From the NCBI RefSeq assembly GCF_000092105.1, contig NC_014148.1, forward strand, positions 4,470,001 through 4,502,000: a stretch of DNA of 32,000 nucleotides. Direction: 5' to 3'. Source of the DNA: Planctopirus limnophila DSM 3776. GTDB taxonomy: Bacteria > Planctomycetota > Planctomycetia > Planctomycetales > Planctomycetaceae. The translations under genes and the position numbers were made by a program. Below, piece after piece: positions 1-32,000 of this stretch. How positions within the stretch are numbered: the first letter of the stretch is position 1; each line of letters opens with the position of its first letter. Below the pieces are notes generated by a model. The model had not been told where the DNA came from. It saw only the letters and a program-made list of their open reading frames with translations, and ran no database searches.

Positions 1-2699
1 CGGAAACAGACGTCTATAGTCTGGGGGCTACCTTATATCATCTTCTGACAGGCCAGTCGCCATTCGATGGTAAGATCCATGAAGTGATCGATAAGGTTCA
101 GAAAGGGGAGCTTGTTCATCCCCGAGATATCGCCTCGAGCGTTCCTCCCGCCCTGGCTGCTATTTGCCTGAAAGCGATGGCTCACAATCCTCAGCAACGC
201 TATAGCTCTCCGCAGCAGATTGCAGATGACATTGAACGATGGCTCGCTGATGAGCCAGTCAGTGCCTATTCGGACACCTGGTCCGATCAGTTATCGCGTC
301 TTGAAAGAAAGCATCGTGCATGGTTCCGGGCTGGACTGGTTTCTGCTTCCTTAATTGCAATTCTGGCTCTGATTTCCACCCTGTGGATCAACGCTGAGCG
401 TAAACGAACCGACAAGTACGCCAGGTCAGAAGAGCTTGCCAAGAACAACGCCCTCAATGCGAAGAAAACTGCCGAAGAGAAAGAGCTCGAGTCTCGCCGT
501 CGTCTTTATATCGGCAACATGAACTTCGCTCGCCATGCCTGGGAAGAAGCCAGACTATTTCAGCTGACACAAATTCTGGAAAAGACTGCCCCCGGAACAT
601 ATGCTGATCAATGTCGTGATTTTGAATGGTACTATTGGGATCGCAAGGCAAAGGAAGAGCTCAAGACTCTGCAGGGGCATGCCTCTGGAGTGCATAGTGT
701 TACGTTCAGTCCTGACGGAAAACAACTCGCTACAGCAGGTGGTGATTCAACGGCCAGGGTATGGAATGTCTCGACTGGGCAGGAAATCGTGACTTTGCAA
801 GGTCATACTTCCTACCTACAGACGGTCGCTTATAGTCAGGATGGAAGCCTTCTGGCTACTGCCGGCGGCGATAAGACCATTAAACTCTGGAATCCATCAA
901 CCGGGCAGCTAATTCGAACACTTATCGGGCACTCGAATGAAGTATCGCAAGTGGCATTCAGCCAGGATGGAATGCGGCTTGCCTCTTCGAGTAGAGACAT
1001 ACTGTCTTTCCCGAATAAAGACATCACAGTGAAAATCTGGAATGTCCTTACAGGAAATGAAATTATTACCCTTTCAGGGTACACAGATGGGGTACTTGAT
1101 ATTGAGTTCAGTCCCGATGACAGGATCATTGCCGCAGCAGGTGGTGACGGTCAAATAACTCTCTGGAATGCAACCACTTATGAAAAGATAACAAGTTTCA
1201 AATGTCATCCCTACGCAATATTTGATATCGCATTTAGCCCCGATGGAGCACAAATTGCTTCAGCCAGCGCGGATCGCACTATTAAAATCTGGAACACAAA
1301 GACGTATGAAGAAGTCAAGACGTTCCAGGGACATCTGGGCGCTGTCTCCGATGTTGTCTTCACCCCAAACGGTCACCAGATTGTTTCTGGGAGTGTGGAC
1401 AGAACCATTAAAGTCTGGGATGTAGTGACAGGGAGCGAATTAGTTTCTTTTGCTAGTGCTTCCAATGCACCGATGGGTGGTGCGACTCTCGGAGTCGCAG
1501 TTAGCCCTGATGGATCCAGAATCGCATCAGCAGGCGATGACGGAACCGTCAAGCTTTGGGATGCATCGCTGACTTTCAATTCCATTGTCGGTAAAGGGCA
1601 TACTCAATCAGTCAATTGTGTCGCATGCAGTCCTGATAACAGCCGAATTGTTACCGGCGGCCAGGATGAACTGGTAAAGATCTGGGATGCTTCTACCGGC
1701 ATTGAACTTGCGACGCTTAAAGGGTACCCAGGGTCTGTTCGGGCTGTGGCATTCAGTCCTGATGGATCCATGATTGCTGCTGCGGGAATGGATACTCGCA
1801 GAAATCCAGTCCGTCGCGACCATTCCATCAAGATCTGGAATTCAACCACCTATCAGGAGATCGCTACACTGAGTGGTCATGAGCGATTTATAGATGATAT
1901 TTCTTTCAGTCCCGATAGTCAGAGAATTGCATCAGCATCGAATGACATGACGGCGAGAGTGTGGGATGTTGCAAAGGCGAAGCAGATTTGTCTGTTCAAA
2001 GGACACAATAAACTCGTCATGTCTGTCGCATTCAGCCCCGATGGGAACAGGGTTGCTTCTGGAGGTGATGACAAAACTGCGAGACTATGGGATGCGCGTA
2101 CCGGTCAAGAATTGATGACATTTAATGGGCATGAAGCAGTCGTCTCTGCTTTACAGTTTAGTAAAGATGGCACCTTGCTCGCGACTGGAAGTTGGGACAG
2201 TACCATTAAGCTTTGGGATCCGATCTCTGGTCAAGAATTGAAAACACTTACGGGTCATGCGGGATTTATTAATAGTCTCGAATTTAACCCCGTTGGTACT
2301 CGTCTTGCTGCAGCGTCCACAGATGGAACAATCAAACTCTGGGATATTTCGACAGGCGAGGAGACACTGCTACTCAAAAAATTCCATCAGAAGGCCACCT
2401 CTCCAAAGTTTGTCAATGAGGTCGCTTTCAGCCCTGACGGCACACGACTTTTCTCGGCGCATATGGACAATTCGCTAGTCATCTGGGATGCAAGACCATG
2501 GACAGATGAATTGCGATTGCAGCAACAAGCCATGTGCCTGCTGAATTCGGTATTTCAGCCAAAGAGCACTCGCGAGAAAGTATTTCATGCGATTGAATCA
2601 AATCAGACCTTTATTGAGCCAGTAAAACAACTGGCATTGAAAATGGCCTCTTCTCTGCCGCTTGGATCTCTTCAAAAGGCTTCAGAAGCACGCAAGTGA
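1..2699 (+). CDS. Ser/Thr protein kinase, C-terminal part (5' end outside window): end of kinase domain, one TM helix, coiled linker, ~14 WD40 repeats
   Basis: Frame 3 is open from nt 3 (ETDVYSLGATLYHLLTGQSPF, a kinase subdomain IX-like motif), so the listed GTG at 84 is internal. TM segment WFRAGLVSASLIAILALISTLWI. Reiterated GH...V..VAFSPDG..LA..G.D.T(I/A)K(L/I)W(D/N) units. Stop at 2697-2699. Confidence 0.9.
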   Translation, partial: ETDVYSLGATLYHLLTGQSPFDGKIHEVIDKVQKGELVHPRDIASSVPPALAAICLKAMAHNPQQRYSSPQQIADDIERWLADEPVSAYSDTWSDQLSRLERKHRAWFRAGLVSASLIAILALISTLWINAERKRTDKYARSEELAKNNALNAKKTAEEKELESRRRLYIGNMNFARHAWEEARLFQLTQILEKTAPGTYADQCRDFEWYYWDRKAKEELKTLQGHASGVHSVTFSPDGKQLATAGGDSTARVWNVSTGQEIVTLQGHTSYLQTVAYSQDGSLLATAGGDKTIKLWNPSTGQLIRTLIGHSNEVSQVAFSQDGMRLASSSRDILSFPNKDITVKIWNVLTGNEIITLSGYTDGVLDIEFSPDDRIIAAAGGDGQITLWNATTYEKITSFKCHPYAIFDIAFSPDGAQIASASADRTIKIWNTKTYEEVKTFQGHLGAVSDVVFTPNGHQIVSGSVDRTIKVWDVVTGSELVSFASASNAPMGGATLGVAVSPDGSRIASAGDDGTVKLWDASLTFNSIVGKGHTQSVNCVACSPDNSRIVTGGQDELVKIWDASTGIELATLKGYPGSVRAVAFSPDGSMIAAAGMDTRRNPVRRDHSIKIWNSTTYQEIATLSGHERFIDDISFSPDSQRIASASNDMTARVWDVAKAKQICLFKGHNKLVMSVAFSPDGNRVASGGDDKTARLWDARTGQELMTFNGHEAVVSALQFSKDGTLLATGSWDSTIKLWDPISGQELKTLTGHAGFINSLEFNPVGTRLAAASTDGTIKLWDISTGEETLLLKKFHQKATSPKFVNEVAFSPDGTRLFSAHMDNSLVIWDARPWTDELRLQQQAMCLLNSVFQPKSTREKVFHAIESNQTFIEPVKQLALKMASSLPLGSLQKASEARK

Positions 2700-2754
2700 A
2701 GCCATTGACGCTGGCAACAGGTCTGCTCATCACCTTAAGAACCCGTGACATCGC

Positions 2755-4899
2755 TTATTCCCACATGCGGCCGATTTTTTTGCGGACATCGGCGGTTGTC
2801 AGTCCGTTGGCGATGTGGGTTTGACTTGCAGGCTCTTGAATGCGGGGTGTGACGACTTGCCAGGCTGTCAGAATGTCATCCGGCAGGAAGCGGGTGCGCT
2901 GGGAGTAGCTGTGGCGGTCTGACTGATTCTTGCCGTGAAAGTAATATCGCTGTGGATGATAAACCTGCAGATGCGTTTTCGCGCGCGTGAGAGCGACGTA
3001 AAACAGGCGGCGCTCTTCTTCGATTTCGCGCGGGTTGCGTGTCGCCATATCGGCCGGGATGTTTCCGTCAGCCGCATGCAGAACATAGACGGCATCCCAT
3101 TCAAGACCTTTCGCAGAATGAATCGTTGAGAGTGTGATCCAGTCTTCATCGAGCAGTGGGTCTTGAGCAAAATCCTGCGTGGAAGTGGGTGGGTCGAGAG
3201 TCAGTTCTGCGAGAAATTGACTGCGGGATTCATACCGGGCGGCAATGATTTCGAGTTGTTCAAGATCGCGCAGGCGAGCGGGTGCGTGATCGTACTTCTG
3301 TTCTAACAGGGGAGCGAGAAACTGGCGAACCTGCGCGAGTTGCAGGGGAAGAGGAGTTGTGGTTTGACCACCTTTGACCAACGTCCGTAACAGAGCCACA
3401 AAGACCGGCCAATGAATTTTCGTCGCTGCGGCTGGGGTATGTTCGCGCCAGGGTTCAAAGGCAGAACTCCCTGATCCCAGGCGTTCTGTCAGTTGACGGG
3501 CCGTTTTAGGGCCAATCCCGGGCAGCAGCAATAACACACGCAGTGCGGAGACAATGTCTCGCGGATTTTCGGCCAGCCTCAGCATGGCCATGGCATCTTT
3601 CACATGAGCTGCTTCGACGAACTTCAGCCCGCCAAACTTGATGAAGGGAATATTTCGGCGAGAGAGTTCAATTTCGAGAGTGGCGCTGTGATGCGAAGCA
3701 CGAAAAAGGACGGCCTGTCCTTTGAGGGAAACCCCCATTTCTCGCAGTTCCAGAATGCGCTCGGCGACCAGTGTGCTCTGCTCATTGTCGTCGCGGCAAT
3801 TGACGAGTAGCGGCTTCCCTTGTGGTGGACGGTTGGTCCATAGTTGCTTTTTGCGGCCTTCGGTCGCCAGTGACATCACGAGATTACTGGCTGCGAGAAT
3901 CTCGGGAGAACTGCGATAATTTTGTGAGAGCGTAAGGACGTTGGTGCCGGGATATTCCTGATCGAACCGGAGAATGTTCTCAATCGTGGCGGCTCGAAAC
4001 GAATAGATCGACTGGGCGTCATCTCCGACGACCGTCAGACCCTGACCATCGGGACGAAGTGCCCGTACAATTTCGCCCTGCAGGGCATTGGTGTCCTGAT
4101 ATTCATCGACAAGGACAGCTTTGTACCGCTGTCTTAAAAGTGGGACAGCAGGGCTATCCTGCAGGAGTGCCAGCCAGAAAAGAAGGAGATCGTCGTAATC
4201 GAGGATCCGCTGCTCTTCCTTTCGCTGGGTGAATAATTGAAACAAGGCTTTAAGCCCGGCCTCATGCTCGGCACACCACGGGAAAGTCTCTTTCAGAACG
4301 AGGCTTAAGGGCTGACGGGTATTAACACAGCGGGAATAGATTTCGACACAGGTGCCTTTGAGAGGAAACCGCTTTTCCTGGCGTGTGATGTCGAGTTCTG
4401 AGCGAAGCTGGTTCATCAGATCTTCGGCGTCACTGCGATCGAGAATCGTGAAGTCGGCGTCGAGTCCGAGATACTGACCGAATTCACGCAGATGTCTGGT
4501 GGCAATGGCATGGAACGTCCCACCGACGACATGGCGACCATGAATGCGTGCAATGCCCGGCGACTTTGCAGCCACCGCGAGAAGTTGCTCGACCCGGCGG
4601 ATCATTTCAGCAGCCGCTCGACGAGTGAAAGTCAGCAGCAGGATTTCGCCAGGGTCGATCCCTGTAGCGATCAAATGAGCGACCCGATGGACGAGAGTTG
4701 TGGTTTTGCCTGTCCCGGCACCGGCAATAATGAGCAGTGGAGCCGGCCCAGCCTGAGCAGCGGCCCGTTGCTCGGGATTGAGATCCTGCTGCCAACGGGA
4801 AAGATCTGCTAAAGGAACTGATGGAGGGCTGGCTGTCTGTGGGGAATCGGTTGTCATCCGTGAACTCGTGATCGTGACTGTGGGCCTGAATCGATGCAC
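2755..4899 (-). CDS. UvrD/PcrA/Rep-family ATP-dependent DNA helicase
   Basis: Walker A AGAGTGKTTTL, motif II VDEYQDTN, VGDDAQSIY, SQNYRSS, 2B-domain GIG/HhH-like LPGIGPKTARQL, TIHSAKGLEWD and VALTRAK. Start is GTG at 4899 or the first ATG at 4857. Confidence 0.9.
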   Translation of the reverse strand: MHRFRPTVTITSSRMTTDSPQTASPPSVPLADLSRWQQDLNPEQRAAAQAGPAPLLIIAGAGTGKTTTLVHRVAHLIATGIDPGEILLLTFTRRAAAEMIRRVEQLLAVAAKSPGIARIHGRHVVGGTFHAIATRHLREFGQYLGLDADFTILDRSDAEDLMNQLRSELDITRQEKRFPLKGTCVEIYSRCVNTRQPLSLVLKETFPWCAEHEAGLKALFQLFTQRKEEQRILDYDDLLLFWLALLQDSPAVPLLRQRYKAVLVDEYQDTNALQGEIVRALRPDGQGLTVVGDDAQSIYSFRAATIENILRFDQEYPGTNVLTLSQNYRSSPEILAASNLVMSLATEGRKKQLWTNRPPQGKPLLVNCRDDNEQSTLVAERILELREMGVSLKGQAVLFRASHHSATLEIELSRRNIPFIKFGGLKFVEAAHVKDAMAMLRLAENPRDIVSALRVLLLLPGIGPKTARQLTERLGSGSSAFEPWREHTPAAATKIHWPVFVALLRTLVKGGQTTTPLPLQLAQVRQFLAPLLEQKYDHAPARLRDLEQLEIIAARYESRSQFLAELTLDPPTSTQDFAQDPLLDEDWITLSTIHSAKGLEWDAVYVLHAADGNIPADMATRNPREIEEERRLFYVALTRAKTHLQVYHPQRYYFHGKNQSDRHSYSQRTRFLPDDILTAWQVVTPRIQEPASQTHIANGLTTADVRKKIGRMWE

Positions 4900-4939
4900 T
4901 CAATCCGTCAAGAGTGATCAAACCTGTCTGGGCAATACC

Positions 4940-5380
4940 TTATGGAGCATCGTTTGAAGTGCCGGCAAAATTCACAGCGGGAAGTCGATCGAGATACGAA
5001 GGGGGAATCTCAATGGCTTTTAAGGCCCCTTCCTGCATCGTACAGCAGACCGTGGTCATTTCGCCGCTGGCCAGGATTTTGCCATCTCGCGAGAAAACGT
5101 AACTCATGGTGAGCGAGCGCGTCGTCTGCCGGATAATGGTCACATCGATGGTGATGACTTCTTCATACCGGGCCGGCGCCCGGTAATCGCATTGGCAAGC
5201 CACTCGCGGCCAGCCGATCTCGATCCCTTCGGCCGTCTTTCCTGAAATCTTCAGCCCTAACGAGCGAAAGAATTCGTGCTCGGCCTGCTCCATGTACCGG
5301 AAGAAATTGGAGAAGTGGACAATTCCGGCCATATCGGTTTCATAGAACTCCACTCGGCGCTGGGTCGAGAAATGCGGCAT
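4940..5380 (-). CDS. Acyl-CoA thioesterase, 4HBT/YbgC hotdog family
   Basis: RRVEFYETDMAGIVHFSNFFRYMEQAEHEFFRSLG signature. The listed ORF to 5590 uses a non-ATG start and runs into the palindrome. ATG at 5378-5380 gives a typical 146-aa protein. Confidence 0.8.
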   Translation of the reverse strand: MPHFSTQRRVEFYETDMAGIVHFSNFFRYMEQAEHEFFRSLGLKISGKTAEGIEIGWPRVACQCDYRAPARYEEVITIDVTIIRQTTRSLTMSYVFSRDGKILASGEMTTVCCTMQEGALKAIEIPPSYLDRLPAVNFAGTSNDAP

Positions 5381-5471
5381 GGACAGTTTCTGCCTTAAGG
5401 ATCGGGAATAGTGGAATGACGATCGATGATGCAAAAGTTTCATCGAGTCGATGACCTGCAATACTGCTCTC

Positions 5472-5621
5472 ATACGGATTCCAATATTCAACGGCGCTCC
5501 TTGGTATGGGGTGGCTGGGGTTGAGTCTTCGAACCCCCAGCGATTTTCGGAACGAACTGGGGGTTCGCGAAGACGCTCAACCCCAGCCACCCGCCCCGCA
5601 GTTGTTGATTGGAATCCGTAT
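5472..5621. repeat. 150-nt near-perfect palindrome (long imperfect hairpin/cruciform) in a divergent intergenic region
   Basis: Arms 5472-5540 and 5557-5621. Paired blocks: ATACGGATTCCAAT (14 bp), GGGTGGCTGGGGTTGAG (17 bp), TCTTCG (6 bp), AACCCCCAG (9 bp). Apical loop is 5541-5556. The right arm has two CG bulges. Confidence 0.85.
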
Positions 5622-5850
5622 CAAAAGAGATTTTGCGAAGTCTGTTGGACTTTTGCGAATGATCGGAGCTGTCACTCATGGTTCAAAGACATGAATGCTC
5701 TGTTTGAAGAGTGAAAAATGTGGTGGAGCGGAACAACCAGCGGCCGGACGTTACAATGGAATTCTGCAGGCAGAATACGGGCTGTTTTCCGTGCGAACTG
5801 ATGGACCGTGATGGGTTGGATGACGTTAGTTTTGAACAGGGTGCCGTCGA

Positions 5851-6291
5851 ATGAGTCGATCAGCGAGTGATCTATTTGCCCAGAGAATTCTTGGTGAGAT
5901 TGACCGGTTGATTCAGTTGGCGGAATCGCAGACGCGCCCGCTGGAAGTGGATCCTTACCATCGCGAATTGTTTCAGCTTTTCAAGTTGTCTTACGAAGCG
6001 GGTTTGACCAGTGGAGAGGCAACGCCCGATTTGTCGGCTGACGGAATCTGTCAGCAACTGGCGGCCATGTGGGGTTTGACATCGGCAGCGCAGACCTGGC
6101 TGACACAGGCAGCTCAGCTCCCTATGGCTCAACTGACAAGAATGCGCAGCCTGTGGTCTGTCATGCGGATGTGGATGGAGTGGGATTTCGCCTTGTCGAA
6201 CATTCATCGGGATCTTTCGGCTGAGAACGCTGCTCCGGCAGAGGCCTCGGTATCCGGCGAGCCGGAGTCTGCTGCAGATCCTGTTTCGTGA
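5851..6291 (+). CDS. Hypothetical protein (146 aa, acidic C-terminal tail)
   Basis: ATG-initiated ORF lying 82 nt upstream of the next co-oriented ORF. No family recognised. Confidence 0.55.
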   Translation: MSRSASDLFAQRILGEIDRLIQLAESQTRPLEVDPYHRELFQLFKLSYEAGLTSGEATPDLSADGICQQLAAMWGLTSAAQTWLTQAAQLPMAQLTRMRSLWSVMRMWMEWDFALSNIHRDLSAENAAPAEASVSGEPESAADPVS

Positions 6292-6373
6292 ATCAAGTGA
6301 TTGCGATGATTGTGTTGAAGATCGCCAATCTGATGGATGTCTGATTTCTGGACTGAATGGAACTGGTGCCAAG

Positions 6374-7303
6374 ATGCCTGCCCTGCTGGCTCGGGAAGAA
6401 TATATCGAGCAGGCTTACTTCTTTCGGACGTTCCGCGAGCGGCTGAAAGAGGATTTGCCCACACAGGAGATTCTCCAGGCGCTGCAGGACGAACTGCTCG
6501 CTTCGACCAGGCTGCCCATGGCGGTCAATCATCTGCGAACCGAGTTATTGCACAGTGGTGTGATCTTCACCGGGATGAGGCAACTGGGCCATTATTTTAC
6601 GTCCTTCCAGGCGTTTGTGATGGAGCAGGCCGAGCAGGAAGGGAGTCGGTTTGATCATTGGCTGGCACTCGAAATTCTCGAACGTGAAGCCGACTATAAA
6701 TCGAAAGAGTCGCTGGCTTCGGGATTGTTTGTGTTTCAGTTTGAATCGTTGGCACGCAATCGGCTGGGGTATGATCGCGGCCTCGATGCGATCGCTGGTG
6801 ATCCGATTTATAACGAAGCATGGAAGATCTGGATCAAGCGTTTAAGAGCGCTCCTGGGAACTGTCGATTTCGCGGACCTGCTGTATCATCGGTCGGAACT
6901 GGCAGCTAAGAATCGCGAGAAACAAGCGGCCCAGAAGGCCTCGATCCAACAGCTTTCGCAGCCTGAGGAAAGTGGGAATGAGGCTGCCGAGGTGAATTCG
7001 ACGACCAGTCGGGCACCTCAAGGAGAAGAAATTCTCTTCAGCGATGCGGCTGGGCGAATTGCCAAAGCGAATCATGGCAAGGATCCGCTCTATCTGTTCG
7101 CGGCACTGCAAAGGCAACTGGGATATCCGGCAGTTCCCAGGCCGCAACGTGCTCTCAAGTTGGCCCAGACACATCCTGAGTTGGAGATGCGGCTTTCGCG
7201 GCTGGAACAGCGGTTGCATCTGATGGAAGCGGAGCAAGCGGGGAAACTGGATCTCAAGGAATTTCTCATGAAGCCACCCTCCTTTGGAGACGATCTCGCT
7301 TAG
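6374..7303 (+). CDS. Hypothetical protein (309 aa)
   Basis: Long ATG ORF with composition like its neighbours. No motif recognised. Confidence 0.7.
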   Translation: MPALLAREEYIEQAYFFRTFRERLKEDLPTQEILQALQDELLASTRLPMAVNHLRTELLHSGVIFTGMRQLGHYFTSFQAFVMEQAEQEGSRFDHWLALEILEREADYKSKESLASGLFVFQFESLARNRLGYDRGLDAIAGDPIYNEAWKIWIKRLRALLGTVDFADLLYHRSELAAKNREKQAAQKASIQQLSQPEESGNEAAEVNSTTSRAPQGEEILFSDAAGRIAKANHGKDPLYLFAALQRQLGYPAVPRPQRALKLAQTHPELEMRLSRLEQRLHLMEAEQAGKLDLKEFLMKPPSFGDDLA

Positions 7304-7360
7304 GATTTGCACGTAGAGTCCATCAGTCCTGACAGGATGAAGCCAAGACATTGTGGGAGG

Positions 7361-7655
7361 CATGCTTGCTCAGAGCCGCTGTCTTTTTCACATAACGTCA
7401 CCCAAGGGTGGCACGACCCTGGAGCCCCAAAAATCCAAACAGTGCGAAAGGGCGTGGTCTTCGTGCCCTTCAACGTTACATTTAATGTAACACTGCATAG
7501 GAGGGAGTCGGATGTCTTCATCCGCCCCCAGTAACAATGCGTTGCCAGCACGAATGCATCCGCGATATGTTTTCCTGACTTGAGAGCATGTTTGTCATTA
7601 ACAATCAGAGTCCAATGACCTGGGGGTCGGACAAGGACGTTTGATTCCAGCCTCC
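7361..7655 (-). repeat. Modular intergenic repeat, copy A (inverted relative to copies B and C)
   Basis: The reverse complement aligns by hand to 27425-27611 and 30925-31216. Shared blocks: GGGGGCGGATGAAGACAT, ACCACGCCCTT, CTGTTTGGATTTTTGGGGCTCCAGGGTCGTGCCAC, CAAGCATG, TCAAACGTCCT, ATTGGACTCT. Confidence 0.85.
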
Positions 7656-7708
7656 GAGTCGTGGGAGGCATGCTTGCTTGGTATTAACTTAAGACAGAGC
7701 CGCAAGCA

Positions 7709-7756
7709 TGGCACTGAAAGAGCTTGGCACTGAGCAGGCATGGCACTGATCACGGG
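7709..7756 (+). repeat. Three tandem 16-nt units each starting TGGCACTGA, 29 nt upstream of the ribD ATG
   Basis: Units: tggcactgaaagagct / tggcactgagcaggca / tggcactgatcacggg, starting at 7709, 7725 and 7741. Confidence 0.8.
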
Positions 7757-7784
7757 CAACCAATAACGGGGCCAAAGGAAGAAC

Positions 7785-8990
7785 ATGCGATTTCCAAACC
7801 CAGATGCTGTGATGGAATATGCCCTGATGCTGGCTCGTCGTGGTGTCGGGTTTGTCGAGCCCAATCCGGCTGTGGGCGCAGTGGTGGTGGACGAACATCT
7901 GCAACTTCTGGGCGAGGGCTGGCATGAAAAGTTTGGCGGGCCTCATGCCGAAGTGCATGCCCTGGCCAAGGCTGGTGAGAAAGCGCGCGGCGCCACGATT
8001 TACACCACTCTCGAGCCCTGCTCTCACTTTGGGAAAACACCTCCCTGTGCCGACGCACTGATTGCGGCTGGGATTCGACATGTAGAGACAGCAGTGATCG
8101 ATCCTGCGGCTCATGTTTCGGGCCAGGGAATTGAAAAATTGCGACAAGCCGGCATCACGGTGAATGTTGGTCGCTGCGCGGACAAAGCCCGTGAACTGCT
8201 GGCCCCGTTTGTCGCCTTTCAGTGTGCCAATCGGCCCTGGGTGCATGCCAAGTGGGCGATGACGCTTGACGGAAAAATCTCGACGAAGACCGGGCATTCC
8301 CACTGGATATCGAGCGAGGCATCGCGGCGGACTGTCCACGAACTGCGGGGGCGTGTCGATGCCATCGTGGTCGGGATTGGCACTGTGCTGGTGGATGATC
8401 CCCAACTCAATGTCCGCCTGCCGGAAGACTGGAAAGGGCCAAGACGAACACCCGCGAGAATCGTTCTCGACTCGCGGCTATCGATCAGCCCGCATAGTCA
8501 ACTGGTGCAGACAGCAAGGAAGATCCCCACGATTGTGGCCACGATCGGCCCGGAACATCTGCAGATGGCCGAGAGAGAAGCCGACTGGCAGCAACGGCGG
8601 CAAGTGCTGGAGGCCGCGGGTTGCCAGGTGTGGTCGCTGCCCTGTGGCTCGACAGATATTGGTCTGGCGCATCACCCGTGCTTGATTCATCTGCTGGATA
8701 AGATGCGCGCTGCCGGCATGGCCCATCTTCTGGTTGAGGGGGGCGCACGCATTCTGGGATCATTTTTGGATCTGGATCTGATCGATGAAGTGCATGCGTA
8801 TATTGCACCGAAACTGGTGGGAGGATCGGCAGCTGCTTCACCCATTGCGGGCAAAGGGCGAATGACGATTTTCGACGGTGAAGAGTTTGCTTCGGGGGAG
8901 TTTACCACGATCGACAAAGATGCGTATTTCCATGGAATTCGCCGGGTGGCGATTGATCGTTTGCCGTGGTTGAGCCCTGTCACCTCGTAA
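7785..8990 (+). CDS. ribD: Bifunctional riboflavin biosynthesis protein RibD (pyrimidine deaminase / uracil reductase)
   Basis: CDA zinc motifs HAEVHAL and PCSHFGKTPPC. C-terminal reductase domain (WVHAKWAMTLDGKI, LLVEGGARILGSF). ATG at 7785. Confidence 0.95.
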   Translation: MRFPNPDAVMEYALMLARRGVGFVEPNPAVGAVVVDEHLQLLGEGWHEKFGGPHAEVHALAKAGEKARGATIYTTLEPCSHFGKTPPCADALIAAGIRHVETAVIDPAAHVSGQGIEKLRQAGITVNVGRCADKARELLAPFVAFQCANRPWVHAKWAMTLDGKISTKTGHSHWISSEASRRTVHELRGRVDAIVVGIGTVLVDDPQLNVRLPEDWKGPRRTPARIVLDSRLSISPHSQLVQTARKIPTIVATIGPEHLQMAEREADWQQRRQVLEAAGCQVWSLPCGSTDIGLAHHPCLIHLLDKMRAAGMAHLLVEGGARILGSFLDLDLIDEVHAYIAPKLVGGSAAASPIAGKGRMTIFDGEEFASGEFTTIDKDAYFHGIRRVAIDRLPWLSPVTS

Positions 8991-9135
8991 AGGCTGGAAA
9001 AACTGACCCGGAGCGACAGGGTCGAACTTTTGGCTGACTTCTGCCACACTTCGCAGAGGGTTATCTGGCCGCAGTGACCCATCGTGGATGATTGTGGGCC
9101 GCTTGTTTGTCCTTTGTGAAATGTGCCAGGTTGAT

Positions 9136-10443
9136 ATGGTCGATGTGAGTCCGTTTTGTGGATGGCGTTATCAACTGGGTCAAGTCGGTGATCTGGCCGA
9201 TGTGACAGCGCCCCCCTATGACGTGATTGGGCCGGAGGAACTCATCCAGTTCCGGCAGAAACATCCGGCGAATATCGTCCATTTGATCCTGCCGGAATCG
9301 CTGCCTGATGATCCTGGTCCCGATGAACGTTATCAACGGGCAGCTGCACTTCTGGCACAGTTCAAGCTCGATGGCATCCTGGCGCGTGATCATGCAGATG
9401 CCTATTACGTGTATCACCAGACCTTCGAGATCGCTGGTGAAAGATATGTGCGAAAAGGGTTTCTCGGGCGGCTCAAGCTCTCGCCATTTGGTGAAGGTCA
9501 GGTCTTTCCGCATGAGCGCACGCTGGCCGCACCGAAGGCGGATCGGTTGAAGCTCTTTCGTGCCGTAAAGACCAATCTTTCGCCCATTTTCGGTTTGTAT
9601 GAAGACCCGGCCGGTGAGGTCGAGCAGGTGCTGACCACAGCCCTGGCAGGTCAAACGGGGGTACAGCTGATCGACGAACAGCGAGTCCTGCACCAGCTCT
9701 GGCCAATTTCCGACCCGCAGGTGATGTCGAAAGTGACCTCGCTGATGAAGAGTCGGCCGGTGGTGATTGCGGATGGACATCATCGCTATGAAACCGCCCT
9801 CGCCTATCGCGAGGAACTGGTGGCAACAGGCACGATCACAAATGAACTGCATGCCGCGAACTCGGTAATGTGCATGTTCGTCGCTTCGGAAGATGACGGG
9901 CTCATCGTGTTGCCGACACATCGCATCGTCAAAAACTGGCAGGGGTTGACGGCTCAGCAGATCGGCATGGCATTAACGCCAGTGTTTGAAGTGGATGTGG
10001 TCGGGAGTCATGCGACAGCAGCCCAGGATGCGTGGGATCTGGCACAATCCTGTGGGAATGGCTGTGCCCTCGCTCTGGGAACTTCTGCGGATTCGACGTG
10101 GGTGGTGGCCGAGTTGAAAGACGTGGCCTCGATGCGGCTGGCTTCTCCCGGCAAATCGGCTGAGTGGTGCCAGTTACCAGTCAGTGTGCTGCATCAACTG
10201 GTGCTGCCACGATTGGCACCACTGGTGCATCCACGGGAAGAAGCCAATCTGGAATACGTCCACGAAGATCAGACAGCCGCCCGCGCCATCGAAGAAAAGA
10301 GTGCCGGTCTGGCAGTGCTGGTTCCTGCGACGAGTGTCACCCAGGTGGAAATGATTGCCCAGGGCGGAGAGGTGCTACCTCCCAAATCGACCTACTTCTA
10401 CCCCAAGTTGCGCTCGGGAATGGTGCTGAATCCTTTGACGTAG
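9136..10443 (+). CDS. DUF1015 family protein
   Basis: N-terminal V.PF.GWRY and the IADGHHRYETALAY motif typical of DUF1015. ATG at 9136 is preferred over the listed non-ATG start at 9088. Confidence 0.85.
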   Translation: MVDVSPFCGWRYQLGQVGDLADVTAPPYDVIGPEELIQFRQKHPANIVHLILPESLPDDPGPDERYQRAAALLAQFKLDGILARDHADAYYVYHQTFEIAGERYVRKGFLGRLKLSPFGEGQVFPHERTLAAPKADRLKLFRAVKTNLSPIFGLYEDPAGEVEQVLTTALAGQTGVQLIDEQRVLHQLWPISDPQVMSKVTSLMKSRPVVIADGHHRYETALAYREELVATGTITNELHAANSVMCMFVASEDDGLIVLPTHRIVKNWQGLTAQQIGMALTPVFEVDVVGSHATAAQDAWDLAQSCGNGCALALGTSADSTWVVAELKDVASMRLASPGKSAEWCQLPVSVLHQLVLPRLAPLVHPREEANLEYVHEDQTAARAIEEKSAGLAVLVPATSVTQVEMIAQGGEVLPPKSTYFYPKLRSGMVLNPLT

Positions 10444-10515
10444 GATGGCAACGATTGAGCCATGCTGCTCCTCGATTCGTGTCAATTGTTAACTATCAAC
10501 CATAAGTTCATCCGG

Positions 10516-11130
10516 TTAAATCCATTCTGTGAACTTATGCAGTTGAGTGACTAACTGAGTTAACCCCTGCGCATTCATGGTGGTGAGATAATCCTCGACA
10601 CCTTTCGGAGGGTTTTTGAGACTCAATCGATGCCTTTTGACAGCGATGCAAACCTGACTTGGCGTTGTTTCAAACAGACTTATAAGAAAGTTGTCTGGGT
10701 GTAATGCTTCGATGCCGTATGGCTTCAAAGATGTCTCAGGGAAATCCTTGAAATTGAATGTCAGGATTGTGTTGGCTCTGGAGAAAATTGCTGCTGCCAG
10801 AACGTGTCGATCATCTGGATCTGGCAGTGCGACAGTTTCAATGAGCTGTTCGTAGCCTGTGATTAACCCGTCCGGAACAGAGGCTTCCATGAGTGCTCGA
10901 GTTAGCTGAAGTTGCTCGGGCTTCAGATCGGGGCGGTTGATGAGCAAATTCCTGATCCACTCCTCGTGAATAGTCGGCGTCCATTGGGGTCGAAACAGGC
11001 CCATCACAGCGAGATGCATGAGCAGATCGCGCAATGGAGCCGGGTAAAGCACACAGGCATCGCAAAGAACCGTCAGGTTTGCCACATCAGTAACCCATCC
11101 CCAATTCCTGAGCCTGGGCAGCCAGTTCAT
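10516..11130 (-). CDS. PIN-domain ribonuclease (type II toxin, VapC-like)
   Basis: VLCDACVLY and PDPDDRHVLAAAI acidic PIN motifs. Lies directly downstream of the HTH antitoxin. ATG at 11130 overlaps the antitoxin by 44 nt; the alternative GTG at 11085 sits 2 nt after the antitoxin stop. Confidence 0.8.
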   Translation of the reverse strand: MNWLPRLRNWGWVTDVANLTVLCDACVLYPAPLRDLLMHLAVMGLFRPQWTPTIHEEWIRNLLINRPDLKPEQLQLTRALMEASVPDGLITGYEQLIETVALPDPDDRHVLAAAIFSRANTILTFNFKDFPETSLKPYGIEALHPDNFLISLFETTPSQVCIAVKRHRLSLKNPPKGVEDYLTTMNAQGLTQLVTQLHKFTEWI

Positions 11131-11560
11131 CCAGTGCTTGCAGTCGCTGCTGGTCCATCGCCTGTTTGTATTCCATTAAATCCTTGAACAGAATCCGGCG
11201 ATGGGAGCCAACTTTTCGGTAGGGAATGAGATTGTTTTCCAATTGCTCAATGAGATAGGGCCGAGAAACATTGAGAATATCGGCTGCCTGCTGAGTGGTG
11301 AGTTCCACATGGATGGGAACAAGCATCACAGCATGCCCCTGAGCCATTTGTGCCAGGATATCCTTGAGAAGCTGCAACGCTGCCACTGGAATTGAAAGCG
11401 TCTCTTCCGGTAGTTCTTGAGATTGAATTCTCAGTTGCAGCGACAAGTTGGGGCTGGTCACATCGTAATGGGCCAATTGCCGGCAGCCTTCGAGCGCGAG
11501 TCGTGCATCGACGGATGACGGTGTGATCATCTCGGTAGTGACGTTTTTTTGTTTTGACAT
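11087..11560 (-). CDS. Excisionase-family helix-turn-helix DNA-binding protein (putative antitoxin)
   Basis: TTQQAADILNVSRPYLIEQLENNLIPYRKVGSHRRI is an MerR/excisionase-type HTH. ATG at 11560 is preceded by GAGGAG; the listed start at 11584 is non-ATG. Confidence 0.8.
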   Translation of the reverse strand: MSKQKNVTTEMITPSSVDARLALEGCRQLAHYDVTSPNLSLQLRIQSQELPEETLSIPVAALQLLKDILAQMAQGHAVMLVPIHVELTTQQAADILNVSRPYLIEQLENNLIPYRKVGSHRRILFKDLMEYKQAMDQQRLQALDELAAQAQELGMGY

Positions 11561-11610
11561 CAGCACGCACTCCTCAGAGGACAATCATACACACAATCGA
11601 AGCCAACGCA

Positions 11611-11628
11611 ATATTCGAAATATTCGAA
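11611..11628. promoter_or_regulatory. Tandem ATATTCGAA x2 (contains TTCGAA and AATATT palindromes), candidate operator of the TA operon
   Basis: Lies 51-68 nt upstream of the antitoxin ATG. Type II antitoxins commonly autoregulate via such repeats. Confidence 0.3.
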
Positions 11629-11861
11629 ACAGTTTTTTTCAATCGGTGCCAACCGAATGCTGCTCGAAAAGCACTTTCGAACTCACAAGATTTGTCGATG
11701 CGAAACGTTGCTTTGCCAAGGCTGTTCTTTTGACTCACTTCGCGGGAGAATCTGGACAAAGTCGGTGTGAGTTCGTACCGGTGTGAGTTTTGTTTCGGGC
11801 TCGAAGAATTCAATGCCTGTTGCCCTTAAGGGGCGACCTCACGGATGAAAGTGTGCCTGCC

Positions 11862-13280
<1,419 letters not shown>

Positions 13281-13627
13281 CAACTGCCAGCCAATAAAAG
13301 AGGCCTGTGAATCGGAGCCGATCCGCTACAATACTTCGCGATAACAGAGAATCTGTCGGTGGGGAGCCAGCCAGGCTGCTTGACCCCAATCGGCAGGCTC
13401 GCGACACTGAAGTTGGCCTGGCGATGGGAAATCCAGGCTGTGGCGTGGACGTTGTCTACGAAACGGCTTGGATAGCAGACTTTTGTGCAGCCAGCATCTC
13501 GGCCATGGCCAGGTATCGCAAACTATTCCTGTATCATCATTTAGATCATTTTTCACGAACCCGAATTCATCTTGAACTCTGGTTCCACTGAACAAAACTA
13601 TCCACACAAAACCGGCTCAGGCAGTCC

Positions 13628-15433
13628 ATGTTTGATCAGCGATTTATTCGTAACTTCTCGATCATTGCCCACATTGATCACGGGAAAAGCACACTCGCAG
13701 ACCAGCTTCTGCTGAAAAGTGGAGCCATTACCCAGCGGGAATTCCGCGAGCAGATTCTCGATGATCTCGATGTGGAACGAGAACGCGGCATCACGGTCAA
13801 AGCCCGGGCGGTGGCTATTCATTACACGCTGGACGGTCAGGAATACGAGATCAATCTGATCGATACGCCCGGTCACGTGGACTTTCATTATGAAGTCTCG
13901 CGAAGTCTGGCCGCTTGTGAAGGGGCGTTGCTGGTTGTGGATGCTTTTCAGGGAGTGCAGGCTCAAACAGTCGCCAATGCATATGCAGCGATTGGTTGCG
14001 ATCTGGAAATCATCCCGGTGCTCAACAAGATCGATCTGCCGGTCACCCGCATTCCGGAAGTGATGGAAGAAATTGAATCGGTGGTGGGGCTGGATACATC
14101 GAATGCACTCAAAGTCTCTGCAAAAGCCGGGATCGGGATTGAAGATGTCTTTAAGGCCATTGTCGAGCGAATACCAGCACCCAAGGGGAAGCCGGACGAT
14201 CCATTACGGGCACTGGTCTTCGACAGCAAGTACGATCATTACCGCGGTGTGGTCACTTACATCCGTGTGAAGGAAGGGACGATTTCCAAGGGCCAGAAAA
14301 TCTATTTCATGAAGGCAGGCACAGCCCATGAAATTCTGGAAATCGGTCAGTTCCGGCCCCATATGCTCCCTTGTGAAGAACTGGGACCTGGCCAGGTGGG
14401 TTACATCGTCACTGGCATTAAAGTGCTGGGTAACGTGCATGTCGGGGATACCGTCTGCGATTATCTGAGGCGACCAGCCGCTCCACTTCCCGGTTATGAG
14501 ATTCCTCAGCAGATGGTGTTCTGCGGGATGTACCCGATTGATGCCTCAGATTTTGAGCATCTGCGGGAAGAACTCGCCCGCATGAGCCTCAATGATGCCA
14601 GCTTCAGTTTTGCCGCCGACACGAGCGAAGCGTTGGGCTTTGGTTTCCGCTGCGGATTTCTGGGGATGCTCCATATGGAGATCATCCAGCAGAGGCTCGA
14701 AAAGGAAGCCAATGTCGATCTGATTCAAACGGCACCCAACGTGACGTATCAGATTCTCAAGACCAATGGAGAAGAAGTTTTTATCGATAATCCTCAGGAA
14801 GTCCCTGATGCGGGTTCGATTACTGAGTTTCGCGAGCCGATTGCAAAAGTCGCGTTCATTCTGCCGAGTGACAAGATCGGCGCGGTGATGCAGATGTGTG
14901 CCGACCGCCGGGGTGTCTTTGTCACCACCGAATTCTTAGGCCCGCAGCGGGCCCAGTTGGTGTGGGAACTTCCACTGGCTGAAATCGTGTTCGACATGTA
15001 CGACAAGCTCAAGAGTATCACTCAGGGATATGGCACTATGAACTACGAGATTATCGGCTACCGTGCCGCTGATCTCGTGAAGATGGATATTCTCGTGAAG
15101 GGCGAGCGGGTCGATGCGCTTTCCACAATCGTCCACAGGACGTCGGCAGAAAGGCGGGGCCGGGCTTTGTGTAAGCGGCTCAAAGAGGAAATCTCCCGGC
15201 ATCAGTTCGAGATTCCCATTCAGGCCGCACTGGGGGCACGAATTATCGCCCGTGAGACTATTTCTGCGGTTCGTAAAGACGTGACTGCCAAGTGCTACGG
15301 CGGCGATATCAGCCGCAAGCGCAAGCTGCTGGAAAAGCAGAAAGAGGGCAAGAAGCGCATGAAGCAGTTCGGCTCTGTCGAGATCCCCCAGAAGGCCTTC
15401 CTCTCCGTGCTGGACACGGGGAATGATGAGTAG
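13628..15433 (+). CDS. lepA: Elongation factor 4 (LepA)
   Basis: IRNFSIIAHIDHGKSTLAD (G1), DTPGHVDF (G3), NKID (G4). LepA-specific C-terminal domain (KCYGGDISRKRKLLEKQKEGKKRMK). Confidence 0.97.
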   Translation: MFDQRFIRNFSIIAHIDHGKSTLADQLLLKSGAITQREFREQILDDLDVERERGITVKARAVAIHYTLDGQEYEINLIDTPGHVDFHYEVSRSLAACEGALLVVDAFQGVQAQTVANAYAAIGCDLEIIPVLNKIDLPVTRIPEVMEEIESVVGLDTSNALKVSAKAGIGIEDVFKAIVERIPAPKGKPDDPLRALVFDSKYDHYRGVVTYIRVKEGTISKGQKIYFMKAGTAHEILEIGQFRPHMLPCEELGPGQVGYIVTGIKVLGNVHVGDTVCDYLRRPAAPLPGYEIPQQMVFCGMYPIDASDFEHLREELARMSLNDASFSFAADTSEALGFGFRCGFLGMLHMEIIQQRLEKEANVDLIQTAPNVTYQILKTNGEEVFIDNPQEVPDAGSITEFREPIAKVAFILPSDKIGAVMQMCADRRGVFVTTEFLGPQRAQLVWELPLAEIVFDMYDKLKSITQGYGTMNYEIIGYRAADLVKMDILVKGERVDALSTIVHRTSAERRGRALCKRLKEEISRHQFEIPIQAALGARIIARETISAVRKDVTAKCYGGDISRKRKLLEKQKEGKKRMKQFGSVEIPQKAFLSVLDTGNDE

Positions 15434-15457
15434 GGGTGACCGTTCCGTCCCCCGTAG

Positions 15458-15474
15458 GGTCCGCTGTGCGGACC
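15458..15474 (+). terminator. GC-rich hairpin GGTCCGC-TGT-GCGGACC, 25 nt after the lepA stop (no U-tract)
   Basis: Perfect 7-bp stem. Its position is consistent with a 3'-end structure. Confidence 0.35.
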
Positions 15475-15506
15475 ATATTGGGCTTATCGCCGGAACGAGA
15501 GATGAA

Positions 15507-15550
15507 AGTTAGTAGTTAGTAGTTAGTAGTTAGTAGTTAGTAGTTAGTAG
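15507..15550. repeat. Heptanucleotide microsatellite (AGTTAGT) x6.3
   Basis: Six perfect tandem copies counted by hand, followed by the hairpin GGCAGG-CTCCCG-CCTGCC (15551-15568). Confidence 0.95.
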
Positions 15551-15690
15551 GGCAGGCTCCCGCCTGCCGTCCTTCCAGCAGATAACTCAGCCACTCCCAG
15601 TTGCATGGCATGAATCGCCCAGTTCCCATAGCCTGCGAGATTGACCCATGGATCGGTGGTGAATTCCTGCGACCGGCTGCGGCCACCACC

Positions 15691-15718
15691 ACAATGAGTC
15701 CTGACCCCTTTGTCTCTG
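15691..15718 (+). repeat. Left copy of a 28-nt imperfect direct repeat (ACAATGAGTCCTGACCCCTTTGTCTCTG)
   Basis: Matches 16476-16503 (ACAATCAGTCCTGACCCATTTGTTTCTG) at 25 of 28 positions. The pair brackets the AT-rich segment. Confidence 0.75.
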
Positions 15719-15820
15719 CCTAAGTATCAAAGCGCTATTCACATTCGCAAGACAATAAAGGATCCCGCCTTCCCACGAATAACATGCGCCCACGATACCA
15801 TCTTGCCGCTAGGCAGTGCT

Positions 15821-16102
15821 TCACAATCTATCATCAGGAGGCCCAAATCTGCCAACAACTAAGATGGAAATATAGAGAATAACTATATATATAACCGTAT
15901 AAATAGAACCCTGAACCAAGAAATGAAGACTAGCAATCAATCCAGATCTACCCAACATGACTACCACAAATGAGGGTAAGATCGTCGCAACGAATAACCA
16001 AAAAAGAAGCCATAAGTTGATGAGCGTTAACAAGACTGACGCAACAGCCCCTCCAGCAGACATCAGTGAGTCAAATAGCGACATATCAGCCTCCCCCGTC
16101 AT
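15821..16102 (-). CDS. Small hydrophobic membrane protein (87-93 aa, ~3 TM), unknown family
   Basis: ATG at 16102, or ATG at 16084 with GGGGGAGG 6 nt upstream. Hydrophobic stretches LLTLINLWLLFWLFVATILPSFVVVML and IYTVIYIVILYISILVV. GC is much lower than the neighbours. Confidence 0.5.
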   Translation of the reverse strand: MTGEADMSLFDSLMSAGGAVASVLLTLINLWLLFWLFVATILPSFVVVMLGRSGLIASLHFLVQGSIYTVIYIVILYISILVVGRFGPPDDRL

Positions 16103-16486
16103 GATAGTGATGCATCATGGAATACTCGCTTCCATTTGTACGTCAGCTCTATCTATTCACCACTTTTATTCATATAGATAACAATAACTTCTGTCCCCTC
16201 GCAGGGTGGCACAGGTTGCTCGTCCGCGAGCTCCCTGTGTGCCGGAGGCAAAAGAGGCTTCGTTGCCGGAAGAGTCCGGATGCGGATCACTGTTCATGGT
16301 AGATCGTGATCTTTCAGAACTGCAATAGAGCCAGAACCCTCCTGTGGCTTCACCACCCCGGTAGAACTCAGGATATCAACCGGGGCCACCCTGCGAGTGC
16401 ATGATACAACTCACCCGCCTCACAGGCTCCTAGTATTCCTGGTATCGCAGCAGGCTTTCAAACACCCGAAACAAAACAATCAGTCC

Positions 16487-16557
16487 TGACCCATTTGTTT
16501 CTGTGACCCATTTGTTTCTGCGCTGTTTCTCTGTTTCTGCTGACCCCTTTGTTTCTG
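16487..16557 (+). repeat. Array of three 17-mers TGACCC(A/C)TTTGTTTCTG plus CTGTTTCT-rich filler
   Basis: Units at 16487-16503, 16504-16520 and 16541-16557, lying 120-190 nt upstream of the sulfatase ATG. Confidence 0.85.
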
Positions 16558-16678
16558 TGTCTCTGCAAACGCTTATCGATTTGACTATGCACGCCCATTC
16601 ATGGGAACCTGTGTGAATGAATCGGACAGGCAACGGTCCGAGCGATCTCTGACTGTAATCTCTTAAAAGACAATCCCC

Positions 16679-18097
16679 ATGAGACAATTCGCATTGATGG
16701 TGCTGGCTTGGGTCTCCCTGATCTCTTACGCGTTGGCTGCGCAGCCGAATGTGCTGTTGATTTGTGTCGATGATCTGCGGCCTGAATTGGGTTGCTATGG
16801 TTCGCGAAGTGTTTCGACCCCGCACATCGATGCGCTGGCGAGTCGCAGCCGGTTGTTTACCCGGCACTATGTGCAGGCTCCGACCTGTGGGGCCTCCCGG
16901 TGTACGCTGCTCACCGGCCGGTATGGCCCGGCTGGAAACAATGCACTCTTTGAACTGGCCAAACGCCGCAAACAGGATGGCGAAGCGGTACCACCTTCCA
17001 TGCCCGAATACTTTCGTGGAAAAGGGTACACGACGGTTTCGGTCGGAAAAGTTTCGCATCATCCCGGTGGTCGCGGCGGAGCCAACTGGGATGATGACAA
17101 CCTGAACGAAATGCCCGGCGCCTGGACTCGACATCTCATGCCCACCGGCCTATGGAAGCATCCCCGGGGAGCCATGCACGGATTGGCACATGGTGAAATT
17201 CGGGCATCGGAAAAAGGGAAAATGGCGGTCTTTCAGGCGACTGAAGGGACCGATGACATTTATCCCGATGGTCTGATTGTCGAAGAGTCACTCCGACAAC
17301 TGGATGTGCTGACCAGCGAAGACAAACCGTTCTTTCTGGCGGTGGGATTGATTCGGCCTCACCTGCCGTTTGGATCTCCTGCAAAATACTTCGAGAAAGT
17401 GAGCCAACTCCCCTTATTGCCCATTCCTCATCCGGAAAAGCCGACCTGGCCATCGACGTGGCATGGCTCGAATGAGTTGAGGCAATACCAGTTGTGGGAG
17501 AAAGATCCTCTCAAAGATCCATCATTTGCTGATGAAATTCGTCGGCACTACTACGCCTGTGTGACCTATGCCGATGCGAATGTGGGCCGCCTGCTGGAAA
17601 AGCTGGCTGCCACGAAAGGGGCCGACAATACGATTATCGTGCTGTGGGGAGACCATGGCTGGCATCTGCGTGAACATGCGGTGTGGGGAAAGCATACCTT
17701 GTTTGAAGAATCGTTGAGATCGCCGCTGCTGATCTCGACCGGTCAGTTGAAACAACCGGGGGAAGCGACGGAAGCCGTCGTCGAAACGATCGATATTTTC
17801 CCCACGTTGTGCGAGCTGACCGGGCTGGAAAAGCCCGCGTTTGTGCAGGGTGTGAGCCTGGTTCCCCAGTTGAATGATCCGAACGCTACGGGACATGCCG
17901 CTTTCTCGTACTCGGGGAAAACCCGGACGATACTGACAGATCGCTACCGCTTGATTGCTCATCCCGACAAAGCCGGAACGATGGAATTGTTCGACCATGC
18001 CGTTGATGCGGGTGAAACAAGAAACATCGCCGAGACTCAACCTGAGATTGTCAGCGCATTGCTGAAAGAACTCGACCAGCGACTTCCTCCTCGTTGA
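16679..18097 (+). CDS. Secreted sulfatase (formylglycine-dependent, iduronate-2-sulfatase-like)
   Basis: Signal peptide [33 protein letters not shown]. FGly motif C-G-A-S-R ([14 protein letters not shown]). WGDHGWHL. Confidence 0.9.
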
Positions 18098-18142
18098 GGG
18101 CGGCCATGTGATCGTGACTTCGACATACAATTGGTAAAAAGC

Positions 18143-18179
18143 AAAAACGCCTCGCGGCTCAGGCCACGCGGCGTTTTTT
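18143..18179. terminator. Bidirectional Rho-independent terminator between convergent genes
   Basis: AAAAACGCCTCGCGG-CTCAGG-CCACGCGGCGTTTTTT: an 11-bp stem with 2 mismatches, with an A-run upstream and a T-run downstream. Confidence 0.7.
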
Positions 18180-18245
18180 AATGGAAGTTTTCAGATCACT
18201 TGTCAGATATCAATGCGGCCGTTCTCAAGAATAGTCTCTTTCAAG

Positions 18246-18764
18246 TTATGGATAGAACGGGCTGTTGTTGTTGCGGTAGCTGTTGTTGGCCGATGGGTAG
18301 GTTCGGTATCGGTCATTGCTGTAGTAGTTCGAAGGTGTCGAATAGTTATAGTTATTGACCGGTGCCTGGTACTGGTATGGCCGACTGTAATTCACGGGAG
18401 CGTAAACCGGCTGGCCAAAGTTACTGCTGTTGCCGTAGTACCCGTTGTTGGCGGGGAAGCACTGGCCGTTGGCGCAGTTGACCGGTGGGCAGACACCGCC
18501 CGGGCAGTTTCCATAGACGCCTGTGTTGTTCTGGTAAGAGACAGGAGCGTACGAAACAGGACGGGCATAGCCATTGTTATAGGCTGGTGCATAGCTGACT
18601 GGCTGGTAGCGATTCACGGCTGGTGGGCAGTTCCCGGTATTGCAGTTATTAGCAGGTGGCTGGAGGATGCCCAGCCCCATGTTCGGCAACCATTGAGCCT
18701 GAGCTGACGATGCAGCCAATCCGATTGTCAGAGCGGCCATTGAGAAGAGTGTCTTGAAGGTCAT
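18246..18764 (-). CDS. Secreted low-complexity N/Y/P/G-rich protein with three CX4C motifs
   Basis: Signal peptide ...LAASSAQA-QW. SD GAGGAAG upstream of the ATG at 18764. Motifs NCNTGNCPP, NCPGGVCPP, NCANGQCFP. Repeated PVSYAP. Confidence 0.75.
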   Translation of the reverse strand: MTFKTLFSMAALTIGLAASSAQAQWLPNMGLGILQPPANNCNTGNCPPAVNRYQPVSYAPAYNNGYARPVSYAPVSYQNNTGVYGNCPGGVCPPVNCANGQCFPANNGYYGNSSNFGQPVYAPVNYSRPYQYQAPVNNYNYSTPSNYYSNDRYRTYPSANNSYRNNNSPFYP

Positions 18765-19300
18765 GATTCGCTTCCTCTATGAAGAGTTTGCCGCGTGGAT
18801 CTTCCCTGTGATGCAGCACAGGCCGAAGAGCTGCGACTGATGTTCTTTCGCCAGGTGTCTCCTTGGCGGGAACGTCGAATCCTTTATGCACCATCTGTGC
18901 CAATCGAAAAAATCCGTTCGACGACTATTCCGCAGCGGTGTACGCACCGTCAAACTCTACGCACTCCCCTCCATCCTCACAGACCCACTGAACTTCTTAC
19001 ACTTGCAAATATCATTTATACACACCACCACGTCTTGAAGATATCGTATTGATAACACCCCTATTTTGGTGGTTCGTAATTCTTTCAGGGAGGGGATGGC
19101 AGAATTTCCAAAGTTACAACCCGGGTGTCAGTCGTTCGGCGGGTCCTGCCGATTTCTCATCACAAATTGCTTTTTTGACACGTTTTCAGGGGATTTATCG
19201 CTGTGCCAAAGCGAATGGCACGGTCTCTGCATTAGGGTGGAGGCATGGCGAACGGCAAGGAGCCTCGCCAGGAACCACAACAAGACGAGAGGATGCGATC

Positions 19301-19528
19301 ATGCTGGTACTGACACGCAAACGAAATGAAACGATTCAAATTGGCCAGGATATTGTTATCCGAGTGATTCACACAAGCACAGGTGCGGTCAAGATTGGTA
19401 TTGAAGCCCCACGGGAAGTCTCCGTTGTGCGTGGTGAACTGGCTCAGCAGCGACTCGCTGCGGCACTGGGTTCCCAGGGAGTCGAAGTGAGCCACGAAGC
19501 CGCCGCCACGTTACTGGCCGCTGGTTAA
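19301..19528 (+). CDS. csrA: Carbon storage regulator CsrA (75 aa, extended C-tail)
   Basis: MLVLTRKRNETIQIGQDIVIRVIHTSTGAVKIGIEAPREVSVVRGEL matches the CsrA fold signature. ATG at 19301; the listed longer ORF uses an upstream non-ATG start. Confidence 0.9.
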   Translation: MLVLTRKRNETIQIGQDIVIRVIHTSTGAVKIGIEAPREVSVVRGELAQQRLAAALGSQGVEVSHEAAATLLAAG

Positions 19529-19605
19529 TTCGCAGGGACTGCTGTGGACGGTCGGAAATGCAGGGGTTGTATGGGGTTGGTTTCTGTTTCGGGTTTTTCA
19601 CTTTC

Positions 19606-19634
19606 GGGCCATTGAGATCAATGGGCCCTTTTGA
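19606..19634 (+). terminator. Hairpin GGGCCATTGA-GA-TCAATGGGCCC followed by TTTTGA (csrA terminator/attenuator)
   Basis: Stem of ~10 bp plus a T-run, sitting 78 nt after the csrA stop and only 17 nt before the peptidase ATG. Confidence 0.5.
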
Positions 19635-19650
19635 CAAGGAAGGATGCATC

Positions 19651-21783
19651 ATGAAGCTGTTTCAAGTCATGGCACGCACAACCGGGGTTTTCGCAACTCG
19701 ACTGATCTTCGCGGGGGCTGTTGTGGCACTGCTGGGGATTCAGGCACAGGCTCAAAACTATGGGCCCGATGAGACCAGAAGTCGCAACGACTTTCCTGCT
19801 TATGAAGGGCGGAATAGCACCTGGTCGAATGATCGATCTGAGCGGACACGCCCGCAGCTGGATCGCCCTGTTGATCCACGCGATGAGATGTACTGGCCGA
19901 ACCCGGTGAGCAATTCGCTTTCTCGCCAGCAGATCGAAGACCGTTTGTTCGACGATCGCAGGAACTATGGAGGATTGAATGACCCTGTCCGATCAAATGA
20001 CTGGCAACAGCCGGCCCGTCGGCCATCGTCGGATCTGATCAGCGACTCCCGCGATCGTGAGCGCGATGCATTTCCCTATAGCACTCAGCCCTATGGTACC
20101 GGTCGCTATGATACGGGTCCTAACGACAATGGCCGCTACGATAGCAGTCGCTATGAAACTCGCTATCGCGAAGAGCTGTACCGTAACGATGATTCTCGGA
20201 ACCTCCCATTTGATTCCCGTTGGAACAATGCCCGTGATCGCAGCCGAGATTTTGTGCCGACAGCTCCCAGCAGCTGGGATCGGAACAGCAACTGGAACAA
20301 TAGCAGCAACATGCCGCAGGATCCCCGGCTGGAACCCGCTCCTGCCACTTTGCAGAAGAATCACCCCACAATCCAGCAGTTGATTTCGAGGCGGTATCGT
20401 GATCAGAGAATCTTGCAGACTTTAAGCTCGATGTCGCCACAGGCTGCTGAATCGTTCTATCTGGAAACGGCTCAACTGATCGATGCCCGGGCCTTAGCTC
20501 CTTCGGCCTATCCGGTTCGAACAGCAAAAGCGTTAGAAAACCTGTATGTCGCGGTGGATAACCAGGAGTTCGTGAATGCCAACCGGTTGCAGGTTGCTCC
20601 TCAACAGCGGGCTGCCTTTCAGCAGGCGATTTCACAGATCGGTGGACAAGCTCAACCACGCAATGCACAGGAAGCGATTCAGGTCATGCGGCAGGTGGCA
20701 CAAATGAGTCAGCAAATCGTCGGTTTGCGTCCTCAAGTTGTCGCGATGGAGTTTACCTATGGTGCACTGGAAACACTCGATGAATATTCGACCTTCATGC
20801 CCAATGAAGTCAGTGGCGGGCCCAGTACACAATTGGGTGAAAGCCTGGTGGGGATTGGCGTAGAAATCGAAGCTCATCCTTTAGGACTCAAAGTGCTCAA
20901 GGCGATTACTGGCGGGCCGGCAGCACAGGCCACCATCAAGCGAGGCGACATTATTACGATGATTGGCGGGCGGTCGATTGCCGGTATGGAACTCGATGAA
21001 GCGGCCAATCTGATCAAGGGCCCACTCGGATCGATGGTGCAGCTTCAGGTGAAACGAGGTGACTACATTGCCGATATGTCGTTGATGCGGAGCCGAGTGC
21101 AGATTCAAAGCGTGGCTGAAGTTCGTATGGAAGATCAGGTCAACAAGGTGGGGTACATCAAGCTCGACAAGTTTGCCGAAACAACCAGCCGGGAATTGGA
21201 TCAGGCTTTGATGAATCTGCACCAGCAGGGGATGCAATCGCTGATTCTCGACTTGCGGGGAAACCCCGGCGGCTTATTGACCACAGCGATCGAAGTGACC
21301 AACCGGTTTCTGCCAGGTGGAACGATTGTCAGTACGAAAGGGCGTAACCAGGCGGATAACAGTCAGGAAGTGGCCAACTACCCGAATACCTGGAAAGTGC
21401 CACTGGTGGTGCTGATCGACAACAACAGTGCCAGTGCCAGTGAGATCTTTGCCGCCGCAATTCAGGATCATCAGCGTGGCGTGGTTGTCGGTCAAAGGTC
21501 TTATGGTAAAGGTTCCGTTCAGACACAGTTTCCACTCAAGACGGTGAATGGAGGATTAAAGCTGACGACGGCCAAATTCTACGCTCCTTCGGGCCGGGAA
21601 ATGGCAGGTCAGGGTGTGATTCCAGATGTCGCAGTTCCTCTGGCACAGAATGCAATGGATACGGTGGATTACGATATGCAGGCGGCTGTGAAGCTGGCCA
21701 CAGACAGCACCACCCGCAACATGGCTGAGACGATTGCCAGGCGTTATGCCCCGCAGAATCAGTTCTTAGGGCAGGCGGGGTAG
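19651..21783 (+). CDS. S41 family C-terminal processing peptidase with PDZ domain and long disordered N-terminal region
   Basis: ATG at 19651 after AAGGAAGGA. Signal peptide ...ALLGIQAQA. PDZ (GIGVEIEAH..GGPAAQATIKRGDII). LDLRGNPGGLL, DNNSASASEIFA (Ser nucleophile), YGKGSVQ (Lys). Confidence 0.9.
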   Translation: MKLFQVMARTTGVFATRLIFAGAVVALLGIQAQAQNYGPDETRSRNDFPAYEGRNSTWSNDRSERTRPQLDRPVDPRDEMYWPNPVSNSLSRQQIEDRLFDDRRNYGGLNDPVRSNDWQQPARRPSSDLISDSRDRERDAFPYSTQPYGTGRYDTGPNDNGRYDSSRYETRYREELYRNDDSRNLPFDSRWNNARDRSRDFVPTAPSSWDRNSNWNNSSNMPQDPRLEPAPATLQKNHPTIQQLISRRYRDQRILQTLSSMSPQAAESFYLETAQLIDARALAPSAYPVRTAKALENLYVAVDNQEFVNANRLQVAPQQRAAFQQAISQIGGQAQPRNAQEAIQVMRQVAQMSQQIVGLRPQVVAMEFTYGALETLDEYSTFMPNEVSGGPSTQLGESLVGIGVEIEAHPLGLKVLKAITGGPAAQATIKRGDIITMIGGRSIAGMELDEAANLIKGPLGSMVQLQVKRGDYIADMSLMRSRVQIQSVAEVRMEDQVNKVGYIKLDKFAETTSRELDQALMNLHQQGMQSLILDLRGNPGGLLTTAIEVTNRFLPGGTIVSTKGRNQADNSQEVANYPNTWKVPLVVLIDNNSASASEIFAAAIQDHQRGVVVGQRSYGKGSVQTQFPLKTVNGGLKLTTAKFYAPSGREMAGQGVIPDVAVPLAQNAMDTVDYDMQAAVKLATDSTTRNMAETIARRYAPQNQFLGQAG

Positions 21784-21886
21784 TAGGGGATTGTGGGTGG
21801 ATGGTGGGGAGTTGATGGTGGACTTTACGATGTCGTCTTTGCCAGGGTTGGTTATCTCTCGATAAAGAATGATGTCAGAAAACGAG

Positions 21887-21920
21887 AGAGCCCGGCGTGA
21901 GATTCACGCCGGGCTCTTTT
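21887..21920. terminator. Bidirectional Rho-independent terminator
   Basis: Perfect 14-bp stem AGAGCCCGGCGTGA-GAT-TCACGCCGGGCTCT followed by TTT. The upstream side is A-rich, serving the minus-strand gene. Confidence 0.8.
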
Positions 21921-21978
21921 CGTTCAGATTATCAGTGTTGGCCAGAAAACCATTTGACAGGTTTCACGGACTGGCTGA

Positions 21979-22350
21979 TTACTCGGGCTTGGCTGGTTCT
22001 GCTGGAGTGGCGGCATCGACGGCCTTTGCAGCAGCATCCTTGGCGGCTTCAGCGCCTTCTTTGGCCTTCTCGGCAGCCACGTCAGCAGCTCCCTTGACGG
22101 CTTCAACGGCTTCGCCGGTCTTTTCCTTCACGGCCTCAGCAGCCTTGTCGGCGGTTTCCTTGGCGGCTTCCGCAGCTTCGCCAGCCTTTTCAACAGTTTC
22201 TTTCGCAGCTTCTGCAGCACCATCAACGGCCTGCTTGGCACCTTCGGCGGCCTTGTCGATGGTGGCGGCTGGCTTATCGGCACAACCAGCAATCAGGGCG
22301 AATCCACACAACAGAGCCGGGAGGGCGGCTGACATCGAAAACTTACGCAT
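21979..22350 (-). CDS. Lipoprotein with LEA-like A/E/K-rich ~11-residue repeats
   Basis: ATG at 22350 (GGAGA upstream). Lipobox LIAGC. Repeats AVDGAAEAAKE/TVEKAGEAAEA/AKETADKAAEA/VKEKTGEAVEA/VKGAADVAAEK. The listed 165-aa ORF is over-extended. Confidence 0.75.
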   Translation of the reverse strand: MRKFSMSAALPALLCGFALIAGCADKPAATIDKAAEGAKQAVDGAAEAAKETVEKAGEAAEAAKETADKAAEAVKEKTGEAVEAVKGAADVAAEKAKEGAEAAKDAAAKAVDAATPAEPAKPE

Positions 22351-22553
22351 GACGGGAATCTCCGGGAAGGTTCGGTTGAGGTCATTGTCATACCGGACGA
22401 ATGAGGCCTCAAACCGAAAGTAACAATCAAGGTGAAAGTTTCTGCCCACCGCCAGAGTGTTATGGAAAGGGAGCATTCCTTTGCCAACACCCTGAGGGTG
22501 AAGACCTTCCCGGCAGGTCTCACGCTGAGCATTTCACTGCTCCGCGAACATCC

Positions 22554-22835
22554 TTATGACCTTGTCTCTTCAGACTGTGAGCGAACAACTACATGGTTGT
22601 ACACGCGCCAACCATCTGGTGTCACCATTTGAATCTCTTCCGCAGCGATAAGTTTCGTAAAGTACGAACTGACGAAGCCGGTTATGCGGGCCACGCGATC
22701 TTCGCAGGTTACGTTGAGTTTTTGCAACTCCTTGTAAGGGGATCGATGCAGCCTCTTATCGATCTCCCGGGCCACATGCAGCGTCGCGATATGACGGTCA
22801 AGAGATTTTCCCGAACTGTGGAGAGTGCTGATCAT
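22554..22835 (-). CDS. BON domain protein (OsmY-like, 93 aa)
   Basis: LNVTCEDRVARITGFVSSYFTKLIAAEEIQMVTPDGWRVYNHVVV fits the BON pattern (v.v..G.V.L.G.V.s...k..a......GV..V.N.l.V). Confidence 0.7.
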   Translation of the reverse strand: MISTLHSSGKSLDRHIATLHVAREIDKRLHRSPYKELQKLNVTCEDRVARITGFVSSYFTKLIAAEEIQMVTPDGWRVYNHVVVRSQSEETRS

Positions 22836-23029
22836 AGGGCTTCGTCCCTTCCCATTAAGTGTTGAGACAGGCCATCGCTCCTATAGCGAAAACCAGTAGC
22901 CGATCGAGGGCGACTTCGAAATGATGCGAGAAATTCAGAAGCGAACTCGCACCTGGAAATTTGACGAGCCTGAAGTTTGACGAGCGAAAGGTGATCATCA
23001 CCTCACGGCCCCTCAGCCTATGGGCAAAT

Positions 23030-23194
23030 TCACATCACGGGCTTACGTCCCGTGAGGAGCGAGATCACTGCCAGGATCAGAAAAACCACAAACAGAGCCT
23101 GAGCAATCCATGTCGCAGTACCGACAATCTGACTGAAGCCCAGAAGCCCGGCAATGATCGCAAGAATGAAGAATGTCAGCGCCCAGTGAAGCAT
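23030..23194 (-). CDS. DUF1328 (UPF0391/YtjA-like) small membrane protein, 54 aa
   Basis: Not in the ORF track because it is under 60 aa. Hand translation: MLHWALTFFILAIIAGLLGFSQIVGTATWIAQALFVVFLILAVISLLTGRKPVM, matching the DUF1328 pattern M.RWAL.F..IA.IA..LGF.GIAG.A..IAK.LF..FL.LF..SL..GR. Confidence 0.7.
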   Translation of the reverse strand: MLHWALTFFILAIIAGLLGFSQIVGTATWIAQALFVVFLILAVISLLTGRKPVM

Positions 23195-23808
23195 GATCCA
23201 CTCTCTGAATAGCCTCGGAAGTCAGTCACGGAGATAAGAAAAGCCATAAGTTTTGGCGACCTGCCACTGGCTTAGATGGGTTTTCGTGTTCTTCGGTTTG
23301 CGGAATCAGCAAGTCGTTGATGGGGCATCACTGGTTCCCTGCTGCGAAGTTACTTTCCGATGCAACCGCGGTGCCAAACTTGATTGTCAATTCAGAATGA
23401 TTGACGCAAACGATTGTCAGGTATGAAGGTACGGCATTTTCGATGGGGGCGTGATATTTTGTTATTAACCTCAGAACCGCAGTGCTGAATGACGAGCCGC
23501 CAGTCGATGGCCGAAAATCAGTCGGCACGAAAACAGCTGTCAAGGCGAGGTGGTCGCTCAGGCAGCAGAAGAGTTGAGCTTTCCGGTTTTAGAAGTCCCC
23601 TTCAATGCCCGTTCTATGAGTGGTCTGAGAGTTGCTGAAATCGTTGTCTCCTGAAAAATCGCACTCTCGCGATGAGACGAAAGCAAAAATCTGGGCCGAG
23701 TCTGGTTTCGATGTGGACAATCAATTCAGCTGGAGGCAGCTTAGCAATTGGGCGAATTCTCAACGTGGCTCGGCCAACGTCATTCACCCCCAAAACTGGA
23801 GAGAATCA

Positions 23809-24033
23809 ATGTTCGAAAACCTTATCGACTTGTTCCTGTGGATTGGCTTTGGACTGGTGGTCGGGCTGATTGCCCGCTTCTTTGTGCCGGGAAGGCAAAG
23901 ACTGGGGTTATTTTTGACCATCGGGCTGGGGATTGCCGGTTCATTTGCCGGTGGGCTGCTGAACTCGGTAATTTCGGGAGTGGCCCCGCTTTGCAGCCTT
24001 CCAGGTGGATCATGTCGATTATTGGTGCCGTGA
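23809..24033 (+). CDS. GlsB/YeaQ/YmgE-family transglycosylase-associated membrane protein (apparently frameshifted; homologous C-terminus continues in another frame to 24077)
   Basis: ATG at 23809 after GGAGAG. WIGFGLVVGLIARFFVPGRQRLGLFLTIGLGIAGSFAGGLL matches the YeaQ pattern. The last TM (FGSGPALQPSRWIMSIIGAVIVLLIAGQI) is encoded in frame 3. Confidence 0.75.
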   Translation: MFENLIDLFLWIGFGLVVGLIARFFVPGRQRLGLFLTIGLGIAGSFAGGLLNSVISGVAPLCSLPGGSCRLLVP

Positions 24034-24150
24034 TCGTGCTGCTGATTGCCGGGCAGATCAATTCTCGAAATCGCTGATGTTCGTGTCGAATCCCGAGCGT
24101 GGAATCTCGACTGGTCCTGTTGAGTTTTGGTACTGATCACCTGGCAAGAG

Positions 24151-26145
24151 ATGGTTTTGGCTGTGGAACGATCTGCCCGTATTCGCGAACTTTGTCAGAG
24201 TGCCTTGGATTCGGGGGCACTCTCGGAATCGGCACGGTTGCGAATCGAAAAATGGCTGGCAGACGACCAGTATGCGGAGTACCAGCCGGCCATCGAAGAG
24301 GATCTTGCAAGGCAACACTGGCCCCAACTCGAGGCGGCTTTTGGGACAATTCTTCCCTTTGGCACAGGTGGCCGACGAGGAGTGATGAGTCCTTATGGGA
24401 CAGCCACCATCAATGGCCGCACGATTGCCGAATCGGCCTATGGACTGGCGAGTTATCTGCGGGAAGTTCTCTCCCAGCGTGGCGAAGCTCAGCCACCGGT
24501 GGTGGTCATTGCCTGTGATTCGCGGCATCGGTCGCTGGAGTTTGCCCGGTTATCTGCCGAAGTCTGTGCGAGTGCTGGTTGCCGGGTGAAACTCTTCAAA
24601 GAACCACGCGCGACTCCCGAACTTTCCTTTGCCGTGAGATATCTCCAGGCGGATGCCGGGATTGTCATTTCGGCTTCGCATAATCCGCCCGCGGATAATG
24701 GATTCAAGGCGTACTGGTCGAATGGCGGGCAGATTGTGCCGCCCCATGATCGGCAGATTCTCGAGCGCATTGCAAAGATCCAGTCGTTACCTCCTCGTAC
24801 GGAACAGGTGGGAGCATCAGCACTCATCGACTTCCTGGGGAGTGATCTCGACGATGCGTACCTCGAAGCTTTGGCCCAGCAATCGATTCTTCGCCTGAGT
24901 GATGAGGATCGCGCAGCCATCAGGATTCTCTACACGCCGCTGCATGGAGTGGGGAACAGTTCGGCTGGTGAAGTTTTACGCCGGGAAGGGTTTTCGGGGA
25001 CGAAGCTGTTCGAATTGCAAAGCGCGCTGGATGGTGGCTTTCCCTTCGTGAAGGATCATCTTCCCAATCCTGAGCGGGATGCCGTGTTTCAGGATGCCAT
25101 CGAGTTTGCGAATCAAAGCCAAGCCCAGGGGCAGGGTTTTGATCTGATCATGGCGACCGATCCAGACGCCGATCGCTTGCGGGTGGCTGTGCGCGATCTT
25201 TCCAGCAGCCAGAAAGTAAAACCCTGGGTACTCCTATCGGGGAATCAGTTGGGCGCATTGCTGGTTGATTTTGCGTTGTCATATCGCGACTGGCCCCAGG
25301 ATGCGTATGTTGTGCAGACGATGGTGACGTCTCCGTTGATCAGCCGGATTGCGAAATCGAAGGGAGTGCGAGTGATCGATAAACTCCCGGTCGGTTTCAA
25401 ATACATTGGCGAAACGATTGATGCCGAAGGCCCGGCGGGATTCGTTTTTGGAGCCGAGGAATCGCTGGGGTATCTGGCAGGGAATTATGCTCGCGATAAA
25501 GACGCAGCTTTAGCAACGTTATGGACTGCCGAACTGGCGGCGATGTTGAAAGCCCGGGGCGAAACCTTGCTGGACCGCTTGCGGCAGATCTACAAAAGTC
25601 ATGGGCTCGATGTGGAATCGCTCTGGCCGATTCGCCAGTTTGCAGATAGCGCACAACCTCAAGAGGCCACTCCGTCAGCGGCTCATCAGGTGGTGGAGCA
25701 GATCCGCCTGCGCATGCAGCAGTTAAGACTCAATCCACCAGTGAGTCGAGCAGTCTGTCATCTCGACGATGATGTTTCGTGGCAACAAATGGATGATCTG
25801 CTGGAACGCAAGACCTGGGAAGCACAGGCCACTTCCGTCACATCGACTGGTGATGCTCGACCACTGGTGGAGCCTTATCCGGTGGCTGATATGTGCTGGC
25901 TGTTTGGCCATACGATCGAGGGTGCCGAAGTCGCACTGGCTTTGCGACCATCGGGGACGGAACCTTTGTTGAAGGTTTATCTCTTCAGCCGGTTGGCCCC
26001 GGAGTTATGGGAGGGAGAAGATCCCCTGGAGCGGCGTGAGGTGGAGGCCAGGCGACATGCACGGCTGGTGGAAAAGTTTCTGGCGGAACATTTTCAACCA
26101 CCAGCCGTACCGATGACCCGTGGTGATGTTCAGGGCTCTCGATGA
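24151..26145 (+). CDS. Alpha-D-phosphohexomutase (phosphoglucomutase/phosphomannomutase family)
   Basis: Phosphoserine loop GIVISASHNPPADNGFK, metal loop ATDPDADR, sugar loop GAEESLGY, phosphate loop RPSGTEPLLKVY. ATG at 24151; the listed TTG at 24127 is also possible. Confidence 0.9.
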   Translation: MVLAVERSARIRELCQSALDSGALSESARLRIEKWLADDQYAEYQPAIEEDLARQHWPQLEAAFGTILPFGTGGRRGVMSPYGTATINGRTIAESAYGLASYLREVLSQRGEAQPPVVVIACDSRHRSLEFARLSAEVCASAGCRVKLFKEPRATPELSFAVRYLQADAGIVISASHNPPADNGFKAYWSNGGQIVPPHDRQILERIAKIQSLPPRTEQVGASALIDFLGSDLDDAYLEALAQQSILRLSDEDRAAIRILYTPLHGVGNSSAGEVLRREGFSGTKLFELQSALDGGFPFVKDHLPNPERDAVFQDAIEFANQSQAQGQGFDLIMATDPDADRLRVAVRDLSSSQKVKPWVLLSGNQLGALLVDFALSYRDWPQDAYVVQTMVTSPLISRIAKSKGVRVIDKLPVGFKYIGETIDAEGPAGFVFGAEESLGYLAGNYARDKDAALATLWTAELAAMLKARGETLLDRLRQIYKSHGLDVESLWPIRQFADSAQPQEATPSAAHQVVEQIRLRMQQLRLNPPVSRAVCHLDDDVSWQQMDDLLERKTWEAQATSVTSTGDARPLVEPYPVADMCWLFGHTIEGAEVALALRPSGTEPLLKVYLFSRLAPELWEGEDPLERREVEARRHARLVEKFLAEHFQPPAVPMTRGDVQGSR

Positions 26146-27398
26146 GCGACGAATCTCCCCAGGTTGCATTCGCCGATTCGAAAAAGTCCCAGCAGGTTCG
26201 CCGGCGAGTGCTGTTTGCACTGGTGTCGTTTCATCCCGGTGGAGCTGAGCGGCAGACGATTGAACTGATCCGTCATCTGGATCGAAGGCTGTTCGAGCCA
26301 CTGATTGTCGTGCTCGATGGCACAGGGCCGCTGCGTTCTTCTGTACCGGAGGATGTGCAGGTGATGGAACTGGCCCCCATCGTGCAGAACCATCGCCTCA
26401 GCCGCTGGCTGGGAAAACTGCCGGGTTGCGGCCGGTTATCCCGCTGGCTGGCTTACAGCAGACTGCTGATGGATGAAAAGATCGATATCGTTTATCAGCG
26501 AGTCTATAACCTGACACTGGATCTTTCGTGGCCGACGTGGTGGAGGCGGATTCCGCGAGTTTCGGTCTGTGTGGGGGATCAACAGGCAGAAATTGAACGC
26601 TATGCGAAAATCCATCCGTGGGTGTCGTGGCATTTTGCCAGATGGGCTTATCGCACGGCGGCTGTCATCGCTGCCAATTCGAATGAACTGAAAGACCAGG
26701 TTGCCCGTCAATTGCGCCTGCCCGCCGAAGAGCTGGTGGTGCTCGTCAATGGGATTGATATTGAGCAGATCTCGGAACTCTCCCGGCAGGTTATCCCCTT
26801 ACCCGAGATTGCTTTTGCCTCGACGGCGGGTCATGCAGAACCACTCAAGATCCTGACTGTGGGGCGTATTGACGAAGCCAAGGGATATCTGGATCTCGCT
26901 CAGGCACTCATCGAAGTGGCCAGACGACATCCATCGAAGCATTTGATCTGGTCGATCGTTGGGACAGGCCCGCTGCAGGAACGACTGCAACAATTGGCGA
27001 AGGAGTTTCCTCAGAATTTGACACTTTCCTGTTGGGGGTCACTGTCGAATCCTTTCCCCTGTTACCGCTGGGCCGATCTGTTTGTGTTGCCTTCGCATAG
27101 CGAAGGTTCACCCAATGTGTTGCTGGAAGCCATGGCACTTGGCTGCCCGGTGATCAGCACCAACTGCCCATGTGGCCCGCAAGAGATTCTGGCAGGTGGT
27201 GAATACGGCCGCCTCGTTGAGCCTCAGGCACCAGCTCAACTGGCCCAGGCGATAGAAGAGTTTCTTAACGACCCGGCACCTGCGCGAGCGCTTTCGATTC
27301 GAGCCCAGGAACACGTGGCCACAAAGTATTCGATTCAAACGGCCACCCGCCGGTTGGAGGCGATCTTATGGAAACTGACTGGTGATCAACAGGCTTGA
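26142..27398 (+). CDS. Glycosyltransferase family 4 (GT-B, GT1/GT4-type)
   Basis: PSHSEGSPNVLLEAMALGCPVISTNCPCGPQEIL (E-x7-E motif). The ATG overlaps the upstream stop (ATGA). Confidence 0.9.
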   Translation: MSDESPQVAFADSKKSQQVRRRVLFALVSFHPGGAERQTIELIRHLDRRLFEPLIVVLDGTGPLRSSVPEDVQVMELAPIVQNHRLSRWLGKLPGCGRLSRWLAYSRLLMDEKIDIVYQRVYNLTLDLSWPTWWRRIPRVSVCVGDQQAEIERYAKIHPWVSWHFARWAYRTAAVIAANSNELKDQVARQLRLPAEELVVLVNGIDIEQISELSRQVIPLPEIAFASTAGHAEPLKILTVGRIDEAKGYLDLAQALIEVARRHPSKHLIWSIVGTGPLQERLQQLAKEFPQNLTLSCWGSLSNPFPCYRWADLFVLPSHSEGSPNVLLEAMALGCPVISTNCPCGPQEILAGGEYGRLVEPQAPAQLAQAIEEFLNDPAPARALSIRAQEHVATKYSIQTATRRLEAILWKLTGDQQA

Positions 27399-27424
27399 AA
27401 ACCGGGCTGAGTGGCGCACCCGGC

Positions 27425-27611
27425 TGTCATTCAGGCTGATGAACTCGATTGACCAGGGGGCGGATGAAGACATTCAACCCGAAACGCCCTGCTCTTACAT
27501 AGAATTTGAGGTCGAAGGGTGCAAAGACCACGCCCTTTCGCAAAGCCTTCAGGGATGTGCCACGCTTGGGTGAGAGTTCTTTGGAATTGACAGCCCAGAG
27601 CGACAAGCATG
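27425..27611 (+). repeat. Modular intergenic repeat, copy B (short form)
   Basis: Contains GGGGGCGGATGAAGACAT, ACCACGCCCTTTCGCA, a shortened GGGATGTGCCAC block and CAAGCATG. Hand-aligned to copies A and C. Confidence 0.85.
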
Positions 27612-27641
27612 GGACAAAGCGATGATTCCTGGGATGGGTGC

Positions 27642-28877
27642 TTACTTGACCTTCAGCCTGAGCTGCTGAACTTCGCCAGAGCCGTGAGCATGATCATGGC
27701 CCGTGTGATCATGGCCCGTGTGATCGTGGCTGTCGTGATTGCCGTGGGAGTGAGCCGGTTCAAGGAAGCCGATCCCCCAGGCGGCAATGGTGCCTGCGAT
27801 GAGTAGAGATGTCAGTTGCCAGCGATCATGGGAGTGAAACTGCACTTCAGGGAGAAGATCGGCCAGGGCAATGCACAGGAATGAGCCCGCAGAAAACGCC
27901 AGGGCACAACCGACGATCAAAGCCTGCTGGCCTTGAAGCTGTTCCACTCCGAGTACGAACAAGAGGGCACCGGCTGGACACATGAGTGCGTAACCGAAGT
28001 TGACCAGAGTTCGCCACCTGGCGGGGCTGCCAGCGGCCAGCATGAGCGAAGTGATCGAGAGGGAATCGAGAGGTTTATGCAGAGCAATGGCGAGAAAGGT
28101 TCCCAACCCAAAGAGAGAACCTGCCGGAAGATGCAACTGATCCGTTTTGACAGCAGCAGCGAGAGCCATGCCATCGACGAGCGTGTGAATGACCAGGCCG
28201 AATGTCATGGCGACCCAACTGAGATCGTGCGCCGCCGGAGGAACAGGAGCCTGAGTTGCCGAACTGGAGGATGGATCCAGCACTGGAAGTAACGTATCCG
28301 CCACGACGGCTGACGAGACGATCGGCAGGAGGTTTTGGTCAGCGTACTGAGAGTCGGGAGCGTTTGCAGCCGATGTCACGTGAGGATCGTGGCTGTGGGA
28401 GTGAGACTGGCAGTGGGCATGATCATGAGCATGGTCGTGATTGTGCCCATGGTCGTGATTGTGAGAGTGATCATGAGAATGACCATGGTCGTGTGCATGT
28501 CCTGCGTCGTCTTCCCCATGTGAATGCGAGTGGAAGTGGAAAACTCGCAGCATGACGAACATGGCCACCAGGCCAATGACGACCCAGAGCATCGTCAGAT
28601 CAACAGGGTTTTTGACCCCGCCATCGCCCAGAGCATGAATGGCATGGGGCACCTGATGGAACAAAGCCACGCCGACAATGAAACCACCGACAGCACTGAT
28701 GATGCGTTGCAGGCGCTGGTGGGTGATTCGCATCAGCGATGGAAGCCAGCCACCCAGAAGTGAACTGCAGGCGACCAGCACACACCAGATGATGAGGACT
28801 GCAGAAATACCGCTCCCTGCCACGGCCAGAGAGTTTCCCTGCCACCCCAGACTGCTCAAGCCAAACCACAGCGACAT
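27642..28877 (-). CDS. ZIP-family divalent metal (zinc) transporter with two His-rich segments
   Basis: Multi-TM protein with a central loop HSHSHGEDDAGHAHDHGHSHDHSHNHDHGHNHDHAHDHAHCQSHSHSHDPH and a C-tail HSHGNHDSHDHTGHDHTGHDHAHG. ZIP-like TM motifs (HTLVDGMALAAAV, ALHKPLDSLS). Confidence 0.85.
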   Translation of the reverse strand: MSLWFGLSSLGWQGNSLAVAGSGISAVLIIWCVLVACSSLLGGWLPSLMRITHQRLQRIISAVGGFIVGVALFHQVPHAIHALGDGGVKNPVDLTMLWVVIGLVAMFVMLRVFHFHSHSHGEDDAGHAHDHGHSHDHSHNHDHGHNHDHAHDHAHCQSHSHSHDPHVTSAANAPDSQYADQNLLPIVSSAVVADTLLPVLDPSSSSATQAPVPPAAHDLSWVAMTFGLVIHTLVDGMALAAAVKTDQLHLPAGSLFGLGTFLAIALHKPLDSLSITSLMLAAGSPARWRTLVNFGYALMCPAGALLFVLGVEQLQGQQALIVGCALAFSAGSFLCIALADLLPEVQFHSHDRWQLTSLLIAGTIAAWGIGFLEPAHSHGNHDSHDHTGHDHTGHDHAHGSGEVQQLRLKVK

Positions 28878-28886
28878 CAGAACTCT

Positions 28887-28931
28887 CCCCGGCGGATGAA
28901 GGATTCAGCCGACTGCCGATTCATCCGGGGG
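28887..28931 (-). promoter_or_regulatory. Leader hairpin 10-54 nt upstream of the ZIP start codon, partly covering the GGGGAGAG SD-like tract
   Basis: CCCC-GG-CGGATGAA / TTCATCCG-GGGG (8+4 bp) with a 19-nt loop. Contains the 11-mer GGCGGATGAAG, shared with the repeat family. Confidence 0.4.
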
Positions 28932-29052
28932 AAAGTTTCGTCCTCACGTAAAATTTATGCAACTTCACAATGAGTTCTAATGAATGTTTACTGAAAAAAC
29001 CTTGGGCAGCGTCGAACTTCAGCTGCTTGAGGCGGCACGCGAGGCGTTCGCA

Positions 29053-29412
29053 TCAGGCCACAATCCAGGCTTTGGCTTCTTCCAGCTTGGAGATATCAAA
29101 GTACTTGATTGAAGCTCCTGTGAATGGTTTGCAGAAGGCGGCCATTCCTTCTTCCCATTTGCTTTCGCCGACAATGGCGAGCTTTTCGATGTCTTTGCCG
29201 TGCTTGAAATCAAACTTGATGTCTTGCCACAAGGCGCCCATGGTCCAGCCATGGAAGTCGTGCATTTCGAAGAGCAGTCGCAGTTTGCCGTGCTCCGCGA
29301 CCATCTTTTCGACCATTGGAACGAACTGCTCATAGGCGGCGGCATCGAGTTTACCTGTCACGCGTACAATCAGCAGATTGCCAGACCCAACCAGTTCGAC
29401 GGCATTGACCAT
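29053..29412 (-). CDS. STAS/SpoIIAA-like domain protein
   Basis: LLIVRVTGKLDAAAYEQFVPMVEKMVAEHGKLRLLFEMHDFHGWTMGALWQDIKFDFKHGKDIEKLAIVG matches the SpoIIAA-like (STAS_2) family pattern. ATG at 29412 after GGGAAG; GTG at 29418 is also possible. Confidence 0.8.
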   Translation of the reverse strand: MVNAVELVGSGNLLIVRVTGKLDAAAYEQFVPMVEKMVAEHGKLRLLFEMHDFHGWTMGALWQDIKFDFKHGKDIEKLAIVGESKWEEGMAAFCKPFTGASIKYFDISKLEEAKAWIVA

Positions 29413-29641
29413 GATCACTTCCCTTTTCGAAACGACAAATCCAGCTTTGAATTTCTGACACCAGTCTCAAACCGGCGTCAAACGATCTTTATCAGTTCTC
29501 TGCAAAGTACACCACCGAGCCAGAATGTGCACATGAATTCTCCATAAGCTTGTGCCGCGAAGAAGCGACGAAACGTAAATGACAAGTCGCGAGTAAACTG
29601 TGGTTAAACTGTGCTGATTGTTTCACCTGGGAGGGTTGACG

Positions 29642-30922
29642 ATGTCGCGACTGATGACGGGAATGGCTTATGTGATCACGGTCGTGACGATGATCCTGAG
29701 TGGGGGAGATTTCCATCGATTGCAAGGGGCTGAGACGGCTGCCGACATTCTGGCAGAAGCAGGGAAAGAGGCTCGATTTCAAGAAGGTATCGCCCGCCTA
29801 CAGGCCCAATTAGAACAGAAACCCGAAGATGCCGAATTGCGTTTTGCGCTGGGTTTGCTGCAGTTTCTGGGGGCCGTCGATGAGTTTGCAGCCAGCCAAT
29901 ACCACTTTGGGGCGGGTGGAGGAACTGCTCGAAGTTTGAGTTTACCGTTTTTTCGAGGCATCCCTGAAAATCCGCAACCAGCCCCGGTGACCTTTGCTCA
30001 AACGCAGGAGATTTTCTCGAAACTCGGGAAGCAGATCGCGGTGGCTGAAAAGACTTTGGCCGGGCTGGAAACGCAGCGAGTGAAACTTCCTTTCCGTCCG
30101 GGACAGATTTCGCTCGACTTCAATCGAGATGGAAAAGTGGGTGATGACGAATCATTCTGGCAACTCCTTTCAGCAGTCAATCCGGCAATACGAGAGATTC
30201 CTGCCGACAAGTTTCTCCTGCAGATTGATGAAGGGGATGCCGTCTGGTTGCGAGGGTATTGCCACTTCCTGATGGCGATCTGTGATCTTTCAGCTGCCTA
30301 CAACACGAAGGAGATGTTTGAACGTGCTGGCCACATGATTTACGCCAAACCCGTGACGCCCTACCCCTGGAATCAGGAACCAGAACCCAACGAAAATGGC
30401 AGCTTTTCCTTCTCTCGAATTGCTGACCTGATTGCGATGATTCATCTGGTGAATTTTGAAGTGGTCGATGCGAGCCGGATGGCCAGTGCGCATGCTCATC
30501 TGTTGGAGATGGTGCGGTTGAGCCGGATCTGCTGGAAGCTTTATGAGGCTGAAACTGATGATGAAGCCGAGTGGATTCCGAATGATCGTCAGCAGAATGT
30601 CGTCATTGGTTTGAGAGTCTCACGCGAGCAGATCACGGGCTGGCACAAAGCGCTGGATGAGATGGAGGCGATTCTGCTGGGGAAGAAGCTGATTCCGTTT
30701 TGGCGCGGAAGCCTGGTCAATTCGAGTGGAGTGATGGGGCGGGGAGTGAATCTGGCCAAAGTGTTTCAAAAGCCAGAGCGTTTTGACATGGTGCTGTGGA
30801 TATCAGGAACAGGGGCCGCTCCATTTATCGAAGAAGGGCCACTTTCGTCAGAGGCCAGCTGGAACGAATTGCAGCGAGTCTTTGGCGGGCAGTTCTTTGG
30901 TTTTGCGGTATGGTTCAACTGA
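29642..30922 (+). CDS. Hypothetical protein with N-terminal signal anchor (426 aa)
   Basis: ATG at 29642 is preceded by GGGAGGG. Hydrophobic N-terminus MAYVITVVTMILSGG. No family recognised. Confidence 0.7.
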   Translation: MSRLMTGMAYVITVVTMILSGGDFHRLQGAETAADILAEAGKEARFQEGIARLQAQLEQKPEDAELRFALGLLQFLGAVDEFAASQYHFGAGGGTARSLSLPFFRGIPENPQPAPVTFAQTQEIFSKLGKQIAVAEKTLAGLETQRVKLPFRPGQISLDFNRDGKVGDDESFWQLLSAVNPAIREIPADKFLLQIDEGDAVWLRGYCHFLMAICDLSAAYNTKEMFERAGHMIYAKPVTPYPWNQEPEPNENGSFSFSRIADLIAMIHLVNFEVVDASRMASAHAHLLEMVRLSRICWKLYEAETDDEAEWIPNDRQQNVVIGLRVSREQITGWHKALDEMEAILLGKKLIPFWRGSLVNSSGVMGRGVNLAKVFQKPERFDMVLWISGTGAAPFIEEGPLSSEASWNELQRVFGGQFFGFAVWFN

Positions 30923-30924
30923 TC

Positions 30925-31216
30925 TGCGTGGTTGGGGTCAAACGTCCTCGTTGGCCCCCAAGGTTATTGGACTCTCATTGCTGATTGCGAACGTGCTTGA
31001 AAGCCATGAAGGCATGTCACGGCTGCATTCGTGCTGGTGAACTCGATTGACCAGGGGGCGGATGAAGACATCCGACCCCTGCCACCCGGCAGTATGAAAA
31101 CGTGAAGTTGAAAAGCGTAAAGAACCACGCCCTTCCGCACTGTTTTGATTTTTGGGGCTCCAGGGTCGTGCCACACAGTGGCGTGTGAAGAGTAATGACA
31201 ACCGCAAGCATGGCAC
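30925..31216 (+). repeat. Modular intergenic repeat, copy C (long form)
   Basis: Fills nearly the whole convergent intergenic gap. All blocks are shared with copy A, including the extra TCAAACGTCCT...ATTGGACTCT module. Confidence 0.85.
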
Positions 31217-31252
31217 AGAGCATCACACATAGATACCCGGCAGGCGGACGAG

Positions 31253-31966
31253 CTACTTGCTGTGAGTATCATCCGAGAAGAGGCCAAAGCCGGCGATAAG
31301 GCCATCCTTCATAATGATCTGCTGCTTGGCTTTGCGTGCGACGGAGTTTTCGTGCGTCACCATGATGATCGTGCGGCCCTCGGCATTGAGTTCGCCCAGA
31401 AGCTGCATGATTTCCTGCTCGGTTGTCGAATCGAGATTTCCTGTCGGTTCGTCGGCGAGGATGATTTCGGGATCGTTGATGAGTGCGCGAGCAATCGCCA
31501 CACGCTGCTGCTGACCACCCGAAAGCTGGAATGGTCGATGATCAAGACGCTCGGCTAATCCCACACGTCCCGCCAGATCCAGACAACGATTCATATCGGA
31601 CGAACTGATAGTGCGCTGATGGGTGCGGTAGTGCAGAGGCACCTGAATGTTTTCGAGCACCGTGTATTGCGGGATCAGATTGTACGACTGAAAAATAAAG
31701 CCAATCAGCTTGTTACGAATTTCAGAGAGCTGATCGTCATCGAGTTCGCTGACATCGTGACCTGCGAGGATGTAATGTCCATCGGTAGGGCGGTCAAGAG
31801 CCCCCAGCAGGTTGAGCATGGTGCTTTTGCCGCTTCCGGAGGAACCCATGATGGCCACGTAATCGCCTTCGGGAAAATCGACAGAGACACCGCGCAAGGC
31901 CCGCACCAGGTGCTCGCCCAGTTGGTAAGTCTTGTGAATGTCAATTAATCGGGCGGCATACTTCAT
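31253..31966 (-). CDS. ABC transporter ATP-binding protein (MacB/LolD/FtsE-like)
   Basis: Walker A GSSGSGKST, Q-loop, signature LSGGQQQRVAIARAL, Walker B IILADEPTGNLD, H-loop VTHE. Confidence 0.95.
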   Translation of the reverse strand: MKYAARLIDIHKTYQLGEHLVRALRGVSVDFPEGDYVAIMGSSGSGKSTMLNLLGALDRPTDGHYILAGHDVSELDDDQLSEIRNKLIGFIFQSYNLIPQYTVLENIQVPLHYRTHQRTISSSDMNRCLDLAGRVGLAERLDHRPFQLSGGQQQRVAIARALINDPEIILADEPTGNLDSTTEQEIMQLLGELNAEGRTIIMVTHENSVARKAKQQIIMKDGLIAGFGLFSDDTHSK

Positions 31967-32000
31967 GCGGAAAGTTTTCGAAATCGTTGATGAATTGAAC

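Follow-up and report, generated by a model that had tools for sequence, protein, structure and literature searches.

The window analysed here, a stretch of 32,000 nt from Planctopirus limnophila DSM 3776, contains three homologous copies (A, B and C) of a modular, non-coding, intergenic repeat. The family and its three positions had been put forward in a preliminary description, and a profile built from 12 copies of the element located all three copies at these positions with E-values of 1e-51 to 1e-101 (9e-95 for A, 2.7e-51 for B and 5.7e-101 for C). Copy A is antisense to its tandem neighbour genes. Copies B and C are situated between convergent genes, and the ZIP protein encoded beside copy B is 100% identical to ADG69291.1. 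The open reading frames across A and C differ in strand and gave no Pfam hits, and no transposase gene adjoins the copies. With the + strand of B and C as reference, a full copy is composed of REP1 (forward), a spacer of ~90 nt, REP2 (inverted), REP3 (inverted) and the palindrome M3. Its basic unit is an imperfect palindrome of ~36 nt with an unpaired foot, GGGTGGC, with which all three unit types (REP1, REP2 and REP3) begin. The window contains the following features:

5509..5592, no strand assigned: compact inverted REP pair (REPIN) of a sister subfamily; its left unit, 5509-5541, is GGGTGGCTGGGGTTGAGTCTTCGAACCCCCAGC
5557-5592, - strand: right unit of this compact pair
7353..7383, - strand: M3 right half of copy A, GACAGCGGCTCTGAGCAAGCATGCC plus TCCCAC; includes the first copy of an 18-nt direct repeat (7353-7370)
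7406..7471, - strand: third unit of copy A (H3 7446-7471, REP3 7406-7457) with the long loop variant; its foot is GGGTGGC when read on the + strand (7406-7412)
7495..7531, - strand: REP2 of copy A, CTGGGGGCGGATG-AAGA-CATCCGACTCCC, with a degraded foot
7619..7655, - strand: REP1 of copy A, degenerate in P. limnophila, GGAGGCTGGAATCAAACGTCCTTGTCCGACCCCCAGG
7661..7749, no strand assigned: resident M3 hairpin of locus A; the 18-nt repeat recurs in it at 7661-7678; arms at 7669-7677 and 7702-7710 enclose a 24-nt loop, and three 16-nt tandem units (GCAAGCATGGCACTGA-like) follow the hairpin as far as 7749
27424..27615, + strand: copy B, a 5'-truncated long form lacking REP1 and half the spacer
27454-27489, + strand: REP2 of copy B
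27514-27539, + strand: H3 of copy B
27528-27565, + strand: REP3 of copy B with the short loop AAGC
27589-27615, + strand: M3 right half of copy B
30926..30963, + strand: REP1 of copy C, foot GCGTGGT and hairpin TTGGGGTCAAACG-TCCT-CGTTGGCCCCCAA with 13-nt arms (85% complementary)
30964..31051, + strand: spacer between the inverted REPs of copy C, moderately conserved in alignments of the copies
31052..31087, + strand: REP2 of copy C (inverted), CAGGGGGCGGATG-AAGA-CATCCGACCCCTG with the 3' foot GCCACCC (13 nt, 92%); includes the invariant 18-mer
31110..31176, + strand: third unit of copy C with the foot-like end GCCACAC and the long loop CTGTTTTGATTTTTGGGG; its CACGCCC pairs upstream with GAAAAGCG (H3, 31110-31135) or downstream with GGGTCGTG (REP3, 31125-31176)
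31202..31216, + strand: M3 right half of copy C, CCGCAAGCATGGCAC
7512-7529 (-), 27456-27473 (+) and 31054-31071 (+): exact matches of the 18-mer GGGGGCGGATGAAGACAT

At the level of the family the units take these forms:

REP1, forward: GGGTGGC-TGGGGTCAAACG-TCCT-CGTTTGCCCCCA-GG, with the family consensus GGGTGGCTGGGGTCAAACGTCCTCGTTTGCCCCCAGG
REP2, inverted with the foot on the 3' side: CAGGGGGCGGATG-AAGA-CATCCGACCCCTG-CCACCC
Third unit: ACCACGCCCTT pairs upstream (H3) or downstream (REP3, terminating in GTGCCACCC); its loop is either the long variant CTGTTTTGATTTTTGGGG or the short variant AAGC
M3: a separate palindrome family, GGCATGCTTGC..GCAAGCATGCC, half of which is present in the element (...GACAGCGGCTCTGAGCAAGCATGCC)

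The sequence blocks that had been described for the three copies were recovered. The 18-mer GGGGGCGGATGAAGACAT, identical in A, B and C, occurs exactly three times in the window, where 0 occurrences are expected by chance (100 shuffles), and ACCACGCCCTT and CAAGCATG are found in all three copies. The 36-nt block reported for A and C lies inside a 51-nt A/C match that is 96% complementary, the further module shared by these two copies measures 108 nt (76%), and copy B carries a variant that is 14 nt shorter and is devoid of the 5' module. The 18-nt direct repeat GTGGGAGGCATGCTTGCT at copy A is exact (7353-7370 and 7661-7678), and CATGCTTG lies at about 58, 29 and 40 nt from the stop codons, in agreement with the preliminary description. 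The accompanying rule that every copy follows the stop of a co-oriented gene stood only in a trivial sense for B and C, because for two copies between convergent genes it is automatic, and it is broken at the related loci L012 and L025. The statement that clear terminal inverted repeats are lacking was incorrect, as copy C possesses a 32-nt inverted pair (30928-30959 with 31054-31085), each arm of which is a 13-bp hairpin in itself. The recurrence of inverted hairpin units with a GGGTGGC foot had been overlooked.

Over the 12 copies, pairing was found in 86.5% of the cells for REP1 and in 85.6% for REP2; the REP3 stem is 96% paired and H3 81%. A mismatch is conserved at the equivalent stem position of the two hairpins, being T.C in 11 of the 12 copies of REP1 and G.A in all 12 of REP2. 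When REP1 is compared with the reverse complement of REP2, 7 of the 26 stem-loop positions differ, every one by a transition, and all seven differences are compensatory inside each hairpin (inner stems AAAC/GTTT in REP1 versus GGAT/ATCC in REP2). This suggests that the local hairpins are maintained and not a long helix between REP1 and REP2.

Copies A and C have an inverted REP1/REP2 pair, as do the short forms L026c, L025b, L026b, L008c and L042:316-481 of the fetched loci. The short form, of ~190 nt, consists of REP1, spacer and REP2 alone, and its ends are GGGTGGC...GCCACCC. The long form is a short form extended by a third foot-bearing palindrome (REP3) and by M3 halves. In several loci inverted M3 halves bracket the element on both sides, and M3 is also found standing alone as a small hairpin, GGCATGCTTGC-N8-GCAAGCATGGC (L026:12800-12835 and L025:1900-1935). 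REP types alternate in orientation, the loop has long and short variants, M3 halves are included and extra modules occur in other species, which makes a BIME-like mosaic.

The dimensions of the short form, ~190 nt with inverted ends of ~36 nt, would also suit a cut-and-paste MITE descended from an insertion sequence of the DDE type, in which the 36-nt ends would be the TIRs and the parent transposase would be supplied in trans. At copy A the flanking 18-nt direct repeat and the clean absence of the element from a sister species (see below) point in the same direction. However, target duplications are absent from the four short forms that were inspected, and the sole direct repeat, that of 18 nt at copy A, far exceeds the lengths of DDE duplications. 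Besides, each supposed TIR folds into a hairpin, has a conserved mismatch and shares its foot with RAYT-flanking REPs, and compensatory changes set the two ends systematically apart, whereas the ends recognized by one DDE transposase are expected to be near-identical. A larger element with these ends was encountered neither in plasmids (blastn of the collection gave no match) nor in viral contigs (likewise without match) nor in the fetched loci. We therefore regard a MITE origin as very improbable. Tn3-like ends, suggested by a GGGGTC motif, were considered and rejected: conservation continues outwards for another 8 nt, as far as the foot, and 5-bp duplications are absent.

About 20 copies were counted in about 117 kb of Planctopirus-clade DNA, eight of them, full or partial, by a profile search of the fetched loci, and all are extragenic. 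In the 22 kb of P. ephydatiae DNA that was inspected, REP1/REP2-type units appeared scarce. A two-motif pattern, run against a single genome for each species, returned true matches only in Planctomyces sp. D1_MAG_00040 (five loci) and P. hydrillae (one locus). A further 18 hits are chance matches in unrelated, mostly G+C-rich genomes. The metagenome scan added three contigs, all from one project. In these scans, true matches were confined to genomes or MAGs of Planctopirus and to this one metagenome project. Repeat sites coincide with assembly breaks and with synteny breaks. At B and C, Logan short-read contigs of the strain break off within the conserved core, as expected of a multi-copy repeat.

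The sites of A, B and C were compared with those of related species. Over 10 kb the D1 MAG shares about 93% identity with the window, and all three copies are in place there; identity amounts to 95-98% in the copies, 96% in other intergenic DNA and 88-94% in genes. The REP1 of copy A, degenerate in P. limnophila, is a perfect hairpin with compensatory changes in the D1 MAG (GGTGGCAAACG/CGTTTGCCACC). Furthermore, the long and short loop variants are swapped between these two genomes, and one 16-nt loop segment differs. In P. ephydatiae both genes flanking site A are syntenic and copy A is cleanly absent: the spacer measures 140 nt versus 481 nt in P. limnophila and contains the M3 hairpin, a single GTGGGAGGCATGCTTGCT and a single 16-nt unit, without the insert of 308 nt. 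As P. ephydatiae keeps one repeat and no element, the unit of presence and absence is the 308-nt stretch bounded by the 18-nt direct repeat. At site A, P. hydrillae has the short form alone, and the spacer of this short form is clearly an orthologue of the copy A spacer. By gene identity, P. hydrillae is the outermost species and P. ephydatiae the one closest to the D1 MAG. On this placement a clean loss of copy A from P. ephydatiae is more probable than a site that was empty from the start, but recombination may confuse the picture. At site B, P. hydrillae contains REP3 and other modules and nothing else of the element, and P. ephydatiae contains M3 and a different palindrome with a GGGTGGC foot. 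At site C the element is missing in both species and the neighbouring gene differs. Species whose flanking genes are 92-96% identical thus differ, at corresponding gene ends, in which modules are present, missing or swapped. A ZIP homologue (P0002) considered as an empty site was set aside, its locus being non-syntenic and uninformative.

HUH-Y1 transposition is not expected to leave an 18-nt direct repeat. For this reason recombination or slippage may have been involved at copy A; the repeat could plausibly stem from slippage or from M3 arms recombining with each other. A more novel proposal is that the composites of 190-300 nt go beyond passive clusters of REPs: a Planctomycete-specific unit would enter and leave the M3 loop, or else the heterotypic REP1/REP2 pair together with the invariant blocks would form a platform to which a host factor binds. 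Entry into and exit from the M3 loop would explain both the duplicated 18-nt hairpin arm at A and the clean absence from P. ephydatiae and, if true, it would amount to an integration and excision route aimed at hairpins that is undescribed for REPINs. We consider this proposal, in either form, unlikely.

The invariant blocks GGGGCGGATGAAGACA and ACCACGCCCTT are better conserved than their pairing partners. This, and the identity of 95-98% between orthologous copies of two species, close to the 96% of other intergenic DNA, would be understandable if the copies were immobile, host-domesticated DNA sites for a nucleoid protein or gyrase, kept for chromosome organisation. Copies have, however, been lost or remodelled between close relatives. 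Such a function is also compatible with an origin from REPs and would fit better as an addition to that origin; as an explanation standing by itself it appears extremely unlikely.

The preliminary description had favoured a structured RNA or 3' element. This reading takes the repeats as a structured non-coding RNA or a 3'-UTR element (terminator, mRNA stabiliser or sRNA) of which the RNA structure or transcript binding is conserved. The alternation of conserved blocks with variable spacers suits it, and so does the folding of the strand that is co-oriented with the upstream genes, which is better than that of shuffled sequences (z = -3.4 for A and -2.9 for C) and stronger than that of the opposite strand (z = -1.6 and -1.1). 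By inspection, several A.C mismatches on one strand are G.U pairs on the other; in the long REP1:REP2 helix the choice of strand by counts of G.U versus A.C was uninformative (3 versus 4). Among about 14 loci, 6-7 are situated between convergent genes (B and C, together with four or five other copies), which also speaks for a 3' element. Good folding is, however, expected of a palindromic DNA repeat as well. RNAalifold returned conserved helices (REP1:REP2 and the REP3 stem) with a covariation term of +0.92, which means none, and changes on both sides were seen at 2-3 base pairs only. Rfam gave 0 matches at the gathering score in the window, and the hits with E <= 10 on copies A and C were at chance level; the preliminary description, too, had recognised no known RNA family in the repeat. 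A promoter/terminator scan of the copies detected one weak promoter-like match and no terminator-like site, so that H3 followed by the T-rich long loop was dropped as a candidate intrinsic terminator. No tRNA or tmRNA was found. The orientation relative to tandem genes is inconsistent, as A is opposite to L012 and L025, which are co-oriented with theirs. Finally, there is the turnover of modules at shared gene ends between species whose flanking genes are 92-96% identical. With covariation lacking, gene orientation variable and modules gained and lost between close species, we judge the RNA reading to be highly improbable. The repeats may act secondarily as 3' hairpins of transcripts, although the data do not require such a role.

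The inverted hairpin units have the GGGTGGC foot in common, which places the element in the REP/REPIN/BIME class. GGGTGGC is over-represented in the window (12 sites versus 4.9 expected), and half of the 12 sites head intergenic palindromes. Quentin et al. (2018; PMC6006769) tabulated REPs within 1 kb of TnpA_REP (RAYT) genes, and according to Additional file 2 of that study the P. limnophilus gene ADG68431.1 (subclass 2.2) is flanked by the REPs GGGTGGCTGGGGTTGAGTCTTCGAACCCCCAGC and GGGTCGCTGGGGTTGAGCGTCCTCGCGAACCCCC. REPs with a GGGTGGC-type foot have thus already been tabulated for the P. limnophila genome, and some subclass 2.2 genes go with a GTGG foot instead of GTAG (PMC6006769). The left unit of the compact pair, 5509-5541, is identical to the first published REP, GGGTGGCTGGGGTTGAGTCTTCGAACCCCCAGC. 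This pair in turn has the head GGGTGGCTGGGGT and the closing CCCCCAG in common with the REP1/REP2 element. With the second published REP, GGGTCGCTGGGGTTGAGCGTCCTCGCGAACCCCC, REP1 agrees in length, in the head of 13 nt, in the loop GTCCTC and in the closing CCCCC. The REPs that flank ADG68431.1 are a sister subfamily: REP1 and REP2 resemble them in head (13 nt), unit length and closing stem, but the REP1/REP2 sequences proper are different, and CTGGGGTCAAACG is absent from the PMC6006769 supplement. A canonical REP of the GTAG type is also present in the window (15455-15476). Several REP families are evidently present in the genome, in keeping with the listing of more than one RAYT gene for P. 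limnophila (ADG66203, ADG66729, ADG68356 and ADG68431), beside the class 3 gene ADG69454. A comparison was also made with the structures of class 3 TnpA_Y1, which have a CnGA foot (PMC6006769); they do not match these hairpins. Neither the window nor any fetched Planctopirus locus contains a RAYT gene, and a regular expression for the HuH...Y motif, run over all fetched DNA, met only unrelated chance loci (L032-L036). ADG68431 is ~850 accession numbers away from the genes of the window (ADG69274 to ADG69291).

Taken together, we find it quite likely that the repeats are REP-type sequences, arranged as REPINs, which have been extended into BIME-like mosaics and are presumably mobilised by a RAYT; such REPs are an established class of selfish or semi-domesticated bacterial repeat. 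Several points count against this reading: the composites, at 190-300 nt, exceed classical REPINs in length, copy A is bracketed by the 18-nt direct repeat, a RAYT gene is lacking in the window and the fetched Planctopirus loci, and the published RAYT-flanking REPs are of the sister subfamily. The biochemistry of E. coli TnpA_REP by Ton-Hoang and Messing is reportedly in line with a RAYT acting on hairpins of single-stranded DNA. By analogy, the units would form hairpins in single-stranded DNA that are recognised, together with the foot, by one of the RAYTs of the genome (an HUH-Y1 enzyme). Cutting and rejoining at the foot by this RAYT would then cause units and pairs to be copied, lost and reshuffled within the lineage, and recombination between copies may contribute to the mosaic pattern. 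Effects on neighbouring genes, such as 3' hairpins that protect or end transcripts, would be secondary and independent of orientation. Mobilisation by RAYTs through single-stranded hairpins is the standard model for such elements (PMC3116915; PMC3337134; Quentin et al., PMC6006769). In the literature searched, no description was met of the REP1/REP2 subfamily, of its heterotypic pairing, of the third unit or of the link with M3 hairpins.

What looked like a candidate RNA is in this way explained, since mosaic conservation is the signature of REP clusters. The element extends REP/REPIN/BIME-style organisation, with a non-GTAG foot and heterotypic hairpin pairs, to the genus Planctopirus. The coincidence of the repeats with assembly breaks, synteny breaks and differences between species makes them useful for the annotation of Planctomycete genomes. 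They should also be of use in studies of RAYT-REPIN systems outside Proteobacteria. They open no new question.

Several known systems resemble the element. Like Correia (NEMIS), ERIC, BOX and RUP, it is a small, non-coding, intergenic repeat with inverted ends and modular variants, and the likeness to BOX and Correia in the preliminary description was right in kind. Those repeats are often co-transcribed with neighbouring genes and are either derived from or mobilised by DDE systems with short target duplications (TA in the case of Correia) or modular without foot-bearing REP hairpins. No similarity to them was seen in sequence; the likeness is of kind only. The PATEs derived from IS200/IS605 are comparable in being non-autonomous, in having subterminal hairpins in place of TIRs, in the absence of target duplications and in their presumed HUH-Y1 enzyme. 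The ends of PATEs match a resident IS200/IS605 copy that carries tnpA/tnpB. The units described here instead match REPs beside a single-copy RAYT-type gene (PMC6006769).

A further parallel is found in the BIMEs of E. coli, with which the element has in common alternating REP types, recurrent linker motifs, variable modules and a position after genes, often between convergent ones. According to Gilson, Bachellier and Boccard, E. coli BIMEs are mosaics of several REP types. They have been proposed as nucleoid protein or gyrase sites, and are reported to bind IHF, gyrase or Pol I. Their sequence is unrelated, and the outer ends or insertion site are here formed by an unrelated palindrome family, M3. 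The RAYT-linked REPs and REPINs of Pseudomonas fluorescens and E. coli are similar in their imperfect palindromes with an unpaired foot and a conserved stem mismatch, in their inverted pairs with a spacer, and in being extragenic and multi-copy within one lineage; the short forms here without target duplication conform to this. The foot differs, being GGGTGGC (GTGG type) instead of GTAG, and the pair is heterotypic, with two hairpin types whose inner stems covary. REPINs are typically ~100 nt long, whereas the spacer is ~90 nt and the pair ~190 nt here. The REP1/REP2 subfamily is not included in the published REP table; its foot and outer stem are identical to those of the REPs that flank ADG68431.1 (PMC6006769).

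The sites of copies B (27424-27615) and C (30926-31216), two of the three intergenic mosaic repeats, are the exact points at which gene order changes among Planctopirus species when the Planctopirus loci L042 and L043 are compared with window positions 27400-31260. Relative to the window, the GT 3' of ZIP is replaced in P. ephydatiae; in both compared species (L042 and L043), other genes stand in place of the ABC ATPase. Because gene order changes exactly at these sites, the sequence comparison suggests that the repeats are markers of rearrangement breakpoints.

Further repeated elements were present in the relatives and metagenomes:
L042:7240-7330, L043:7300-7420, L015:300-440 and L028:4270-4370, recurrent module with another GGGTGGC-footed hairpin
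L040:186-229, metagenome contig, 'double-foot' unit GGGTGGCTGCGGCCGAAC...GTTTGACCCCAACCACTC

The hairpin of the recurrent module reads GGGTGG-CCCGGCCA-NNNNN-TGGCCGGG, with CACGACAACAA/TTGTCGTG inverted repeats on either side. CCCTCGCCCGCGTCTGCGTGGGAGAGGG, a palindrome distinct from this module, is likewise found repeatedly in spacers of P. hydrillae and P. ephydatiae. The double-foot unit has the appearance of an inverted REP pair of the same family that has collapsed, seen in a more distant relative; the ZIP protein of its contig is 73% identical to that of the window. The pattern scan also returned L032-L036, G+C-rich metagenome contigs encoding a RAYT/IS200-like HUH-Y1 protein (HYH...YVVLNP), which were rejected as chance matches bearing no relation to the Planctopirus elements.

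Within the window, other palindromes and inverted repeats were located:
28884-28927, palindrome CCCCGGCGGATGAA...TTCATCCGGGG, immediately 5' of the ZIP metal-transporter gene start
5472-5496 with 5597-5621, 25-nt inverted repeat (84% complementary) surrounding the compact REP pair 5509-5592
16204-16243 and 16352-16391, two further GGGTGGC-footed palindromes in inverted orientation, on one side of an A+T-rich stretch

The palindrome before the ZIP gene has GGCGGATGAAG in common with REP2, one of the inverted units of the copies, its remainder being unrelated, and it could be a regulatory site. The orthologous P. ephydatiae spacer (L045:2057-2407) apparently lacks both the compact REP pair and its outer repeat. 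The two GGGTGGC-footed palindromes read GGGTGGCACAGG...CCTGTG and GGGTGGCCCCGGT...ACCGGGG; the strongly A+T-rich stretch beside them (15700-16200) belongs to an intergenic region of about 1 kb. Short direct repeats of one family, ACAATSAGTCCTGACCCMTTTGTYTCTG and TGACCCATTTGTTTCTG, occur as one copy at 15691-15718 and three partly tandem copies at 16476-16557, 5' of the gene starting near 16679.

Hairpins of M3, the second palindrome family, are followed by tandem units of 16 nt that have GCATGGCAC(TGA) at their end (7700-7749); after the M3 hairpin of L026 comes a similar array, GGAGCGTATGGCACAC (L026:12830-12910). The unit number is 3 in P. limnophila and in the D1 MAG, a close relative, 2 in P. 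hydrillae and 1 in P. ephydatiae.

A different foot was encountered elsewhere in the window:
15455-15476, canonical GTAG-footed REP, GTAGGGTCCGCTGTGCGGACC
15507-15555, 7-nt unit AGTTAGT repeated in tandem, after this REP

The GTAG-footed REP is similar to the P. brasiliensis REP listed in PMC6006769.
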